Shown: in pieces, positions 1-64,000 of the stretch | Layout of the letters: every line of letters begins with the position of its first letter | Numbering within the stretch: position 1 is the first letter of the stretch | From: a virus | Virus record (IMG/VR): IMGVR_UViG_3300023109_000007 | Span: 73,747-137,746 of that record | DNA: 64,000 bases | Strand: one strand, 5' to 3' | Position numbers and translations under genes: made by a program | Notes under the pieces: model-generated | Database searches by the model: none | Told to the model about the DNA's origin: nothing | The model's input: only the letters and a program-made list of their open reading frames with translations

Positions 1-206
1 GTAACATCAGGCAACCCTGGAACATCTGGTATTTGAAGTTTTCCTCTTGGGTCAAATGAGTCTGGTGTTAAATTTGCTATTTCAGTTGCCTTAGCAGCAA
101 TTTTTCGTGTTGTTGCTTCTAATCTTGCTTTTTGAGTTTCGATAATAGTGCCAACAGGACCTGCGGCTATATAATCTCCTTTTTTTAAGAAATTGTTAAT
201 TGCCAT
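1..206 (-). CDS. Hypothetical protein, N-terminal part only (runs off the window edge), baseplate region
   Basis: ATG at 206-204 overlaps the TAA of the 1047-aa gene; frame is open to position 1 (MAINNFLKKGDYIAAGPVGTIIETQKARLE...). Not in the ORF track. Confidence 0.7.
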   Translation of the reverse strand, partial: MAINNFLKKGDYIAAGPVGTIIETQKARLEATTRKIAAKATEIANLTPDSFDPRGKLQIPDVPGLPDV

Positions 207-3200
207 TATTGCGCTCCGCCTGTTCTAGCTTGAGGTGTTTCGGTAGCAGGTAGAGACGTTGCACCACCAGAAGGAATTACTCCTCTGCGTAGACCTTGAA
301 GTGATCCACCTTCGTTTGATGCAGCTGAGAAATGCATAGCATCTTTGCTTTTTCCTGTCCAGGCTCCGCCCCAACCCATTCCGTATTTGTTTGCTAATGC
401 AACCATTTCACTACCTGTGCCGCCTGCTGGCATGTCTGTTATATAGTTTGGACCAAATGGGTTTTCACGAGGGTTAATATCAATAGCAATGCCGCCGGAG
501 TGCCAACTCAGTGTTGACGTGTCGCCAATATATCTATAATTATAGCCGCCAATGCTGTATATTTCATACCCGTAGACATTTTCTAATTCGTCAATCATTG
601 CTTGAAACTGCGGTGCTAGTGATGCTGCTACTTGTGTTGATTTGCCTTTCTTACTAGTTGTAATAGTTGCAAGTTGTCCCCCGCTTCCAGCTGGACTACC
701 GGCTGGTGCTGTACTGTTTGTCGCACCTGGCCCAGTTCCGCCGCTTGTTGTTGGAGAATTTGCATTTGTTAGTGTACGGTTTTGTTGGTTGCCTACTGGG
801 CCGCCTGGTCCTGCGTATTGTCCCGCTGCCATTCTATCAGCTGCACGAGGATCCATATTATTTGTAGCACCTTCTGTTATTGCTTCAGACTGACCTGTTG
901 CTTCATCATTTTGGCCGCGACGTCTAATCATTTTTAAATTAGTCTTGAATTGACCTTTACTGAATGTATTTGTAACTTCATTTACTTGGAATAGTCCACT
1001 AAACGGCTTTACTATAGTGCTAAATTGCATCAGTCCGCCTTCGGCATAATCTGTAGGAGTTCTAAAGTTTACAACAATTAATACTTCTTCGTTTTGGTAG
1101 TCCATGCCGCCATCAGCATTTGTATTACGCTTTACTCCACTTGCTGGTGCATTGTAATTTCCCATTCCGCTTGTTGGAATATAGAAAGGATCTCCCCAAA
1201 TTTCCATTTCAGCTTGTACCATATCAGTATCACCATTAATTAATGTGTTATGAAATGCTTCAGCAATTGCACGTTTTGTACCCGATGATGCAGTTGTAGC
1301 TATTCCGTTTGGTACAGGTGATTTGCCATCGCTGTTTCTAACAGGAGCTTTTGGTTCTGCTAAGCCGCCACCGCCGGCTGGACCAATGCCAGGAGGTGCT
1401 ACAACCGTTCCAGGAGGTGGTGTATTTGCAACAACTTCACTTCCGGCGCCTGATCTAATTGGTAAATTAAACTGTCCTAAATCTGCATACAAGTTTTGAT
1501 AGAACGCTCCTTTAAATTCAATTGCAAAATCTAATACATCTTCATTTTTTCCTGTGTAGAAATAGTTGTATTCTTTTACTGCGTTTGCCTTTAATTCTTC
1601 TGTACTAGAAGGTGTTCTACCAGGTCCCATAAATTTAGCCTCGTCTGCTAAAAAAGGAACAACACTATATACATACACTTTTGCTTTAGTACCGTTTGTT
1701 AATTCGCTTGCTATATTTTCAGTATCAAAAACCATTGTTTCAACTTTGAACCATGTTTTAAACCCATTTTCAGCAGGAGTTTCTGCAAGTGATTTTCCGT
1801 ATTCACTACTAATAATAACATCTTCTATAATACCAACAATATTTGTACCTTGTACATACTGCCCTGTTCTTTCAAGATCTTGTTGTGCTACTGCTTGTCG
1901 ATTCATATATCTTATTGGCCCGTCATCATACATTGCATCAACATGACTTCCCATTGGTCTAGTGCCACCTTCATTTGTATCATTAGTTAGAATAGCCCTA
2001 CCAATTTCATTTACGTGAGTTTCTGAAAAATTCTTTAATGTTTCATAAACATTAGCCCCACCCGCGGCTTCTACTGCACTTGTAGCACCTTGCTTGTCAT
2101 CAGGAAACATAATAATATATCTATCTTCTTGAGGAGAAACATTAGCATCTTCACGTGTTTCATTTCTAGCGTTTAGTACATTTGTTAAACTGCGTTCGCC
2201 TCTTTGTAAATATTCATCAACAGCATTACCACTAATTGATACATCTGTTGGTACTTGTGCAATTTCATCAACAAGTGCTTGTTCATTGTAAGGAATTGCT
2301 TCAACTGAATATCTACTACCTTGTCCGTCAACTTGAAATTCAACATTAGTTAGTTTTATCGGAACGTATTTTGTTGTAACGTTTTGTTCTTGTTTATTTG
2401 GCATTGGAGCACTATTTTCATCAAACCCCAAAAACTGTATTCTCAATATATACGGTGCTTCGATATAATTTGCATGATTTGCTTGTACTGCTGCTACCTG
2501 CATAGCTTCTAAAAACTGTCCCATACTATATGGTTCTAGTACTGTAAATGCAATATTTGTACCCATTGCAACACCAGTTTTAGAATTTGGAGCAATAAGT
2601 GCATCCATTTCTAAGTCTTCTAAATAATACTCTCCGGTAGTATTGTAGTTTACTTCGCCAAATGTAGTAACTCTTTCCGTAAGTGCGCCGCCGCCGGTTT
2701 GGCAAATTACATTAGATAACCCACGAGACCTAAATCCACTTTCGGGTGTGTTTACTTCAGCACTGGTTATACAAGCTAATGTAATTCTGTAATTATATGC
2801 AGCGTATGATCTTAAAGGATTTTTTAATCTACCATTAGCATCAGTTGCTATAGCTGTGTTAGATCTATCAGTTCTACCACCTGAGCCTATTGATGCTAGT
2901 CCAAAAAACGCTCCTCCTAAGTCGCCGCTGAATAGACTTGTTGCTGAATTTAAGAGGCCACCTATTGATCCGCCTGCTACTTTTGCTATAGCACTGTTAA
3001 TAACATTTTCACCAATGCCGCCAGCTAATCCGCCAGGCAATACTTTGATAGCATTACTCATTGATTCAAAATCTTTGACTAGAGGTATCTTTCCAAGAAG
3101 GCCCATTTCAAAATCTTGCATACCGGCTCGCTGAATACTTTCTAACTTTCTAGTAAAATTATCTGTTATGCCTTGTACGTTTCCTGGTAGTCCTGATATA

Positions 3201-3349
3201 CCAGATATTGCGCCGCGTAAATCTTTGTTAAATCCGCCAAAATTGACTTTAGATAGTTGATTTTGTGCCGCCGTTAAATTTTTATTAAAGTTTCCAAGGG
3301 AGCCGGCTGCTCCTGAAATATTTGAAGATATGAAACTGCCAAAACCCAT
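206..3349 (-). CDS. Baseplate hub-like protein with C-terminal M15-family (VanY-like/L-Ala-D-Glu) peptidoglycan peptidase domain
   Basis: Hub-like features (AEMEIWGDPF, FSGLFQVNEVTNTFSKGQFKTNLKMIR); C-terminal GGYNYR...SWHSGGIAIDINP...WGGAW...DAMHF Zn-peptidase motifs; baseplate gene context. Confidence 0.7.
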   Translation of the reverse strand: MGFGSFISSNISGAAGSLGNFNKNLTAAQNQLSKVNFGGFNKDLRGAISGISGLPGNVQGITDNFTRKLESIQRAGMQDFEMGLLGKIPLVKDFESMSNAIKVLPGGLAGGIGENVINSAIAKVAGGSIGGLLNSATSLFSGDLGGAFFGLASIGSGGRTDRSNTAIATDANGRLKNPLRSYAAYNYRITLACITSAEVNTPESGFRSRGLSNVICQTGGGALTERVTTFGEVNYNTTGEYYLEDLEMDALIAPNSKTGVAMGTNIAFTVLEPYSMGQFLEAMQVAAVQANHANYIEAPYILRIQFLGFDENSAPMPNKQEQNVTTKYVPIKLTNVEFQVDGQGSRYSVEAIPYNEQALVDEIAQVPTDVSISGNAVDEYLQRGERSLTNVLNARNETREDANVSPQEDRYIIMFPDDKQGATSAVEAAGGANVYETLKNFSETHVNEIGRAILTNDTNEGGTRPMGSHVDAMYDDGPIRYMNRQAVAQQDLERTGQYVQGTNIVGIIEDVIISSEYGKSLAETPAENGFKTWFKVETMVFDTENIASELTNGTKAKVYVYSVVPFLADEAKFMGPGRTPSSTEELKANAVKEYNYFYTGKNEDVLDFAIEFKGAFYQNLYADLGQFNLPIRSGAGSEVVANTPPPGTVVAPPGIGPAGGGGLAEPKAPVRNSDGKSPVPNGIATTASSGTKRAIAEAFHNTLINGDTDMVQAEMEIWGDPFYIPTSGMGNYNAPASGVKRNTNADGGMDYQNEEVLIVVNFRTPTDYAEGGLMQFSTIVKPFSGLFQVNEVTNTFSKGQFKTNLKMIRRRGQNDEATGQSEAITEGATNNMDPRAADRMAAGQYAGPGGPVGNQQNRTLTNANSPTTSGGTGPGATNSTAPAGSPAGSGGQLATITTSKKGKSTQVAASLAPQFQAMIDELENVYGYEIYSIGGYNYRYIGDTSTLSWHSGGIAIDINPRENPFGPNYITDMPAGGTGSEMVALANKYGMGWGGAWTGKSKDAMHFSAASNEGGSLQGLRRGVIPSGGATSLPATETPQARTGGAQ

Positions 3350-3350
3350 A

Positions 3351-3641
3351 TTAAGCTCCTATCAATGTTTTCATATTAGTTTCTTTAGGCAACCGTATTT
3401 GTGTTCCTGCAGAAAAATCGTATATTGGATCTTTTATTATGTCCATATTACGCTGTGCAAATATCCACCATAGATCCTTTGTACCGTATAAATCATATGC
3501 TAATAGATCTGGCCGATTATGATAATTAGGTGTAATTTCAAATATTACGTCATCATCTTCAGCTGGGATTGGTATAATCTTTAATATATCTAAGTAACCT
3601 GATCTTGTTATACCTGTTTTTGCATAGGGGTTCATACTCAT
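3351..3641 (-). CDS. Baseplate wedge protein, T4 gp53-like (LysM-like)
   Basis: RPDLLAYDLYG...LWWIFAQRN...G..I.LP motif typical of gp53/tail protein X-type proteins. Confidence 0.7.
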   Translation of the reverse strand: MSMNPYAKTGITRSGYLDILKIIPIPAEDDDVIFEITPNYHNRPDLLAYDLYGTKDLWWIFAQRNMDIIKDPIYDFSAGTQIRLPKETNMKTLIGA

Positions 3642-4624
3642 TAGATAAATCCTTCTGTGCCACTGGCCGCATAATCGCCGTTCGCAAACTTCTGTAGATT
3701 AAATGTAGATTGTGTTGTTCTACTGTACTGTGGTAATAGTGTTACTGTAATTGTAGATTGTACAGGAACATAGTTATCTTGGTTTTCTAAATTAACTTTT
3801 ATATAATCTACTTCTGCAGGTAAATCGGTTGTAAAGTTACTTACAACTACAGGTATGTTATTAAGAACATGTCTGCCATATCCGTTTAGTCTAGCAACCA
3901 AAGGTGGATTACCACTGTATGCTCCGTCGCCATAGAACATTTTAGTCATTGTTCTAAGATAATGTAACACAGCAATCCAGTATACGGCATCAGCTGACGA
4001 TTCGCTATAAAATTCACCTGTAATTGTTATTGCATCTACTTGACTGTTTTCATATGCATTATAAGGATAGTTTACATGAGTTGGATGTATTTGACTATAA
4101 CTTGCTGTATTACCAAATAATATTGTAGGTGTAAACGGAAAAACTAGTTTGCCGCCACTGTTTTTAAATGGGTTAAATAAAGCACTGTCAGTAATAGCTT
4201 GAGGTATAGATAAACTAACTCTCCAATCATTTGATTCAGGATCAATTCCGCCAGCTGACACACTTTGACTTATTAGTTGAGCCTGTGCCGAATTAGCAGA
4301 AATTGGGTTAGCGCCAGGTGGAGGACCGCCTGCTGCTCCCATTCTGCTTCTAGTTCCAAAACCCCGTGTAAAGGTACCTTTGAGAGCGTTAAAGTCAGCT
4401 GTTGCACCTTTGGCAAGATTAAGTAAATCTGATCCTTGAGATACTAAGCCTTTTAAGCCACCAATTGACGGTTTACTAGCAAAGTTTCCGATAGCACCTT
4501 GTAAGCCACTAACTCCGCCAAAAGCTGCGGTAGCATTTGATTTTAGATTATTAAATGTACTCTGAGCGTTCTTTACAGAGCTTGCCATTGATGATAATTG
4601 ATTAAATCCGCTAAAAAGTCCCAT
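3641..4624 (-). CDS. Baseplate/tail-tube initiator-like protein (gp48/gp54-like)
   Basis: FPFTPTI, ITITGEF, PPLVARLNGYG, NNIPVVVSNFT resemble tube-fold initiators; lies upstream of the gp53-like and hub genes. Confidence 0.55.
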   Translation of the reverse strand: MGLFSGFNQLSSMASSVKNAQSTFNNLKSNATAAFGGVSGLQGAIGNFASKPSIGGLKGLVSQGSDLLNLAKGATADFNALKGTFTRGFGTRSRMGAAGGPPPGANPISANSAQAQLISQSVSAGGIDPESNDWRVSLSIPQAITDSALFNPFKNSGGKLVFPFTPTILFGNTASYSQIHPTHVNYPYNAYENSQVDAITITGEFYSESSADAVYWIAVLHYLRTMTKMFYGDGAYSGNPPLVARLNGYGRHVLNNIPVVVSNFTTDLPAEVDYIKVNLENQDNYVPVQSTITVTLLPQYSRTTQSTFNLQKFANGDYAASGTEGFI

Positions 4625-4652
4625 ATTTCTTTATCTCCTACATAGTATTTAG

Positions 4653-4681
4653 TTGACAAATTTAACTACGTATATTATAAT
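4653..4681 (+). promoter_or_regulatory. Sigma70 consensus promoter for gp55
   Basis: TTGACA (4653-4658), 17-bp spacer, TATAAT (4676-4681). A divergent late-promoter-like CTAAATA lies on the minus strand at 4646-4652. Confidence 0.85.
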
Positions 4682-4710
4682 AGTATATATACTATAAGCC
4701 TGGAGCAAAA

Positions 4711-5538
4711 ATGAGAAAAAAGAACTACCTTAATAATAAGGACATTTTAAAAGAAATACACAAATCTAAGAATACATATAACAGTTACGTAGAAGAAGAT
4801 TACGGACAGTTTGATATTATTTTATTAGATGTTGACAAAGTTAATATTAGAACTATTGCAGAAGCAAAACGCAACAAAGCAAAACGTCTAAGCACAGCTG
4901 ACTACGAAGCACGTAAGATGGCCGGACAAAAAGTTAAACAAGCAGAGTGCGAAGTTGATTATAGAAAAATTACAAAAGAAGAACTAATTTTTCGTGTCAT
5001 GACATTTGATCATATTCCAGAAGAACCCGGAAGAAAAAAGAATCCGAAGACTATAGCAGACACAAAAACTAAATTAAACTTTCCTCCATTTAAACATTAT
5101 AAGTTTACAGATGACGGCGAATTAGTATGTGTAGGAAAAAGTCATTGGGAAGGTGGAATGGAAAACGGTTGCTTTAGTAAATCACATGGTAAGGCAACAA
5201 ACAATCTAGCTATGATGTGGATGAAACTTTGTGATAGATACGCAACAAGAGGCAATGTACGTGGTTACACTTACAATGACGAAATGCGTGGTCAAGCAAT
5301 CTTGCAGTTAGCACAGATTGGCTTACAGTTTGACGAGTCAAAATCACAAAATCCGTTTGCTTACTATACTGCGGCTGTAACTAATAGTTTTGTACGTGTT
5401 ATTAATATTGAAAAACGCAATCAAAATATTAGAGACGATATTCTTGAAATGAATGACTTGAATCCAAGTTATACAAGACAACATGCAGGCGAATGGGAAG
5501 CTTCCCTAAAAAGACAAAAAGAACTTTCAAAAAAGTAG
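4711..5538 (+). CDS. gp55: Late-transcription sigma factor, T4 gp55-like
   Basis: N-terminal YLNNKDIL; C-terminal NVRGYTYNDEM...FDESKSQNPFAYYT...FVRVINIEK; immediately upstream of gp47/gp46. Confidence 0.85.
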   Translation: MRKKNYLNNKDILKEIHKSKNTYNSYVEEDYGQFDIILLDVDKVNIRTIAEAKRNKAKRLSTADYEARKMAGQKVKQAECEVDYRKITKEELIFRVMTFDHIPEEPGRKKNPKTIADTKTKLNFPPFKHYKFTDDGELVCVGKSHWEGGMENGCFSKSHGKATNNLAMMWMKLCDRYATRGNVRGYTYNDEMRGQAILQLAQIGLQFDESKSQNPFAYYTAAVTNSFVRVINIEKRNQNIRDDILEMNDLNPSYTRQHAGEWEASLKRQKELSKK

Positions 5539-5567
5539 TTGACAAGTGTACATTTTTGTTATATAAT
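5539..5567 (+). promoter_or_regulatory. Sigma70 consensus promoter for gp47-gp46
   Basis: TTGACA (5539-5544), 17-bp spacer, TATAAT (5562-5567). Confidence 0.85.
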
Positions 5568-5597
5568 ATAACAAGTAGATAACCCGGAGACTATATT

Positions 5598-6605
5598 TTG
5601 TTTAAGAAAGCAGCAGTTTTTACTGACATACACTTTGGCCTTAAAAGTAATAGCCGAACGCATAACTCAGACTGTGAAGAATTCATTGATTGGTTTATTG
5701 TTAATGCAAAAGAAAAAGGTTGCGAAACCTGCATTTTTTGCGGCGATTGGCATCACAACAGAAATTCACTTAATCTTACTACTATGGATGCAACAATTCG
5801 TAGTATGGAAAAGTTAGGCAAAGCATTTGATAAAGTTTTGATGTTTGTAGGAAATCATGATTTATATTACAAAGACAAACGTGATGTAAGTTCTACTGAG
5901 TTTGCTAGGCATATACCTGGTATTACAGTAGTTGACAAGATACTAGTCGAAGATGACGTTGCTCTTGTTCCATGGTTAGTTGGTGATGAATGGAAAAAAG
6001 TAGGAAAAATTAAAGCCAAGTATTTGTTTGGTCATTTTGAACTACCTAGCTTCTATATGAATGCCATGGTGCAGATGCCTGATCACGGAGACTTAAAGGC
6101 TGAACATTTTGTTAATCAAGAATATGTGTTTTCAGGACACTTTCACAAACGTCAAAAGCAGGGTAAAGTACATTACTTAGGTAATGCATTTCCGCACAAC
6201 TATGCAGATGCATGGGACGATGATCGCGGAATGATGGTACTAGAACACGGGGGCGAACCCGAGTACATTAACTGGGAAGCCTGTCCAAAATACAGAACAA
6301 TAAAACTTTCTAAACTAATTGATGACACTGACAAACTTATTAAAGATAAGATGTATTTGCGTGTTACACTAGACTTACCAATTAGTTATGAAGAAGCTAA
6401 CTTTATTAAAGAAACTTATATTAGCAATTACGGTGTTCGTGAACTAACACTTATACCGCAAAAGCAGATGGAAGAAATTAGTACAGATTTAGATATTGCA
6501 CAATTTGAAAGTGTTGATCAAATTGTAGCAAGTGAAATAGCAGAACTAGATACTGCCAACTACAATAAGAACACTCTCTTACAAATATATAATGGTTTAG
6601 AATGA
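5598..6605 (+). CDS. gp47: Recombination endonuclease subunit, Mre11/SbcD-like (T4 gp47)
   Basis: Metallophosphoesterase motifs DIHFG, GD, GNHD, GHF, SGHFH; TTG start with upstream GGAG. Confidence 0.92.
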   Translation: MFKKAAVFTDIHFGLKSNSRTHNSDCEEFIDWFIVNAKEKGCETCIFCGDWHHNRNSLNLTTMDATIRSMEKLGKAFDKVLMFVGNHDLYYKDKRDVSSTEFARHIPGITVVDKILVEDDVALVPWLVGDEWKKVGKIKAKYLFGHFELPSFYMNAMVQMPDHGDLKAEHFVNQEYVFSGHFHKRQKQGKVHYLGNAFPHNYADAWDDDRGMMVLEHGGEPEYINWEACPKYRTIKLSKLIDDTDKLIKDKMYLRVTLDLPISYEEANFIKETYISNYGVRELTLIPQKQMEEISTDLDIAQFESVDQIVASEIAELDTANYNKNTLLQIYNGLE

Positions 6606-8374
6606 TACGAATTAAAGATTTAACAGTTAAAAACTTCATGAGTGTGGGCAATCAAACCCAGGCTGTAGATTTTAATCGAGAACAATTAACACTAGTACTT
6701 GGTGAAAATTTAGACCAAGGTGGTGATGATACTGGATCAAGAAACGGTACAGGCAAAACTACAATAATTAATGCACTAAGTTATGCATTATATGGTACTG
6801 CCTTAACTAATATTAAACGAAATAATCTTATAAACAAGACTAATTCTAAAGGTATGTTAGTTACACTTCATTTTGAAAAGAATGGTGTTGATTATAGAAT
6901 TGAACGAGGTAGATCACCTAACATTCTAAAGTTCTACATTAACGAACAAGAACAAGAAATGATTGACGAGTCGCAAGGTGATAGCCGAAAAACACAAGAG
7001 TCAATCCACGAATTGCTAGGTATGAGTCATGATATGTTTAAGCACATTGTTGCACTAAACACATACTCTGAGCCGTTCTTATCTATGAGAGCTAATGACC
7101 AACGTGCAATCATCGAACAGTTACTTGGTATTACTATACTAACTGAAAAAGCAGATAGACTTAAAGAAAGTGTTAAACAAACTAAAGATAGTATTACAAC
7201 TGAAACTTTAAAGATAGAAGCTATACAAACAGCTAACAGTAAGATTGAAGGGACAATTTCTAGTTTACAAAGAACACAGCGGGCGTGGCTTTCTAAGAAA
7301 TCACAAGACGTTGAAAAACTAACCTTAGGAATTGACGAATTAGAACATGTAAACATTGACATTGAACTAGAATCGCATGAAAAACTATCAAATTGGACTG
7401 ATCATAACAATGCTATTTTGGCTCTTAAAAAAGAACTTAGTACTTTGGAACCGGCACTACAACGTGCTGATAAGAGTGTAACAAAACTTGTTAAAGATGT
7501 CGCAGATTTAGAAGATGCTACGTGTTATACATGTGGACAAGAGCTACATGCAGACAAAAAAGCAGAAATTGCAGAACGTAAAGAAAAAGAATTAGATGAT
7601 GCAAAAGCATATGCACTAGAAATTACTACTAAAGTAAAAGACGTTATGCTTGCTTTGGATAAAATAGGTGACATTAATGGTAAGCCTACTACATTCTATG
7701 AAACTGCTAAAGAAGCATATGAGCATAGACAAAATGTTGATAGTTTAAGGACTGCACTTGTTTCAAAACAAAATGAAACTGATCCTTATCAAACGCAGAT
7801 TGACGAATTAAACAACAGTGCTATACAAGAAATCAATTGGGACGAAATTAACGTATTAACAGATTATAAAGAACATCAAGAATTTTTGTTAAAGTTACTA
7901 ACAAACAAAGATAGCTTTATTCGTAAGAAAATTATTGATCAAAATTTAGCATACTTAAATAATCGGTTGTCTTATTATTTAGACAAACTAGGATTGCCTC
8001 ATCAGGTTGTGTTTTTAAATGATTTAAATGTTGAAATTACACAATTAGGACAAGATTTAGACTTTGATAATTTATCAAGAGGAGAGCGTAATAGACTTAT
8101 ACTCGGCTTGTCGTTTGCATTTAGAGATGTTTGGGAGAGTTTATATCAAGGCGTAAACTTGTTGTTTATTGACGAACTTATTGACAGTGGTATGGATGCT
8201 GCCGGTGTTGAAAATTCATTAAGCATCTTAAAGAAAATGGGTAGAGAACGTGAAAAGAACATTTATCTTATTTCGCACAAAGACGAACTAATTGGTCGTG
8301 TTAATCATGTTCTAAAAGTTATCAAAGAAAATGGATTTACAAATTATGAAAATGATATTGAAGTTGTAGAATAA
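6602..8374 (+). CDS. gp46: Recombination ATPase, Rad50/SbcC-like (T4 gp46)
   Basis: KNFMSVG, Walker A NGTGKTT, zinc hook CYTCGQ, signature LSRGE, Walker B LLFIDE, ISH. Confidence 0.95.
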   Translation: MIRIKDLTVKNFMSVGNQTQAVDFNREQLTLVLGENLDQGGDDTGSRNGTGKTTIINALSYALYGTALTNIKRNNLINKTNSKGMLVTLHFEKNGVDYRIERGRSPNILKFYINEQEQEMIDESQGDSRKTQESIHELLGMSHDMFKHIVALNTYSEPFLSMRANDQRAIIEQLLGITILTEKADRLKESVKQTKDSITTETLKIEAIQTANSKIEGTISSLQRTQRAWLSKKSQDVEKLTLGIDELEHVNIDIELESHEKLSNWTDHNNAILALKKELSTLEPALQRADKSVTKLVKDVADLEDATCYTCGQELHADKKAEIAERKEKELDDAKAYALEITTKVKDVMLALDKIGDINGKPTTFYETAKEAYEHRQNVDSLRTALVSKQNETDPYQTQIDELNNSAIQEINWDEINVLTDYKEHQEFLLKLLTNKDSFIRKKIIDQNLAYLNNRLSYYLDKLGLPHQVVFLNDLNVEITQLGQDLDFDNLSRGERNRLILGLSFAFRDVWESLYQGVNLLFIDELIDSGMDAAGVENSLSILKKMGREREKNIYLISHKDELIGRVNHVLKVIKENGFTNYENDIEVVE

Positions 8375-8565
8375 TGGATGATACACAAGATAAATTAGCT
8401 CAAGCATATTTAGAATACTTTCGAGCAAACGAGCTGTTTGAAACACGGAATAGTGTACGTACACACAGGTATGTAAGAAAATGTTTAAGAGATATTAGAT
8501 CACTTGCAAAAGACAGAATGGAAGAAATACACGTAAAGTATTTGGATAAGAAAAATAATGTTTAA
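8374..8565 (+). CDS. Small hypothetical protein
   Basis: Translationally coupled to gp46 (TAATG) and overlaps the next gene's start. Confidence 0.65.
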   Translation: MDDTQDKLAQAYLEYFRANELFETRNSVRTHRYVRKCLRDIRSLAKDRMEEIHVKYLDKKNNV

Positions 8566-9277
8566 TATTTGGAAAAAGAAAGAAAAATTACACATAGATT
8601 GCTTTACTAATTTTGGTGGTATTACTAAACTTTTTCCAATAGAATCTAGTTCTGCTTTCATGCCTGAATGGTTTAAAAAGTTGCCTACAACAGCACAAAC
8701 TGATACTGGCGGTAATGTAGGAACTGTAAAATTATGTCCTGGAATAACTGATACATTAAAGGCCGGTATTGTTATTCCTGTTTGGTGTGATATGTTTGTA
8801 GATCATGCAAACGGAGTTGTTAAAACTGAGCCAGAAGAAATGGCAGACGGACATCCAAGTTGGCAATGGGGGAATCATTCATTGTTTAAAGGTTATCATC
8901 ATTTAAAGATTTCATCACCTTGGCGATTTAGAGAAAAAACAGGTGCAAAATTTATGATGACTAATTCTTTTTGGAATGATCCTCAAACTAATTATTTTGT
9001 TCCAAATGGTATTTTAGATTTCAAATATCAAACTACAACTAATATTAATATTTGGATACCGAAAAATAAATTTGGAGGTAGCGGAAAATTTTTACTCGAA
9101 GCAGGAAATCCGCTAGTACAAATAATTCCATTAGAGGATAAAGAAATTGTAATTCATATGCAAGAAGTTGGTGATGATGTATTTTACGGAGACGAATTAG
9201 ATTATATCTTTACACAAAAAGGCATGTATTATAAGAGAAAAAACATTTTGTCCAAACGAGAAGGCAAAAAGACTTAG
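8558..9277 (+). CDS. Hypothetical protein, paralogue of the three proteins at 58042-60079
   Basis: Shares PEWFKKL, TVKLCPG, HLKISSPWRFREKTG, GILDFKYQTTTNIN, AGNPL with 58042..58737. Confidence 0.8.
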   Translation: MFNIWKKKEKLHIDCFTNFGGITKLFPIESSSAFMPEWFKKLPTTAQTDTGGNVGTVKLCPGITDTLKAGIVIPVWCDMFVDHANGVVKTEPEEMADGHPSWQWGNHSLFKGYHHLKISSPWRFREKTGAKFMMTNSFWNDPQTNYFVPNGILDFKYQTTTNINIWIPKNKFGGSGKFLLEAGNPLVQIIPLEDKEIVIHMQEVGDDVFYGDELDYIFTQKGMYYKRKNILSKREGKKT

Positions 9278-9294
9278 GCACACATATATACTGG

Positions 9295-9744
9295 ATGCAG
9301 TGGACATTTGAAGGTAAAATAATAGACGAAATACCAGAAGAGTACGAAGGCTTTGTTTATCTTATTACAAATATCACTACAGGACAAAAATACATAGGCA
9401 AGAAACTAGCAAAATTTAAAACTACTAAGCCACCGCTTAAAGGCAGAAAAAATAAACGACGAGGCTATAAAGAAAGCGACTGGAGAACATACTACGGTAG
9501 TTCAGACAGACTAAACGCAGACGTAGCATCAATAGGCTCAGATAAGTTTACAAGAGAAATATTATACCTATGTAAAGGTAGGGGCGAAATGTCCTACATA
9601 GAGGCAAGAGAACAGTTTGATAGGCGAGTACTTGAAACTGATGATTACTATAACGGTATCATCAATGTTAGAGTAGGCGGTTCAGACAAACTCAAACAGG
9701 CATTGCTAGAACAAAACATCAAGGCAAAACAATCTAACACATAA
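9295..9744 (+). CDS. GIY-YIG nuclease (stand-alone catalytic domain, endonuclease II/Seg-like)
   Basis: GFVYLITNITTGQKYIGKK motif, YYGSS, conserved E (YIEAREQ) and YYN. Confidence 0.85.
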   Translation: MQWTFEGKIIDEIPEEYEGFVYLITNITTGQKYIGKKLAKFKTTKPPLKGRKNKRRGYKESDWRTYYGSSDRLNADVASIGSDKFTREILYLCKGRGEMSYIEAREQFDRRVLETDDYYNGIINVRVGGSDKLKQALLEQNIKAKQSNT

Positions 9745-10120
9745 GGTTGGCGGGCCAGATTAATTTACCGCTGTGGAAAAAGCTCTCGTATAGAAGCACA
9801 CGTAACACGTTGAGTCGCGTCTGGTAATAAGGCGTTGGATTGACGTAGATTGAATGTTAGCAATTGAAAAACACAACACAGTACATAAAAACCCTTTAGC
9901 ACTAGGAACGAAGCGAGGGAATAGTGTTACATATAATGTACATTGTATATTATAAGCAACATAATGTCGACGTAGGTTGGGAAAGGTCAGAGCCCATTGT
10001 ACTTTGTGTATAAACAATTACCTACTTCCAATGTCTTGGCTGGTGCAGACTCACATGAAGCGCATTTTGAGATTAGATGGGACCGTAACAGGTTCCGTCT
10101 GACTGAAACAATCTACATGA
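9745..10120 (+). ncRNA. Putative large structured ncRNA downstream of the GIY-YIG gene
   Basis: No credible ORF; several stems with G-U pairs (e.g. 10073-10084/10091-10102) and crossing long-range pairings 9811-9816/10048-10053 and 9845-9852/10109-10116. Confidence 0.55.
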
Positions 10121-10128
10121 AACTTAAA

Positions 10129-10238
10129 CATTATTACATTCGTAATAATGCATTTGTATCATATTCATTACTTCTATCAACAAACGAAGTATGTAGTTTG
10201 AGCGTTAAGCGAAAACAAATATCTACGAAGTAGATATT
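10129..10238. repeat. Cluster of perfect inverted repeats
   Basis: CATTATTAC-attc-GTAATAATG (10129-10150), TACTTC..GAAGTA (10169-10191), AATATCTAC-gaa-GTAGATATT (10218-10238). Confidence 0.75.
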
Positions 10239-10250
10239 GAAACTATATAA

Positions 10251-10258
10251 TATAAATA
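10251..10258 (+). promoter_or_regulatory. T4-type late promoter TATAAATA
   Basis: Exact gp55 consensus 26 nt upstream of the 10284 ATG. Confidence 0.8.
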
Positions 10259-10283
10259 CATTAACTATTAAGGATTCTTCTAG

Positions 10284-10826
10284 ATGAAAATTGATGAAAT
10301 TGAAAAACTTGATGAAGTGCCTGCAGGTATGCTAGGACAAGCTGGTAAAAAGCTTGGAGCAAAAGTATTAAACAAAATACCAGGTGGTGCTGCTAAATCA
10401 AAAGCTGCTAATATGGCTGCACAAGCTGACTTGGGAGATACTGCAAATAATTTACATAAAGAATTTAATGCTCACCTTGGGTCTAAACAACTAACAATGG
10501 CACAAGCAACTGGAGAAGAATTAGTTGCTTTTCTAAAAACAAAGAATCACAAGACTGCTGCTAGAATACCTTCTGGTGTATTACAAAAACAGCAACTTGA
10601 TGCAGTACTAATGGCAGTTGCAAAAGAAGCAACGGCAGCACAAGCTGCTGCTCCGGCTGCAAATGCACCAGTAGATGCTAACAAAGATGGTATAGATGAC
10701 AATACAGGAAAGCCAATCAAAGCTGCTCCTGCGGCTGGTGCAAAACCTAAAATACCAGCAGACATTATGGCACAACTACAAAAACTTAGTCTTGAGCAAA
10801 AACAACAGTTGGCAGAGCTACTATGA
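10284..10826 (+). CDS. Hypothetical late protein, possible internal head protein
   Basis: Late promoter and AAGGA SD; Ala/Lys-rich; N-terminal I/L-x-E motifs (KIDE, KLDE). Confidence 0.7.
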   Translation: MKIDEIEKLDEVPAGMLGQAGKKLGAKVLNKIPGGAAKSKAANMAAQADLGDTANNLHKEFNAHLGSKQLTMAQATGEELVAFLKTKNHKTAARIPSGVLQKQQLDAVLMAVAKEATAAQAAAPAANAPVDANKDGIDDNTGKPIKAAPAAGAKPKIPADIMAQLQKLSLEQKQQLAELL

Positions 10827-12400
10827 AACTAAATGAAGTAACATTATTTGAAAACAAATCACATCGTATACTGCAAGAAGGTTGGCAAGATCTAACTGAA
10901 GCACAAAAGTTGTATCAGTCTAGATGGGAAAGAGAACTTTGGCCATTATTAGAACAGTATGTACAATTATGTGAAAATAAGTTAACTCCAGACGAAATAC
11001 AAAAAGTATTTACAAGTGCAGAACAAGTGCAAAATGCACTAGGAAAAAATACTAACGCTTTAGGCAAAGCAGGTAACGCAGCAAAAGCTGCTGCAAAACT
11101 ACCAATTGATTTAGCTAAAAAAATTGATGCTAAAATTACCGAATTAGGCAGAGCTGCTCAAAATGCTGAAGCAGTAGTAAATGCAGATGCAAAATTTGAA
11201 AAACTAAAAGCTGATATTATGAAATCTAAGCCTGACAACAAAGTTGTTAAAGGCATAACGGCTGTAAGCGATTGGGCAAAAGAGAATCCTGGTAAAGCAA
11301 GTATTGCTGTAGGTATCTTAACAACCATTGCTGCATTTGCAGGCGGTCCTGCAGGCGGTTTAGCAGCAGGTATGATATTAAGATCAACAAAAGAGCTATT
11401 GCAAGGTGAAAAACTTTCAACAGCAATTGGCAAATCAGTTAAAACAGCAGCCTATGGTGCTATTGCTGGCTGGGCGTTGCAAGGAATTGGTGAATGGTTT
11501 GAAGGTTTACGTTATGATGCTGTACCTTTTGAACAATCAGAAGGGCTTGTAACACTAGAAATTGGATTTAAAGACAATATTAGTTGGCCTGGATTTGAAT
11601 CTACTCGAGAAATAGGTAGTATGGTGCTTCCAGAAAGTCAATTATCTGAATTTACACAACTACTTGATCAAATGAAAGCAGCAACAGCAGTTGTTAATCC
11701 AACAACTGATCCTGGAGCATTAAATGCCTTTGATGAACTTTGGAAATTTACAAAAGAATTTGATACACAAGAATTTATTGCCAATATGAATCTAAATAAC
11801 GAAATTGCTCAAATGGTTGCTGCTGAAAACGATGCATTCCTACAAAGCATGAAAGTTATTAATGACGGATTAGCATCAATTGCACAAGGTAGTATTACTG
11901 CAAAAGGCGAAAACACTCCAGTTAAAGTAGGTAGTGAAGAATATACTGCAAAAGACACTGCAAAAGCTGAATCTTTAGATATGAACGACAGATTTGCTCA
12001 GTATTTGAAAGAAAGACAAGTAGACGAAGCACCATTTGGCGATATGATCAAAAAAGGTGCTAAAGCAGCCGGCGGAGCCATTGCAAAAGGTGCTAAAGCA
12101 GTAGGTGCTAAAGCAAAAGAAGTTGGAAAAGAGCTAGGAAGTATTGCTACAGCTAAAAAACTAAATGCAATGTGGGTAAAGGCAGGAAAACCAATGGATG
12201 TAGGAAGTATTGTTAACATATTGCAGCAAGGCGGTGTGCAAGACAAAACTATTTCTACAATTGCTAAACAATCTAACGTTGCATTGCCAATACCTAAGGA
12301 TGCTAATGCAGTTGATCCTAAGATGCAAGCATTAGCTGACCAAATTAAACAATTAGGTGTGGCTCAAACTGTTAAAGCAATGCTAACACAGCAAGTATAA
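10823..12400 (+). CDS. Hypothetical late protein with a hydrophobic Gly/Ala hairpin, possible ejected protein
   Basis: ATGA coupling to the upstream gene; N-terminal LNE/LFE/LQE motifs; segment IAVGILTTIAAFAGGPAGGLAAGMIL. Confidence 0.7.
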   Translation: MKLNEVTLFENKSHRILQEGWQDLTEAQKLYQSRWERELWPLLEQYVQLCENKLTPDEIQKVFTSAEQVQNALGKNTNALGKAGNAAKAAAKLPIDLAKKIDAKITELGRAAQNAEAVVNADAKFEKLKADIMKSKPDNKVVKGITAVSDWAKENPGKASIAVGILTTIAAFAGGPAGGLAAGMILRSTKELLQGEKLSTAIGKSVKTAAYGAIAGWALQGIGEWFEGLRYDAVPFEQSEGLVTLEIGFKDNISWPGFESTREIGSMVLPESQLSEFTQLLDQMKAATAVVNPTTDPGALNAFDELWKFTKEFDTQEFIANMNLNNEIAQMVAAENDAFLQSMKVINDGLASIAQGSITAKGENTPVKVGSEEYTAKDTAKAESLDMNDRFAQYLKERQVDEAPFGDMIKKGAKAAGGAIAKGAKAVGAKAKEVGKELGSIATAKKLNAMWVKAGKPMDVGSIVNILQQGGVQDKTISTIAKQSNVALPIPKDANAVDPKMQALADQIKQLGVAQTVKAMLTQQV

Positions 12401-12613
12401 TTAAAAATAAGGTAAACCAGACTTTTTAGTAACTTCTATGTTCTCTTTTACTATAGAAGCAATAATTTCTCTGTCTTCATAACACAAACCAAACACTTCG
12501 TCAGTTGTAACTCCGCCACGCATTGCCCAAGCCATTTTAAATAGTTCTGATTTGAGGGCTTTTTGTTCATTTTCTAACGTTTTGGCTTCTTCTAGGATCT
12601 CGTCAAGCCCCAT
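12401..12613 (-). CDS. Small baseplate-hub assembly/tail chaperone (gp51-like); possible -1 frameshift extension of the upstream gene
   Basis: Follows the gp26-like gene; its frame is open back to the T TTT TTC slippery site; also has its own AAGGA SD. Confidence 0.6.
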   Translation of the reverse strand: MGLDEILEEAKTLENEQKALKSELFKMAWAMRGGVTTDEVFGLCYEDREIIASIVKENIEVTKKSGLPYF

Positions 12614-12624
12614 TGACAGGATCC

Positions 12625-13488
12625 TTATGCGAAAAAATTTGATTGATCGAATGTTATAGGTATTTCAAAAGTTTCAGGTGCACCTTCTTCAATTTCTTCT
12701 AAAGTACTTTCAACTTTCATTGGTTCAATATTAAATTTTACTTTTTGTGTTTCCAAATGATCTAAAATATCATTAAAGAACTCTTTATCTGCATTGTCAA
12801 TAAATTCTTGTATATGTAAGGGGTTATCTACAACTTGATCTTCAACTTCAATACTCTTAATACTTGTTGCTAACATGTTTACAGTCATTTGTGTGAGTTT
12901 TGCAAATGCTACATTAAACTTTTCAATCTTATCTTCATCTGGTATGTCATCATCATTAACAATTCTAAAGATTCTTTGCTCTTCAAACGTTTTCATAGCA
13001 TTACGTGTGAATTCTTTATAAGTTAACGGTGCTAAATTTACTACCATATCGCCAACTTGAATACGATCATCAAAATGAGTGTTGGTTATCTTATTCAACA
13101 TCTGTCTAAGATCCATATTATAATCACGTTCGCTTGTTGTATTAGGCGTAGTGTACGAAATCTGCATATGTTCACCGTATGTAGCAATACGTATAGCAAT
13201 TAATATAGCATCTAAGTCTACACTAGGCATTCCCCAAGCGTTTTTTATATTTGGAATACAACTTTGTATTACATCAACTGTACTTTGTCCGTTTAATAAC
13301 GCATCTGGTGTTTTCATAGCTAATTCATCTTTAGCTGTCATAGCAAATACTGGCAATTCTCCAGTTTCGGTCATTTCAATTGCACCGTCTGGGTAGTATT
13401 TTCCTCTACTTGGTAAATCTAAATAAACTTTAGGCTGTCGATAGAACTTCTTTAAAGGGTTTGCACCGGGTGCAGTAATTTCTGGCAT
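12625..13488 (-). CDS. Baseplate hub assembly protein, T4 gp26-like
   Basis: PKVYLDLPS.G, MTAKDEL, DLDAILIAIRIATYGE motifs; divergent from the tape measure gene. Confidence 0.75.
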   Translation of the reverse strand: MPEITAPGANPLKKFYRQPKVYLDLPSRGKYYPDGAIEMTETGELPVFAMTAKDELAMKTPDALLNGQSTVDVIQSCIPNIKNAWGMPSVDLDAILIAIRIATYGEHMQISYTTPNTTSERDYNMDLRQMLNKITNTHFDDRIQVGDMVVNLAPLTYKEFTRNAMKTFEEQRIFRIVNDDDIPDEDKIEKFNVAFAKLTQMTVNMLATSIKSIEVEDQVVDNPLHIQEFIDNADKEFFNDILDHLETQKVKFNIEPMKVESTLEEIEEGAPETFEIPITFDQSNFFA

Positions 13489-13499
13489 GAGCGTCTCCG

Positions 13500-13538
13500 T
13501 ATAAATACATTATATAAATATGTATCGTTATTATTTAT
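13500..13538. promoter_or_regulatory. Divergent late promoters
   Basis: TATAAATA on + at 13500-13507 and 13513-13520; CATAAATA on - at 13531-13538. Confidence 0.7.
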
Positions 13539-13565
13539 GTGCGCACTTAACTGGACTTTTGATAA

Positions 13566-16500
13566 TTGGCTGAACAAACTGTAGAAATTGAAAACGTAGG
13601 CGGGGTTGGCGTTGCAAGCGAAGTTACTCTTGAAAGAGTAGCCAAAGCTGTGGAGAAAATGTCTGGAATCAAGAGCAAAGGCCAGGCAGTTGAAAACAAA
13701 CTACGTGAATTACATAACAAAGCACAACAAAGTGGTGTTAAAGTTGTTAAAGATAGCACAAAGGCATTAGATAAAAATACAGAAGCAGTTGATTCTTCAA
13801 CAACTGCATTTAATTCTGCTGCTAAGGGTGCATTAGGGCTTGCAGCTAAAGGTTTTGGTACATTATTAGGTAGTGCAATAGGATTATCTAAAGAACTTTT
13901 AAACGGCGGCAACCGAGTAACAGATTTTGCTCAACATATTCCTTTAGTAGGCAGTCATTTAGCAATACTTACAGGATTTATGGATAATACTGTAAATCAA
14001 TTTAGAAGTTTAACTGCTGTAGGTGTTGATTTCGGCGGAAGTTTGTTTGAAGTACAAAATATGGCTGCAAAAAGCGGACTAAGTCTTGACACATTTTCTT
14101 CTGTAATTCGAAATAATAGTCAAGACTTAGCATTATTGGGTGGTAACGCAAGATTAGGTGCAATAAGATTTACAGAGATTAGCAGACAACTACAAAGCAA
14201 ATTTGGACCACAGTTTAGTGCATTAGGTATGACAATGGAAGAAACAGCAGAGTATACTGCTGACTATATCAAATTACAAACTAGACTCGGCCGAAGTCAG
14301 CAAATGAGTGATACTCAACTAGCTCAAGGTACAGCGTCATATACGATGCAATTAGATAGACTTGCTAAACTTACAGGTAAACAACGAGATGAAATTGCTG
14401 CTAGTTTAGAAAAAGAAAGTCTAGATGCACGTATGCAAGCAGTAATGTCTACAATGAGCGACACTGCTCAAAAAAATCTTCTAGGTGTAACAACCATACT
14501 TGAAGCAGCAAGTCCTAAAACTGCAGAAGCTATTAGAGAGATGGTTGCAACTAACGGAGTTCCTATAAGTGATTTTGCTAAGGACTTAATGCGTACAACT
14601 CCCGAGTTGCGAGCGCTGACAATCGGACTTAGAAATGAGACCGTTACACAAGAAGAATTTATAGAAGGTATGAACGCAGCTATTGAGTCTAGTCACAATC
14701 TTTCAGACGAACTGATATTAAGCTATGGAACACAAGCTGCCTTAGGTAGTTCAGTTGGTAGTGCAGCACTTGAATTAAGAACTCTAGGTAAACTTGCAAC
14801 AGAGTCAGCAGATGCAACAGAAGCCCAAAAAGAAGCAGCAGATAGAAACGCTGCAGGACTTCTTGATTTCGAAAGACGAATTACAGAAGTAAGAAATAAA
14901 ATTAAAGTTGCATTAATAGATAGCGGAATATTTGGATTGCTAGAGACAAGTATAGACAAAGTTATAAGTTACTTTACAAGTGAAGAAGGCATGAAAGCTG
15001 TAGAAGATACAATTAAATCAATGGCAGCAGGTATAAAAGAATTTGTAGACTTAGTTCAAGACAAAGGATTGTTTGGAGCAATAGGCGAAAAAATGGGAGA
15101 TGCATTAAAGGCAGCTCTTACTAGTCCAGCAGTACTTACAGCAGTAGGCGGAGCATTTGCATTACTATTAGGCGGCGCAGCAATTAAAAGTGCAGTTACT
15201 GGAGCAATAGGCGGATTGTTCAGTGGCGGCGGTGGCGGCGGTGGCGGCGGTGGCAAAGGTCGAGGCCGAGGTGGCGGCGTTGGTAAAGGTGCAGGCGCAG
15301 CAGTTGGAAACTTTGTTGGATCAATGGGCGCCGGTGTAATGAAAGGTGCTGCTACAGGACTAGCAGCATTTGCTAATCCACAAATATTGGTTGGTGCTGG
15401 TATACTTGGCGGTGCAATTACTGCTGTTGGTGCAGGTATAGCAGGTGCAGCATGGTTGTTAGGTAAATCATTACCTACGTTTGTTGATGGATTAAAATCA
15501 TTTGAAGAAATAGACGGTACAGCATTATCAACAGCAGCGACTGGTATGCTAGACCTAAGTCTTGGAATGGCAGCGTTTGGTGCTGGAACAGCAGTAGCCG
15601 GACTTGGAACAATGGTAGGCGGTATTACTGAAGGCATAGGAAAACTATTTGGTGCTGATGATCCGTTAACTAAACTAAAAACATTTAGTGACACAAAAAT
15701 AGATGCAGCACAAGTAAAGTCTAATGCAGAAGCAATGAAAGACTTTAGTGATGCAATGGGTGCAGCAGCAAGCGCACCAGGTGAGTCAATAACAAAAGCA
15801 ATAGGTAGTTCAATTGCAGGATTCTTTGGAGCTGAAGGCGGTATACCTTATGACCAAATAAAAGAATTTGAAAAACATAGCTTTGACGCAGCAAAAATAA
15901 AATTAAATTCAGAAGCACTAGTTGCGTTTACAGATGCTTTAGCAACTTCTAAAAAAGGAGAAGCTGTTGCAGGCGCAAGCGCAGCAGTTGGAGCAATTGG
16001 TAATGCAATTGCAGGATTCTTTGGCGGCGAAAGTGGTATACCGTATGATAAAATAGCAGAATTTGAAACACATACTTTTGATACAGTAAAAATAAAGGCA
16101 AATGCCGAAGCAATGGTAGCATTCAACGAAGCTCTAACTTCTAGTGCAAGTGCAAGCCAAGAAAGCGGCATAAAGAGTGCTGTAGGAGCAATTGGTAGTG
16201 CTATTTCAAGTTTCTTTGGCGGATCAACGCCATTTGAAAAAGTAAAAGAATTTGGTGACTTAGCAATAAACGCTACTGGCGTACAAGCAAATGCTGAAGC
16301 AATGGGATCTTTTGCTACAGCAATGACAGCATTTTCTGGTTCTGGTATTGAAAATGTTTCTATTCCTAAAGCACTAGTTGATCGAATGGAAGATATGGCA
16401 GCAATTACAGGAACTGGATTCAAAACTACAGCAGACGGCTTAACAGCATTAACCGCAGTACCTGGACTAGCAGCTACAATAACATCACTTAATTCACTTG

Positions 16501-16799
16501 ACGCAACTGACGTTCTAACGTATAATGAAGCTATGAAAGATTTAGTTGAAGTATTAAGAGAATTAAATACCGAACTTGCTAAAGATAATAAAGTTGGTTT
16601 TGGTACTGGAACTAATGCAGGAGATGTTGTTAGTAAATTAGATTCAATCGGCGGATCCAGCTCAGGAAGCAATCAAGCACTAAATCAGTTAAATAGTACT
16701 ATGCAGCAAGTATTAACTGTATTAGAAGAAACATACGTATTAGAAGAAAAACAAAATACAAATATCAAAGGACTAAACGGAAATTTAATCCGAGGTTAA
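13566..16799 (+). CDS. Tape measure-like protein
   Basis: 1077 aa, helical and Ala/Gly-rich, with hydrophobic segments and about 65-aa repeats (AIG..IAGFFG.E.GIPYD.I.EF...A.A+.AF); next to the gp26-like chaperone; TTG start. Confidence 0.75.
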   Translation: MAEQTVEIENVGGVGVASEVTLERVAKAVEKMSGIKSKGQAVENKLRELHNKAQQSGVKVVKDSTKALDKNTEAVDSSTTAFNSAAKGALGLAAKGFGTLLGSAIGLSKELLNGGNRVTDFAQHIPLVGSHLAILTGFMDNTVNQFRSLTAVGVDFGGSLFEVQNMAAKSGLSLDTFSSVIRNNSQDLALLGGNARLGAIRFTEISRQLQSKFGPQFSALGMTMEETAEYTADYIKLQTRLGRSQQMSDTQLAQGTASYTMQLDRLAKLTGKQRDEIAASLEKESLDARMQAVMSTMSDTAQKNLLGVTTILEAASPKTAEAIREMVATNGVPISDFAKDLMRTTPELRALTIGLRNETVTQEEFIEGMNAAIESSHNLSDELILSYGTQAALGSSVGSAALELRTLGKLATESADATEAQKEAADRNAAGLLDFERRITEVRNKIKVALIDSGIFGLLETSIDKVISYFTSEEGMKAVEDTIKSMAAGIKEFVDLVQDKGLFGAIGEKMGDALKAALTSPAVLTAVGGAFALLLGGAAIKSAVTGAIGGLFSGGGGGGGGGGKGRGRGGGVGKGAGAAVGNFVGSMGAGVMKGAATGLAAFANPQILVGAGILGGAITAVGAGIAGAAWLLGKSLPTFVDGLKSFEEIDGTALSTAATGMLDLSLGMAAFGAGTAVAGLGTMVGGITEGIGKLFGADDPLTKLKTFSDTKIDAAQVKSNAEAMKDFSDAMGAAASAPGESITKAIGSSIAGFFGAEGGIPYDQIKEFEKHSFDAAKIKLNSEALVAFTDALATSKKGEAVAGASAAVGAIGNAIAGFFGGESGIPYDKIAEFETHTFDTVKIKANAEAMVAFNEALTSSASASQESGIKSAVGAIGSAISSFFGGSTPFEKVKEFGDLAINATGVQANAEAMGSFATAMTAFSGSGIENVSIPKALVDRMEDMAAITGTGFKTTADGLTALTAVPGLAATITSLNSLDATDVLTYNEAMKDLVEVLRELNTELAKDNKVGFGTGTNAGDVVSKLDSIGGSSSGSNQALNQLNSTMQQVLTVLEETYVLEEKQNTNIKGLNGNLIRG

Positions 16800-16810
16800 T
16801 GGAGTCATAA

Positions 16811-18568
16811 ATGAGTTGGAAAAAACATTTTACACCTGTCGCAACTGGTGACAATATGGGAGGAAGTTATAGCCCTCTCGGGGGTGCGTCCAACGGAAGC
16901 AATCCAGGTCCTGCACGTACTAACTATTCAAGTTACTTGCCAGATGTATATGTAGGAACTCCAAACAGAGTTGAGCGTTATGGTCAGTACAACACAATGG
17001 ATCAAGATTCAGAAGTTAATGCTGCACTTGATATACTTGCTGAATTTTGTACTCAAGAAAATAAACAAAATAGAACTCCGTTTATAATGGACTTCAAACA
17101 ACAAGCTACTAATTCAGAAGTTACTATTATACAACAGTACTTGCTTCAATGGTGCAAGCTACAAAACTTTGATACTAAGATGTTCCGTACAATGAGAAAT
17201 ATTTTTAAGTATGGAGATGCATTTTTTATTAGAGACCCAGAAACCAAACGCTGGTTCTATGTTGATCCTGCTAACGTAACAAAAATTATTGTGAATGAAT
17301 CAGAAGGCAAAGAACCTGAACAGTATGTTATTAAGAACTTTAATTTAAATTTTAAAGATGCAGTAGCAACAACTCCACACACCACAGGCGGAAACATAAG
17401 TGGCGGCGGCGCAGGTTCTTATCACCCGCAAGGCAATGCTAGAGGAATGGTAGGTCAACCGCAATCAAGTTTTACTGCAAGTAGATTTACAGAAGAAGAC
17501 GGCGAAATAACTGTTGATGCAAAACATATGGTTCATCTAAGTTTGTCAGAAGGGTTAGATCAAAACTTTCCTTTTGGTAACAGTTTACTTGAAACTATTT
17601 TTAAAGTTTACAAACAAAAAGAATTACTTGAAGATGCAATTATTATCTATCGAGTACAACGTGCGCCAGAGCGCAGAGTATTCTACGTTGATGTGGGCAA
17701 CATGCCTTCACACCTTGCTATGCAATTTGTTGAGCGTGTTAAAACGGAAATACATCAAAGACGTATCCCATCGGCGACAGGAGGCGGCACTAACGTCATA
17801 GACAGTTCTTATAATCCTCTGTCAATTAACGAAGATTACTTTTTCCCACAAACTGCTGAAGGACGTGGATCTAAAGTTGAAACACTACCAGGCGGTACTA
17901 ACTTAGGAGAGATTGATGACCTTAGATATTTTACTAATAAGCTCGTACGCGGTTTACGAATCCCTAGTTCATACCTACCTACCGGCGCTGACGATTCATC
18001 TGCGCAGTACAATGATGGACGAGTCGGCACTGCATACATACAAGAATTAAGATTTAATACTTACTGTGAGCGTTTACAAAATCTTGTATCTGAAGATTTT
18101 GATTTAGAATTTAAGCGTTACATATTGGAAAAGGGTGTAAACATTGACACAGCAATGTTTGATCTAAGATTCCAACCACCACAAAACTTTGCAGCATATA
18201 GACAAAGTGAAATTGATAATGCACGTATTCCTACATTTACACAAATGAGTGCAATACCTTACGTTTCAAATAGATTTGCAATGAAACGTTTCTTAGGAAT
18301 GTCAGACGAGGAGTTAGCAGAAAACGAACGCTTGTGGCGAGAAGAAAATGATGAAGCAATTGACCAGCCACCTACTGATGCAGGAACTGAACTAAGAAGT
18401 GCAGGAATTACAGGAGCAGGTATGGAAGCAGACTTAGGTGCAGCAGAAGATGAATTAGACACTGGCGAAGCACCGATTGATGGCGGTGCTGGCGCAGGAC
18501 CAGAAACTGTTACAGCTGATCCAATTGGTGGAACAGGCAATGACGCAACAACTGACCAAACTGTATAA
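16811..18568 (+). CDS. gp20: Portal protein, T4 gp20-like
   Basis: LLEDAIIIYRVQRAPERRVFYVDVGNMP, EDYFFPQ..EGRGSKVETLPGG.NLGEIDDLRYF. Confidence 0.95.
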   Translation: MSWKKHFTPVATGDNMGGSYSPLGGASNGSNPGPARTNYSSYLPDVYVGTPNRVERYGQYNTMDQDSEVNAALDILAEFCTQENKQNRTPFIMDFKQQATNSEVTIIQQYLLQWCKLQNFDTKMFRTMRNIFKYGDAFFIRDPETKRWFYVDPANVTKIIVNESEGKEPEQYVIKNFNLNFKDAVATTPHTTGGNISGGGAGSYHPQGNARGMVGQPQSSFTASRFTEEDGEITVDAKHMVHLSLSEGLDQNFPFGNSLLETIFKVYKQKELLEDAIIIYRVQRAPERRVFYVDVGNMPSHLAMQFVERVKTEIHQRRIPSATGGGTNVIDSSYNPLSINEDYFFPQTAEGRGSKVETLPGGTNLGEIDDLRYFTNKLVRGLRIPSSYLPTGADDSSAQYNDGRVGTAYIQELRFNTYCERLQNLVSEDFDLEFKRYILEKGVNIDTAMFDLRFQPPQNFAAYRQSEIDNARIPTFTQMSAIPYVSNRFAMKRFLGMSDEELAENERLWREENDEAIDQPPTDAGTELRSAGITGAGMEADLGAAEDELDTGEAPIDGGAGAGPETVTADPIGGTGNDATTDQTV

Positions 18569-18571
18569 ATA
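18564..18571 (+). promoter_or_regulatory. Late promoter TATAAATA
   Basis: Exact consensus overlapping the portal stop codon; only 5 nt separate it from the 18577 ATG, so the mRNA would be near-leaderless. Confidence 0.65.
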
Positions 18572-18576
18572 CTAAC

Positions 18577-18825
18577 ATGATACTTCGAGAACTATTTTAT
18601 TTTGATAAAGAAACAATTGATCCGGTAGACGATAAGTCTTATGAGCCGGAAAATGATTCATCACCTGTTAAAAAAGATGACACTCGCAAGACTAGACTTA
18701 CATTACGCCAAATCAATCGGGTTCGCAAAGCAAACGAATTACATACAGAACAATCAAAGAATGATCTATTCTTTGTTAGACAAATGTATGGCATTGCTTC
18801 TAATGCTGAAGCCGGTGGGGTTTAA
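18577..18825 (+). CDS. Small head-module hypothetical protein
   Basis: Lies directly after portal; DTRKTRLTLRQINRVRK...QMYG; coupled to the next gene. Confidence 0.7.
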   Translation: MILRELFYFDKETIDPVDDKSYEPENDSSPVKKDDTRKTRLTLRQINRVRKANELHTEQSKNDLFFVRQMYGIASNAEAGGV

Positions 18826-19583
18826 TGGGTAAATTAGATAAGTCACAATACACAAAAGAGCAATGGAAAAAAATTAAAGCAGAACGCAACGCTGCAAAAG
18901 CACGTTCACGAGCTGCTAAAGAAGTAGCAAAGAGAAATGCATTAATAGAAGCATGTGCTAAAAAGATTTCCAAAAGAATAAAAGATTCTAAATGTGCATT
19001 TGTATTAGGCAATGGCGCAAGTAGAAAAGAAATAGATTTACATCTATTAAAAAGTGCAGGATGTGTATACGGTTGTAATGCACTGTACAGAGAGTTCGAA
19101 CCTGATTATCTAGTTGCTGTCGATACTAAAATGATTATTGAATTGCATAAAGCAGGGTATCAAAGAACTCACGAAGTTTGGACCAACCCAAACAAAGCGT
19201 ATACTAATTATCACGGATTTAATTTTTTTCAACCTAGCAAAGGCTGGAGCAGTGGACCAACAGCATTATGGTTATCAAGTCAACATGACAACGAAGTAAT
19301 TTATATACTAGGCTTTGATTATAAAGGCCATGAAGACGGTAAACGCTTTAACAATATATACGCAGACACATTCAATTATAAAAAGAGTAACGATAGTGCA
19401 ACATATTTTGGAAATTGGATGCGTCAAACTACTACTGTTATTAAAGAAAATCCTAAAAAAAGATATATAAGAGTAATAGAAGAAGAAGGATTTATTCCGC
19501 AAGATTTAAAAATCCTTCCTAATTTAGAACACATTTTTGTCAAGGATTTATTAAAAATTCTTCAAGATCCTGATATTCTATAA
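18825..19583 (+). CDS. Maf/MptE/sialyltransferase-like (GT29/GT42-type fold) protein
   Basis: FVLGNGASR, YGCNALYR, PDYLVAVD, WSSGPTA, IYILGFD motif series. Confidence 0.6.
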   Translation: MGKLDKSQYTKEQWKKIKAERNAAKARSRAAKEVAKRNALIEACAKKISKRIKDSKCAFVLGNGASRKEIDLHLLKSAGCVYGCNALYREFEPDYLVAVDTKMIIELHKAGYQRTHEVWTNPNKAYTNYHGFNFFQPSKGWSSGPTALWLSSQHDNEVIYILGFDYKGHEDGKRFNNIYADTFNYKKSNDSATYFGNWMRQTTTVIKENPKKRYIRVIEEEGFIPQDLKILPNLEHIFVKDLLKILQDPDIL

Positions 19584-19683
19584 AAACGAGTCGTTTTGAG
19601 CCTATTTCTACGTACTTTTCTGTATAAAGAGTAAATATATTATGACAGCCCACGCCCTCGAGGCGTACATACATTTATAGGAG

Positions 19684-20670
19684 ATGAAAATGGCAGATCG
19701 CAGCAAATTTGAAGAAATGCTCGAGCGTCTTATCAATGAAGATAAGGATGGCGCAGAAGAGCTATTCCACGAGATTGTAGTAGAAAAATCACGTGATATA
19801 TACAACAACCTACTAGAAGATGAATCAGAAGTAGACGAGTCAGATGACGAAGTCGAAGAAGCTACTGATGAAGAAGTAGATGAGTCAGATGAAGATCTAG
19901 ACGAAGCATCAGACGAAGAAGTTGATGAGTCAGACGAAGAAGTCGAAGAAGGTTTTGACCTTGACGAGTTCGAAGTAGAAGCTGACCCAATGGACGCAAT
20001 GATGGGTGGTGACGCAGGCGACGACATGGAAATGGACATTGACATGGACGGCGGCGACGAAGAAGGCGACGACGAAGGTGATGAAGGCGATGTTGAAGAT
20101 CGTGTAGAAGACCTAGAAGATGCGCTAGATGACCTAAAAGCAGAATTTGAAAAAATGATGGCTGGTGACGACGAAGGCGACGACATGGATGACATGGGCG
20201 ACGACGAAGGCGAAGAAGAGCCAGAAGAAGCATTTGCATTTGAAGCAAGCGACGAAGAAGTCGACGAAGCTGCTGATGAAGAAGTAGAAGAAACAACTGA
20301 TGAAGAAGTAGACGAAGCAGAAGAAGAAACTGAAGAGTCAGAAAAATCAGCTGGTGAACAAATGCGCGAATACGTAGAAAAAGTAAGCGCAACAATGGGT
20401 GACAATGGTGTTAACAACAAGTCAGCACACGCAAGCCCAAATCACATGGGAGACGGTACCTCAGCTAACATTCTAAATGGCGGCGAAGATAACGGTGGCG
20501 GTGACCATGCTGGTCTAGCAGATATTAATGCTAAAGAAGATGACGCAGGCAACATTAACAAGCCAGGCGGAAAAGCATCTAAAGCAGGAAAATCACAGCC
20601 AGGCCACGGGGCTGAGAAAAAAGGTAAGCCCGAAGCAGCAGCTGATAAGAAATCATCTATCGGCAGCTAA
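19684..20670 (+). CDS. Highly acidic prohead core protein (gp67/gp68-like position)
   Basis: Asp/Glu-rich DEEVDE repeats; immediately upstream of the prohead protease; AGGAG SD. Confidence 0.7.
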   Translation: MKMADRSKFEEMLERLINEDKDGAEELFHEIVVEKSRDIYNNLLEDESEVDESDDEVEEATDEEVDESDEDLDEASDEEVDESDEEVEEGFDLDEFEVEADPMDAMMGGDAGDDMEMDIDMDGGDEEGDDEGDEGDVEDRVEDLEDALDDLKAEFEKMMAGDDEGDDMDDMGDDEGEEEPEEAFAFEASDEEVDEAADEEVEETTDEEVDEAEEETEESEKSAGEQMREYVEKVSATMGDNGVNNKSAHASPNHMGDGTSANILNGGEDNGGGDHAGLADINAKEDDAGNINKPGGKASKAGKSQPGHGAEKKGKPEAAADKKSSIGS

Positions 20671-20688
20671 TAGAGTAAGGAACTTAAA

Positions 20689-21312
20689 ATGATGAACTTA
20701 CGAGAGCATTTGACATTCGACGCAGCTAGAATGGTCGTTGAATCTGCTAATGAAGGGAAAGACCTTTATATGAAAGGTATTATGATACAGGGCGGTGTGC
20801 GTAATGCAAACCAACGTGTATATCCTGTAAATGAAATTGGCAGGGCTGTCAAAACCCTCAATGATCAAATAACGAACGGATTTAGTGTTCTTGGCGAAGT
20901 TGATCATCCAGAAGGCCTTAACATTAACCTAGACCGTGTTAGTCATATGATATCCGAAACTTGGATGGACGATGCAAACGGTTACGGTAAACTTAAAATT
21001 TTACCAACTCCAATGGGACAACTAGTAAAGACAATGCTTGAAAGCGGCGTCAAACTAGGTGTCTCATCTAGGGGCTCTGGTAACGTTTCTGAAGACGGCA
21101 GTAACACCGTTTCAGATTTTGAAATTATCACTGTGGACGTTGTGGCTCAGCCTAGCGCCCCTGGTGCATATCCTACACCAATTTACGAACATCTAATGAA
21201 TACACGTGGCGGATATCAGGCATATGAATTAGCGCAGGCAACTAAACACGACGACAAGGCACAAAAGTATCTAAAGGAATCACTGATCAATATGATCAGT
21301 AAACTCCAATAA
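20689..21312 (+). CDS. gp21: Prohead protease, T4 gp21-like
   Basis: NANQRVYP, LGEVDHP, LPTPMG, LGVSSRGSG, DVVAQPSAPGA. Confidence 0.95.
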   Translation: MMNLREHLTFDAARMVVESANEGKDLYMKGIMIQGGVRNANQRVYPVNEIGRAVKTLNDQITNGFSVLGEVDHPEGLNINLDRVSHMISETWMDDANGYGKLKILPTPMGQLVKTMLESGVKLGVSSRGSGNVSEDGSNTVSDFEIITVDVVAQPSAPGAYPTPIYEHLMNTRGGYQAYELAQATKHDDKAQKYLKESLINMISKLQ

Positions 21313-21326
21313 ATTAGGAGAACGTA

Positions 21327-22436
21327 ATGATAGATGCACTGAAACACCTCTTTGAAAACGATGTAGTTTCCCAAGAGATCAGGGCTCAAATCGAGGAAGC
21401 ATGGGAAGCAAAGATTCGCGAAAATAAATTAGCTGCTACAGCTGATTTACGTGAAGAATTTGCTCAGAAGTACGAACATGACAAATCTACAATGGTTGAA
21501 GCTATTGATAGTATGTTATCTGAAAAACTTGCTGAGGAAATTCAAGAATTTGCTGAAGATCGCAAACAACTCGCAGAAGCAAAAGCAAAATATGCTGTTG
21601 CAATGCGTGAAAATGCAGATCTTCTAAAAGATTTTGTTGTAGGTCAACTACAAGGCGAAATCAAAGAACTACATGCAGACAAAGCAGCAATGCAAGAAAA
21701 CTACGCAAAACTCGAAGAGTTCGTAGTCGAGTCCCTATCAAATGAAATTGCAGAATTTTATGAAGACAAAAAAGACTTAGCTGAAACAAAAGTACGTTTA
21801 GTACGTGAAGCTAAGACACACTTTGCTAAAGTCAAAAAGAACTTTATCGAAAGAAGTGCTACAGCAGTTTCTGAAATGGTTGGTAAATCACTTAAAGGTG
21901 AAATGGCAACTCTTAAAGAAGATATTGAAGCAGCACGTAGAAACGACTTTGGTCGTAAAATATTTGAAGCATTTGCAAACGAATATAGCATTTCACATTT
22001 AAATGAAAAAGGTGAAACTGCGAAGCTAATGAAAGTTGTTGAATTGAAAAATAAACAACTATCAGAAGCAAAAGCATTTGCTACAAAAGCTAAAACACTT
22101 GCAGAAAAAACAAGCAAAGAGAAATCACGCTTAGTTGAAGCTGCAAAGCGTGAAAAAATTATGAACGATTTGATTTCGCCACTAGGCAAAGATCAAAGAG
22201 AGATTATGACAGACTTACTGGAATCTGTACAAACTGATCGTTTACGTAAACAGTTTGACAAGTATCTACCATCGGTTATCGATAGTGGAAATGCTCCAGC
22301 GAAGCAGAAGGCAGTTCTAGCAGAAGGCAAAACAATAACAGGCAACCGTGACGATATGTCACAAACTAACGTTAGTAGAAAATCAGCAGACGATGGGAAT
22401 GTCTTAGACATCCGTCGATTGGCTGGCTTAAATTAA
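21327..22436 (+). CDS. gp22: Prohead scaffolding protein, T4 gp22-like
   Basis: Coiled-coil, Glu/Lys-rich; lies between protease and major capsid protein. Confidence 0.8.
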   Translation: MIDALKHLFENDVVSQEIRAQIEEAWEAKIRENKLAATADLREEFAQKYEHDKSTMVEAIDSMLSEKLAEEIQEFAEDRKQLAEAKAKYAVAMRENADLLKDFVVGQLQGEIKELHADKAAMQENYAKLEEFVVESLSNEIAEFYEDKKDLAETKVRLVREAKTHFAKVKKNFIERSATAVSEMVGKSLKGEMATLKEDIEAARRNDFGRKIFEAFANEYSISHLNEKGETAKLMKVVELKNKQLSEAKAFATKAKTLAEKTSKEKSRLVEAAKREKIMNDLISPLGKDQREIMTDLLESVQTDRLRKQFDKYLPSVIDSGNAPAKQKAVLAEGKTITGNRDDMSQTNVSRKSADDGNVLDIRRLAGLN

Positions 22437-22446
22437 GGAGATAATT

Positions 22447-23619
22447 ATGTCAGAACTACTAGAAAGTCGCTGGCAGGATACCAAAACAGCTTTACTTGAA
22501 GGCCTATCAGGCAATAAAAAAGCAGTAATGGCTTCCACGCTAGAAAACACTCGCAAGTATTTGAGTGAAAGTGCAACAGCTGGTGCTACTTCCGCCGGTA
22601 ACGTTGCTACTCTTAACAGAGTAATCCTACCAGTCATCAGACGTGTTATGCCAACAGTAATAGCAAATGAGCTAGTTGGTGTACAGCCTATGACAGGTCC
22701 AGTGGGTCAAATCCACACATTAAGAGTTCGTTATGCGGACACTTTCAACGCAGGTGCATCAGGTGCAACAGCAGGTGAAGAAGCTCTAAGCCCATTCAAA
22801 ATTGCTGAATCATATTCAGGTGCAACAGACGGCAAGGCTGCGGCAACAGCAGTACAGGAAGGACAAGCTGGAAACAGAATGTCAATCCAAATCTTGAAAC
22901 AAACTGTAGAAGCAAAAACACGCAAACTAAGCGCACGTTGGACCTTCGAAGCAGCTCAAGATGCACAGTCTATGCATGGCATTGACGTTGAAGCAGAAAT
23001 CATGGCAGCTCTTGCACAAGAGATTACTGCTGAGATTGACCAAGAAGTTATTGCTTCGCTACAAACACTAGCAGGCACAGCAGCTGAAACATACGACCAA
23101 GCAGCAGTATCAGGTACAGCTACTTTTGTTGGTGACGAACATGCAGCACTTGCAGTTCAAATCAACAGAGTGTCAAACTTGATTGCACAGCGTACACGCA
23201 GAGGCGCAGGTAACTATGCAGTGGTATCACCATTTGCACTAACTATCCTACAGTCTGCAACTACAAGTGCATTTGCACGTACAACTGAAGGCACATTTGA
23301 AGCACCAACTAACACTAAAATGGTTGGTACATTAAACAATGCAATGAAAGTATATGTAAACACATACTCAGCAGATAACGCTGATGTACTAATTGGTTAC
23401 AAGGGATCAAGTGAGTCAGACGCACCAGCGTTCTATTGCCCATATATCCCACTAATGTCAAGTGGTGTAGTACTAGACCCAGCATCATTCGAACCAGTCG
23501 TGAGCTTCATGACACGTTACGGATATGTTGAGCTAACTAACACAGCTTCGTCACTAGGTAACGCAGCTGACTACTTAGGTAAAGTTGCTATTACTAATGG
23601 TAACGTTAGCTTTAGCTAA
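22447..23619 (+). CDS. gp23: Major capsid protein, T4 gp23-like
   Basis: VIRRVMPTVIANELVGVQPMTGPVGQI, AKTRKLSARWTFEAAQD, EITAEID, AFYCPYIPL, FMTRYG. Confidence 0.97.
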   Translation: MSELLESRWQDTKTALLEGLSGNKKAVMASTLENTRKYLSESATAGATSAGNVATLNRVILPVIRRVMPTVIANELVGVQPMTGPVGQIHTLRVRYADTFNAGASGATAGEEALSPFKIAESYSGATDGKAAATAVQEGQAGNRMSIQILKQTVEAKTRKLSARWTFEAAQDAQSMHGIDVEAEIMAALAQEITAEIDQEVIASLQTLAGTAAETYDQAAVSGTATFVGDEHAALAVQINRVSNLIAQRTRRGAGNYAVVSPFALTILQSATTSAFARTTEGTFEAPTNTKMVGTLNNAMKVYVNTYSADNADVLIGYKGSSESDAPAFYCPYIPLMSSGVVLDPASFEPVVSFMTRYGYVELTNTASSLGNAADYLGKVAITNGNVSFS

Positions 23620-23636
23620 GTTTATATAGTAATCCT

Positions 23637-23665
23637 AAAATAGGCGCTACGGCGCCTATTTTTTT
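23637..23665 (+). terminator. Rho-independent terminator after the capsid gene
   Basis: AAAATAGGCGC-tacg-GCGCCTATTTT followed by further T residues. Confidence 0.9.
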
Positions 23666-23735
23666 GGCTACAAATCTAAGTATCACTAAATACCCTGATA
23701 CACATTCTTAAACTACCACAGAAAGGTAATACATT

Positions 23736-24743
23736 ATGAAACAGATATTGATTACATTATCTGCAATATTTTCTATTATTGCAGCATCTGCTTACGCAGA
23801 AACAACAACAACTCTTGAACAAAGAGTTGCTAACTTAGAAAAGTCAGCACCTTCACTTCCGGCAGGTGTGTTTATTAACGGTGAAATTGAATTATACATT
23901 GATCCTGATAGTACAACAAATAAAACGGAAACTAATGCAGAAATATTTATAGGTCTGCAAAATGAGATTGACCATCCTGTAATAAATTGGGCAGGAGCAA
24001 GCACACGCCTTGATTCAAAATATTCCTTAAACAGAACATTGGACAATACTATTGTTGAAAAACAATTAGGATTTGGAATTGCTGGTACAAGATTATATTT
24101 TGGCGAAACAGATGCTCAACGTTTAGGCTTTGCAAAAACATCTAAAATTGGCGCACCATTAGTTATTACAGAGTCAAGTAGTAGAATTGACCATAATGAA
24201 AAAATTGTACTTACATTTGGTGGATGGAAAAACAACAACGAGTTTGAGTTTGACGAATATAGATTACAGCGTGATACGCCATACGGCGGAGTTGTAGCAT
24301 ACGATCCAAATAATGAAGTAACATATGCAGGAGCAACAGTAAGTTTATTTGGACTAGCTGATGTTTCTTATATGCGTATTGACAAAAAAGATGCAGTACT
24401 ACAAGAAGGCTATTCAATTGGCACTCAAGTACTTCGTAGATACCGAATACCTGTAGGACTTGGAGTTGAAGTATGGGACGATGGCAACACTGGAACATTT
24501 ACTTCTGAAAGTAGAATTGATATGGGAATAATGTACAATGTCAATAAAGAATTCATGCTTACTGCACATAAAGTCAAAAATGACGATATTGGTACAGATG
24601 CAATGTACTACGGAGCATTATATACTGTAGGTAATATCCAAACTGGATTGTATTTGCACCAAGTAGATAGAACAAACACATGGACCGGTCAAAGAACTGA
24701 ATATGCCGATAGTATGAAAGCTACAATTAAATATTCTTTTTAA
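23736..24743 (+). CDS. Porin-like outer-membrane beta-barrel protein
   Basis: Signal peptide (MKQILITLSAIFSIIAASAYA), short coiled coil LEQRVANLEK, amphipathic beta strands, C-terminal ATIKYSF Bam signal. Confidence 0.7.
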   Translation: MKQILITLSAIFSIIAASAYAETTTTLEQRVANLEKSAPSLPAGVFINGEIELYIDPDSTTNKTETNAEIFIGLQNEIDHPVINWAGASTRLDSKYSLNRTLDNTIVEKQLGFGIAGTRLYFGETDAQRLGFAKTSKIGAPLVITESSSRIDHNEKIVLTFGGWKNNNEFEFDEYRLQRDTPYGGVVAYDPNNEVTYAGATVSLFGLADVSYMRIDKKDAVLQEGYSIGTQVLRRYRIPVGLGVEVWDDGNTGTFTSESRIDMGIMYNVNKEFMLTAHKVKNDDIGTDAMYYGALYTVGNIQTGLYLHQVDRTNTWTGQRTEYADSMKATIKYSF

Positions 24744-24752
24744 AAAAAAAGG

Positions 24753-24780
24753 TTGACATCTTATATATAGATGCTATTAT
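24753..24780 (+). promoter_or_regulatory. Sigma70-type promoter with no downstream ORF
   Basis: TTGACA (24753-24758), 16-bp spacer, extended -10 TGcTATTAT (24772-24780). Confidence 0.7.
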
Positions 24781-24786
24781 GTATAT

Positions 24787-25033
24787 ATAAGCTAAACGAC
24801 GGTTTAGATTAGATAGTGCAAGGAACGGTGTTGCGTAGTGACACAACTTGGCTAGTAGCTGTAGTGGCAACATATGAGTGTAGAGATACAAAGATATGTT
24901 TTTGGAAGTAACTATCCGATGCTAGGCTCCTCCGAACATGGCGAGAGCTACTAGGAGGTTGTTGGTATTCTCAGAGTCCAACCTATCACTTTATTATTAA
25001 AAGGTCTACCCACTAATGCGGTAGGCCTTTTTT
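24787..25033 (+). ncRNA. Putative structured small RNA (about 240 nt)
   Basis: Bounded by a promoter and a terminator; nested stems including CTAGTAGCT/AGCTACTAG, AACATAT/ATATGTT, a GAGA tetraloop hairpin and GATAG/CTATC. Confidence 0.6.
24999..25033 (+). terminator. Rho-independent terminator
   Basis: AAAAGGTCTACC-cactaatgc-GGTAGGCCTTTT followed by a T tract. Confidence 0.85.
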
Positions 25034-25051
25034 CTTTTCTCTTAGACCTTT

Positions 25052-25155
25052 GATAAATACTATTGTCAAATAGTGTGCCGCAAGGCGGACTTATGCTGTA
25101 CCCACAGCGTAGCTCATAGAACGGGCATAGGACTACTTTTTATAGGAGAAAAAAA
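25052..25155 (+). promoter_or_regulatory. Late promoter variant (GATAAATA) and structured 5' leader
   Basis: GATAAATA at 25052-25059, then three hairpins (CCGC-aag-GCGG; TATGCTGT-accc-ACAGCGTA; GCTC..GGGC) before the AGGAG SD. Confidence 0.55.
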
Positions 25156-25560
25156 ATGGGAAGACCAATTAATAAAAGATTTTTCGGAGAGCCAACAGCA
25201 GCTGGTTCTGAAATCAAAGTACGTTTTCGTGCTACAGGACAAGCAGAAGCAAACGGCTGGATTGTAAAGCAATTAGGATCTAAGAAGTTCCGTTGCTACG
25301 ATGGTACTAACACAATGGATTGTACAATCGTTGACAAATCACAAGGTACGTTAGCAGTAGGCGAAATGACGATTACAGTTAAAGACGATGGCGGCACAGC
25401 ACGTCAAGTAACTAAAATTGCAGGACGCAAAGTAACACTTGACTCAGGCGCAAGTATTGCTTGGAACTTCAGTAATGCTACAGATGATGCAGCAGTTGAA
25501 ATGGAAGAAGCTGGTACAGCTGATGACTTCACTGGCGCAGACGATTTCGAAGCTGACTAA
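25156..25560 (+). CDS. Hypothetical late (virion?) protein
   Basis: Strong SD and late promoter; beta-rich with an acidic tail; followed by a hairpin at 25569-25589. Confidence 0.75.
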   Translation: MGRPINKRFFGEPTAAGSEIKVRFRATGQAEANGWIVKQLGSKKFRCYDGTNTMDCTIVDKSQGTLAVGEMTITVKDDGGTARQVTKIAGRKVTLDSGASIAWNFSNATDDAAVEMEEAGTADDFTGADDFEAD

Positions 25561-25609
25561 AAATAAATTAGGGGGATTTATTCCCCCTACACTTAGCTAG
25601 GATTACATA

Positions 25610-26611
25610 ATGTCAAGATTTCTTAAAGTACCAAACGGTGATTACAAAATACAAGTACAAGATCAAGGATCTATTGTATTAGATACAGGCTTTCAAACAG
25701 GCCAAGTTCGCATCACTGGAGATCTTGTAGTTGAAGGTGACACAACAACTGTACAGTCTGAGAACATGAGTGTTAGAGATAACATAATTGTTATTAATGA
25801 CGGAGAAGCAGGTGTAGGTGTTACATTAAATGAAGCAGGATTAAGAATTGATCGAGGTAGTTTAGTTGATGCATTTATGGTGTTTGACGAAGACTTAACA
25901 TGGACTGATCCAGTAACAGATAGTTTAAGAGAAGGTGCGTTTGTTTTCAAAGATGTAAACGGCGGAGCAGTTGGCTTACGATGTAATAGTATATCAACAG
26001 GCGGCGGCGACTTATACTTAATTAATTCAAGTACTGGTGTTGTTAGTGTATCAGGTACAAACAACTATGAAAATAATGTTACTGACGATGACCACCTTCC
26101 TAATAAGAAATATGTAGATGATGAAATTATTAATGCGTTTGCTACAGTATTCCAAGCAAGAATTGGTGAAGGGTCTGTACTTCCTTCGTTTGTTGAAGTT
26201 GAAGATAACGAAGACACAACACTTCCAAGTGTTGTAAAGATTGGACTAGACGATGTTGTTGTAGCAGAGTTCTACCGCAACAGAATAGAATTAAACGATT
26301 TAAGAATCGAAGGAACAAAACTAGAAACAGTTAACTCTAATGAAGACTTAGTACTTTCTACACCAGGATCAGGCGTAGTACGAGTACAAGACGTACTAGA
26401 GATATCGTCAACACCTAGTATTGACGATCCAGATCAAAACTTATTACAAGCAGGTGTACAATACGAACCTGGCTTTCCGAGTAATGGTATTAGACTATAT
26501 GTAAAAGAAAGAGAATTTGGCGGCAGCGGAGTTTTCTTCAAACATCAGGATCTAACTAGAGACGAATTAATAAGTAAGAATAGATCAATAGTTTATAGTA
26601 TGATATTTTAA
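25610..26611 (+). CDS. Virion structural protein (tail/fibre-associated)
   Basis: ITGDLVVEGDTTTV..V.DNII.IN, GLRIDRGS and NKKYVD motifs, common in phage fibre proteins. Confidence 0.7.
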   Translation: MSRFLKVPNGDYKIQVQDQGSIVLDTGFQTGQVRITGDLVVEGDTTTVQSENMSVRDNIIVINDGEAGVGVTLNEAGLRIDRGSLVDAFMVFDEDLTWTDPVTDSLREGAFVFKDVNGGAVGLRCNSISTGGGDLYLINSSTGVVSVSGTNNYENNVTDDDHLPNKKYVDDEIINAFATVFQARIGEGSVLPSFVEVEDNEDTTLPSVVKIGLDDVVVAEFYRNRIELNDLRIEGTKLETVNSNEDLVLSTPGSGVVRVQDVLEISSTPSIDDPDQNLLQAGVQYEPGFPSNGIRLYVKEREFGGSGVFFKHQDLTRDELISKNRSIVYSMIF

Positions 26612-26621
26612 AGGATAAAAG

Positions 26622-26999
26622 ATGGCAATTAGCAGTGTAGCAGTAGCAAATACAGATACAGATTTAATACTTGTACCAGATCCGGTTGCAGGATGGGATC
26701 CTGCAACATCACCTGAACCTACAATAAGGTATGCAGTTACAACTATTATGGTTTGTAATACTTGGGTACCTAATCCAGTTCATGAAGAAGATGGTATAAC
26801 AAATTTTGATTTGCATCTTGTTAAAAGAGATGAACCAAAGAGTGACACAAATAAGATTATAAATGCTTTACAATTACCTGCAGGTGAAACATTTACTTTT
26901 GATTCAGAAAAAATAATTCTAGAATCAGGTGATAAAGTAGTTATAGTAGGTGAATCACCTACTAATCTAAGTGCAACGGTAAGTTACTTAGAGGTATAA
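26622..26999 (+). CDS. Small beta-sandwich virion protein (paralogue of 35244 and 50098)
   Basis: AVTTIMVCN...LPAGETFTF..EKIILE.GD...ATVSYLEV pattern. Confidence 0.7.
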   Translation: MAISSVAVANTDTDLILVPDPVAGWDPATSPEPTIRYAVTTIMVCNTWVPNPVHEEDGITNFDLHLVKRDEPKSDTNKIINALQLPAGETFTFDSEKIILESGDKVVIVGESPTNLSATVSYLEV

Positions 27000-27000
27000 A

Positions 27001-27510
27001 ATGAGATTAATTAAAGCACAAAGCACAAATTTAAGAAGTATTCGAGGCAAAGGCGTTAGATACGATATAAATGACCAAGTTATTATGGATTCAAAGACTG
27101 GTATGCTTGTGCCTAAAGGGCCTGAAAGAGATAGACCTTTTTATCCTGAAAATGGATTTGTTAGATATAATACTAACGACGAACAATTAGAAGCATATCA
27201 AAACGGTGCTTGGAGAGAAATACGCTTCAAAGAACCTAATCAAGATCCTGGTATTGTACAGCAGTCATTAGGTGTCGGCGACGAAGTTGAAACAGACTTT
27301 GGACCATTAAACAGTGCTGATGCAGACTTTCCTGTGCCAGCTGCTGCACAAAATGTCTTAGTATTTGTTGAAAATGTATTCCAAATTTCAACAACAAACT
27401 ATATACTGGTTCAAAATCCAGCAGGAAAAACACCAGGATGGTATATTAGGTTTAGCACAGCAGTTCCATTCGGAAAACCAGTTACTGTACTACATAACTT
27501 TGACAAGTAA
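27001..27510 (+). CDS. Virion structural protein
   Basis: VPKG...RP...GFVRYNT...LEAY..GAW motif, shared with neighbouring fibre proteins. Confidence 0.7.
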   Translation: MRLIKAQSTNLRSIRGKGVRYDINDQVIMDSKTGMLVPKGPERDRPFYPENGFVRYNTNDEQLEAYQNGAWREIRFKEPNQDPGIVQQSLGVGDEVETDFGPLNSADADFPVPAAAQNVLVFVENVFQISTTNYILVQNPAGKTPGWYIRFSTAVPFGKPVTVLHNFDK

Positions 27511-27514
27511 AACC

Positions 27515-27522
27515 TATAAATA
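27515..27522 (+). promoter_or_regulatory. Late promoter TATAAATA
   Basis: Exact consensus upstream of the AGGAG SD and the 27541 ATG. Confidence 0.75.
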
Positions 27523-27540
27523 CATTGTATAGGAGTTAAT

Positions 27541-30500
27541 ATGTCACAGTCTGGTAGAATAAGTGGCGGCGTTCTAAGAGCCAACATTGAAATTAATGAA
27601 AATAATGCAGGAAAAGATTTTCTAAATTTTAAGAATTCTGGCGCAAGCACAGCAGTATTACACATAGATCCACTAACAAGTAGGATTGGTGTAAATATGG
27701 AAAACCCATCTCGTCCGTTAGAAGCTCCTGTTAAAATTCGTACTACGCATCTTGATGCAGATACAATGTATTTGCCCAACTTTACTATCGACGGCAACAT
27801 TACAAATAATATAGGCCCAACTACATACATTGGTGCTGCAACAAAAATTGTTAGTAGTAGTATTGCTGTTGCTGATCTAATAATAGATAATCAAGAAATT
27901 AGAAGTAGACTTACTGATAGTAATATTAATTTACAACCTGGTACTGGCGGTACAGTAAATGTATTCAATGATGTTAATGTATTTGGATCACTAAATGCAA
28001 CAGGAAACATTTCACATGCAGGTAGCTTAATATTTGGTGATAATCTTGCTGAAGACACAGTTTCATTTGACGTTGACATAAACAGTGATCTTATACCTGA
28101 TGCTTCTAATACATATAATTTAGGAAGTCCAACTAAACGTTGGGGATCTGCTTATATCAATTTACTTAATGGCAATGCAATCCAAGCAGGATCAATATCA
28201 ACAAATATTGTAAACAGTGAATTACGTCCAGGAAATATATTTTATGTTTCAATAAACGGCGACGATACTAATGTAGGTGATCATCCTCAAGGTCCATTTA
28301 GAACATTAACTCGTGCATTACAAGCAGCAGACTCAAGTGCAGGCGGACCGGTTAATATAAAAATAACACCTGGAGAATACCAAGAGCAATTACCATTAAT
28401 AATTCCTCCTAATACTACAGTTGCAGGCGCTGACTTAAGAAATTGTATAATATCGCCAGCAGCAGGATACACTGATAAAGATGTATTCTTACTTGACGAT
28501 AGTACAGGGGTAGAAAATTTAACTATCAAAGATTTCTTTTATAATAGCGGAAATAACACCGGACATGCCTTTAGATTTAGAAACGGCGGCGCAGTTACTA
28601 CTAGATCTCCGTATGTTAGGAATTGTACAGTAATTACAGCAGGTAGTGTTACGTCAGTTAGTGATCCAAGAGGTTACGATCAAGGCGATGCAGGACGCGG
28701 TGCATACATTGATGGTGCTGAATTAGATAATGCAAGTATAAATGCTGCATTATTGTTTCATGCTGCAACATTTATTACTCCAGGAGTCGATGCTGTAACA
28801 ATGACAAACGGCTGTAGAGTCGAATGGTTAAACTCATTTACTTACTTTGCAGCAAAAGGATTACGAGCAGTTAGAGGTTCAACAGGTAGAACTAGTACAG
28901 ATGGTAGCACAGTTGAATACGGAGCAGAAGTAAGAGCAATTGGTTCTGCAAACGTATACGGCGGCATTGGTGCTGAAGCAGACGGTGATGGTACAATAAT
29001 GTATCTTATTAATCATAACTTTGCATACATCGGTGTTGGTAAAGATATTACAAATGATGCTACACTTGTTGATTCGTCTCAAGTAGCATTACAGCTTAAT
29101 ACTGGTAAGATATTCTATAGTGCTACAGATCAAGTAGGTAAATTTAATGTTGGTGATGATTTCTTTGTAGATTTAGACAAAGGTATTACAAATATTGACA
29201 CTTCAAATGTGAATTTTGATGGATTAAATAGCCTTGCTATACAAGGAACCAATAGTAGAACATTATTAAGTTCAGAAGCTGTAGATACCGGCAATTTAAG
29301 ACTTGCTGGTAACACATTATTTTCGTTATCAGGCGATGTAAATATTACTGCGGCAACATCAACAACTAATTTACAAAATAATGTAAGTATGAAAAAAGAC
29401 TTGTCAATGACAGGCGACTTTACTATTGACGGGTCATTAATAACTTTTGGTAATCAGTTTCAAGACACAGTTACATTTAATGTAGACATTGATCAAAATC
29501 TTAATCCTGATAACACACAAGAACATATATTAGGATCTTCTAGTTACAGATGGAATGTTGCATACCTAAGTAAAGCAGAATTAGATGGTATACAAATTTT
29601 TGATAACCAAATAACTACTAAAGATACTAATGCAAATTTAGAACTTCTTAGCAACGGCGGATCAGGAGTTGTATCGTTGGAAAACGTTACATTTAGAGAC
29701 AATGTTATTAGTACGTATGCCGGAGATCTAAATTTAAATATCACAACTGATTTCCTTGATATACAAAGTGAAAAATTTGTACTATCTAATGGTACAACAG
29801 CTCAACAAATTAGCAATCAGTCTGCGTTAAGATTTAACACACAAACAGGATTGTTTGAAGGATACGGCGATGGTAGGATTACATTCGGAGGCGTATACTC
29901 AGATAACCAAAGAACAAAAGTAGTTGCACACAAAACAAATAATACTTTAAACTTCTATGTTAATAATATAGAAGTTGGCGAAGTTAATGCAATGGGTTTA
30001 GAAATAAACGGATTACAAAGTGACGGAATATTAATTAACGATAACGTAATTACTACTAACGAAACTAATGCAAATTTAGAACTACGCAGAACAACAAACG
30101 AAACTATACGATTAAATGATCAAGAATATATTAGAGATAATATAATTACAAATAATAATCCTGCTGGGGCAATGATATTAGGTACTACAGGTAACGGATT
30201 TATAAAGTTTGTAGGTACTACAGGTACGTTCCTTAGTACAAGTGGTCAAGTTTCAATAGATGATATATCAGCAGTAAGTATTGCTACAAATACTGTTACT
30301 GGATCTAATATTTTTGCAACAACAGCTGGTGGTGTAAGTATACAATCTGCAGGAACCGGAGTAGGTGATAATGGAGGGTTTGCAACTAACACACACTATC
30401 TATTTACAAGTACATCTAATACTAGCATAGAAACAAGCGAACTTGATCTTACTAACTTTAGCGGAGCTTCTTTAGAAGGTAAAGTTATTGTTGGCACAGG

Positions 30501-31362
30501 ATCAAATGGTAGACAGCGTCCAGAAAATTTAGAAACATTGTTGTTCCAATGGTCAGATGATAACACAAATTGGCAAACTATAGGAACTATTGCATCAGGA
30601 GCAACAGCAGCAGAACAAGCTGATTGGTCTGACTTTGAAGTTAGAGTACCATTAGACGTATTTGGACTTGCTATTCCTGCTGCAAATGGATCTATAACAA
30701 CATCTGAAATTGGAAGTTCGTCAAATGCAAGCAATCAAACCTTTAGATTAAATATTGAAGACTTGTTAGGATTTGAACCTGATAATGCAACTATTACTTC
30801 AATTGAGTTTAGAGGTGACTTTGGTGATAATACAGAATATGTTGATGTAACAATTAACGGTGTAACATATAGAATAGGCGAAACAGAAGATGCAGGTGAC
30901 AGTGCAGTATTTTTGCCAAGCACCAACGGAACAAATATTGATATAACTAGTTTGCTTAATGAAGTAGATTTTCAAACAGGATTTGAAGTTAGTGTAAATC
31001 CGTCTAGCGATATTAGTTTTGATACTGTAGGTATTGGAGACTGGTGGCAACTACGATTTAATATTGATGCAACAAGAGATGAAGTAAGCACAGATATCTC
31101 ACAAATTAAATTTAGATTGTTTGAAAATGTTACATCATTAGATGATGGTGATAATTTTGGGGTTACTGATTTATCACTTAGATATTCTACTGATGAAAGT
31201 GTTAGTCCTGAAATTGGTGCAATAAGATTTAATATAGGTTCTAAGCAACAAGAAGTATACAATGGTACAATATGGATACCAGGTACTGGTCAAGAAGAAG
31301 ATCCTGTAACTAATGAAGTTATGGAAGATCTTAGTAACGAATGGACGTTAATCCTAGGCTAA
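27541..31362 (+). CDS. Large virion/tail-fibre-like protein (beta-helix domain plus fibre repeats)
   Basis: Paralogue of 31508..35239 (GRISG, RPGN.FYV..NGDD, RSPY.RN, FHA.TFITPG, EWLN.FTYFA). Confidence 0.75.
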   Translation: MSQSGRISGGVLRANIEINENNAGKDFLNFKNSGASTAVLHIDPLTSRIGVNMENPSRPLEAPVKIRTTHLDADTMYLPNFTIDGNITNNIGPTTYIGAATKIVSSSIAVADLIIDNQEIRSRLTDSNINLQPGTGGTVNVFNDVNVFGSLNATGNISHAGSLIFGDNLAEDTVSFDVDINSDLIPDASNTYNLGSPTKRWGSAYINLLNGNAIQAGSISTNIVNSELRPGNIFYVSINGDDTNVGDHPQGPFRTLTRALQAADSSAGGPVNIKITPGEYQEQLPLIIPPNTTVAGADLRNCIISPAAGYTDKDVFLLDDSTGVENLTIKDFFYNSGNNTGHAFRFRNGGAVTTRSPYVRNCTVITAGSVTSVSDPRGYDQGDAGRGAYIDGAELDNASINAALLFHAATFITPGVDAVTMTNGCRVEWLNSFTYFAAKGLRAVRGSTGRTSTDGSTVEYGAEVRAIGSANVYGGIGAEADGDGTIMYLINHNFAYIGVGKDITNDATLVDSSQVALQLNTGKIFYSATDQVGKFNVGDDFFVDLDKGITNIDTSNVNFDGLNSLAIQGTNSRTLLSSEAVDTGNLRLAGNTLFSLSGDVNITAATSTTNLQNNVSMKKDLSMTGDFTIDGSLITFGNQFQDTVTFNVDIDQNLNPDNTQEHILGSSSYRWNVAYLSKAELDGIQIFDNQITTKDTNANLELLSNGGSGVVSLENVTFRDNVISTYAGDLNLNITTDFLDIQSEKFVLSNGTTAQQISNQSALRFNTQTGLFEGYGDGRITFGGVYSDNQRTKVVAHKTNNTLNFYVNNIEVGEVNAMGLEINGLQSDGILINDNVITTNETNANLELRRTTNETIRLNDQEYIRDNIITNNNPAGAMILGTTGNGFIKFVGTTGTFLSTSGQVSIDDISAVSIATNTVTGSNIFATTAGGVSIQSAGTGVGDNGGFATNTHYLFTSTSNTSIETSELDLTNFSGASLEGKVIVGTGSNGRQRPENLETLLFQWSDDNTNWQTIGTIASGATAAEQADWSDFEVRVPLDVFGLAIPAANGSITTSEIGSSSNASNQTFRLNIEDLLGFEPDNATITSIEFRGDFGDNTEYVDVTINGVTYRIGETEDAGDSAVFLPSTNGTNIDITSLLNEVDFQTGFEVSVNPSSDISFDTVGIGDWWQLRFNIDATRDEVSTDISQIKFRLFENVTSLDDGDNFGVTDLSLRYSTDESVSPEIGAIRFNIGSKQQEVYNGTIWIPGTGQEEDPVTNEVMEDLSNEWTLILG

Positions 31363-31375
31363 CGTAGCCCTTTTC
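31357..31375 (+). terminator. Possible weak terminator
   Basis: GGCTA-acg-TAGCC followed by CTTTTCTTT. Confidence 0.4.
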
Positions 31376-31384
31376 TTTATTTTT

Positions 31385-31507
31385 GATAAATATTATTAAT
31401 GCAACGTATGACCAATACTTGCAGGGACAAACTGTGGTTAGCCAGCAAAGAACCGTAAGGGTGAGAATTAGGCTAGAGGGACAGGATCCCCGTATTGAGG
31501 AGAAAAG
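31385..31507 (+). promoter_or_regulatory. Late promoter variant and GC-rich structured 5' leader
   Basis: GATAAATA at 31385-31392; stems TGCAA..TTGCA, TAGCC..GGCTA, GGGA..TCCC before the GAGGAG SD. Confidence 0.5.
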
Positions 31508-34500
31508 ATGGCTGTTGGTCGCATATCCGGTCCGCTCTTGAAGCAAAACTTACTTCGTGAAGGAGTAGACTTAGCTTTTGAGACTGACTTACTTTATCTA
31601 GATGTGAATAACAACCGCATCGGTATTAACAAAACAAATCCTCAATTCGATTTAGATGTTAATGGTATAGTACGCACCCCCACTGTTGAAGCAACAACAT
31701 TCGCCGATATAAGCGGCGTTCAATTCTCTGGTGATACAATATCTACTACAAATAGCACACTTACAATCGGTACAGGCGACAATGTAGTATATCAAAACAG
31801 ATTAGAAATTGATGACATTAATTTAGAAAATAATGTTATTAGTACAGACAATACAAATGCAAATATAGAATTTAGACCAAACGGAACTGGTAGTGTCGAA
31901 GTACATTCTGACATGAACGTAACAGGTAACATATTTGCAACAGGAAATATTACAGCAGACGGCGAAATTACTATTGGTGATGCTGATACAGACTTCATTA
32001 CATTTAATGCTGAAGTAAACAGTAATATTATACCAGACATAGATAACACATACAACTTAGGTAGTGATCCTGATCTAGGAGGTAAGCAATGGGGTGATGT
32101 CTATGTGCAAAATTTCTTTGCAGGAACAGTTGATACAACTGGATTAATAGTTGACGGCATAGATTTAAATCTACGCCCAGGCAATACAATCTTTGTTGCA
32201 GAAAATGGTGATGATGCTAGTTCAGGTGATCATCCACAAGCACCATATGCTAGTGTAGTACAAGCATTAACAACAGCAACAGCAGGTGATACTGTTTATA
32301 TTATGCCTGGTGTTTATACAGAAGTGTTTCCACTTACAATACCTACAGGTGTAAATGTACACGGACATAGTTTGAGAAGTGTTACAATACAACCAACTGC
32401 TGGTACAGTAACTAATGATGCGTTTATTCTAAATGGTGAAACTACAGTTGAAGAATTAACAATTACAGGATTTAATTTTGATTCCGGCAACAACACAGGT
32501 TACGCATTTAAGTTTAATTCAACATTCCAAGTAAACAGCAGATCACCTTACATAAGAAATGTAAGTGTTATTACAACAGGTACAACAACTACAGCGGAAG
32601 ATCCAAGAGGATTTAATACAGGTGATGCAGGTAAAGGCGCATACCTTGACGGAAGTTCAGCAACACCTGCAAGTAAAGAAGCAGCGTGTTTATTTCACGC
32701 TGTAACATTTATTACTCCTGGAGTTGACGCTGTTACATTTACAAATGGTGTTAGAATAGAATGGCTAAACTGCTTTACATATTTTGCTAATAGGGGCGTA
32801 TACTGTGTTGACGGTACTGACGGAAAAGCAAGTGTCGGCAAAACAGCACTTCGTGTCAGTGATTTAACAGGAACAATTACACAAGGCGAAACTGTAACAT
32901 ATTATGATACAGACGGAGTAACAGTATTAGCAACAAGCACAGTCGAAAGTGTTGATGCAGATAACAAATTTTATGTAAGTGGAAAAGTTACAGGATTTGA
33001 AACAGCTGAAGAACGCCCAGGAAAACAAGTCACAGCAAACGGTGACGCACAACTTGACACATCTATCAAAAAGTTTGGTACAGCAAGTTTACAAGTTGAC
33101 GGCACTGGTGATTATGCAAGTATACAGCCACAAAATGATTTTGGTTTTGGAACTGGCGACTTTACAATTGAAACTTGGATTTATCTTCCTTCAACACCTG
33201 CAAGCAATAACGTATTAATAGATTTAAGAGCAGCACTCGATAGTGACGTTGCTCCAATGCTTAAGACAAGTAACGGATCTCTTTATTACTTTACTGACAA
33301 TGCAAATAAGATTACAGCAGCAGGCGCAATATCAGCAACAACATGGCATCATATTGCTTTAACACGTAACGGCACTGATACAAAATTATTTGTAGACGGA
33401 ACACAAGCAGGCACAACTTACACTGATAATAATGATTACGGAACTGCTAAACCATTAACAATTGGTGCAGCACATGATGCATCTGATGCAACAACAGGTC
33501 ATTTTGATGATGTTAGAGTTATAAAAGGTACAGCAATATATACTGCAAACTTTACTGCACCTACAGTAAATTTATATGCAACTCCTACTACAGTATTATT
33601 ACTTAGATTTAACGGAGTTGATGAGTCTACAACTTTTGAAGATGAAGTAATTTACGCACAAGATATTAGATTTAGTGGCGGTGCAACAGCAACTAGAATT
33701 ACACTTGCAGATTACACAGATTTCGGCGCAGAAGTTAGAATGATTGGTAGTGCAAGTGTATATGGTAACTATGGTATTTGGGGCGACGGTCCAGGGGTTA
33801 TTGTATATGCAATCGGACAAAACTTAGCATACATTGGTAACGGCAAAGAAGTTACTAACGATGCAACAACAGTTATACAATCAAACGAAGTAGTTGAATT
33901 AAACAATGCAAAAGTAAGATACAACTCAGTTGACCATAAAGGCGACTTTAGAGTAGGCGACTTATTCTACGTTAACCAAGAAACTGGCGTAATAACATTT
34001 ACAAGTTCTAACTTTAATGTATCTGCTGGACAAGGACTTACTTTCACAGATGGCGGCAACACTACATTTGTTGACGGCAATAGAATTGACACAGGTAATT
34101 TAAGACTTAGTGGTAATACATTAGAAAGCCTTTCAGGAGACGTTAACGTAACTTCTGCAAGTGATCAAATTAATTTAAACAATAATGTTAATATTACAGG
34201 AAACTTAGATGTTACTGGTAATGTTACAATTGGCGGCGATATTACAATTGGTGATGAAGCATCTGACGCAATAGAATTTATAGCTGGCATAAACAGTGAT
34301 ATTGTTCCTGCACAAAACAGTACATATAGCTTAGGTACTCCTAGTAGAATTTGGAAAAATATTTGGGCTAACCAAGCAGAAATAGACGATATAAGAATCA
34401 CACAAAATTATATTACTACTACAGCAACAAACGCTAACTTAGAATTAAGATCAAGCGGCACAGGTAGTATAGTAATTGATAACTTGACTGTAGACGATAT

Positions 34501-35239
34501 TACAGTTTCAAGTACATCAGATATAAATTTAGCAGCAGCAAGCGGATATGTAAAAATACAAACTACTGGTGCTATAAAACTTCCAACAGGTACTACAGCA
34601 GAAAGACCAGCAGTTGAACCAGGCATTGTAAGATTTAATACACAGTTAAACAGATTTGAAGGTTACGATGGCAGTGACTGGATACAACTAAATGGTGTTA
34701 TTGATCTTGATGGTGATACACAAATTAGAGCTGAACAAACACAAGGTGCAAATGACAATATTATAAGATTTGATATTGCAGGCACTACTGTAGCAGACCT
34801 TAATGGAACAAGATTAGCAGTTCCAAGGTTAACCGTAGATGACATCGAGATCGACACTAATGTGATAACTACAGTTACAACAGATACAGATTTAGAACTA
34901 AAGGCACAAGGAACAGGCAGCGTATTATTAGAGAATTTTGCATTTGATGATAACAAAATTACTAATACAGTTACTGATAGTATAACACAATTTGTTAGCA
35001 CAGGTAACGGGTACGTAAAAATTGATGGCACCAACGGTGTTGTTATTCCGGTAGGTACAAACCTTAATAGACCGGCCCCAGCTTTCACAGAAGTTGGTAT
35101 GTTAAGATTTAATACGTCAGATGGACGAGTTGAAGCATACGACGGATTGCAATGGGGGTCAGTTGCTGGACAAACAGGTGCTATTACAACAATTGACGCA
35201 GGTTTCTTAGCAGTAGAAACAGTTTTATACTTAGGATAA
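31508..35239 (+). CDS. Large virion/tail-fibre-like protein with an inserted LamG/ConA-like domain
   Basis: KFGTASL...FGTGDFTIETWIY...WHHIALTRNG...LFVDG...GHFDDVRVIKG. Confidence 0.8.
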   Translation: MAVGRISGPLLKQNLLREGVDLAFETDLLYLDVNNNRIGINKTNPQFDLDVNGIVRTPTVEATTFADISGVQFSGDTISTTNSTLTIGTGDNVVYQNRLEIDDINLENNVISTDNTNANIEFRPNGTGSVEVHSDMNVTGNIFATGNITADGEITIGDADTDFITFNAEVNSNIIPDIDNTYNLGSDPDLGGKQWGDVYVQNFFAGTVDTTGLIVDGIDLNLRPGNTIFVAENGDDASSGDHPQAPYASVVQALTTATAGDTVYIMPGVYTEVFPLTIPTGVNVHGHSLRSVTIQPTAGTVTNDAFILNGETTVEELTITGFNFDSGNNTGYAFKFNSTFQVNSRSPYIRNVSVITTGTTTTAEDPRGFNTGDAGKGAYLDGSSATPASKEAACLFHAVTFITPGVDAVTFTNGVRIEWLNCFTYFANRGVYCVDGTDGKASVGKTALRVSDLTGTITQGETVTYYDTDGVTVLATSTVESVDADNKFYVSGKVTGFETAEERPGKQVTANGDAQLDTSIKKFGTASLQVDGTGDYASIQPQNDFGFGTGDFTIETWIYLPSTPASNNVLIDLRAALDSDVAPMLKTSNGSLYYFTDNANKITAAGAISATTWHHIALTRNGTDTKLFVDGTQAGTTYTDNNDYGTAKPLTIGAAHDASDATTGHFDDVRVIKGTAIYTANFTAPTVNLYATPTTVLLLRFNGVDESTTFEDEVIYAQDIRFSGGATATRITLADYTDFGAEVRMIGSASVYGNYGIWGDGPGVIVYAIGQNLAYIGNGKEVTNDATTVIQSNEVVELNNAKVRYNSVDHKGDFRVGDLFYVNQETGVITFTSSNFNVSAGQGLTFTDGGNTTFVDGNRIDTGNLRLSGNTLESLSGDVNVTSASDQINLNNNVNITGNLDVTGNVTIGGDITIGDEASDAIEFIAGINSDIVPAQNSTYSLGTPSRIWKNIWANQAEIDDIRITQNYITTTATNANLELRSSGTGSIVIDNLTVDDITVSSTSDINLAAASGYVKIQTTGAIKLPTGTTAERPAVEPGIVRFNTQLNRFEGYDGSDWIQLNGVIDLDGDTQIRAEQTQGANDNIIRFDIAGTTVADLNGTRLAVPRLTVDDIEIDTNVITTVTTDTDLELKAQGTGSVLLENFAFDDNKITNTVTDSITQFVSTGNGYVKIDGTNGVVIPVGTNLNRPAPAFTEVGMLRFNTSDGRVEAYDGLQWGSVAGQTGAITTIDAGFLAVETVLYLG

Positions 35240-35243
35240 CACA

Positions 35244-35573
35244 ATGGCAACATTTTTTAGAAATAACGTAATAAAAGAAATTGGCACAAAGCCTGTAGAA
35301 ATTCTACAGACAACGCCAGCAAACAGGGCAACAGTGATTGGACTAAGTTTAACAAATTTAACTACTAGTTTTGTTTACTGTAGTGTATTAATACAGGATG
35401 ATACTAGTGTTACTGGTTTCTACTTAAAAGAAACATTGTTGCCAGCAAACACAAGTTTGCGAGTAGTATCAACAGGTGAAAAATTAATTATTGCACCGTC
35501 AAACAAATTACTTGTACAAGCAAGTGTAAACGATTCAATTGATTGCGTATTAAGTTACGTAGAGATTACATAA
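35244..35573 (+). CDS. Small beta-sandwich virion protein
   Basis: ATVIGLSLTN...LLPANTSL...GEKLII...SYVEIT; paralogue of 26622. Confidence 0.7.
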   Translation: MATFFRNNVIKEIGTKPVEILQTTPANRATVIGLSLTNLTTSFVYCSVLIQDDTSVTGFYLKETLLPANTSLRVVSTGEKLIIAPSNKLLVQASVNDSIDCVLSYVEIT

Positions 35574-35583
35574 GGAAATAGAT

Positions 35584-35964
35584 ATGTCATATTATGTAGG
35601 TAACAATCCACAAGACGTAGTAAACGGAATTATTAAACGTTATTTCTACGGTATGCGCAGAAACGATGACGGAGAACTATTTCTAGTTAGATCCGATCAG
35701 TTACAAGGCGGCGAAGAACAAACAGTTACAGTTAACGATCTTGGAACAGCAGACGGAAACTTTCCAGACTTTGAAGAAGGTATTGATTTCTTAGACGGTA
35801 TTGATGAAGATCATAACTTTCTTTATGAAAATTTAAGATATCCTCAAATTAAATGGGATGGTAGATCAATATTGTACTACGTTGATCCAACAGATGGTCA
35901 ACTTATATTAAGAATTAGTGAAGGATATGAGTATCCGCAAAATATTTCAGCAGAAGGATACTAA
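35584..35964 (+). CDS. Hypothetical virion-cluster protein
   Basis: In-operon ORF with AAGGA SD. Confidence 0.7.
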   Translation: MSYYVGNNPQDVVNGIIKRYFYGMRRNDDGELFLVRSDQLQGGEEQTVTVNDLGTADGNFPDFEEGIDFLDGIDEDHNFLYENLRYPQIKWDGRSILYYVDPTDGQLILRISEGYEYPQNISAEGY

Positions 35965-35975
35965 GGGGTTTTTAA

Positions 35976-38900
35976 ATGGCAGAGTTTAATTTAGAAAGAT
36001 TTAAGTATAACTGGACAGGTGAATGGACACCTTTCATAAGTTATAAAAGAGATGACGTTGTAAGACATGGCGCAAAATCATATGTATGTGTTGTAACACA
36101 CACAGCTGACGCAAACTTCTACGTTGATTTAGATTACATATTACCTAATTCAAATCCACCGGTATCACAGCCAAAATGGAAAGTAATGACAGACGGTAAA
36201 TCAACATTTGTTGGTGACTGGACAATTGGTAACGAGTACAGATTAGGTGATGTTACATTATATTCAGGTACATTATATTATTGTGTAGTTGCGCATACTG
36301 CTGCTGAGTTTGGAGCTGAAATAACAAACTGGAGCGTGTTAGCAATAGGAAATAAATTTGTAGGATCTTGGGCTCCAACAACATATTACGGTCCAAATGC
36401 ACTAGTAAAGTACAACGGTATTGTTTACAAGTGTTTAGTAGGACATTTAAGTCAAAGTGCTTTAATTGGTATTGAAGACGAATTTGGTGATGACTCGGCA
36501 GGTAAATGGGAAGTGTTCTTAGACGGTGTTGAATTTGTAGGAAATTATGCTGGCGGAACAAGGTATAGAAAAAATGATTTAGTTAAGTATGGTAGTTCTA
36601 TTTGGAGATGTACAGTAGGACACAGTGGTGCTAACCCAATTGACAACAGATACTTTAATGTAGAATTTCCAGGACAAAACACAGAAGGCGATTGGAACGC
36701 AGATAATAGTTATCAAGAAGGGGATTTAGTAAGATCCGGTGGTAGCGTATACCTAGCTATTGCGTCTACAACAGGTGAAAAACCAGACTTTGTTGATTCA
36801 AGTTCGACTTGGTTAAAAGTTTCACACTCTAACAACTTTAGAGGCGACTGGGACGCAACTGCAACTTATTCAACAGGTGATTTAGTACGTAGGGGTGGTG
36901 AATTATTTAGATGTGTAAGAAACACACTTAATGACGGTTCGACACTTGATTATTTAGACGATAACGATTGGGAACTTGTAGTTCCGTCACAAAATTGGAA
37001 AGGTCCTTGGACACAAGACACAACTTATGGTAGAGGCGATATTGTTAACTTCTTTGGTAACACATATTATGCTTCTCAGTCACACTTATCAACAGATAAC
37101 AACTTTCCGGGCGATAACGGTAGTGGATTTAACTATTGGGACTTATTAGTACAGTCTGGTAACACAGTTGGTATGAACAATACAGGTGACTTACTAACTT
37201 ATAATCTTTCACGTAGATTACAAGGTGACGGGTCAACATTTGATGTAACTAACGTACCTATCGGTGAACGTCAACAAGTACTAATGGTAGACGATAATGA
37301 AACATTAGGTTATGAATATTATTCTAAAGCATCAAACCAACTATATGTTTCACTTGACGGTATTGACGACGAAACTGATACTTTAAGAGGATCAATACAT
37401 TTACCATTTAGAACAGTTAAGTATGCAGCTGAATATGCTGATAAAAACTTTAATGGCGAGCTTTGTAAAATATTTATTAGTACAGGTAGATTTGAAGAAA
37501 CCCTGCCTATTATTGTACCAAAGAATTGTGTAATTATGGGAGACGAACTTCGTTCAACAACAATTGCTGCAGGCTCACCTGATCCTGACTTAGCAGTCGA
37601 TCTTTCTTACAGAAAAACAGTTATTGCTAGATTAAGAGCAATTATGCCAAATATGCTGTCAGGAGGCGAATTTGAAAAAACTCCAGGCAATACATTTGAT
37701 TTTGATAATACATTCCCTGCATCAGATTCTACAAACACTAATAACTTACAAGTGTTGCTTGATACATATGACGACTATTTAGACTTTTACATAGGAAGTA
37801 TAGGTAATGTTGCAGATACTGAAGGTAACAACGGCGCCGACACGTCAACTGAAGTTGGTTATGCTCGCGATATTTTATTAAACAATAGAAACTTTATAAT
37901 TGGCGAAGCAACAGCTACTATGGATAACTTTAGAGCAGATGTTACAAGTGCTAATGGTTCAGAAGATTGGCTAATTGGTGCAACAGGTAACTTGACTGTA
38001 GGGTTACCTATCAAATTTGCAGATACAATTGGCGGCCTAGAAGCAAATGTACGTTACTATGTACACAGCATTGTAGATAATATTACTTTCAAAGTATCGA
38101 AGCGTGTAGGTGATGACCCAGTTGATTTAATAAGTGAAGTTAAAACAGTACAGCAATATTACGATTATAAAGCACAGCAAGTTACATTAGACATAAGTCT
38201 ATTAATTGAAGCACTAAGATATGATTTATTATATCCAGGAAACTATAAAACAAAACTAGCTGCAAGATATTACACAAATGATATTTTAGGTAGTAACTTA
38301 GAAGATATGTTCTACTTTAGAGATGCAACAGGCATGAGACAATGTACTATTGAAGGTCTTAAAGGTGTACTTAATCCTCCAGGAGTATTTGAATTTTACC
38401 AACGTCCGACAGCTGGTGCTTATGCATCACTAGATCCAGGTTGGGGACCAGAAGATGAGCGTTGCTGGATTATGACTAGATCACCTTATATACAAGGTGT
38501 AACAACATTAGGTACAGCATGTATTGGTATGAAAGTTGACGGAGCATTACACAACGGTGGTAATAAGTCAATGACAGCTAACGACTTTACACAAGTATTA
38601 AGTGATGGTATTGGAGCATGGATTGATAATAATGGTAGAGCAGAACTTGTGTCCGTATTTACATATTATAATCAAGTTGGATACTTAGCTACACAAGGCG
38701 GAGTTATACGTGCAACAAACGGTAACAACTCATATGGTAGATACGGAGCAGTAGCAGAAGGTATTGATCCAAACGAAATTTCTAAAACTGCAACAGTGTT
38801 TAACAGAAATCAAGACGCACAAGTAAGTGCAGTGTTCGCTGGCGAAGTTAGTGACTTTATTCTTAACTTAGAATATAGCAACGCAGGTCAAAACTATACA

Positions 38901-41741
38901 AATGCTAATGTTGCATTTACTGGTTCAGGAGCACAAGCAAATGCTGTATTTGAAGATATAAGAGATGGCGGATTATTCGAAGCAAGATTGCTTACACCAC
39001 CAGATTCAGGTAGCGCAGGCGGCAGTGGATATACACTTGAAGGTAACAACGCACAAGATGGTGACGAAACTACTATTACTCTTGCAACAGCAGATGATAA
39101 TGACGCAGCAGCGTATACAGGGCAGCGAATTCTTATTACATCAGGTGTAGGTACAGGACAGTATGGATATATACAATCTTACAATTCAGTAACAAAAGTA
39201 GCATCTGTTTATAAAGAAAGTAATGATGAGCCAGGTTGGGATCATGTTGTTGCAGGTACTGAAATTGCTAGTGAACTTATAAGCAGTACAACATATAGAA
39301 TTGAACCAAGATTAACTGTAAATGCTCCTGCCTTTACAGCAGAACAAAAATTTATTCCAGGAAACGGTAACTGGGTAGATGTTGCCTTTGGCGGCACAAC
39401 TGAAACTTTCTTAGATATTGCAGGCGAATTTGGTACAGGAGAAACTACTGATGTAGTTGCACAAGTTGCTAGATTTAATGTTACAAAGACAGGACAAAGT
39501 TACGTTGTAACATTAAGAAGCGGTTTTGATGGAGCAGGATATGCTGTAGGCGATACTATTACAATTGTTGGCGCATCAGTTGGCGGTACAACACCACTTA
39601 ACAATATTGTAATTACTGTCACAGAAATATCAAATGATAGTACAAACAGTATTTCAAACTTTACAACAACCGGTACAGGTACAGAAGGACGTTTTGTATC
39701 AGTACTTAAAGGTTCACTAAGTGCAGCATATTCTAGTAATGGCGGAGACTCGTGGTCACCAGCTGACTTGCCTGATTCAGGAGACTGGACAGCAGTAGCA
39801 GCAGGAAACAACAGATTTGTTGCAATTAGAGATGCATCAGCAAGAATGGCATATAGTTTAGATGGCATAAATTGGACTAGAGGATTCTTACCACAAAACA
39901 GAGAATGGATAGATGTAATATATGCAAAGAATAAATTTGTTGCTATTGCAGCAAACTCTCAAGATTATGCAATATCAGAAGATGGCATAACTTGGACTGA
40001 GCAAGTATTTCCAGATGTTACTTCCGGAGGAGTTGGTGACTCAACAGCAACACAATGGCAGTCAATTACATACGGAAAAAATAAGTTTGTAGTATTATCA
40101 AATGCCGATAATGTAATTGCAACATCGCCGACAGCTGGTACAGGATCATGGACAGTTTACGAAGATGCACTTCCGGTAGTTACTGATTGGCAAAGTGTTG
40201 CATACGGTAACAACCGTTATGTTGCTATATCAAGAACAAACAGTGAAGCAGCATATAGTTTTGATGGCGAAACATGGACATCAGCAACTATGCCAAAACA
40301 AGACGGATCATCACATCATAACTGGACTAAAATTAGATACGGACAAGGCATATTTTTTGCAGTAGGTGATACAGGTAGTAGAGATGTTGGACAGGACCCG
40401 ACTTTTGGTGAAACTACATTTGCAGCAACATCTGAAGATGGAATTATATGGACCAACAGAGAACTACCAAGCCCAAGACAAAAATATAGATCATGTGCAT
40501 TTGGATCGTTTGAAGGTAGAGGCAGATGGATGCTAACAGCTGAGAATGACATTGGTGACGGAACATGTAGAGTGTTTACTGGTTGTAGAGCAAAATTGAG
40601 AGCTAATATTAATACTGGTGTGTTTAGTGAAATTAAAGTTTGGGATCCAGGTAGTGGGTATACAGCAGAAGATCCTGCTGTAATAACAATAGTTGATAAC
40701 GCATTTTCAGTTGCAGTATTAACAGAAAACAGAATAGGTAACGGCGTTCTTGCACAACCTAGCTTTGTATTTAGAGGTTTTGGATATAGAACATCTAGCA
40801 CACGAGCAAACATAAGTGGTGACGGTTTTGCAGATATTATTCCAATTGGTGCAGATATAGTTGTAGATAATTTAGACGTATATCCAGGACCAGGTGCACA
40901 GTTCTTGTTTGCAAGTATTCCAGACTTAGACACTGCTAACGAAGACGACTTAAAGATTTTCACAGTACAGCAGATAACACCACTTGGTGCTGATGATAAT
41001 GGAAAATTAAAAGCAGGAATAAAACTTACACCTATTATAGAAAACTCAGACAGTCTTCAAAACGCTGTTGTAATAACAATACGTTCACGTTATTCACAGT
41101 GTCGTATTTCAGGACACGACTTCTTAGATATCGGAACAGGAAACTTTATAACAACAAACTATCCAGATGTTTATTCAGACGGTGCTTACTTTATTGCTGC
41201 ACCTGAAAACGAAGTACAAGAAGAAAACGGTGGACGAGTGTTCTATACAAGTACAGACCAAGATGGTAACTTTAGAGCAGGTGAGTTGTTTAGTGTGCAA
41301 CAGGCAACAGGTATTGTTACAATTAGTGCTGAGTTCTTTGACTTAGATGGGTTGAGTGAATTAGCACTAGGCGGAGTTAGACTTGGTGGTTCGGGTGCTG
41401 TTGTTAGAGAATTCTCAACAGATCCAAACTTTACTGAAGATAGTAACAACGTTGTTCCGACACAACGAGCAATAGCAACATTCTTGCAAAACAGACTTAG
41501 CCAAGGTGGTAGTGCTCTTGAAACAGGAACACTTATTGCAGGTGTTACACGTCTAGGTAACAAAGGAACAGAGGACCAGTATATTGACACTACAACTGGT
41601 ATTGAAATATTATTACCGAGAAGAATGGTAATTGATAAAGGAGCAGAGATTAGCGGAACAATAGTTAAGCAAATGATCATTCTAAGCGAAAGCGGAAATG
41701 ACTTTAGCACTGACAATGACTTTAGTGACGGTAGTTTTTAA
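35976..41741 (+). CDS. Giant virion protein: CBM5/12-like W-Y-GD repeats, beta-helix and beta-propeller
   Basis: Repeated W....Y..GD.V.Y.G..Y.C...H units; repeated W..VAYG.N.FVA propeller blades; paralogue of 41794 plus 43818. Confidence 0.75.
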   Translation: MAEFNLERFKYNWTGEWTPFISYKRDDVVRHGAKSYVCVVTHTADANFYVDLDYILPNSNPPVSQPKWKVMTDGKSTFVGDWTIGNEYRLGDVTLYSGTLYYCVVAHTAAEFGAEITNWSVLAIGNKFVGSWAPTTYYGPNALVKYNGIVYKCLVGHLSQSALIGIEDEFGDDSAGKWEVFLDGVEFVGNYAGGTRYRKNDLVKYGSSIWRCTVGHSGANPIDNRYFNVEFPGQNTEGDWNADNSYQEGDLVRSGGSVYLAIASTTGEKPDFVDSSSTWLKVSHSNNFRGDWDATATYSTGDLVRRGGELFRCVRNTLNDGSTLDYLDDNDWELVVPSQNWKGPWTQDTTYGRGDIVNFFGNTYYASQSHLSTDNNFPGDNGSGFNYWDLLVQSGNTVGMNNTGDLLTYNLSRRLQGDGSTFDVTNVPIGERQQVLMVDDNETLGYEYYSKASNQLYVSLDGIDDETDTLRGSIHLPFRTVKYAAEYADKNFNGELCKIFISTGRFEETLPIIVPKNCVIMGDELRSTTIAAGSPDPDLAVDLSYRKTVIARLRAIMPNMLSGGEFEKTPGNTFDFDNTFPASDSTNTNNLQVLLDTYDDYLDFYIGSIGNVADTEGNNGADTSTEVGYARDILLNNRNFIIGEATATMDNFRADVTSANGSEDWLIGATGNLTVGLPIKFADTIGGLEANVRYYVHSIVDNITFKVSKRVGDDPVDLISEVKTVQQYYDYKAQQVTLDISLLIEALRYDLLYPGNYKTKLAARYYTNDILGSNLEDMFYFRDATGMRQCTIEGLKGVLNPPGVFEFYQRPTAGAYASLDPGWGPEDERCWIMTRSPYIQGVTTLGTACIGMKVDGALHNGGNKSMTANDFTQVLSDGIGAWIDNNGRAELVSVFTYYNQVGYLATQGGVIRATNGNNSYGRYGAVAEGIDPNEISKTATVFNRNQDAQVSAVFAGEVSDFILNLEYSNAGQNYTNANVAFTGSGAQANAVFEDIRDGGLFEARLLTPPDSGSAGGSGYTLEGNNAQDGDETTITLATADDNDAAAYTGQRILITSGVGTGQYGYIQSYNSVTKVASVYKESNDEPGWDHVVAGTEIASELISSTTYRIEPRLTVNAPAFTAEQKFIPGNGNWVDVAFGGTTETFLDIAGEFGTGETTDVVAQVARFNVTKTGQSYVVTLRSGFDGAGYAVGDTITIVGASVGGTTPLNNIVITVTEISNDSTNSISNFTTTGTGTEGRFVSVLKGSLSAAYSSNGGDSWSPADLPDSGDWTAVAAGNNRFVAIRDASARMAYSLDGINWTRGFLPQNREWIDVIYAKNKFVAIAANSQDYAISEDGITWTEQVFPDVTSGGVGDSTATQWQSITYGKNKFVVLSNADNVIATSPTAGTGSWTVYEDALPVVTDWQSVAYGNNRYVAISRTNSEAAYSFDGETWTSATMPKQDGSSHHNWTKIRYGQGIFFAVGDTGSRDVGQDPTFGETTFAATSEDGIIWTNRELPSPRQKYRSCAFGSFEGRGRWMLTAENDIGDGTCRVFTGCRAKLRANINTGVFSEIKVWDPGSGYTAEDPAVITIVDNAFSVAVLTENRIGNGVLAQPSFVFRGFGYRTSSTRANISGDGFADIIPIGADIVVDNLDVYPGPGAQFLFASIPDLDTANEDDLKIFTVQQITPLGADDNGKLKAGIKLTPIIENSDSLQNAVVITIRSRYSQCRISGHDFLDIGTGNFITTNYPDVYSDGAYFIAAPENEVQEENGGRVFYTSTDQDGNFRAGELFSVQQATGIVTISAEFFDLDGLSELALGGVRLGGSGAVVREFSTDPNFTEDSNNVVPTQRAIATFLQNRLSQGGSALETGTLIAGVTRLGNKGTEDQYIDTTTGIEILLPRRMVIDKGAEISGTIVKQMIILSESGNDFSTDNDFSDGSF

Positions 41742-41767
41742 GGAAAAATGAGCAATCAACATATTAG

Positions 41768-41775
41768 GATAAATA
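41768..41775 (+). promoter_or_regulatory. Late promoter variant GATAAATA
   Basis: Upstream of the GGAG SD of 41794. Confidence 0.55.
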
Positions 41776-41793
41776 CTTTGAGCGGAGTAGAAA

Positions 41794-43818
41794 ATGGCAG
41801 AATTTAAACTAGGTAGAATTAGGTTTGTCTGGAAAAACAATTGGACAACCAGTACCACATACTATAAAGACGATGTTGTCTTTAACGGCGGCAGAATGTA
41901 TATTTGTGTCATTGGACACGAAAGTCAGGCAAACTTTTATAGTGACTTTGACGTTGTTCCGCCAAAATGGAATATTGTCAGTGATGGATTTCAGTGGAAA
42001 GGTGACTGGTCAACAGGCACAGCATACATCTTTAATGACATTGTAAAATACGGCGCTCGCTTGTATGTAGCAACAGCAGTACATACATCACAAGCATCTG
42101 CTAATGACGGATTAGAAGCTGATATTGGAAACTGGGATGTCTTTGGCGAAGGCTTAGACTTCAAAAGTACATGGTCAGTAAGCACGAAATATAAAATAAA
42201 CGACCTAGTTAAATATGGCGGCTATTCATATGTATGTATTACTCCACATACATCGTCAGCAACAGCATCGCTTGGTTTAGAAGCAGATCAATCTAAATGG
42301 TCCGTTCTTAATGCAGGTATTGAATACAAAGGTAACTGGCAAGGTTCTGCAACAAGATATAAAATAAATGATGTTGTTAAGTACGGTGCAAGTCTTTGGC
42401 TTGCAACAACTGCTCATTCAAGTACTAATAACTTTTCAACAGATGAGTCAAATTGGACACAGTTTGTTCAAGGTTTCCAATTTGAAGATGATTGGGATAC
42501 TTACAAAGTTTACCAAAAAGGTGATGTTGTTAGATACGGTGGTAATCAGTATGTAGCATTAGAAAACCATACAGGATCACGTCCAACAGATGAAACAGAT
42601 GATCCTAATAACTGGCAGCTATTTACAGAAAACTTTAGATTCTTAAACGCTTGGGGCGAAGACTCAACTAACCAAGATTATAAAGTTGGTGAAGTTGTTA
42701 AGCACGGCGGATACACATACTTGTGTATTAAAGACAGTAATAACAATGAACCACCAGACGCAACATATTGGACAAGACTAAACAGTGGCTTTAATTGGAA
42801 GGGCGCATGGGTAGATGATTCACGTTATATATTAGGTGATGTAGTACGTTACGGATCAAGCAGTTATGTTTGTGTAAATGCACACTGGTCAGAAGGTGAT
42901 GACTTTTCAACAGTACAAGTTGGTGCAGCCGGCGGCGGAAATGAAAATTCACGTCCAGACCGAGACGCAACAGGTACATACTGGAACGTTCTAACAGTTG
43001 GTAGTGAAGCAGAATTCCTAACTACAAAAGGCGACTTAGTTTATTACGGCGGTGCAGGTCCAACAAGATTACCAGTAGGTAGCGAAGGACAAGTATTACG
43101 TGTAAGCGACGGAGCAATTCCAGAATGGTCATACTTGGGCGCAACAGACGATGTTTACTATGTTGCACCACATGGTGTTGATAAGCCTGCTCCAGATGCA
43201 GGACGCACAATTGATAAGCCTTTCAAAACTATTAGATATGCATGTGAAGCAATTGAAAATGGATCAAGAGTTCCAGCAGTTGCACGTATGTTAGAATTAA
43301 ACAGACAATTTATAACAAGAGAAATTGTTGAGTGGACAGATTATCAAGTAACAAATAACATTGCTCCTTTCACAGCAGCATTTACATATGCACAAGAAAA
43401 ATGTGAAAGAGATATGGGTTTCATTGTTGACGCCTTTATATATGATTTAACACATGGCGGAAATGTAAAATCAAGAGAAGCAGCATTACGTTATGTAAGA
43501 GATCCAGGAAAATTTTATGCACTTGGTCAAGAAGCAGAAACTGTAGCTAGTATTAACTACGGCATTGCATTGATACAAAAAGTGCTTCTAGGTGAAGCAC
43601 CAGCAGTAAATTACCAAACAACAAACGGTGATAATTCAACAGCAGTAGTTGCACAGTATTTTGATACTAACTTTACTAGCTTAGATACACTAGAATATAA
43701 CGGAGCCGGAGGCTCTACAGGAACAGCATTGGGCGTTAACGCATCTATCCAAGATCCAGATGCAACTGGTAGTGGCGGCTACGGCGGTGGCGACAATGAC
43801 GGCGGAGGATACTACTAA
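41794..43818 (+). CDS. Virion protein, N-terminal half of a split paralogue of 35976..41741
   Basis: MAEFKLGRIRF vs MAEFNLERFKY; same W-Y-GD repeats; ends inside a CxRD helical repeat. Confidence 0.75.
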   Translation: MAEFKLGRIRFVWKNNWTTSTTYYKDDVVFNGGRMYICVIGHESQANFYSDFDVVPPKWNIVSDGFQWKGDWSTGTAYIFNDIVKYGARLYVATAVHTSQASANDGLEADIGNWDVFGEGLDFKSTWSVSTKYKINDLVKYGGYSYVCITPHTSSATASLGLEADQSKWSVLNAGIEYKGNWQGSATRYKINDVVKYGASLWLATTAHSSTNNFSTDESNWTQFVQGFQFEDDWDTYKVYQKGDVVRYGGNQYVALENHTGSRPTDETDDPNNWQLFTENFRFLNAWGEDSTNQDYKVGEVVKHGGYTYLCIKDSNNNEPPDATYWTRLNSGFNWKGAWVDDSRYILGDVVRYGSSSYVCVNAHWSEGDDFSTVQVGAAGGGNENSRPDRDATGTYWNVLTVGSEAEFLTTKGDLVYYGGAGPTRLPVGSEGQVLRVSDGAIPEWSYLGATDDVYYVAPHGVDKPAPDAGRTIDKPFKTIRYACEAIENGSRVPAVARMLELNRQFITREIVEWTDYQVTNNIAPFTAAFTYAQEKCERDMGFIVDAFIYDLTHGGNVKSREAALRYVRDPGKFYALGQEAETVASINYGIALIQKVLLGEAPAVNYQTTNGDNSTAVVAQYFDTNFTSLDTLEYNGAGGSTGTALGVNASIQDPDATGSGGYGGGDNDGGGYY

Positions 43819-46800
43819 TGGCTACAGTATTTGAAAGAGTACAATCGCTCGGTGAAATAATTACCGATGCAGTAACAGCAGGTGTGGATACTAATGTACC
43901 ACCCAGAGAAATTAGGAACAGTTTAGTAAAAGTAGCAACAGGTACTTATACTGAAGTGCTTCCGATACGTGTTCCAGCAGAAACATGTATTATAGGTGAC
44001 GAATTACGTTCAACTAACGTACAACCTAGAAAAGCAACAAACGCTACACTAACTCCTAGAAAGGACTTTAGATTTAGCCATCATGCATTAAACAGACTTA
44101 CTGAAATTATTGGTGATGTTGTAGACGGTACCTCCGTAACGCCAACATCAGGAAATAACGTAACTCAGTTTGCACAATTTCCATTAGGTCAGCCTGCAGA
44201 AAGAGATTCTGCAGAAATGCTTTCAAAAATACTAATAAGAAATATTGACTCTTCATTACAAACACAGCTAGGAAGAGAAATTCCAGCAAGTGCTTCAACA
44301 GATGGAGATTTTCAAAAAGCAGCTGACATGATTAGTATAAACAAAGAGTTTATACAACAAGAAGTTATTGCTTACATTAAAGACCAGTATCCAAACTTAG
44401 ATTATAGTAGAACATCATGCAAAAAAGATGTTGCATTTATTTCAGATGCAGTTGTATACGACTTAGTATATACAGGTAACTGGCAAAGTATTCAAGCAGG
44501 TCTTGCATATTATGACGGTAGTACAGGTAATCTACAAATTGATAGTGAAGAAAAAACAGCAACTATTGCTGCATATACACACTTAAAAGATGTATTAAAG
44601 CAAATAGGTAGAAGTACAGCAGTTAGCCCACAGTACTCAACAGGTGGCGCAGCTCAGTTCTTAGGCGATGGCGGCTCAGTTGCAGCGTCAACAGCTATTG
44701 ACGGCTTAGTAGATGATATTATTACAATAATTAATCTAGGACCTGACAATGCTCCAACAATTACATATCCAAATGTAGCAGGCGTTGCAGCAGGACTTAC
44801 AGGTGCTTCAACAACATTACTTACAAAGTATACAGATATTAAAGAAGGTGCTATTGACTTTATAAGCAAAAACTTTGGTAGCTTTAGATATAATGCTACA
44901 ACTTGTCGTAGAGACTTAGGACGCATACTTACAGACGTTGCACTAGACGTTGCATTAGGTACAAACTATAATGCAGTGTTCAACGGTATTTCATATACAC
45001 GCCCTGTAAATGCATATAACTTGCAAACACAGCGTACAGAAACTTCAGGTGCTATTAGATTTGCAAAAGGTCAAGCAGGCGCAGCATTAACTGATGCAAC
45101 TGCACTTAGTAGAAGTAACGCAGCATTTGATGAAATATTAGATATCTTAGACAATAGTTCAATTTACACAACTGGAGCAGTACCAGGTGACGGACTTGCA
45201 GATGCACTAAGTTTACCAACAGGATTAAGTTCAGCAGATCAAACAAATGCTGCTGCACAGCTAGATGCTAACAGAGTGTTTATTGCAGCTGACGTTAATG
45301 CTTATGTAGCAGCTACATATCCATCATTAACATATGACGCAGCAAAATGTGCAAGAGATGTAGGATATATATTAGATGCTTTAAGATATGATATATTATA
45401 TGGCGGAAACAGTGCTTCAATAAGAATTGCTCAATCGTACTTTGGTAGCACAGGTGCAGCTTATCCAGCAGGTCAAATTACTGAAACAGCAGCAGCTTAT
45501 ACACATATGAAAAGTATCTTAGATGATATCATTGAAGAAACATCTATTACTCCGCAAACAGGTAATACTGAAACACAAAACACTGCAGGAACAGCAGGTA
45601 CTAGTACAGAATCTACTACTGCTCAAAATAATTTACAAGTTACAATTGATGCAATTACAGCAGGTAACACAGATAGTTTACCTACAACAGTATTTCCAAA
45701 CTTAGCTACACTAGGTGTTAGTGGAACATTACAAACTGAGAAAGCTGCTATAGATACAGCACAGCCTACTATTATACTTGATACAATACAGTATATTAAT
45801 ACAACATACAGTGACTTTAAATATAACCAAGCTAAGTGTATGAGAGACATTGGATTGATTCTTGATGCTGCTCGTTACGATTGGCAGCTAGGATCTAACT
45901 TTGCAGGTATGGTTGCAGCAATGAGTTATTTGCGTAGACCAAGTGCAAAAGTTAGGGATGAACAAAAAGCAGCTTCACTAGCATCATTTAAATATGCAAA
46001 AGAACAAGCAAAATTAAATGTAGGCGGTGATGCAACAGCTATTGCAGGATTAGAAACTACATTTGAATGGATTGATAATGTATTATTTGGTGGTTCAAAC
46101 GAAGGATCAAATAGACAAACTGATGAATTTAATGTATATGCAGCAAGACGTCAATTAGAACTTAATAAAGAATTTATTAAAGAAGAACTAACAACTAAAG
46201 TTAACAACTTCTTTAAAGGTACAAGTAGTGAAATTGGCGCAGCAAACATAATTACAATTTCAAGTACTAACTGGTTGCACTTAGGTATGGAAATTAAGTT
46301 TGATAGTATACTTACAGGTGTTCCTGAAATAGTCGAAGGTCAAACTTACTATGTACGTACAATTGTTGACGGTACACACTTTACAATATCAGAAACATAC
46401 GGCGGCGCTGAACATACACTTAATCAAAGTACTACAGGTACAATGAATATACTTCCAGTATACGAATACAACACAACATTATGTAAACGTGATATTGATT
46501 CATATATTGACGCAATTAAAGAAGATATGACATGGCCAGCTAATTATCGTAGAGATTATACAGATAGTATTTCTTGTGTATATCCAGGTATATATAAAAC
46601 ACGTTATGCAGCTAGATACTATGTAAATAGTGTAATTGGTTCGCAAGAAGAAGATTTCTACTACTTACGTAACGGTACTGGCATAAGACTACAAACGCTT
46701 CAAGGACTAGACGGCGACCTAAGTCCAAACAATGCCCTTGGCACTAAACGTCCAACAGCTGGTGCTGTTTGTTCGTTAGATCCAGGTTGGGGTCCAAATG

Positions 46801-49800
46801 ATGAAGATGTTTGGATTATTTCAAGATCACCATATGTACAAAACTGTACAACATTTGGTAACGCAGCAGTTGGACAAAAAATTGACGGTGCGCTACACAA
46901 TGGCGGTAACGACTCAATTGTTAGTAACGACTTTACACAAGTTATTAGTAACGGTATTGGTGCATGGATTACAAACAACGGTAGAGCAGAGCTTGTGTCA
47001 GTGTTTACATATTATGCACACATTGGCTACCTTGCAGAAAACGGCGGCAGAATACGTGCTACTAACGGTAACAACTCATACGGGTCGTTTGGTTCTGTAG
47101 CAGAAGGCGTTGATCCTTTTGAAACACCAATTACAGGTATTGTTGATAACAAGTCACAATATAACGCAACTGTTGTTTCAGTAGAGAGTGATGCAGATAA
47201 ACTGTTTAGCTTTGAATATTCGCATATGGGTAGTGACTATACTGTAGTTAACTATGATATATTTGGACCAGGTGATGGTGAAGTTATTGAAGGTGACGAA
47301 TTCCGTGACGATGGTGTGTTTAATGTTAGAATACTTGATTTAGATGATTCAAGTGGTGAACTAGGAGGTAGTGGTTATGTAAACGTACAAAACACTGCAC
47401 AGTCTGGTACTACAACATCACTTACACTTGCAGCTACAGACGGTAACATTTCGAGTGCTTATCCAGGTATGAAAGTATTTGTTACAGGTGGTAATGGTGT
47501 TGGACAACATGCTATTGTTAAAGCATACAACTCAGGATCTAAACAAGCAGACATTGTTAGAGAAACTGAAACAGTCTTAACAGCAGGTAGTTTTGTTACT
47601 AGTGATTTGTATAGAATTGACGAACTAGGTACAACAGACTTTACACTAATAAGTAGTTTAACAAATCCACAGCCAGGACAGATATTTTCAGCAACAGGTG
47701 CAGGCGCCGGCGACGGTAAAGCAACTAAGGTAGTTGATGGTTGGGATCATCATGTTAAAGGAACAACAATCGTTGCTCCAAACAGTAGTTCAACATATGT
47801 TATTGAACCACAAGCATTCTTTGATGCACCAACTGCTCCAAACGCAACAACAGCAGATAGAGCTCAATCAAGAACATTTGAAGATACAGTTTATGCAGAA
47901 ACTGCAAAACTTTATAGCGCAGTAGGAGTTACAACTTACAGTGGTACATTTGGAGCTGATGCTACATTTAATATTACTAGAAACGGTAGCAAGTACTTTG
48001 TTGATATCGCCGGCGGCGGTAGAAACTACGCAAGATTAGAAACTATTACTCTTGCTGGTACAAGCATGGATGGTGCTACACCAGCAAACGATATTACAGT
48101 TACAGTAACATCAGTTAACTCAGCAACAGGTGCAATAACAGGCATTGACTTTGCTGGCTTTGGTAGAGCAGGACAATTTGTAAGTGTTACAGCAGGCGCT
48201 GAAGTACAATTAAGTGTCGACGGTACAACATGGACAGAAGTTACACTTCCAGGAGCAGCACCAACTGGTCAAGTAAGAATTGCAACTGGTCTTATATTTG
48301 ATGGTAGTTCGTTACTACGTGATAGTGCTACAGTTATTGTTGCACAAACAAGTACTAATGCTAATAACATTTGGTATGCTACAGACGATTTAACAAGTTG
48401 GACAAATACTACACTAACTGGTGCTACTATTAACCAACCAATTGATATTGCGTTTGGTAGTGGTAAGTTTATGGTTGTACATGCAGGTAGCGACAGTCAC
48501 TTCTTTAGTGAAGATGGCGGCGTTAACTGGACAGAAAAAGCAAGCACACTTCCTGCAACAGGTTATGAATTAGTAACTTATGGACAAGGTAAGTTTGTTG
48601 CAGTTGATAAAGTTACAGCAAATGTAGCGTATATTGATCAACTACAAGCAACACTATCAGGAACTTGGCAGATACAGACACTTCCAAATGCAGATAACTG
48701 GGCTGATATTGCTTATGGTAACAATAGATTTGTAATTGTAAGTAATAACAATAATAGAGGTGCATTAAGTGTAGACGGCGGAGATACTTGGTCAGAGATT
48801 ACACTACCATCGGGAGCGTACAGTAGTATTGCTTACGGTCAAGGTGTGTTTGGAGCAACTAGAACAGATAGTACTAATGTTGCATATTCTGAGTTTGGTA
48901 ACGAATGGCAAGAAATATCTGTTGGAGACAACAGTGGTCCAATAGCATTTGGTAATCCGCAACGTACAGGTGTGTTTAGTGTTAACGGAACTGGCGCAGG
49001 AACTACCCACAATTTACTTACAATTGGTTCAAGAGCTAGAGGTAGAGCTGGCGTAGCAAGTGAAAAAGTATTTGAAATTAGACTAACAGATCCAGGTTCA
49101 AACTATTTAGGTGCAGAAGCTCCAAAAGCATACATATATGATCCAAACAACATTTATGATGTTGTAGTTGAAACAAGAGTTGGCAAAGGTGTTGTTGGAC
49201 AACCTAGCTTTGCTAATAGAGGATCAGGATTTATTAGTGCAAGTGCAGAAGTTAATGCTGCAAGTTCAAATGGTGTTGCAGACTTCTTCCAAACAGGTAC
49301 ATTTGTTGCTGTAAGAAGACTTACTGAAAGACCAATTGCTGGTTCAAACGTTGTATTTGGTAGCTTACCAGACAAGACATTTAAACTAGTTAATATTGTA
49401 TCGTTTGTAGGCGATGAGCCAGGAACATATACAGCGTTCTTAAACTTATCACCACAGATGTCAGTAGTAGATGCTCCAGTAGATGGCGATAGTGTAACAC
49501 TTAGAATACGTTACTCACAAGTACGTCTAACAGGACATGATTTCTTAGACATTGGTACAGGCGGATTTCAAACTACTAATTATCCAGGACTTCCTACAAT
49601 AGACCCGGATCAAACAACAGAAACAAGAGTTGGCGGCGGCGGACGGGTGTTCTTTACAACAACTGACCAAGACGGTAACTTTAGAGCAGGTGATTTGTTC
49701 AGTATTGAACAGTCAACTGGTATTGCAACGTTGAATGCTGATGCATTTAACATTGCTGGTCTCCAAGAACTTTCACTAGGTGAAGTTACACTAGGCGGTG

Positions 49801-50078
49801 CTTCAGCAAGCATTAGCGAGTTCTCAACAGACCCATTCTTCACTGCTAACAGTGATACAGTTGTGCCAACTCAACGTGCGATTAAAGCGTACATTGAAGC
49901 ACAAATTGGTGGCGGTGGTGCGTCACTTAACGTTAACAGTGTAACAGCTGGTGAGATTTTCATTGCAGGTAATACTATTACAACCATCACTGACCCAGTG
50001 ATAAATATACAAGCGAAGATGAATTTCCAAGGCGGGGTAGTTGGACTACCAATAGCATATAATTACTTCTTAAGATAA
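43818..50078 (+). CDS. Giant virion protein with tandem phycobiliprotein/globin-like repeats, beta-helix and propeller
   Basis: Five C-x-[RK]-D repeats; C-terminal part colinear with 35976..41741 (SLDPGWGP, SPY, NDFTQV, GHDFLDIGTG, TDQDGNFRAG); GGAGG SD and TAATG coupling. Confidence 0.75.
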   Translation: MATVFERVQSLGEIITDAVTAGVDTNVPPREIRNSLVKVATGTYTEVLPIRVPAETCIIGDELRSTNVQPRKATNATLTPRKDFRFSHHALNRLTEIIGDVVDGTSVTPTSGNNVTQFAQFPLGQPAERDSAEMLSKILIRNIDSSLQTQLGREIPASASTDGDFQKAADMISINKEFIQQEVIAYIKDQYPNLDYSRTSCKKDVAFISDAVVYDLVYTGNWQSIQAGLAYYDGSTGNLQIDSEEKTATIAAYTHLKDVLKQIGRSTAVSPQYSTGGAAQFLGDGGSVAASTAIDGLVDDIITIINLGPDNAPTITYPNVAGVAAGLTGASTTLLTKYTDIKEGAIDFISKNFGSFRYNATTCRRDLGRILTDVALDVALGTNYNAVFNGISYTRPVNAYNLQTQRTETSGAIRFAKGQAGAALTDATALSRSNAAFDEILDILDNSSIYTTGAVPGDGLADALSLPTGLSSADQTNAAAQLDANRVFIAADVNAYVAATYPSLTYDAAKCARDVGYILDALRYDILYGGNSASIRIAQSYFGSTGAAYPAGQITETAAAYTHMKSILDDIIEETSITPQTGNTETQNTAGTAGTSTESTTAQNNLQVTIDAITAGNTDSLPTTVFPNLATLGVSGTLQTEKAAIDTAQPTIILDTIQYINTTYSDFKYNQAKCMRDIGLILDAARYDWQLGSNFAGMVAAMSYLRRPSAKVRDEQKAASLASFKYAKEQAKLNVGGDATAIAGLETTFEWIDNVLFGGSNEGSNRQTDEFNVYAARRQLELNKEFIKEELTTKVNNFFKGTSSEIGAANIITISSTNWLHLGMEIKFDSILTGVPEIVEGQTYYVRTIVDGTHFTISETYGGAEHTLNQSTTGTMNILPVYEYNTTLCKRDIDSYIDAIKEDMTWPANYRRDYTDSISCVYPGIYKTRYAARYYVNSVIGSQEEDFYYLRNGTGIRLQTLQGLDGDLSPNNALGTKRPTAGAVCSLDPGWGPNDEDVWIISRSPYVQNCTTFGNAAVGQKIDGALHNGGNDSIVSNDFTQVISNGIGAWITNNGRAELVSVFTYYAHIGYLAENGGRIRATNGNNSYGSFGSVAEGVDPFETPITGIVDNKSQYNATVVSVESDADKLFSFEYSHMGSDYTVVNYDIFGPGDGEVIEGDEFRDDGVFNVRILDLDDSSGELGGSGYVNVQNTAQSGTTTSLTLAATDGNISSAYPGMKVFVTGGNGVGQHAIVKAYNSGSKQADIVRETETVLTAGSFVTSDLYRIDELGTTDFTLISSLTNPQPGQIFSATGAGAGDGKATKVVDGWDHHVKGTTIVAPNSSSTYVIEPQAFFDAPTAPNATTADRAQSRTFEDTVYAETAKLYSAVGVTTYSGTFGADATFNITRNGSKYFVDIAGGGRNYARLETITLAGTSMDGATPANDITVTVTSVNSATGAITGIDFAGFGRAGQFVSVTAGAEVQLSVDGTTWTEVTLPGAAPTGQVRIATGLIFDGSSLLRDSATVIVAQTSTNANNIWYATDDLTSWTNTTLTGATINQPIDIAFGSGKFMVVHAGSDSHFFSEDGGVNWTEKASTLPATGYELVTYGQGKFVAVDKVTANVAYIDQLQATLSGTWQIQTLPNADNWADIAYGNNRFVIVSNNNNRGALSVDGGDTWSEITLPSGAYSSIAYGQGVFGATRTDSTNVAYSEFGNEWQEISVGDNSGPIAFGNPQRTGVFSVNGTGAGTTHNLLTIGSRARGRAGVASEKVFEIRLTDPGSNYLGAEAPKAYIYDPNNIYDVVVETRVGKGVVGQPSFANRGSGFISASAEVNAASSNGVADFFQTGTFVAVRRLTERPIAGSNVVFGSLPDKTFKLVNIVSFVGDEPGTYTAFLNLSPQMSVVDAPVDGDSVTLRIRYSQVRLTGHDFLDIGTGGFQTTNYPGLPTIDPDQTTETRVGGGGRVFFTTTDQDGNFRAGDLFSIEQSTGIATLNADAFNIAGLQELSLGEVTLGGASASISEFSTDPFFTANSDTVVPTQRAIKAYIEAQIGGGGASLNVNSVTAGEIFIAGNTITTITDPVINIQAKMNFQGGVVGLPIAYNYFLR

Positions 50079-50097
50079 GAAAATGGAGACATAAAAA

Positions 50098-50418
50098 ATG
50101 GCAAACGGAAGATTAGGAGCAGCAGATCTTGCAGCAGGCGTAGACACAAGTGTTTATACTGTACCAGAAACAACTTTCTCAGTTGTTACTGTTGCTTTTT
50201 GTAATAGAAGCGCAAGTCCAAGAAACATTAGACTTGCAATGGCAACATCAGGAACACCAACAAATGCAGATTATTTAGAATATGATGTAGAATTGTTGGG
50301 TTACGGTGTTGTTGAGAGAACAGGTATTGTTGCAGATACAGGTAAACAAATTGTTGTCAGATCAGATGACGCTGACGTTACTTGCATTGTAATGGGACTT
50401 GAAACAGCAACAGAATAA
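50098..50418 (+). CDS. Small beta-sandwich virion protein
   Basis: TSVYTVP...VVTVAFCNR...YLEYD...ERTGIV; GGAG SD; GATAAATA at 50000-50007. Confidence 0.7.
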   Translation: MANGRLGAADLAAGVDTSVYTVPETTFSVVTVAFCNRSASPRNIRLAMATSGTPTNADYLEYDVELLGYGVVERTGIVADTGKQIVVRSDDADVTCIVMGLETATE

Positions 50419-50428
50419 GGACAGTAAC

Positions 50429-50770
50429 ATGGGTAGAAAAACACACCAAGGTGCAGTAGGCGCAGGAAAAGTTCAAAAATTTCCAAACGTTGATGCTTCT
50501 ACAAGTGTAGCAGCAGATGTTAATAAAACATACTGGGTTGATACGAGTTCAGGAGGTTTAACATTAACACTTCCTTCAGTTCCAGCAAAAGGCGATGCTG
50601 TTCGAATTTTCGACGCAGGTTATACTTTTGATACAAACAACTTAACAGTTGCACGTAACGGACAACTAGTTATGGGACTCGACGAAGATCTAACAGTTAA
50701 TACTCAAGGCGCTGCATTTGATCTAGTATACTATAATCCCAGCCGCGGCTGGAGAATCTACACAACTTAA
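50429..50770 (+). CDS. Tail-fibre-associated protein
   Basis: YWVDTSSG..TLTLP..P..GD.V.I.D....F.TNNLTVARNG motif; ATG at 50429 with AAGGA SD preferred over the track start at 50399. Confidence 0.7.
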   Translation: MGRKTHQGAVGAGKVQKFPNVDASTSVAADVNKTYWVDTSSGGLTLTLPSVPAKGDAVRIFDAGYTFDTNNLTVARNGQLVMGLDEDLTVNTQGAAFDLVYYNPSRGWRIYTT

Positions 50771-50784
50771 GGAACGCAACTAAT

Positions 50785-51738
50785 ATGGCTTTATATTCAG
50801 CATTTAAAAAGATCGACTCGTTCGCTGTTGTAGACCTACAGATTCAAACTGTAGATATCGAAAATGATACAGTACAATCAGCTAAGATAGCTGACGGTGC
50901 TGTTACAGCAGCTAAGATTGCTTCAGGAGCAGTTACATCAGATAAATTGTCTGCTTCATTAGATCTTAGTTCAAAAACAGTTACTTATAGACCAATTGTA
51001 AATAGTGACTTGTCTAGTAGTGCTGGTATAACAAGTGGTAAACTTGCAGGCGGAGCTGTTGTTGCTAACTTAGGTTATACACCAGTAAACAAAAGTGGCG
51101 ACACTATGACTGGCAGACTTAATACTATATCAGGTAGTGCAAGTTCGCCAGCTATTAGAGGTTCAAGTGACGGTAACACAGGCATTTATTTTCCGAGTGG
51201 TGATGATATGCGCTTTAGTGTTAACGGCAATGATGCAATGCAAATTGATAGTAGTGCTAGAGTTAGATATCCTCAAAAGCCAGCTTTTGCTGCTGCAGGA
51301 CGACCAGGATGGTTATATTCTAACTCATATGGCGGTACAGGTTATAGAGAACTAAATTCAATTATGAATTGGGAAGTAAGCCATCAGTATGGAGGTTCAA
51401 ACTATAATACTAGTAACGGACGCTACACTGCTCCTGTAGCGGGCTGGTATCACTTCTCAACTATGTGGTATTTACTTAACAACTCTAACGGTACTAACAG
51501 TTACATACATGCATTTATTAGTAGAAACGGAGATCAAGGTACAACACCAACAGGTAGAACACCTTATACAATGAACATGCACGGTAACAGAAATAACTAC
51601 GATGACGGTGCAAACTATAATAGTGTATTGTATTTAAACTCTGGACAATATGTAAGTTTGTATGTTCGTTGGCATGCAAACGGCAACTCAAGACACCACG
51701 CAGGTCACCATATCTTTAGTGGACATTTGGTAGGATAA
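50785..51738 (+). CDS. Fibre protein with C-terminal C1q/TNF-like domain (paralogue 1)
   Basis: AVT.AKIA repeats; LGYTPVNK.GDTM.G; PAF...GRYTAPVAGWYHFS...L.SGQYVS...FSGHLVG. Confidence 0.75.
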   Translation: MALYSAFKKIDSFAVVDLQIQTVDIENDTVQSAKIADGAVTAAKIASGAVTSDKLSASLDLSSKTVTYRPIVNSDLSSSAGITSGKLAGGAVVANLGYTPVNKSGDTMTGRLNTISGSASSPAIRGSSDGNTGIYFPSGDDMRFSVNGNDAMQIDSSARVRYPQKPAFAAAGRPGWLYSNSYGGTGYRELNSIMNWEVSHQYGGSNYNTSNGRYTAPVAGWYHFSTMWYLLNNSNGTNSYIHAFISRNGDQGTTPTGRTPYTMNMHGNRNNYDDGANYNSVLYLNSGQYVSLYVRWHANGNSRHHAGHHIFSGHLVG

Positions 51739-51742
51739 AGCA

Positions 51743-52669
51743 ATGGCAGTATATAATACATTTAAGAAAATTTCAACAAGAGCTGTTATTGACGGTGAAG
51801 TTGAAAATGCAAAGTTAGCAGACGGCGCAGTTGGCACAACAGAACTTGCTAATAGTGCAGCACAAACAGTTGAAATTAATAATGGAGCAGTAACAACTGG
51901 TAAACTAAATTCAAATCTTGATATTAGTGGTAAAACTGTAGTATATAGAGCAATGGTTGATGGAGACTTTGCAAGTGGTGCTATTGCAGGATCAAAACTT
52001 GCAAGTTCTGCTTCTGTAGATAACTTAGGGTATACACCAGTTAATAAAGTCGGCGACACAATGTCCGGACAAATTATTTACGATAATGCTAACTATGTTG
52101 CTAGTTCGGGTGCTACAACAAGTGGACTTAGATTTAGTGCAGATAATATTGAAATAAGATCAGGCGGTAATTTAAAATTCCAATTTGACGGAAGCGGTAG
52201 ACCATTAGAAGCTGATAGACCAGCTTGGGTAGCTAGTGGTAACGGCGGCTGGAGATATGCAAACTCTTACGGAGGCCCAGGCGGTTGGAGAGAACTTGAC
52301 GACATGGGTTACCAATATAGTACCAGCGGTGGCATTACAACAAGTAATAACTGTCGTGTTACAGCTCCTGTAGCAGGTTACTACTATGTGTATCTACAAA
52401 GTTATTTTTATAATGACAACAATAACTCCAATGGTTATACACACTGGAATATTAGTAAGAACAGCTCCATTGGCACATCAACAACAGGCCGAGTGCCGCA
52501 CACAATTTTCTCACATGGTGTTAGAAACAACTATACTCCTGGTATTATGTGCGGAATCGTAACATATATGAATGCCGGACAATATGTTTCGCCACAACCA
52601 TATTGGGGCGGCAACCAAGGTAGACACCACGGAAACCACACACAGTGGTGCGGATATTTGATAGGATAA
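51743..52669 (+). CDS. Fibre protein with C1q-like domain (paralogue 2)
   Basis: RVTAPVAGYYYV...MNAGQYVS...WCGYLIG. Confidence 0.75.
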   Translation: MAVYNTFKKISTRAVIDGEVENAKLADGAVGTTELANSAAQTVEINNGAVTTGKLNSNLDISGKTVVYRAMVDGDFASGAIAGSKLASSASVDNLGYTPVNKVGDTMSGQIIYDNANYVASSGATTSGLRFSADNIEIRSGGNLKFQFDGSGRPLEADRPAWVASGNGGWRYANSYGGPGGWRELDDMGYQYSTSGGITTSNNCRVTAPVAGYYYVYLQSYFYNDNNNSNGYTHWNISKNSSIGTSTTGRVPHTIFSHGVRNNYTPGIMCGIVTYMNAGQYVSPQPYWGGNQGRHHGNHTQWCGYLIG

Positions 52670-52672
52670 AAC

Positions 52673-53608
52673 ATGGCATTATATGATACATTTAAAAAGA
52701 TTGACGCACATGCACTTGTAGATGGAAGTTTACAATCACAAGATATTGGTGCAGCACAAGTTACAGATACTAAAATTGGATCCAATCAAGTTAGTACAGA
52801 TCAATTAGGTGACGGTGCTGTTTCAGGAACACAGCTGGCTGGTAGCATTGATATATCAAGCAAAACAGTTACTTATAGAACTGTTACAAACGCCGACATA
52901 TCAGGAAGTGCAGCTATTGCAGGTTCAAAACTTGCAAGCGGCGCAGCAACCGGTAACTTAGGATATACTCCTATGAACAAAGCTGGCGACCAAGTAACAA
53001 ACCTAAGGTTATCAAACGGTTCAACAGGTACAACATCATTAGGGCCAAGTGGAGATAACAATACGGGTATTAACTTTAGCGGTAATGATACTATATTGCT
53101 TACAGGTGGCCAAGAAGCTATGCGTACTAGAGGAAACAATGTTACTAGAGAACGTTCTCCAATGTTCCACTCAACAGGTACTAGTGGTTGGAGATATAAT
53201 AATTCATACGGAGGCTATGGCTGGAGAGAATTAAACGGAAACTTTGGCTGGAGTTCATACCAACGTGGCGGTACTAACTTCCAAAACGGTAATGGTAGAT
53301 TTTATGCACCTGTTGCAGGATTTTATCAATTCCAATTCCAAACATATTGTCGTAACGACACAAATGGTACTGATGGATATGTACACTTCAGTTTTGGTAA
53401 AAACGGTGGTGTTGCTATGCACGGCGGTAGAACACCACATGGTATTTGGAGACACGGCGGTAGAAACAACTATGCGCACGGATTGTATGCAGATCTAGGA
53501 ACATATATGAATGCTGGTCAATATGTAAGCGTTTGGATATTCTGGCGTAACTCACAAACAAGATTCCACGGCGCTCATAGTATCTTTAACGGATACCAAA
53601 TTGCATAA
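52673..53608 (+). CDS. Fibre protein with C1q-like domain (paralogue 3)
   Basis: GRFYAPVAGFYQFQ...MNAGQYVS...FNGYQIA. Confidence 0.75.
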   Translation: MALYDTFKKIDAHALVDGSLQSQDIGAAQVTDTKIGSNQVSTDQLGDGAVSGTQLAGSIDISSKTVTYRTVTNADISGSAAIAGSKLASGAATGNLGYTPMNKAGDQVTNLRLSNGSTGTTSLGPSGDNNTGINFSGNDTILLTGGQEAMRTRGNNVTRERSPMFHSTGTSGWRYNNSYGGYGWRELNGNFGWSSYQRGGTNFQNGNGRFYAPVAGFYQFQFQTYCRNDTNGTDGYVHFSFGKNGGVAMHGGRTPHGIWRHGGRNNYAHGLYADLGTYMNAGQYVSVWIFWRNSQTRFHGAHSIFNGYQIA

Positions 53609-53630
53609 ATACTTATAAGGACGATAAACA

Positions 53631-53873
53631 ATGAGAAACATTACTTTTGAAATAACAGATATGGAGTATAAGGTTCTAGCAAACCAAGCACTAGACCCAG
53701 AAGGTTGGGTAGAGAATGCTGTAGGTCATGTAGTAGAATTAGCCAAAGATGAAATGGTTAACCTCGAAATGACTAGAATGTTTGAAGACCCTAATACAAC
53801 ACAAATGACAACTAATAGAGATGAAATTGTAGCAAACTACGGTGGATCTTTACTAGGTAACCCGAATAGCTAA
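53631..53873 (+). CDS. Small protein, possible fibre chaperone (paralogue of 53889)
   Basis: ITFEITDMEYKVL...DPEGW vs FTVQISDADYKAL...NPNQY; CATAAATA promoter at 53604-53611. Confidence 0.65.
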   Translation: MRNITFEITDMEYKVLANQALDPEGWVENAVGHVVELAKDEMVNLEMTRMFEDPNTTQMTTNRDEIVANYGGSLLGNPNS

Positions 53874-53888
53874 TAGGAGAGAGATAAC

Positions 53889-54236
53889 ATGGCCCATTCA
53901 TTTACAGTACAAATAAGTGATGCTGATTACAAAGCTCTTTGCTACGTAACAGATAACCCAAATCAATACTGTGACGATAAAGTTACAGGATACATTCTAG
54001 AAATGGTAGACAGTGTTGCTGACGCATTGGTTAGAGAAGAATTTTCAAAACCAGGCACACGTAATATACCTGCTACAAAAGAAGGTGTTATTCAAGCAGC
54101 TACACTAAAAACAGCAGCACAACACCAAGCAGATACAACAGCAAAAATGGAACGTATGATGATAGATCCAGATGACATTGATGAAGATGTTGATGGCACA
54201 GGTGCATCATCTATGTACATACCAGAAGGTATTTAA
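53889..54236 (+). CDS. Small protein, possible fibre chaperone
   Basis: AGGAG SD; paralogous to 53631. Confidence 0.65.
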   Translation: MAHSFTVQISDADYKALCYVTDNPNQYCDDKVTGYILEMVDSVADALVREEFSKPGTRNIPATKEGVIQAATLKTAAQHQADTTAKMERMMIDPDDIDEDVDGTGASSMYIPEGI

Positions 54237-55750
54237 TATATAAATCGTTCTAAATAATTATAATGAGATAGGCTCTTATCACTAATACTTTGATAGAGTC
54301 TATTTTTTTGACTTACAGTATTTTCCCAATTTTTTGATGTAACTAGCGGACTTCCTGTAACAAAACTAGTCCAGTCAACACTCAACGGGTTATGTGAATA
54401 ATAATGCATGCCTACTAGTATATCCGGCAATCCAGCACTATCATTAGATGTAGTATGATTTACAGTATAATTATGAGCAAGATCAATGCTTTCATCTGAA
54501 TCAATACTTATATTTTCTGTAACATGTTTCCAATATTTTGTATCCTTACGGCTACTAGCAATGTAGTGGTATGCTACAAATTCTTTAAATGTATCTAACA
54601 TATTAGCACAAAAATAATTAAAGTTTTTTACTTGTAAACTTCCTACGTTATCATTGTACAGTGTCTCGCATAATGCAAGTAACATTTCCTGTGTACTAAG
54701 TAACCCAGTTGATTCTAACGGTTCAATAAACCCATATGCAAGTCCAACTCCAACAACATTGTTCTTCCAACAAACATCGTGTCGTCCATTTTTGATTTTA
54801 ACTAATCTAAAATTAAGTTCGTTAGGATTTTTTCCTAACTGTTGTATATATTGCTTGTATTCTATTAATGCATCATCTTCGCTAATAAAGTCAGTACAAA
54901 ATACATAGCCGCTGCCTGCTCTATGATATAAAGGTATATTCCAAATCCATCCATTATTATATGCAGTACAATTTGTTACATTTTCTATTTCAGCATCTTT
55001 ATCATCATATGGTAAATGACAAGTCCAAGCTCTGTCATTAGGTAACTGGTCCTTAAAACTTGTAAACGGAACCTTCATTGTTTGTTCAAGCAACAAACTT
55101 CTAAAGCCACTACAATCTACAAATAAATCTCCGTGTATAGTATGATTGTTACACTTTAAACAATGTATGTTGTCGTCATGCAATTCAACATCTTGTATAG
55201 TGTCTTGAATATAATTTACACCTTTTGGTATACATACCTTTTCTTTTAGAAATTCACCAAACGCTGCTGCATCCATATGATATGCTGCATCTTTAGTAAA
55301 GTTAAAGTTACCAACCTTTGTAGCTGGTATTTTATTATCGTATACAAATGGCATTATACTGTAAAAAGTGTCGTAGTAATCTTTAATGGGCAAGTCTTTA
55401 TTGTATGCTTTTTTGATCATCCAATCGTCAATACCTCGACTGTTAGAAAAATCTTTATCACCAAACGGATAGTAAAACGTTTCGCCTTTTTTGTAAAAAT
55501 CAGTAAATTGTATTGCAAGTTTGTATGTAGCATTACAGTAAGGCATCCAGTCTTTGTCTTCTAATCCTAACAGATTAAAAAATAGATTAATACTACCTAA
55601 TGTAGACTCTCCTACACCTACAGTTGGTATATCAGGAGACTCAATTAATGTAATGTGTTTATTTGGAAATCTAGTACAAAGAATAGCGGCGGTCATCCAT
55701 CCAGAACTACCGCCGCCAACTATTACTATATTATTCGGATTCGTCTTCAA
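54233..55750 (-). CDS. Flavin-dependent halogenase (tryptophan halogenase/PrnA family)
   Basis: GGGSSG, GVGEST, catalytic Lys in ATYKLAI, FVDCSGF, GWIWNIP, FIEPLESTG; probable TTG start at 55750 with GAGG SD. Confidence 0.9.
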   Translation of the reverse strand: MKTNPNNIVIVGGGSSGWMTAAILCTRFPNKHITLIESPDIPTVGVGESTLGSINLFFNLLGLEDKDWMPYCNATYKLAIQFTDFYKKGETFYYPFGDKDFSNSRGIDDWMIKKAYNKDLPIKDYYDTFYSIMPFVYDNKIPATKVGNFNFTKDAAYHMDAAAFGEFLKEKVCIPKGVNYIQDTIQDVELHDDNIHCLKCNNHTIHGDLFVDCSGFRSLLLEQTMKVPFTSFKDQLPNDRAWTCHLPYDDKDAEIENVTNCTAYNNGWIWNIPLYHRAGSGYVFCTDFISEDDALIEYKQYIQQLGKNPNELNFRLVKIKNGRHDVCWKNNVVGVGLAYGFIEPLESTGLLSTQEMLLALCETLYNDNVGSLQVKNFNYFCANMLDTFKEFVAYHYIASSRKDTKYWKHVTENISIDSDESIDLAHNYTVNHTTSNDSAGLPDILVGMHYYSHNPLSVDWTSFVTGSPLVTSKNWENTVSQKNRLYQSISDKSLSHYNYLERFIY

Positions 55751-57434
55751 TTTCCTCAATGTCTCCGTTGTCTTCAACTTCAACTGGTTCAAAGATTGTA
55801 TCTTTTAGGTATTGATAATGCGATGGTGCATCTTCAGCAAGCATATCAATGTATTGTTTCTTTTGATCCCAGTAATCTTGTGTCTGTTGTGAGAACATTT
55901 CAGGTACTTCACCGTTACGTGCTATCAACAAGTTTTCAAGAACACCTAATTGTGTAGGGTTTGCAGGAAGGTTATTCATACCTACAAATATATCCGGAAC
56001 GCCGCCCATATACGGATCACCTGGTAGATCGTGTGATTGTAACATTCTATTTGCCATTTCGGCCATATTAGTATGTACATCGTCATACTTTAAATCATCT
56101 ACAGTAGCGTCCATCCTTACCCACTCTGTACATTGTCTCCAATATTCAGTATCTCTTCTTCCACTAAGTGTAAAGTGGTAACCTACAAAGTTTCTAAATC
56201 CATTCATAATTTGTCTATTAACAATGTTGAATTGATCTTTGTAAACTCTGTTAACTATAGGCTTGTGCAATGTTTCGCATAACCTTAATAGTACTTCTTG
56301 TACACTTAACAGTCCAGTTGATTCTAATGGTTCAATAAACCCATATGCAAGTCCAACTCCAACAACATTAGTCTTCCATGCTGTTCTATGGCAACCGTTT
56401 TCTATTTTAATATGTTTAAACTCTAACTCGTCAACATTTTTTTCAAAGTGCATATAATCAGTATTTTTTAAATATTCTTTAAAATGTTCTAATGCATTTT
56501 CGTGATTTGTTGGACCAAGAGTACCGTCATCGTTCTCTTGTTGATGCATATACATTTTACTATCGTATACATATCCTGTACCAATTCTATTATATAGAGG
56601 AATATTCCATACCCAACCATTATCAAACGCAGTACAGTTAGTAACGTTTTCCATTTCAACTTCTTTATCGTCATATGGCAAATGACAATGCCATGCATAA
56701 TCATTTTTCAATACATCTCTAAATGAATCGTAAGGAACGTTTAATGCACCTTTTAGTAGCATTGATTTGAACCCGGTACAGTCTAAATATAAATCAGCAT
56801 CGATAACATCGCCATTGGATAATTTAAGTCCAGTTATATACTCTTCACCGTCTATATTAACTTCTGTAATATCTTCTTTAATGTGTACTACACCGTTTGG
56901 CAAACAAATTTTATCTCTTAAATAGTTACCAAATTTTGTAGCATCCATATGATAAGCAACATCAGAACTAAAGCTAAATCCTGGTAATTGTCCGTCGGCA
57001 TTATCATATACTTTGTTTTTGTATATCAACGGCATAACACTATAAAAACTTTCGTAGAAGTCATTATTAGGCGTTTCTGGATTTAATGTTTTCTTAACAT
57101 ACCAATCAGTTAGTCCTTGTTGTGTATTCTGTGTATCTTTAATACCAAACGGATAATAAAATGCTTGGCCTTTTTCATAGAAGTCTGTAAATTTAATACC
57201 AAACTTATATGTTGCATCACATTCTTTCATCCAGTCTGTATCTTTTAGACCTAGTGCATCCATGAAGCTATTAATAGTTCCAAGTGTTGATTCCCCTACT
57301 CCTACAGTTGGTATATCAGGAGATTCAACTAGTGCAATTTGCATGTCTGGAAATTGCTTTGACAGCATTGCAGCACTCATCCAACCAGCAGATCCGCCAC
57401 CGGCAATAATTATTCTTTCAATCGGTTTTCTCAT
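55731..57434 (-). CDS. Flavin-dependent halogenase (tryptophan halogenase/PrnA family)
   Basis: GGGSAG, GVGEST, ATYKFGIKF, YLDCTGF, GWVWNIP, FIEPLESTG. Confidence 0.92.
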   Translation of the reverse strand: MRKPIERIIIAGGGSAGWMSAAMLSKQFPDMQIALVESPDIPTVGVGESTLGTINSFMDALGLKDTDWMKECDATYKFGIKFTDFYEKGQAFYYPFGIKDTQNTQQGLTDWYVKKTLNPETPNNDFYESFYSVMPLIYKNKVYDNADGQLPGFSFSSDVAYHMDATKFGNYLRDKICLPNGVVHIKEDITEVNIDGEEYITGLKLSNGDVIDADLYLDCTGFKSMLLKGALNVPYDSFRDVLKNDYAWHCHLPYDDKEVEMENVTNCTAFDNGWVWNIPLYNRIGTGYVYDSKMYMHQQENDDGTLGPTNHENALEHFKEYLKNTDYMHFEKNVDELEFKHIKIENGCHRTAWKTNVVGVGLAYGFIEPLESTGLLSVQEVLLRLCETLHKPIVNRVYKDQFNIVNRQIMNGFRNFVGYHFTLSGRRDTEYWRQCTEWVRMDATVDDLKYDDVHTNMAEMANRMLQSHDLPGDPYMGGVPDIFVGMNNLPANPTQLGVLENLLIARNGEVPEMFSQQTQDYWDQKKQYIDMLAEDAPSHYQYLKDTIFEPVEVEDNGDIEEIEDESE

Positions 57435-58045
57435 AAAGCATTCCTTTTTTCTTCTTCAACATCAGATAGCCAATTAAATGCTACTGTAATTCTTGTTTCA
57501 TTCGTGGTATTTAACTGAACTTGGTGTTCTAACCAGCCAGGAAAGAGTATAAGCATGCCAGGCGATGGTCTAAACCATTCATACTCGTGTACTTGTTGTC
57601 CTGCAGGAAATAGTCCCTGTTTAGCTTGTGGTACAGGATTCTTTAATCCTATGTCACCATCTTCGCCTGATGTTTGATAATAGTATACGCCACTAATAAA
57701 GCTATCACTATGCGAGTGCCATTCTTGTCCTTGGCCTTTACTTGATTTATTAACCCAACTATGTGCCATAAAGATAGGTTTTCCAATAAAGGGTTGAACC
57801 TCTTGACAATATGCATATGTATGTTTCTTAACATATTCATGTAGATTAGTTAATTTAAAATCAGCAATTGTATTTTTGCGTGAATTAATATTAGTTTGAA
57901 TATCTTCTAACCATCCATCTGGTCTTTCAAACTTGTCTTTGTTTATTTCATCTAATGCACCTTTAATTTCATTTTGTACTAAAAAGATTTCTTCAATTTT
58001 AGGCGTATGAAAATAAACCGGCGTAGGAAACATATTTCGTATCAT
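57431..58045 (-). CDS. 2OG-Fe(II) oxygenase-like protein (TIGR02466-type, HxH)
   Basis: SWVN...WHSH..SFISGVYY...LFPGWLEHQV...RITVAFN. Confidence 0.85.
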   Translation of the reverse strand: MIRNMFPTPVYFHTPKIEEIFLVQNEIKGALDEINKDKFERPDGWLEDIQTNINSRKNTIADFKLTNLHEYVKKHTYAYCQEVQPFIGKPIFMAHSWVNKSSKGQGQEWHSHSDSFISGVYYYQTSGEDGDIGLKNPVPQAKQGLFPAGQQVHEYEWFRPSPGMLILFPGWLEHQVQLNTTNETRITVAFNWLSDVEEEKRNAL

Positions 58046-58737
58046 TTGCCTTTATCCTGCATTAGTTTTTTATATTTGTAATATTGACCTGAAAATGTAA
58101 ATGCATATGTACTATGCTTTAACTGCCATTCCATACCATCAACTACATGATGATGCAATACTATTTTTTTATCTGACAAAGGCATAACATGTGCTAAAGG
58201 TTCACCAGCATTAATTGAAAAATTATTAGGATATAATTTTTTTTGTGCAAGTACATTTATGTTAGTAGTATGTTGGTACTTGTATTCTACAATACCAGTT
58301 GGAACCGAATACTTAGCTGTATCATTTTGCCAAAATGGTTGTGTCCATATAAATTGAACACCTGTCTTTTCTCTTATACGCCATGGACTAATAATTTTCA
58401 TGTGTCCATAATCTTTTAGTGCTGATCCCCATTGTGAAGGTTCGTGATTTTCAGCTTCACTATCGGGTACTACACGTGGTGTACCATTTACTACTTCTGC
58501 ATAAAATTCTCTATGCGCAGGAATAATAAATCCTTTTCTAAATAGATCAGCCACTCCAGGACAAGTTTTCATTGTACCTCTTTGTGGTCCTTTGTACTCT
58601 ACAGTAGTAGATAACTTTTTATACCATTCGGGTAAGAACTTTATTGCAGGAGCAATTGGAAACAAATCAACAATCTCCTGCTGGTATGTAAAGCAGTCAA
58701 GATGTATTTTGCTAGGGCGTCTAATAATATTGAACAT
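58042..58737 (-). CDS. Hypothetical protein (TxKxCP family)
   Basis: PEWYKKL, TMKTCPG, SPWRIREK, AGEPL; paralogue of 8558. Confidence 0.8.
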   Translation of the reverse strand: MFNIIRRPSKIHLDCFTYQQEIVDLFPIAPAIKFLPEWYKKLSTTVEYKGPQRGTMKTCPGVADLFRKGFIIPAHREFYAEVVNGTPRVVPDSEAENHEPSQWGSALKDYGHMKIISPWRIREKTGVQFIWTQPFWQNDTAKYSVPTGIVEYKYQHTTNINVLAQKKLYPNNFSINAGEPLAHVMPLSDKKIVLHHHVVDGMEWQLKHSTYAFTFSGQYYKYKKLMQDKGK

Positions 58738-58745
58738 ACTAATAA

Positions 58746-59429
58746 TTACCTATAATTTTTCTTTTGATGAAAGAATTTGGCGTATGTTCCGTGCCATACT
58801 TTCTTTATGAAATGAGAGTAAACAGTTTTGCCTAAGTAGTCATCGTATACAATTTCAGACTTCCAATTGTCACGTTTAAATGGCATAGCAATCATTAATG
58901 GATCACCTGGGTCAGCTACAAAATCTTGTTTAGCATAACCAACAAAATTTACACTATCGTCATGTGTATCGGTATCAACTACACTAGGAAACATTACATA
59001 ATCTTCATTCATATTATAGAAAGGTTGAAAAAACAATGTACTATAGCCAGGCGGAGTTCTAACCATCCAAGGTTGGTTAAATTTAATATAATTATGATTG
59101 TCGCCCTCAATCTTAATAGGACATTGTTCGTGCGGATGAGCTGACACATAATCCTTCATAGGACACATATATTCAGTATCTCTTCTTCCGTTTTCATTTA
59201 ATACTTTAAAGTCTGTTTGATGTGAATGCCGCAAGACATAACCAGTAGTAAGGTAATCTAATACTGGAACACATTTCTTAATTGTAGGTACTGCATGTTT
59301 TTCTTGACCATGCATTATTTCGTTTGGTATTTGTTTGTACCAATCAGGAATTATTTTTGAAGCAGGTAAAGGCGGATAAAGATCCACGATAGTTTTGTCG
59401 TAACAAATAAACTTTATTATGTTATCCAC
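58746..59429 (-). CDS. Hypothetical protein (TxKxCP family; possibly dUTPase-like beta fold)
   Basis: PDWYK, TIKKCVP, PWMVRTPPGYS, VVDTD, PGDPL, PFKR. Confidence 0.8.
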   Translation of the reverse strand: MDNIIKFICYDKTIVDLYPPLPASKIIPDWYKQIPNEIMHGQEKHAVPTIKKCVPVLDYLTTGYVLRHSHQTDFKVLNENGRRDTEYMCPMKDYVSAHPHEQCPIKIEGDNHNYIKFNQPWMVRTPPGYSTLFFQPFYNMNEDYVMFPSVVDTDTHDDSVNFVGYAKQDFVADPGDPLMIAMPFKRDNWKSEIVYDDYLGKTVYSHFIKKVWHGTYAKFFHQKKNYR

Positions 59430-59431
59430 TA

Positions 59432-60079
59432 TTATTTAAATTCCTTTTTTGCATGAAACAATTTCTTGTATGCACCTGTAATATATTGTAACACATGACT
59501 ACTGATATTGTCAACCAAATTTACTTGTGATGTCCAAGGATCTCTTTTAAACGGAACTACTTGTGCAAGTATATCACCTGGACTAATTTTTAAATTTTTG
59601 ACATGTGCTTCTACTACTACTGATAGTACATAATCATGTTTATCAGTGTCAATTATTCCTGGTAGAACTGTAAAGTTAGTTATGTCTTGATAGTGTGGAT
59701 GAAATATCATACAACTGTAACCTGGTGGTGTTTTGATAACAAAATCAGTTTCTATTCTTGCATAGGATTTTTGTATAACTTTTGTTTTTGGAAATGCAGT
59801 ATTAGTATATATGCTAGGGTGTTTACGCATCTGTGGTCTTGTGTTAACACTACTAATTTCTCTTCCCTTTACAAAATCTTTTATTTTTTCGTCAACATCA
59901 TATTCATATGTGCTTCGAATCATATATCCGCTATTAATAAAGTCCATAACAGGTGGACACGAATATATAGTATCGCGAGGTTCTATATTACTATTATACC
60001 AATCAGGCATACTAGTACTTGCAGGTATTGGAGAGAAATATTTTGCTGTTTCACGGTCTGTTATAAATTCAATTTTCAT
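59432..60079 (-). CDS. Hypothetical protein (TxKxCP family)
   Basis: PDWY, TIYSCPP, KTPPGYS, PGIIDTD, PGD.LAQ, PFKR. Confidence 0.8.
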   Translation of the reverse strand: MKIEFITDRETAKYFSPIPASTSMPDWYNSNIEPRDTIYSCPPVMDFINSGYMIRSTYEYDVDEKIKDFVKGREISSVNTRPQMRKHPSIYTNTAFPKTKVIQKSYARIETDFVIKTPPGYSCMIFHPHYQDITNFTVLPGIIDTDKHDYVLSVVVEAHVKNLKISPGDILAQVVPFKRDPWTSQVNLVDNISSHVLQYITGAYKKLFHAKKEFK

Positions 60080-60768
60080 TTTTTTCTTACTCTAATATTT
60101 CCAGATACAGTAATTCTAAAGTCGTCACTTTGGTAAAACGGATACACTTGGTGATACATCTTAGCTGGGAATACACAAATTCTACCTTCAAAAGATTTAT
60201 CAACAGGCAAATCTAATGTTCTTATTGCTCCGAGGCTATTACTAAAGACAAACTCAAATTTTCCTACTCTATCTTTACTTGCACTATATGCTTGCATACC
60301 TAATTGGTCGTCAAAGCTATAAGGTACTTGAGTCCAGACTACAAAACTTAACAACCCAGTGTGTAAGTGTAAAGGTAAAAATTCAGTAGGGCGTTGATAA
60401 TTTATCCATAAACGTTCTACGTACAACTCAGCTTGTGAAAATTCATCTATATCACTAATTAGTAATTCGGCCTCAATGTCAGGAAATGTTTCTATATAAG
60501 TTTGAGATAATTTTAATAACTCTGCTTCAAATGCCTTCCTACTAGTTGTAGGCTCTGTAAAGAATAATTCTTTAGGTATATCGTCTTCAAACATCTTTAG
60601 CAAGTCGTGTTTACGTTTTCCTGAAGACTCTACTATTTTGTCAATGCCCCCAATGGCATCTTTCTTCAGCATTTGAAATACAAAAGGATTTAAATCTGCC
60701 ATATAGATACCTGTTTGGTAATCTATTAATTCATTATTATACTGCGGTTTGTTACCTTTTAGTAGCAT
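60076..60768 (-). CDS. 2OG-Fe(II) oxygenase-like protein (HxH)
   Basis: LWINYQ..EFLPLHLH.GLLSFV...FPA.MYHQVYPF...RITVSGN. Confidence 0.8.
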   Translation of the reverse strand: MLLKGNKPQYNNELIDYQTGIYMADLNPFVFQMLKKDAIGGIDKIVESSGKRKHDLLKMFEDDIPKELFFTEPTTSRKAFEAELLKLSQTYIETFPDIEAELLISDIDEFSQAELYVERLWINYQRPTEFLPLHLHTGLLSFVVWTQVPYSFDDQLGMQAYSASKDRVGKFEFVFSNSLGAIRTLDLPVDKSFEGRICVFPAKMYHQVYPFYQSDDFRITVSGNIRVRKK

Positions 60769-61397
60769 TAATATCCATCCGTATCATTAGGTGTTTTCAA
60801 CATTAAGTTAGTTGCAATAGTAACTCTTAATTTATTTTCTTTATGTGCTGGGCTAGAATGTTTTAACCAACTAGGAAACAAAATTATATCTCCTTCTTCT
60901 ACTTTAGGCTGTTCTCTTTCGTGCAAATACATTTCAGGTAAGTATGCAAGATCCTTTGTAGGACAAAAAGATCTTAAATTTTGATTATCAGGATTAAAGA
61001 ATATAGTTCCTGCATCTTCTTCTTCTAAATGAGTATAATGCACATAACTCCAACTAATTGTACTACTACCGCCTACGTGATCATGTTTCCATTCGTTTTG
61101 ATTATCAGTACTAAAGTTATACCATGACCGTTGACGTAAATTCCAATCATTCATATTAAAGCCTATATGTGTTAATGCTTTGTTTATATCAGGAGCAAAT
61201 AAGCTATGTACAAATTTCCAGTTTACCATAGCACCAGTACCCGGAATATAATCAGTAAAAATACTTTGTGATCCGCCGTTAGGTTCACTCTTTTCAAATG
61301 TAGGAAGTACAAACTTCATAAGATGTTCTTTAATTTTATCATGGTTACTACATTTAAATTTATATACATGCTGTGGAAATAAAGGTAAGTGTTCCAT
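60768..61397 (-). CDS. 2OG-Fe(II) oxygenase-like protein (HxH)
   Basis: SWYN...KHDH...EGDIILFPSWLKH...RVTIATN. Confidence 0.8.
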   Translation of the reverse strand: MEHLPLFPQHVYKFKCSNHDKIKEHLMKFVLPTFEKSEPNGGSQSIFTDYIPGTGAMVNWKFVHSLFAPDINKALTHIGFNMNDWNLRQRSWYNFSTDNQNEWKHDHVGGSSTISWSYVHYTHLEEEDAGTIFFNPDNQNLRSFCPTKDLAYLPEMYLHEREQPKVEEGDIILFPSWLKHSSPAHKENKLRVTIATNLMLKTPNDTDGY

Positions 61398-61996
61398 TAT
61401 CGATCCATCCTAAGTTGCTTATTAATTTTAGTATTAAACATAAAACTTATTCCTATTGAAACTCTCCAGTTTTGCGTTGGAGTATGTGCTTGATGTAAGT
61501 ATCTTCCTGGAAACAACACAATCTTTCCTTGCTTATACGTTGATCTACAAACTTCAGTAGTTGGATTCTTATTAGACTGATAGAATACTGTATCACCGTC
61601 GCTGTCAGTTGCATAGTAAACAGCAGTCCAAATAAGTTCATTGTCTGTAGAGTCTACATGTTTTTCAGGACTCTGTCCAGGTAACTGTCCGTTCACAGCA
61701 ATTCTTTGCCAACCTTCAAATGTACCTTCTGGATCTACTGTAGGAAGTATATTGTATTTAATAGCATCACATACGTTCATTACTACATGTGGCTTCTGCG
61801 TATCATGGTTACTTTCTAAAAGATATAACATCTTTCCAAAATAAGGCTTACCATCAGATAATGTATTTCCGTGGTGGCCGTATTCAAAACCAAACTGAGT
61901 AAATTGCTCTTGCCCTGCTTTTATCATCCACTCTGGAAATATTTCAAATTCATATATATTTTGTTTTTCTGCTAACGAATTTTTTAAATTAAACAT
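61397..61996 (-). CDS. 2OG-Fe(II) oxygenase (HxD, prolyl-hydroxylase-like)
   Basis: KHVD...TAVYY...GDTVF...LFPGRYLH...WRVSI. Confidence 0.8.
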   Translation of the reverse strand: MFNLKNSLAEKQNIYEFEIFPEWMIKAGQEQFTQFGFEYGHHGNTLSDGKPYFGKMLYLLESNHDTQKPHVVMNVCDAIKYNILPTVDPEGTFEGWQRIAVNGQLPGQSPEKHVDSTDNELIWTAVYYATDSDGDTVFYQSNKNPTTEVCRSTYKQGKIVLFPGRYLHQAHTPTQNWRVSIGISFMFNTKINKQLRMDR

Positions 61997-62609
61997 TTGT
62001 TTCCTCGTGTGTATATAAGTTTAGTGCTACTGTTGCACGTAACTTTTCAGATGTTTGTGCGCCAACACTATGTGGTACAAATGAAGGAAAAAATATTAAG
62101 TCGCCTTCTTGAACTTGTGGTACATGTAACCTCTTCCAATCATACGGTAAATTATTAGAATTTTTTGTCATATGTGAATTACCGTAGAATGCATACAACG
62201 GATTCTTAAATACTGTTGGTGTATGTTCGTCTTTGTCATATATTACATAATGTATTGCACTATATACACAACTAGGATAGCCACCCATATGGTCATGTTC
62301 TTCTTGCATTTGACCTTTACTACCTACATTGTACCATGCATGGACACGTTTGTTCCAACTTATGTTCTTGTTAAAGCCTGCCTTTAAATGAAACTTTTCT
62401 ATATCTGTATTATAGAACTTTAAAAATTCGTCATCTAATTTATCTGCACCTGGAAAATAATCACTATAAAGATTTAACTGTTCTGCATTAGGTGATTTAG
62501 GTAAGTTAGGAATAATAGTATCAGCAAAGTATTCCTTTACTAACTTTTGATTAGTAGCTTTTGCTGTGTAGATAGGTACATCAAACATACCATTTCGAAG
62601 TAACATCAT
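61989..62609 (-). CDS. 2OG-Fe(II) oxygenase-like protein (HxH)
   Basis: AWYN...QEEHDH...SAIHY...EGDLIFFPSFVPH.V...RATVALN; ATG at 62609 coupled by ATGA to the upstream gene. Confidence 0.8.
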   Translation of the reverse strand: MMLLRNGMFDVPIYTAKATNQKLVKEYFADTIIPNLPKSPNAEQLNLYSDYFPGADKLDDEFLKFYNTDIEKFHLKAGFNKNISWNKRVHAWYNVGSKGQMQEEHDHMGGYPSCVYSAIHYVIYDKDEHTPTVFKNPLYAFYGNSHMTKNSNNLPYDWKRLHVPQVQEGDLIFFPSFVPHSVGAQTSEKLRATVALNLYTHEETNV

Positions 62610-63289
62610 CGGTCGTTCCAATCAGGAGTTACACTTAATAAACTTTTTGGTTGTGTATATTCATAATGTTCTATAAAGAATATTATAGATAATCTTTGTT
62701 CGCCGTTATTAATAACATAATTATTAGGTCTATGAAAAATACTGCTATCATATGCAATTAGTCGATTATACACATTGCCACATTTGAGAGTTTCTTTGAA
62801 ATGACTATGGTTATCTTCTAAATCTTGTTTGTATTGCTGTGTAATTTCTTTACTTAAATTAAATTTATTTCTAGAAGTTATATCAGGAGTAGAAAAATTT
62901 CTATTAGATGTTTTTGCAAACATACTAGTACCTGCTTGCATATCTAACAGACCTTGATTCAAATATATAACACCAGCTACTTTTACTGGATCGTTGTGTA
63001 TCCATCCTGCATTACAATCAGGGTCATCATATACATCGTTTTTATGGAATCTAATATCTATTTTAAGATTACGCATTCCGATAAATATTTCGTCAGCAAT
63101 ACGCTTTGCAAGGTAAGTACCAAAACTTGCGCATTCTTGATTAATTTCAAATAGATTTTTTGTACGTGTACCAGGATGCACTGGAGACTTTATAAAGTCC
63201 AGTTTATTAGCTAAATCAACAACTTTATCAGGGTTATTGAAGAAGTTATCTTGAGACCTAAAGAAATTAGAAAAATGATGTGTGTGCAT
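62606..63289 (-). CDS. 2OG-Fe(II) oxygenase-like protein (DUF6445-like, HxD)
   Basis: DNFF.NPD.V...PG.RT...GWIHND...AGVIYL...GT.....YNRLIAYD..IFH...RL; probable start MHTHHF at 63289. Confidence 0.75.
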   Translation of the reverse strand: MHTHHFSNFFRSQDNFFNNPDKVVDLANKLDFIKSPVHPGTRTKNLFEINQECASFGTYLAKRIADEIFIGMRNLKIDIRFHKNDVYDDPDCNAGWIHNDPVKVAGVIYLNQGLLDMQAGTSMFAKTSNRNFSTPDITSRNKFNLSKEITQQYKQDLEDNHSHFKETLKCGNVYNRLIAYDSSIFHRPNNYVINNGEQRLSIIFFIEHYEYTQPKSLLSVTPDWNDR

Positions 63290-63364
63290 ATATCTACTTA
63301 TGCTTCGGGCGGTGGGTTGTAAATGTTTTTTGAATAAATACATTAGTAGAAGCAGGAAAATTAA

Positions 63365-64000
63365 ATGGCACAAACAATCAGTAACAGCATACGCATTATT
63401 CCACGCGATGAGAACTTCCTAAACAGAAACGTAGGGGCAAGCGGTGAAATTTTCTATAACAGAGATGAAAACACGCTACGTTTATATGACGGAAATACCC
63501 GTGGAGGATATACAGTTGCAAGCACAGCTAACCTGTCGACTATTACAGGTACAGCAGGTGTAGCAAGTTTAGAATACACAACAACAATTGATAATAACGG
63601 AGTTAGTAACAAATACGTGTTTAATAACGTGTCGGCTCCTGAATTACAATTAGTTATAGGTTATACATATGTTTTTGATCAAAGCAATCAAACAAACGAA
63701 TACTATCCAAATCCAGACGGCGGAGTTAATAATCAACACCCCCTTTCGTTTAGTGAAACGCCAAACGGAGAACTAGCATTTGGAGCAGTTTATGAAAACA
63801 ATGTTAAATATCAACTAGATGGTAAAGAAGTTACTCAAGAAACATACAAAGGCACTAAATTTGCATCAGCAATTGACCGTAAAGTATTTTTGCTTGTAAC
63901 TAAAGATACACCAACTACGTTATACTACTATTGTACAAGACACCAAAATATGGGCAACTCAATTAGTGTTGTTGAACCAGGCGCAGGTGGTGGTAGTAGT
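63365..64000 (+). CDS. Virion/fibre protein, partial, with a cupredoxin-like H...CxxHxxM motif
   Basis: Not in the track (no stop in window). AATAAATA at 63333-63340 and AGGA SD; translates MAQTISNSIRIIPRD...GEIFYNRDENTLRLYDG...QHPLSFS...LYYYCTRHQNMG. Confidence 0.75.
   Translation, partial: MAQTISNSIRIIPRDENFLNRNVGASGEIFYNRDENTLRLYDGNTRGGYTVASTANLSTITGTAGVASLEYTTTIDNNGVSNKYVFNNVSAPELQLVIGYTYVFDQSNQTNEYYPNPDGGVNNQHPLSFSETPNGELAFGAVYENNVKYQLDGKEVTQETYKGTKFASAIDRKVFLLVTKDTPTTLYYYCTRHQNMGNSISVVEPGAGGGSS

What the first reader, a model, noticed from the sequence alone, without database searches (positions are those of the whole stretch)
9295..10120. GIY-YIG nuclease followed immediately by a roughly 370-nt multi-pseudoknot RNA candidate
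Seen: about 540 bp with no credible ORF in an otherwise tightly packed genome, beginning at the nuclease stop codon and GC-richer than the short spacers. Stems: GGCGG/CCGCT (9749-9772), whose loop GCCAG is complementary to TTGGC at 10036-10040; GCGTCT/AGGCGT (9817-9835); CCCTT/GAGGG (9892-9919); a 10-bp hairpin at 9932-9954; GTAGGT/ACCTAC (9972-10025) enclosing two sub-hairpins; a 12-bp stem with three G-U pairs (10073-10102). Two long-range helices cross: TGAGTC/GACTCA (9811/10048) and GTAGATTG/CAATCTAC (9845/10109). G-U pairs on the + strand favour an RNA-level structure co-transcribed with the nuclease. The 149-aa protein is a bare catalytic domain with a basic insert (KPPLKGRKNKRRGYK) and no evident DNA-recognition domain. 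Inference: a possible nuclease-ncRNA ribonucleoprotein (by analogy to HEARO/OMEGA pairs) or a new large ribozyme class. I do not recognise a known family.
Basis: partly seen in the sequence, partly recalled or inferred. Interest (0 to 1): 0.85.

Follow-up and report, generated by a model that had tools for sequence, protein, structure and literature searches.

The report
Uncatalogued twin-box RNA of marine phages
The gene-free stretch behind a small DNA-cutting enzyme gene of this uncultured marine phage encodes a real, knotted RNA of about 400 bases from a family that no RNA catalogue holds, and it looks like an RNA gene of its own, not the enzyme's guide.

Summary
Window 9745-10121 (+ strand) is a conserved, structured, non-coding RNA. 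On 93 distinct relatives, 64 modelled pairs are 98.1% standard pairs, 32 pairs show changes on both sides, and 0 of 500 shuffles reach this. One real pseudoknot exists (9871-9885/9998-10009 crossing 9972-9977/10020-10025). No Rfam family matches.

The RNA carries the word ACATGAA twice (10053, 10115). In 204 of 210 distinct cores both copies are identical, across 11 variant words.

The nuclease is an ordinary SegE-type GIY-YIG domain. Linkage is strong but not obligatory. Six loci from five contigs, L130, L173 (the same contig as L211), L222, L268, L273 and L304, carry the RNA with no nuclease gene found upstream. In 4 of 4 isolate phages, nuclease homologues have no such RNA.

Best reading: an independent phage RNA gene with a parked homing-type nuclease beside it. 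Its function is unproven; it may read an outside nucleic acid through the twin boxes.

This scan had already found the same family on other genomes.

The parts
9295..9744 (+). 149-aa SegE-type GIY-YIG nuclease gene. Its last codons overlap the leader of the RNA element.
   Evidence: Pfam PF19835, E 1e-35, profile 1-123/123. Intact at 148-151 aa in 80 of 80 related loci.
9727..9744 (+). Leader of the RNA element. It is conserved at nucleotide level even where no nuclease gene precedes it.
   Evidence: Homology of L173/L211 to the window begins 18 nt before GGTTGG. The same leader is seen in L304 and L243.
9745..9865 (+). Variable 5' domain. P1 9749-9753/9768-9772; P2 9773-9775/9799-9801; P2a 9782-9784/9795-9797; P3 9807-9815/9838-9846, closing a swappable module 9816-9837; P4 9848-9852/9861-9865.
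   Evidence: Helices 1-5. The module comes in several alternative versions. The whole domain is replaced by unrelated sequence in L203/L204 and L268/L273.
9871..10025 (+). Conserved core with a pseudoknot. P5 9871-9874/10006-10009 plus 9881-9885/9998-10002; P6 9892-9900/9913-9919 (loop GGAACGAAGC); P7 9921-9927/9959-9965 (variable length, GNRA-capped in the short forms); P8 9972-9977/10020-10025, which crosses P5; P9 9978-9981/9993-9996.
   Evidence: Helices 6-12. P5 is fully compensated in L203, L130 and L268.
10053..10059 (+). Twin box 1 (ACATGAA), unpaired, 5' of P10.
10076..10099 (+). P10 hairpin (9 pairs, with frequent G-U).
   Evidence: Helix 13. 15% G.T pairs.
10115..10121 (+). Twin box 2 (ACATGAA), 3' of P10.
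   Evidence: 204 of 210 distinct cores have identical 7-mers in both boxes.
10129..10150 (+). A+U-rich 9-bp hairpin followed by a U-rich run. Probable 3' end or terminator of the RNA (inferred).
   Evidence: The stem covaries among relatives (alignment). The terminator scan did not call it because it has too few G-C pairs.
10196..10237 (.). Conserved AGCG..AGCG repeat (10196-10216), then a perfect palindromic hairpin (10219-10237). Both travel with the RNA into other gene contexts.
   Evidence: present in all eight contexts printed. (162 distinct stems, 1% G.T).
10251..10258 (+). T4-type late promoter word TATAAATA, 26 nt before the start codon at 10284.
   Evidence: The word itself is not enriched in the window: 6 found against 8.9 expected.

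Best explanation
Window ~9727-10150 (+ strand) encodes a member of an uncatalogued family of 380-440-nt structured RNAs. The family is carried by uncultured marine myophages with T4-type replication and late-promoter features.

The RNA has a swappable 5' domain (P1-P4) and a strongly conserved 3' core (P5-P10). The core is held by a P5/P8 pseudoknot. One 7-nt word is displayed twice, unpaired, on either side of hairpin P10.

The RNA is most likely transcribed as the tail of the early/middle gp46-o63-nuclease unit and ends at the A+U hairpin near 10150 (inferred, not shown). It then acts as an RNA in its own right. The two boxes change in step but have no complement nearby. I therefore infer that they read the same outside nucleic-acid word, or two copies of one binding partner.

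The GIY-YIG gene beside it is a free-standing Seg-type nuclease gene that has become fixed next to this RNA gene in one large phage lineage. It is not an RNA-guided enzyme.
For: Structure:
- 64 pairs in 13 helices, 98.1% standard pairs, 32 pairs and 500 cells changed on both sides. 0 of 500 shuffles reach this. Slid controls give 34-43% paired.
- RNAalifold on its own finds 48 pairs, 23 of them compensated.
- Folding is strand-specific.

No known family. ARAGORN finds nothing.

Independence from the nuclease:
- 2 of 108 viral loci and 4 of 84 metagenome loci with enough upstream sequence have no nuclease gene there. All eight atypical metagenome loci score 98-143 bits with model R1; L130 scores 121.2 bits and L211 154 bits.
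- In L211 the RNA lies between an SGNH-like gene and an endolysin-like gene. 9 other loci with that SGNH-like gene lack the RNA.
- 0 of 4 isolate phages with nuclease homologues hold the RNA.

Twin boxes:
- 204 of 210 cores have identical boxes. 46 of 52 non-consensus cases changed alike. There are 11 variant words. 1000 shuffles give mean 123 and maximum 132.
- No complement in cis within -450..+500.

Presence in RNA libraries: contigs of 4 marine metatranscriptome runs from 4 studies cover the nuclease gene and parts of the RNA, some across the junction. This is weak evidence. They are contigs only, and DNA carry-over is not excluded.
Against: - No transcript ends, strand or level are shown. 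A promoter for the RNA was not found.
- Adjacency to the nuclease gene is very strong: 106 of 108 and 80 of 84 loci with enough upstream sequence (8 of the 80 have insertions between). The two sets are not deduplicated against each other. It persists down to 48% nuclease identity, which could reflect a shared function and not just synteny.
- The RNA leader overlaps the nuclease ORF end.
- The partner of the boxes is unknown. A protein that binds twice, or concerted evolution, would give the same pattern.
- L222 has only about 640 nt upstream of the RNA's start, so its lack of the gene is less sure.
Confidence: 0.6

Rival explanations
1. Nuclease-RNA ribonucleoprotein. The bare GIY-YIG domain uses the RNA as scaffold or guide, and the twin boxes serve as a short guide.
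For: - Adjacency in 186 of 192 loci with enough upstream sequence.
- All 50 nuclease loci that reach far enough carry the RNA core.
- The protein has only 26 residues beyond the catalytic domain.
- The boxes vary in step like a specificity element.
Against: - The RNA occurs with no nuclease gene found upstream in 6 loci.
- Equally short homologues work without the RNA in 4 of 4 isolate phages.
- 7 nt is very short for a guide.
- The box word is not specially avoided in the phage's own genome: rank 419 of 4096, and 4 found against 6.1 expected from its sub-words.
Confidence: 0.1
2. Cis-acting 3' element of the early operon. It acts as a stabiliser or insulator that ends early transcripts before the late promoter, with no role in trans.
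For: - It sits at the early/late module boundary. It is followed by hairpins and a TATAAATA word 26 nt before the next start codon.
- The RNA together with the AGCG repeat and the palindromic hairpin recurs in all eight gene contexts printed; in L211 a TATAAATA word follows as well.
Against: About 250 nt of near-invariant unpaired sequence, a pseudoknot, GNRA-capped peripheral stems and twin boxes far exceed what a 3' stabiliser needs.
Confidence: 0.12
3. A ribozyme. Either a group-I-derived remnant that travelled with its homing nuclease gene, or a new self-processing RNA.
For: - The crossing P5/P8 helices have the same order of strands as P3/P7 of group I introns (recalled).
- The peripheral domains are swappable, the core is invariant, and GNRA loops are present.
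- A GIY-YIG gene lies beside it.
Against: - No Rfam intron or ribozyme match, even at E up to 10, in 8 members.
- No exons: the flanks are separate genes, and the 160 nt after the RNA are non-coding.
- A hairpin sits where group I has none, and P8 of group I has no counterpart.
Confidence: 0.1
4. Replication-origin or primer RNA. A folded transcript forms a hybrid in the A+T-rich stretch with repeats and a palindrome just downstream, as ColE1 RNA II does.
For: - An A+T-rich spacer, tandem AGCG words and a perfect palindrome (1% G.T in 162 versions) always follow the RNA.
Against: No direct evidence. GC skew shows nothing at this place. The twin boxes are unexplained by this reading.
Confidence: 0.05

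Closest known systems
GOLLD and ROOL RNAs (Rfam RF01998, RF03087; described in PMC5737381, of which I read passages)
   Same: Large, multi-helix, pseudoknotted non-coding RNAs often carried by phages. Function unknown. Conserved core with variable periphery.
   Different: No sequence or structure match in Rfam searches. It is shorter (about 400 nt against about 580 nt or more). It is not near tRNA genes (0 tRNAs in the window). It carries twin boxes that change in step.
Free-standing Seg-type GIY-YIG homing endonuclease genes of T4-like phages, such as SegB among the T4 tRNA genes (recalled, not from a call)
   Same: A small GIY-YIG gene parked in an intergenic place beside a conserved RNA gene. 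Pfam family SegE_GIY-YIG.
   Different: It is only 149 aa, without the C-terminal DNA-binding part that T4 Seg proteins have (recalled). It is intact and syntenic across deep divergence, 48-95% identity, which is unlike a sporadic selfish gene.
HEARO / omega RNA with IscB (Rfam RF02033)
   Same: A large structured RNA adjacent to a nuclease gene.
   Different: No Rfam match. The nuclease is GIY-YIG, not RuvC/HNH. Linkage is not obligatory. There is no long guide segment.
Group I intron with an I-TevI-type GIY-YIG gene
   Same: A GIY-YIG gene next to a pseudoknotted RNA core in a T4-like phage.
   Different: No exons, no Rfam match, and a different arrangement of helices inside the knot.

Membership tests
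SegE-type GIY-YIG nuclease (Pfam PF19835) | Profile match above the curated cut-off over the whole domain | tested here: met
   123.1 bits against a cut-off of 25; residues 3-123 on profile 1-123/123.
SegE-type GIY-YIG nuclease (Pfam PF19835) | C-terminal DNA-binding domain, as in full-length T4 Seg proteins (lengths recalled) | tested here: not met
   Only 26 residues follow the domain. Homologues of 135-146 aa in isolates are equally short.
Group I intron | Match to Rfam intron models | tested here: not met
   No hit at E up to 10 in the window or in 7 other members.
Group I intron | Flanking exons that join into one gene | tested here: not met
   Upstream and downstream are separate ORFs. 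The neighbours differ between contexts.
Group I intron | Guanosine-binding site and splice-site helices | not testable with these tools
   Needs biochemistry or a 3D model.
HEARO / omega guide RNA | Rfam match, and obligatory pairing with an IscB/TnpB-type nuclease | tested here: not met
   No Rfam hit. The RNA occurs with no nuclease gene found upstream in 6 loci. The nuclease is GIY-YIG.
HEARO / omega guide RNA | A variable guide segment next to a constant scaffold | tested here: inconclusive
   No long variable unpaired segment. Two 7-nt boxes vary in step.
GOLLD / ROOL | Covariance-model match | tested here: not met
tmRNA, RNase P RNA, tRNA-like | ARAGORN or Rfam detection | tested here: not met
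   0 genes by ARAGORN. No Rfam hit.

The most novel reading that the evidence does not exclude
The twin boxes are a small programmable reader. The folded core presents the same 7-nt word twice, so that the RNA base-pairs with two copies of an outside word. That target could be a host or phage RNA, or single-stranded DNA. The word is retuned as the target changes, with 11 versions seen. In the main lineage the neighbouring GIY-YIG nuclease could be the effector. This would be a new class of sequence-reading phage RNA, unrelated to CRISPR or OMEGA scaffolds.
Probability: 0.2. Interest if true: 0.9.

Novelty: new variant of a known kind. Interest (0 to 1): 0.72.

Why it matters
Large, intricately folded bacterial and phage RNAs are rare, and most known ones turned out to be ribozymes or unusual machines. 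This family is abundant. It is very well supported by covariation and absent from Rfam.

Its two boxes mutate in parallel instead of in complement. Ordinary RNA helices do not produce that signature. It points to recognition of an outside partner and gives a direct, testable handle on function.

It also corrects the attractive idea that a bare GIY-YIG domain is RNA-guided.

Tried and rejected
- Degraded C-terminal half of the nuclease gene or other pseudogene: rejected. No ORF is conserved in 50 loci, and substitutions follow helices.
- tmRNA or tRNA: none found.
- A local helix closing around box 1: not consistently predicted.
- A complement of the boxes in cis: no exact 7-mer within +-1500 nt at any consistent place. 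With wobble allowed, only one bin had hits, in 25 of 155 sequences and in 1 of 38 variants.
- Pairing of box 1 with box 2 through the CAUG palindrome: by my own reading of the variants, it fits CGUG and UAUG but fails for CAUA, CAGA and GAUG.
- Boxes as mimics of the downstream gene's start: no correlation with start contexts.
- Boxes as small-ORF starts: by my own reading of A2, the frame is not kept in L020.
- Self-avoidance of the box word in the phage genome: not beyond its sub-words. Its other occurrences in the genome show no pattern.
- RNA in cellular genomes: of 5 hits, 3 are phage contigs in MAGs with the same gene order and 2 are chance matches inside GC-rich coding sequence.
- Isolates: blastn of the 539-nt stretch against 50,697 phage records gave one spurious 45-nt hit.
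- Solved structures by sequence for the nuclease: none.
- Metatranscriptome contigs: parts without cover, and the lack of cover on the flanks, say nothing, because the flanks are variable and the holders were chosen by this stretch.
- Literature: four searches gave no paper describing this RNA. I saw listings only, apart from passages of PMC10690425 and PMC5737381. The supplementary tables of PMC10690425, which list over ten thousand candidate viral RNAs from IMG/VR, were closed and may contain this motif.

Full report
What is there. The window belongs to a 137.7-kb viral record that CheckV rates 36% complete. It has T4-type genes: a Rad50-like gp46 at 6602-8374. Its closest isolate relatives are only 49% identical, in PA5oct-like jumbo phages. 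ORF 9295-9744 is a complete SegE-type GIY-YIG domain (PF19835, E 1e-35, profile 1-123/123). From 9745 to the next start codon at 10284 there is no credible ORF. Composition is richer in G+C than the spacer after it. The + strand folds better than shuffles (z -2.76) and the - strand does not (z -0.46). Rfam holds no match at gathering scores or at E up to 10. ARAGORN finds no tRNA or tmRNA.

Relatives. A protein-based scan found 595 viral stretches encoding close relatives of the nuclease, and 80 loci were kept. In every one the DNA similarity runs on past the stop codon. All 50 loci with at least 420 nt downstream carry the RNA core. None of those 50 has a conserved ORF there. A DNA motif from the core found 119 further viral stretches, and a gapped pattern found 120 metagenome stretches.

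Structure. I aligned 93 distinct sequences, 66-89% identical to the window (A1). RNAalifold predicts 48 pairs, 23 with compensatory double changes. My 64-pair, 13-helix model is 98.1% standard pairs, with 32 pairs and 500 cells changed on both sides. No shuffle of 500 reaches any of the first three measures. Sliding the partners by 1-3 columns drops pairing to 34-43%. P5 (9871-9874/10006-10009 and 9881-9885/9998-10002) and P8 (9972-9977/10020-10025) cross, which gives a real pseudoknot. P5 has 7 of 9 pairs with double changes. P8 has U-A replaced by G-C in 4 sequences and by C-G in 2. In divergent members P5 is rewritten entirely: AUGCUAC/GUAGCAU in L203, GUGCA/UGCAC in L130, AUCUCC/GGAGAU in L268. 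The 5' domain (P1-P4) carries a module that exists in several alternative versions. The whole domain is replaced by unrelated sequence in L203/L204 and L268/L273. Many contigs break just there. The short forms of P7 end in GNRA loops.

Twin boxes. ACATGAA stands at 10053 and again at 10115, on either side of hairpin P10. I had noticed the repeat. Earlier notes of this scan on other genomes claimed that the copies always change together, so I tested it. Among 210 distinct cores from all loci, 204 have identical 7-mers in both boxes. Of 52 with a non-consensus box, 46 carry the same change in both. Eleven variant words occur. 1000 shuffles give a mean of 123 and a maximum of 132 identical pairs. 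This is parallel change, not complementary change. I found no complement in cis, no link to the start of the downstream gene and no special avoidance of the word in the phage genome. The CAUG palindrome cannot explain the pattern for all variants.

Link to the nuclease. Among loci found through the RNA, 106 of 108 viral loci with at least 700 nt upstream have the nuclease gene before the RNA, at 48-95% identity. The exceptions are L130 and L173. Among metagenome loci, 72 have it adjacent. Another 8 have it further upstream, with insertions between; in L243 the insertion is a second GIY-YIG-like ORF on the other strand. 36 are too short to tell. 4 have none: L222, L268, L273 and L304. All eight odd loci are true members by model R1, at 98-143 bits. 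L173 is the same contig as L211. There the RNA lies between an SGNH-hydrolase-like gene and an endolysin-like gene, and 9 other loci with relatives of that hydrolase lack the RNA. Homology to the window begins 18 nt before GGTTGG, inside the last codons of the nuclease ORF. So the element starts near 9727. Conversely, nuclease homologues of 135-146 aa in Melnitz, P-HM2, ACG-2014f and an Alteromonas podophage are followed directly by the next gene. None of these four complete records holds the RNA; the best hit is E 0.16. The 'bare domain' and the 'basic insert' are therefore ordinary features of a widespread family.

Surroundings. After box 2 comes a covarying A+U-rich hairpin (10129-10150) with a U-rich tail. 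It is probably the 3' end, though this is inferred; the consensus scan does not call it. Next come a conserved AGCG..AGCG repeat and a hairpin whose stem differs in 162 versions yet has only 1% G.T pairs, against 15% in P10. TATAAATA follows at 10251, 26 nt before the start codon at 10284. The repeat and the palindromic hairpin accompany the RNA in all eight gene contexts printed; in L211 a TATAAATA word follows them as well.

Expression. Contigs from four marine metatranscriptome runs of four studies cover the nuclease gene and parts of the RNA, some across the junction. They are contigs, so they show neither strand nor ends nor level, and DNA carry-over cannot be excluded. I count this as a weak hint only.

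Reading. Shown: a real, abundant, strongly structured + strand RNA family, absent from Rfam, with a pseudoknotted core and twin boxes, and separable from the nuclease gene. Inferred: it is an independent RNA gene at the end of an early transcription unit, and the boxes read an outside partner. The nuclease-guide reading is not excluded within the main lineage. It is disfavoured by the exceptions in both directions.

Novelty. I found no paper that describes it (passages read). The closed supplements of PMC10690425 may list it among unnamed candidates. The same family was met before by this scan on other genomes, with concordant verdicts.

Noticed in passing
window 10196-10237: A conserved AGCG..AGCG direct repeat followed by a perfect palindromic hairpin. 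The stem differs in 162 versions but almost never uses G.T pairs (1%, against 15% in P10). That suggests a signal read on DNA or on both strands. It travels with the RNA into other gene contexts.
   Followed up: partly
window 8558-9277: The 239-aa ORF between the small 63-aa ORF and the nuclease gene is absent from most related loci, where the nuclease gene follows the 63-aa ORF directly. It is a lineage-specific insertion with no Pfam match.
   Followed up: partly
L243 9235-9831 (oriented as): A second GIY-YIG-like ORF (198 aa) on the opposite strand is inserted between the usual nuclease gene and the RNA. The RNA leader is kept after it.
   Followed up: no
L268 and L273, about 150-300 nt before the core motif: Three to four copies of an AGGCAC-like word precede an alternative 5' domain of the RNA. 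A single AGGCAAA word also precedes the RNA in the window (about 9719), L304 and L243. It may be a promoter or binding element.
   Followed up: no
window 25074-25158: The only Rfam hit in the window is freshwater-2 RNA (68.4 bits, gathering score 49.9), ending at a ribosome-binding site and ATG.
   Followed up: no
window about 9804-9890, and the ends of many loci (L005, L008, L015, L027, L036 and others): Many viral contigs end 140-150 nt after the nuclease stop codon, at the swappable module of the RNA. This is probably an assembly break caused by alternative modules coexisting in one sample.
   Followed up: partly
window 12401-13488: Earlier notes of the scan propose a -1 frameshift joining a gp26-like ORF and a 70-aa ORF. 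I saw the two ORFs but did not test the slip.
   Followed up: no

What the first reader, a model, noticed from the sequence alone, without database searches (positions are those of the whole stretch)
24753..25033. Stand-alone ncRNA gene candidate: host-type promoter, multibranch fold, terminator and no ORF
Seen: TTGACA-16-TATTAT with a TGn extension, about 240 nt without a credible ORF, then a strong terminator. The fold is almost fully nested: CTAAAC/GTTTAG (24792-24807); closing GATAG/CTATC (24812/24983); CAAG/CTTG around GTGTTGC-gta-GTGACAC; a 9-bp CTAGTAGCT/AGCTACTAG (24852/24946) enclosing AACATAT/ATATGTT with a TGTA-GAGA-TACA GNRA hairpin, TTGGA/TCCGA and CTC/GAG; and GTTG/CAAC. Inference: an early-expressed phage RNA embedded in the late region. 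It could be a protein sponge or anti-defence decoy, a 6S-like mimic, or a regulator of the adjacent porin gene.
Basis: partly seen in the sequence, partly recalled or inferred. Interest (0 to 1): 0.75.

Follow-up and report, generated by a model that had tools for sequence, protein, structure and literature searches.

The report
Free-standing manA-family phage RNA gene
The flagged stretch is a real, separately transcribed folded RNA of about 247 bases in an uncultured marine giant phage. It is a diverged copy of the already catalogued manA RNA, which a 2026 preprint reports to build RNA-only cages, and not a new kind of RNA.

Summary
A near-consensus sigma70 promoter with a TGn extension sits at 24753-24780. 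It is followed by about 247 nt with no conserved ORF and a strong intrinsic terminator at 25003-33.

The RNA is not new. It matches Rfam manA (RF01745) over the whole model at 42.1 bits. That is below the gathering score of 55.2, so routine annotation misses it. Relatives sharing its core run continuously up to 62 bits.

In 96 distinct viral-contig homologues the manA architecture is kept by compensatory changes: 83% of cells pair, against 35-46% when partners are slid.

Several results argue for a self-contained RNA gene and against a riboswitch of the next gene:
- A promoter scoring at least 10 of 12 lies upstream in 89 of 96 homologues.
- A terminator follows in 59 of 96, with 43 different hairpins among 55 and no anti-terminator complementarity.
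- The first downstream ORFs fall into 18 unrelated gene groups.

Three loop-loop complementarities (L5-L7, L8-L9, L3-L8) co-vary. They carry the same names as the contacts that a July 2026 cryo-EM preprint reports to hold manA pentamers, decamers and a 60-mer cage together. My helix numbering is inferred.

The role in infection is unknown. This scan reached the same reading earlier on other genomes.

The parts
24753..24780 (+). sigma70-type promoter: -35 TTGACA (24753-58), 16-nt spacer with TG at 24772-73, -10 TATTAT (24775-80). The inferred start is near 24787.
   Evidence: 11 of 12, TG extension; a promoter scoring at least 10 of 12 lies within 70 nt upstream in 89 of 96 homologues, and 81 of 96 have TG. 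The start site is inferred and not mapped.
24792..24807 (+). 5' hairpin (P1 in my numbering): CTAAAC-GACG-GTTTAG
   Evidence: Helix 1: all 6 pairs have double changes and 71% of cells pair. The hairpin is longer in other clades.
24812..24987 (+). manA-type core. Closing helix GATAG/CTATC (24812-16/24983-87) around a five-way junction (P3, P4, P8, P9). P4 (24852-57/24920-25) closes a four-way junction (P5, P6, P7).
   Evidence: Rfam manA match 24792-24992, model positions 1-192 of 192, 42.1 bits. Covariation on 96 homologues. RNAalifold on an independent MAFFT alignment.
24819..24850 (+). P3: CAAG/CTTG plus GTGTTGC/GTGACAC. The loop-side GUAG (24835-38) is complementary to CUAC (24948-51) in the P8 loop.
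   Evidence: helices 3 and 4. L3-P8 complementarity: 4.44 against 3.57 +/- 0.09 in permutations, 0 of 1000.
24858..24868 (+). P5 hairpin. The L5 loop UGUAGUG holds UAGU (24862-65), which pairs with ACUA of L7.
   Evidence: 93.2% of 336 cells pair. The centre pair is AU 30, GC 26, GU 12, UA 10.
24870..24899 (+). P6: ACATAT/ATATGT plus TGTA/TACA, capped by the GNRA tetraloop GAGA (24883-86)
   Evidence: helices 7 and 8. The loop is read from the sequence.
24902..24919 (+). P7 hairpin TTGGA/TCCGA. The L7 loop AGUAACUA holds ACUA at 24911-14.
   Evidence: helix 9 (91% paired)..
24927..24957 (+). P8: basal stem CTCCT/AGGAG with a large distal loop region. That region carries GAGAG (24943-47, complementary to L9) and CUAC (24948-51, complementary to L3).
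   Evidence: The distal small stem that I drew (TGGC/GCTA) is weakly supported: helices 12-13 pair in 65-68% of cells.
24961..24982 (+). P9 hairpin GTTGG/CCAAC. The 12-nt L9 loop holds UUCUC at 24968-72.
   Evidence: helix 14 (100% paired, 3 of 5 pairs with double changes). L8-L9: 4.51 against 3.79 +/- 0.10, 0 of 1000 and 0 of 2000.
25003..25033 (+). Intrinsic terminator: hairpin 25003-27 plus a U-run at 25028-33, after a 15-nt A/U-rich linker (24988-25002)
   Evidence: A terminator follows 59 of 96 homologues, and in 55 of them the T-run begins 25-39 nt past the end of the RNA model (model end = 24992 in the window, where the T-run is at 25028). There are 43 distinct hairpins among those 55.
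25052..25158 (+). Separate downstream unit, not part of the RNA gene. It holds the conserved box GATAAATAC (25052-60), the freshwater-2 leader (25074-25158) and the start of the 134-aa ORF (25156-25560).
   Evidence: RF02980 scores 68.4 bits against a gathering score of 49.9; this leader is conserved in front of the 134-aa gene in loci that lack the manA RNA.

Best explanation
The stretch 24753-25033 is a self-contained gene for a manA-family RNA in an uncultured marine giant T4-like phage.

How it most likely works:
1. Host RNA polymerase starts at a near-consensus sigma70 promoter, near 24787. This start is inferred.
2. Transcription ends at an unconditional intrinsic terminator at 25003-33, giving an RNA of about 247 nt. 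The ends are inferred from sequence.
3. The RNA folds into the manA architecture: a 5' hairpin, then a closing helix around a five-way junction, one arm of which closes a four-way junction. Covariation shows this.
4. Exposed loops carry three co-varying complementarities: L5 with L7, L8 with L9, and L3 with L8. Permutation and column tests show this.
5. A cryo-EM preprint reports that contacts with these names join manA monomers into pentamers, and these into decamers or a 60-mer cage. So the most likely molecular behaviour is self-assembly of the RNA into a closed multimer in the infected cell. This step is inferred: covariation cannot tell pairing within a molecule from pairing between molecules.

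What the assembly does for the phage is unknown. It is probably not a riboswitch of the next gene.
For: Identity:
- Full-length Rfam manA match at 42.1 bits, E 1.5e-9 on 551 nt.
- Of 16 loci sharing its core word, 14 match manA at E up to 0.01 with 35-62 bits, and 4 of the 16 reach the gathering score.
- A model built from window-like sequences finds those same loci at 114-135 bits.

Structure:
- 96 distinct homologues, 59 pairs. 83.3% of cells pair, against 64.5% in shuffles (0 of 500 reach the observed value) and 35-46% when partners are slid.
- 56 of 59 pairs have double changes.
- An unfitted MAFFT and RNAalifold run on 15 sequences recovers the same helices, with 20 of 33 pairs compensatory.

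Own transcription unit:
- A promoter scoring at least 10 of 12 in 89 of 96 homologues, at a clade-constant distance, and a terminator in 59 of 96.
- No excess complementarity between the RNA's 3' part and the terminator's 5' arm: 4.84 against 4.90 +/- 0.10, with 780 of 1000 permutations at least as high.
- The first downstream ORFs fall into 18 unrelated clusters among 84. They include gp32, mannose-6-phosphate isomerase, rubrerythrin, redoxin, cold-shock, Hsp20 and CHAP proteins.
- Only 22 of 79 loci of the 134-aa gene carry the RNA.
- The 134-aa gene has its own conserved leader.

Loop contacts:
- L5-L7: 93.2% of cells pair, with AU/GC/UA exchange at the centre pair.
- L8-L9: 4.51 against 3.79 +/- 0.10. 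L3-P8: 4.44 against 3.57 +/- 0.09. Both 0 of 1000.
- Four control loop pairs are not raised.

Cages: preprint 10.64898/2026.07.01.735769 (abstract, found passages and section 8 read).

RNA libraries: contigs of 4 of 4 laid metatranscriptome runs, from 4 studies, cover the RNA. This is a weak hint only.
Against: - The window RNA scores below Rfam's gathering cut-off (42.1 against 55.2).
- No transcript ends are mapped. Two RNA-library contigs (runs X16 and X17) run on upstream into promoter letters, so DNA carry-over or read-through is possible.
- 37 of 96 homologues have no detected terminator. In a gp32-linked clade the gene starts about 70 nt downstream, so there the RNA would be part of an mRNA leader.
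- I inferred the helix numbering of the preprint from helix order and from the GNRA loop on the sixth helix. Its figures and supplements were not visible.
- Its assemblies were made in vitro at 10 mM Mg after heating, and none of its constructs is known to be from this clade.
- Permutation tests ignore relatedness.
- One control, L5-P8, was mildly raised (8 of 1000).
- L8-L9 and L3-L8 could be contacts within one molecule.
Confidence: 0.7

Rival explanations
1. Cis-acting riboswitch or leader, as Rfam labels it. The manA fold senses a metabolite or protein and sets read-through of the terminator into the 134-aa gene.
For: - Rfam types manA as Cis-reg.
- Weinberg et al. 2010 rated it a probable riboswitch found in potential 5' UTRs (found passages read).
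- The RNA lies upstream of, and on the same strand as, the 134-aa gene.
- 37 of 96 homologues lack a detected terminator.
- The junction nucleotides are highly conserved, as in aptamers.
Against: - There is no conserved anti-terminator. Terminator hairpins change freely (43 forms among 55) while the RNA's 3' part is fixed. Complementarity is at permutation level.
- A 15-nt linker separates the fold from the terminator.
- The downstream gene has its own conserved box and freshwater-2 leader, which occur without the RNA in most loci.
- Downstream genes are unrelated in function.
- In L016 and L033 another gene (CHAP domain) sits between the RNA and the 134-aa gene.
Confidence: 0.12
2. Trans-acting protein-binding RNA, such as a sponge, an anti-defence decoy or a 6S-like polymerase mimic. 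The co-varying loop contacts would be tertiary pairs within one molecule that shape a binding surface.
For: - It has its own promoter and terminator.
- It has a compact conserved fold.
- Covariation cannot separate pairing within a molecule from pairing between molecules.
- RNA-library contigs over it have high word depth (weak).
Against: - No 6S or other protein-binding RNA family matches at E up to 10.
- The fold is branched, not a rod.
- No protein gene is consistently linked.
- The cryo-EM preprint shows RNA-only assemblies for the family.
Confidence: 0.13
3. A small-protein message, or a chance fold in a spacer.
For: Two + strand ORFs of 31 and 26 aa lie inside the stretch.
Against: - Those ORFs are intact in only 6 of 96 homologues each.
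- Substitutions are compensatory in helices.
- The fold is better than shuffles, z = -2.98.
Confidence: 0.02

Closest known systems
manA RNA motif (Rfam RF01745; Weinberg et al. 2010, PMC2864571; cryo-EM preprint 10.64898/2026.07.01.735769)
   Same: - The match covers the whole model with the same helix order and junctions.
- It occurs in T4-like phages of marine metagenomes.
- Relatives sit before mannose-6-phosphate isomerase, Hsp20 and similar genes, as the 2010 paper describes.
- It has a GNRA loop on the sixth helix, and L5-L7, L8-L9 and L3-L8 complementarities named like the preprint's contacts.
   Different: - It scores 42.1 bits, below the gathering score of 55.2.
- The closing helix is GAUAG/CUAUC where the consensus has GGGAG/CUCCC.
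- The host is a giant GAP32/PA5oct-like phage rather than a cyanophage.
- It is followed by its own terminator and so is not in a 5' UTR.
- Assembly of this clade is untested.
freshwater-2 RNA (Rfam RF02980)
   Same: It lies 41 nt behind the terminator (25074-25158, 68.4 bits). It often travels with the manA RNA: its core word follows the RNA in 35 of 96 homologues.
   Different: It is a separate element. It is an 84-position leader ending in the Shine-Dalgarno sequence and ATG of the 134-aa gene. BLAST finds it in front of that gene in most loci that lack the manA RNA.
ROOL and GOLLD large RNAs of phages and bacteria (recalled from memory; no call made)
   Same: These are phage-associated, ornate, non-coding RNAs of unknown function, reported to form RNA-only multimeric cages. 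This is recalled, and the preprint's discussion alludes to earlier long-RNA multimers.
   Different: They are several hundred nucleotides long and belong to unrelated families. I made no comparison here.
Terminator-type riboswitches, such as the glutamine riboswitch RF01739 found about 300 nt upstream of manA in three related loci
   Same: A structured RNA followed by a terminator, upstream of a gene on the same strand.
   Different: No anti-terminator complementarity, no consistent downstream gene, and no known ligand.

Membership tests
manA RNA (RF01745) | Covariance-model score at or above Rfam's gathering score (55.2 bits) | tested here: not met
   42.1 bits, E 1.5e-9 on 551 nt. It is absent from the gathering-mode scan of the window. 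This cut-off is operational and is not a structural feature.
manA RNA (RF01745) | Full consensus architecture: 5' hairpin, then a closing helix around a multi-way junction with a nested four-way junction | tested here: met
   Model positions 1-192 of 192 are matched. All 14 helices of my drawing have pairs with double changes in 96 homologues.
manA RNA (RF01745) | Sequence continuity with members above the cut-off | tested here: met
   14 of 16 loci sharing the core word match manA at 35-62 bits, and 4 of the 16 reach 55.2. Model R1, built from window-like sequences, hits those four at 114-135 bits.
manA RNA (RF01745) | Loop-loop pairing, given as 'pseudoknot?' in the 2010 figure legend and as L5-L7 in the preprint | tested here: met
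   The 4 pairs 24862-65 with 24911-14 pair in 93.2% of 336 cells, with centre-pair exchange. That this is the pairing of the 2010 figure is my inference, because figures are not held.
manA RNA (RF01745) | Position in the 5' UTR of a gene (cis-regulatory type) | tested here: inconclusive
   It lies upstream of a gene on the same strand, but a terminator and a second leader intervene in the window. 37 of 96 relatives have no detected terminator.
manA RNA (RF01745) | RNA-only homo-oligomers (pentamer-based decamer or 60-mer) | not testable with these tools
   Known only from the preprint. It needs native gels, size-exclusion or cryo-EM of this RNA.
Transcription-terminating riboswitch | Mutually exclusive pairing between the aptamer's 3' part and the terminator's 5' arm | tested here: not met
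   Longest complementary run 4.84 against 4.90 +/- 0.10 in permutations, with 780 of 1000 at least as high.
6S RNA | Long rod with a central bubble, and a match to a 6S model | tested here: not met
   No 6S family appears among the 6 matches at E up to 10. The fold is branched.

The most novel reading that the evidence does not exclude
In giant and T4-like phages, manA RNAs are early-expressed, free-standing genes. Their product assembles inside the infected cell into an RNA-only shell or ring, through the co-varying L5-L7, L8-L9 and L3-L8 contacts. That would be a phage-made RNA compartment or scaffold that sequesters or displays something during infection, and not a gene switch. The interchangeable L8/L9 'address' words (at least nine complementary versions among relatives) would keep the RNAs of co-infecting phages from mixing.
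Probability: 0.3. Interest if true: 0.8.

Novelty: new member of a known kind. Interest (0 to 1): 0.35.

Why it matters
manA has been filed since 2010 as a probable riboswitch with no known ligand. A 2026 preprint shows cages in vitro but gives no biology.

This locus and its 96 relatives bear on that question in three ways:
- The RNA usually has its own strong host-type promoter.
- It often has its own unconditional terminator.
- The loop words that would join copies together co-vary.

Together these fit a free-standing, self-assembling RNA made early in infection. The finding also shows that Rfam's cut-off misses a large clade in giant marine phages. It does not reveal a new class, and this scan has reached the same conclusion on other genomes.

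Tried and rejected
- blastn ('distant') of 24700-25200 against 50,697 phage records found no match. No cultured phage in that collection has a close copy at that sensitivity.
- The genome search with RF01745 on the window's own contig found nothing, and nothing rang in the 14 control genomes either. Its first-look filter misses this 42-bit match, so that blank means nothing.
- The core word scanned over genome contigs gave 31 stretches in unrelated MAGs. Model R1 confirmed none of them: there was one 16.8-bit partial match and nothing else at E up to 0.01. By my rough estimate, 19 fixed bases over 596 billion bases give this many hits by chance. So I found no cellular copy with that exact word. 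This is not proof of absence.
- My first loop test used predicted terminal loops and G-U pairs, and it did not separate cognate from non-cognate L5-L7 (3.67 against 3.53). I replaced it with Watson-Crick-only runs on fixed segments and a column test.
- timed out, and I reran it faster.
- The box GATAAATAC is not enriched in the window: 2 matches against 0.97 expected, and 23 of 100 shuffles have at least 2. Calling it a T4-like late promoter rests on recall and on its conserved place before freshwater-2 in relatives. ATAAATA within 200 nt downstream in 77 of 96 had no chance control.
- Read laying gave no transcript ends. All four runs are contigs, two contigs carry promoter letters, and bins without cover (for example 25005-25051 in three runs) prove nothing. 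I use word depth only as a weak hint.
- The Atlas search of the 134-aa protein gave only unnamed viral clusters at 0.76. Pfam and PHROGs gave nothing for it.
- The supplements of the preprint and of Weinberg 2010 (alignments, construct sequences, helix numbering) were not opened.
- I ran no structure or complex prediction. The tools on hand are for proteins.

Full report
**What is there**

The window is part of a 137.7-kb IMG/VR viral contig that CheckV rates 36% complete. Its major capsid protein is 67-71% identical to those of giant myoviruses such as Vibrio phage 2.275.O, Cronobacter phage GAP32 and Pseudomonas phage PA5oct. Runs that hold the stretch are seawater or marine metagenomes.

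The region runs as follows:
- a porin-like gene, 23736-24743
- a promoter: TTGACA, 16 nt, TGcTATTAT, at 24753-24780. It scores 11 of 12 and is the best of 24 promoter-like sites in 10 kb.
- about 210 nt of structured sequence
- a 15-nt A/U linker
- a hairpin at 25003-27 with six U
- the next gene, 25156-25560

The stretch folds at -74.1 kcal/mol, against -62.0 +/- 4.1 for shuffles. The z-score is -2.98, and 2 of 200 shuffles fold as well.

**Identity**

At gathering thresholds Rfam reports only freshwater-2 (RF02980, 25074-25158, 68.4 bits) in the window. With E-value thresholds on 24650-25200 the stretch 24792-24992 matches manA (RF01745) over model positions 1-192 of 192. The score is 42.1 bits with E 1.5e-9, below the gathering score of 55.2.

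I tested whether this is homology in three steps.
1. Relatives of the 134-aa downstream protein gave 79 viral loci.
3. Rfam run on 16 of the word-bearing loci gave full-length manA matches in 14, at 35-62 bits. Four reach the cut-off: L106 61.9, L084 57.9, L116 57.5 and L161 55.4.

A covariance model built from 15 window-like sequences (A1 and R1) hits those four loci at 114-135 bits. It found the RNA in 96 of 100 non-redundant sources.

So the window RNA belongs to a continuum that straddles Rfam's threshold. It is a diverged manA. Context agrees: relatives sit before a mannose-6-phosphate isomerase/cytidylyltransferase gene, an Hsp20 gene and others. The 2010 description names the same kinds of genes (found passages read).

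**Structure**

- On the 96-sequence alignment, 83.3% of 5481 cells pair. Column shuffles give 64.5% (0 of 500 reach the observed value), and slid partners give 35-46%.
- 56 of 59 pairs show double changes, and the covariation score is 0.50 against 0.07-0.10 for slid partners.
- That alignment is fitted to the model. An unfitted MAFFT alignment of 15 sequences folded by RNAalifold recovers the closing helix, P3 base, P4, P5, P6, P8 base and P9, with 20 of 33 pairs compensatory.
The 9-bp CTAGTAGCT/AGCTACTAG pairs in 57% of cells. The competing P4 pairs in 94%.

**No coding role**

The 31-aa and 26-aa + strand ORFs are each intact in 6 of 96 homologues. The - strand ORF is intact in 0 of 96.

**Stand-alone gene or leader?**

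- In the 96 homologues, a promoter scoring at least 10 of 12 lies within 70 nt upstream in 89, and 81 have a TG extension. The distance from the -10 box is constant within each clade.
- A hairpin-plus-T-run terminator follows in 59. In 55 of them the T-run begins 25-39 nt past the end of the RNA model.
- Those 55 carry 43 different hairpins, while the RNA's 3' part is nearly invariant.
- Complementarity between that 3' part and the terminator's 5' arm equals the permutation value: 4.84 against 4.90 +/- 0.10. I see no anti-terminator.
- The first downstream ORFs fall into 18 unrelated clusters among 84. The 134-aa protein accounts for 31 of the 84 by BLAST. gp32 single-strand-binding protein accounts for 17. 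The rest include an isomerase, rubrerythrin, redoxin, cold-shock, Hsp20 and CHAP proteins.
- Conversely, only 22 of the 79 loci of the 134-aa gene have the RNA within the fetched flanks. BLAST finds the freshwater-2 leader in front of that gene in most of them.
- Upstream, the capsid gene is the neighbour in 34 of 93 loci and the porin-like gene in 4 of 93.
- The contig holds one copy.

All this describes a mobile RNA cassette with its own signals.

The exception is a clade with a perfect TTGACA-17-TATAAT promoter and no terminator. There gene 32 starts about 70 nt behind the RNA, so the RNA would also be the 5' part of an early mRNA.

**What it may do**

A July 2026 preprint (10.64898/2026.07.01.735769; abstract, found passages and section 8 read) reports cryo-EM structures of manA RNAs. 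They form RNA-only pentamer-based decamers, octamers and a 60-subunit icosahedral-like cage. The contacts reported are L5-L7' and L8-L9' kissing loops in one construct. In another they are L5-L7', L3-L8' and a GNRA L6-receptor contact.

I numbered the window's helices in order, which puts the GNRA loop GAGA on the sixth helix. I then tested the loops, with these results:

| Loop pair | Window sites | Cognate | Permuted | Permutations at least as high |
|---|---|---|---|---|
| L8-L9 | 24943-47 with 24968-72 | 4.51 | 3.79 +/- 0.10 | 0 of 1000; 0 of 2000 |
| L3-P8 | 24835-38 with 24948-51 | 4.44 | 3.57 +/- 0.09 | 0 of 1000 |
| L5-L7 (alignment-free) | 24862-65 with 24911-14 | 3.26 | 2.87 +/- 0.09 | 0 of 1000 |

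The values are mean longest Watson-Crick runs.

- L5-L7 by columns: the four pairs form in 93.2% of 336 cells. The centre pair exchanges among AU 30, GC 26, GU 12 and UA 10.
- L8-L9: a run of at least 4 occurs in 67 of 76 distinct pairs, against 44.8 expected. At least nine different complementary word pairs are visible among relatives.
- L3-P8: several exchanged words are visible.
- Controls: L5-L9, L7-L9, L7-P8 and L3-L9 are at permutation level (268, 902, 580 and 850 of 1000). L5-P8 is mildly raised (8 of 1000).

These tests ignore relatedness and cannot tell pairing within a molecule from pairing between molecules. They do show that the contacts named in the preprint are under selection in this clade.

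**Expression**

Six metatranscriptome runs hold 23-31% of the sampled words of a 701-nt stretch around the RNA. I laid four of them, from four studies. In all four, contigs cover 24770-25004. Their summed word depths there are 12-1648, against 0-5 over the upstream gene in the same runs.

The tool warns that contig depth cannot rank genes. Two contigs continue into promoter letters. I count this as a weak hint of abundance and not as proof of a discrete transcript.

**Verdict**

The stand-alone reading is supported. The RNA is a sub-threshold member of a known family, and its free-standing nature and likely self-assembly fit recent work. Earlier notes of this scan reached the same reading on other genomes, and I re-derived it here independently. 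Interest is moderate to low.

Noticed in passing
window 25052-25158: A freshwater-2 RNA (RF02980, 68.4 bits) forms the 5' leader of the 134-aa gene and ends in its Shine-Dalgarno sequence and ATG. A box GATAAATAC, conserved in relatives, lies about 14 nt before it and resembles a T4-type late promoter (recalled). BLAST finds the leader before this gene in most of the 79 related loci, with or without the manA RNA.
   Followed up: partly
window 23736-24743: The 335-aa gene between the capsid gene and the RNA has no Pfam or PHROG match. The protein Atlas places it by features (0.95) next to bacterial clusters, some of whose members carry Porin_4 (24% and 47% of members), mostly from Pseudomonadota. 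It is present at this position in only 4 of 93 related loci.
   Followed up: partly
L084 2812-2861, L106 1573-1622, L141 3796-3842 (all - strand): A glutamine riboswitch (RF01739, 43-58 bits, above its gathering score of 35) lies 150-290 nt upstream of the manA RNA in three related viral loci. The window itself has none at gathering thresholds.
   Followed up: no
L089 5814-6722 (-) and 16 similar loci: In one clade, with a perfect TTGACA-17-TATAAT promoter and no terminator, the manA RNA sits about 70 nt upstream of gene 32, the single-strand DNA-binding protein (Pfam gp32, 2.7e-44). I recall that in phage T4 this gene is autoregulated through its mRNA leader. Whether manA plays into that is open.
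   Followed up: no
L016 2362-2895 and L033: In two close relatives, a 177-aa CHAP-domain gene with a lipoprotein-like signal is inserted between the manA terminator and the freshwater-2 leader. This shows that the two RNA elements are separable.
   Followed up: partly
window 25156-25560: The 134-aa protein behind the freshwater-2 leader has no Pfam, PHROG or named Atlas relative. It is nonetheless conserved (59-94% identity) in at least 79 viral contigs, and RNA-library contigs cover it. It is probably an abundant late protein of unknown role.
   Followed up: partly
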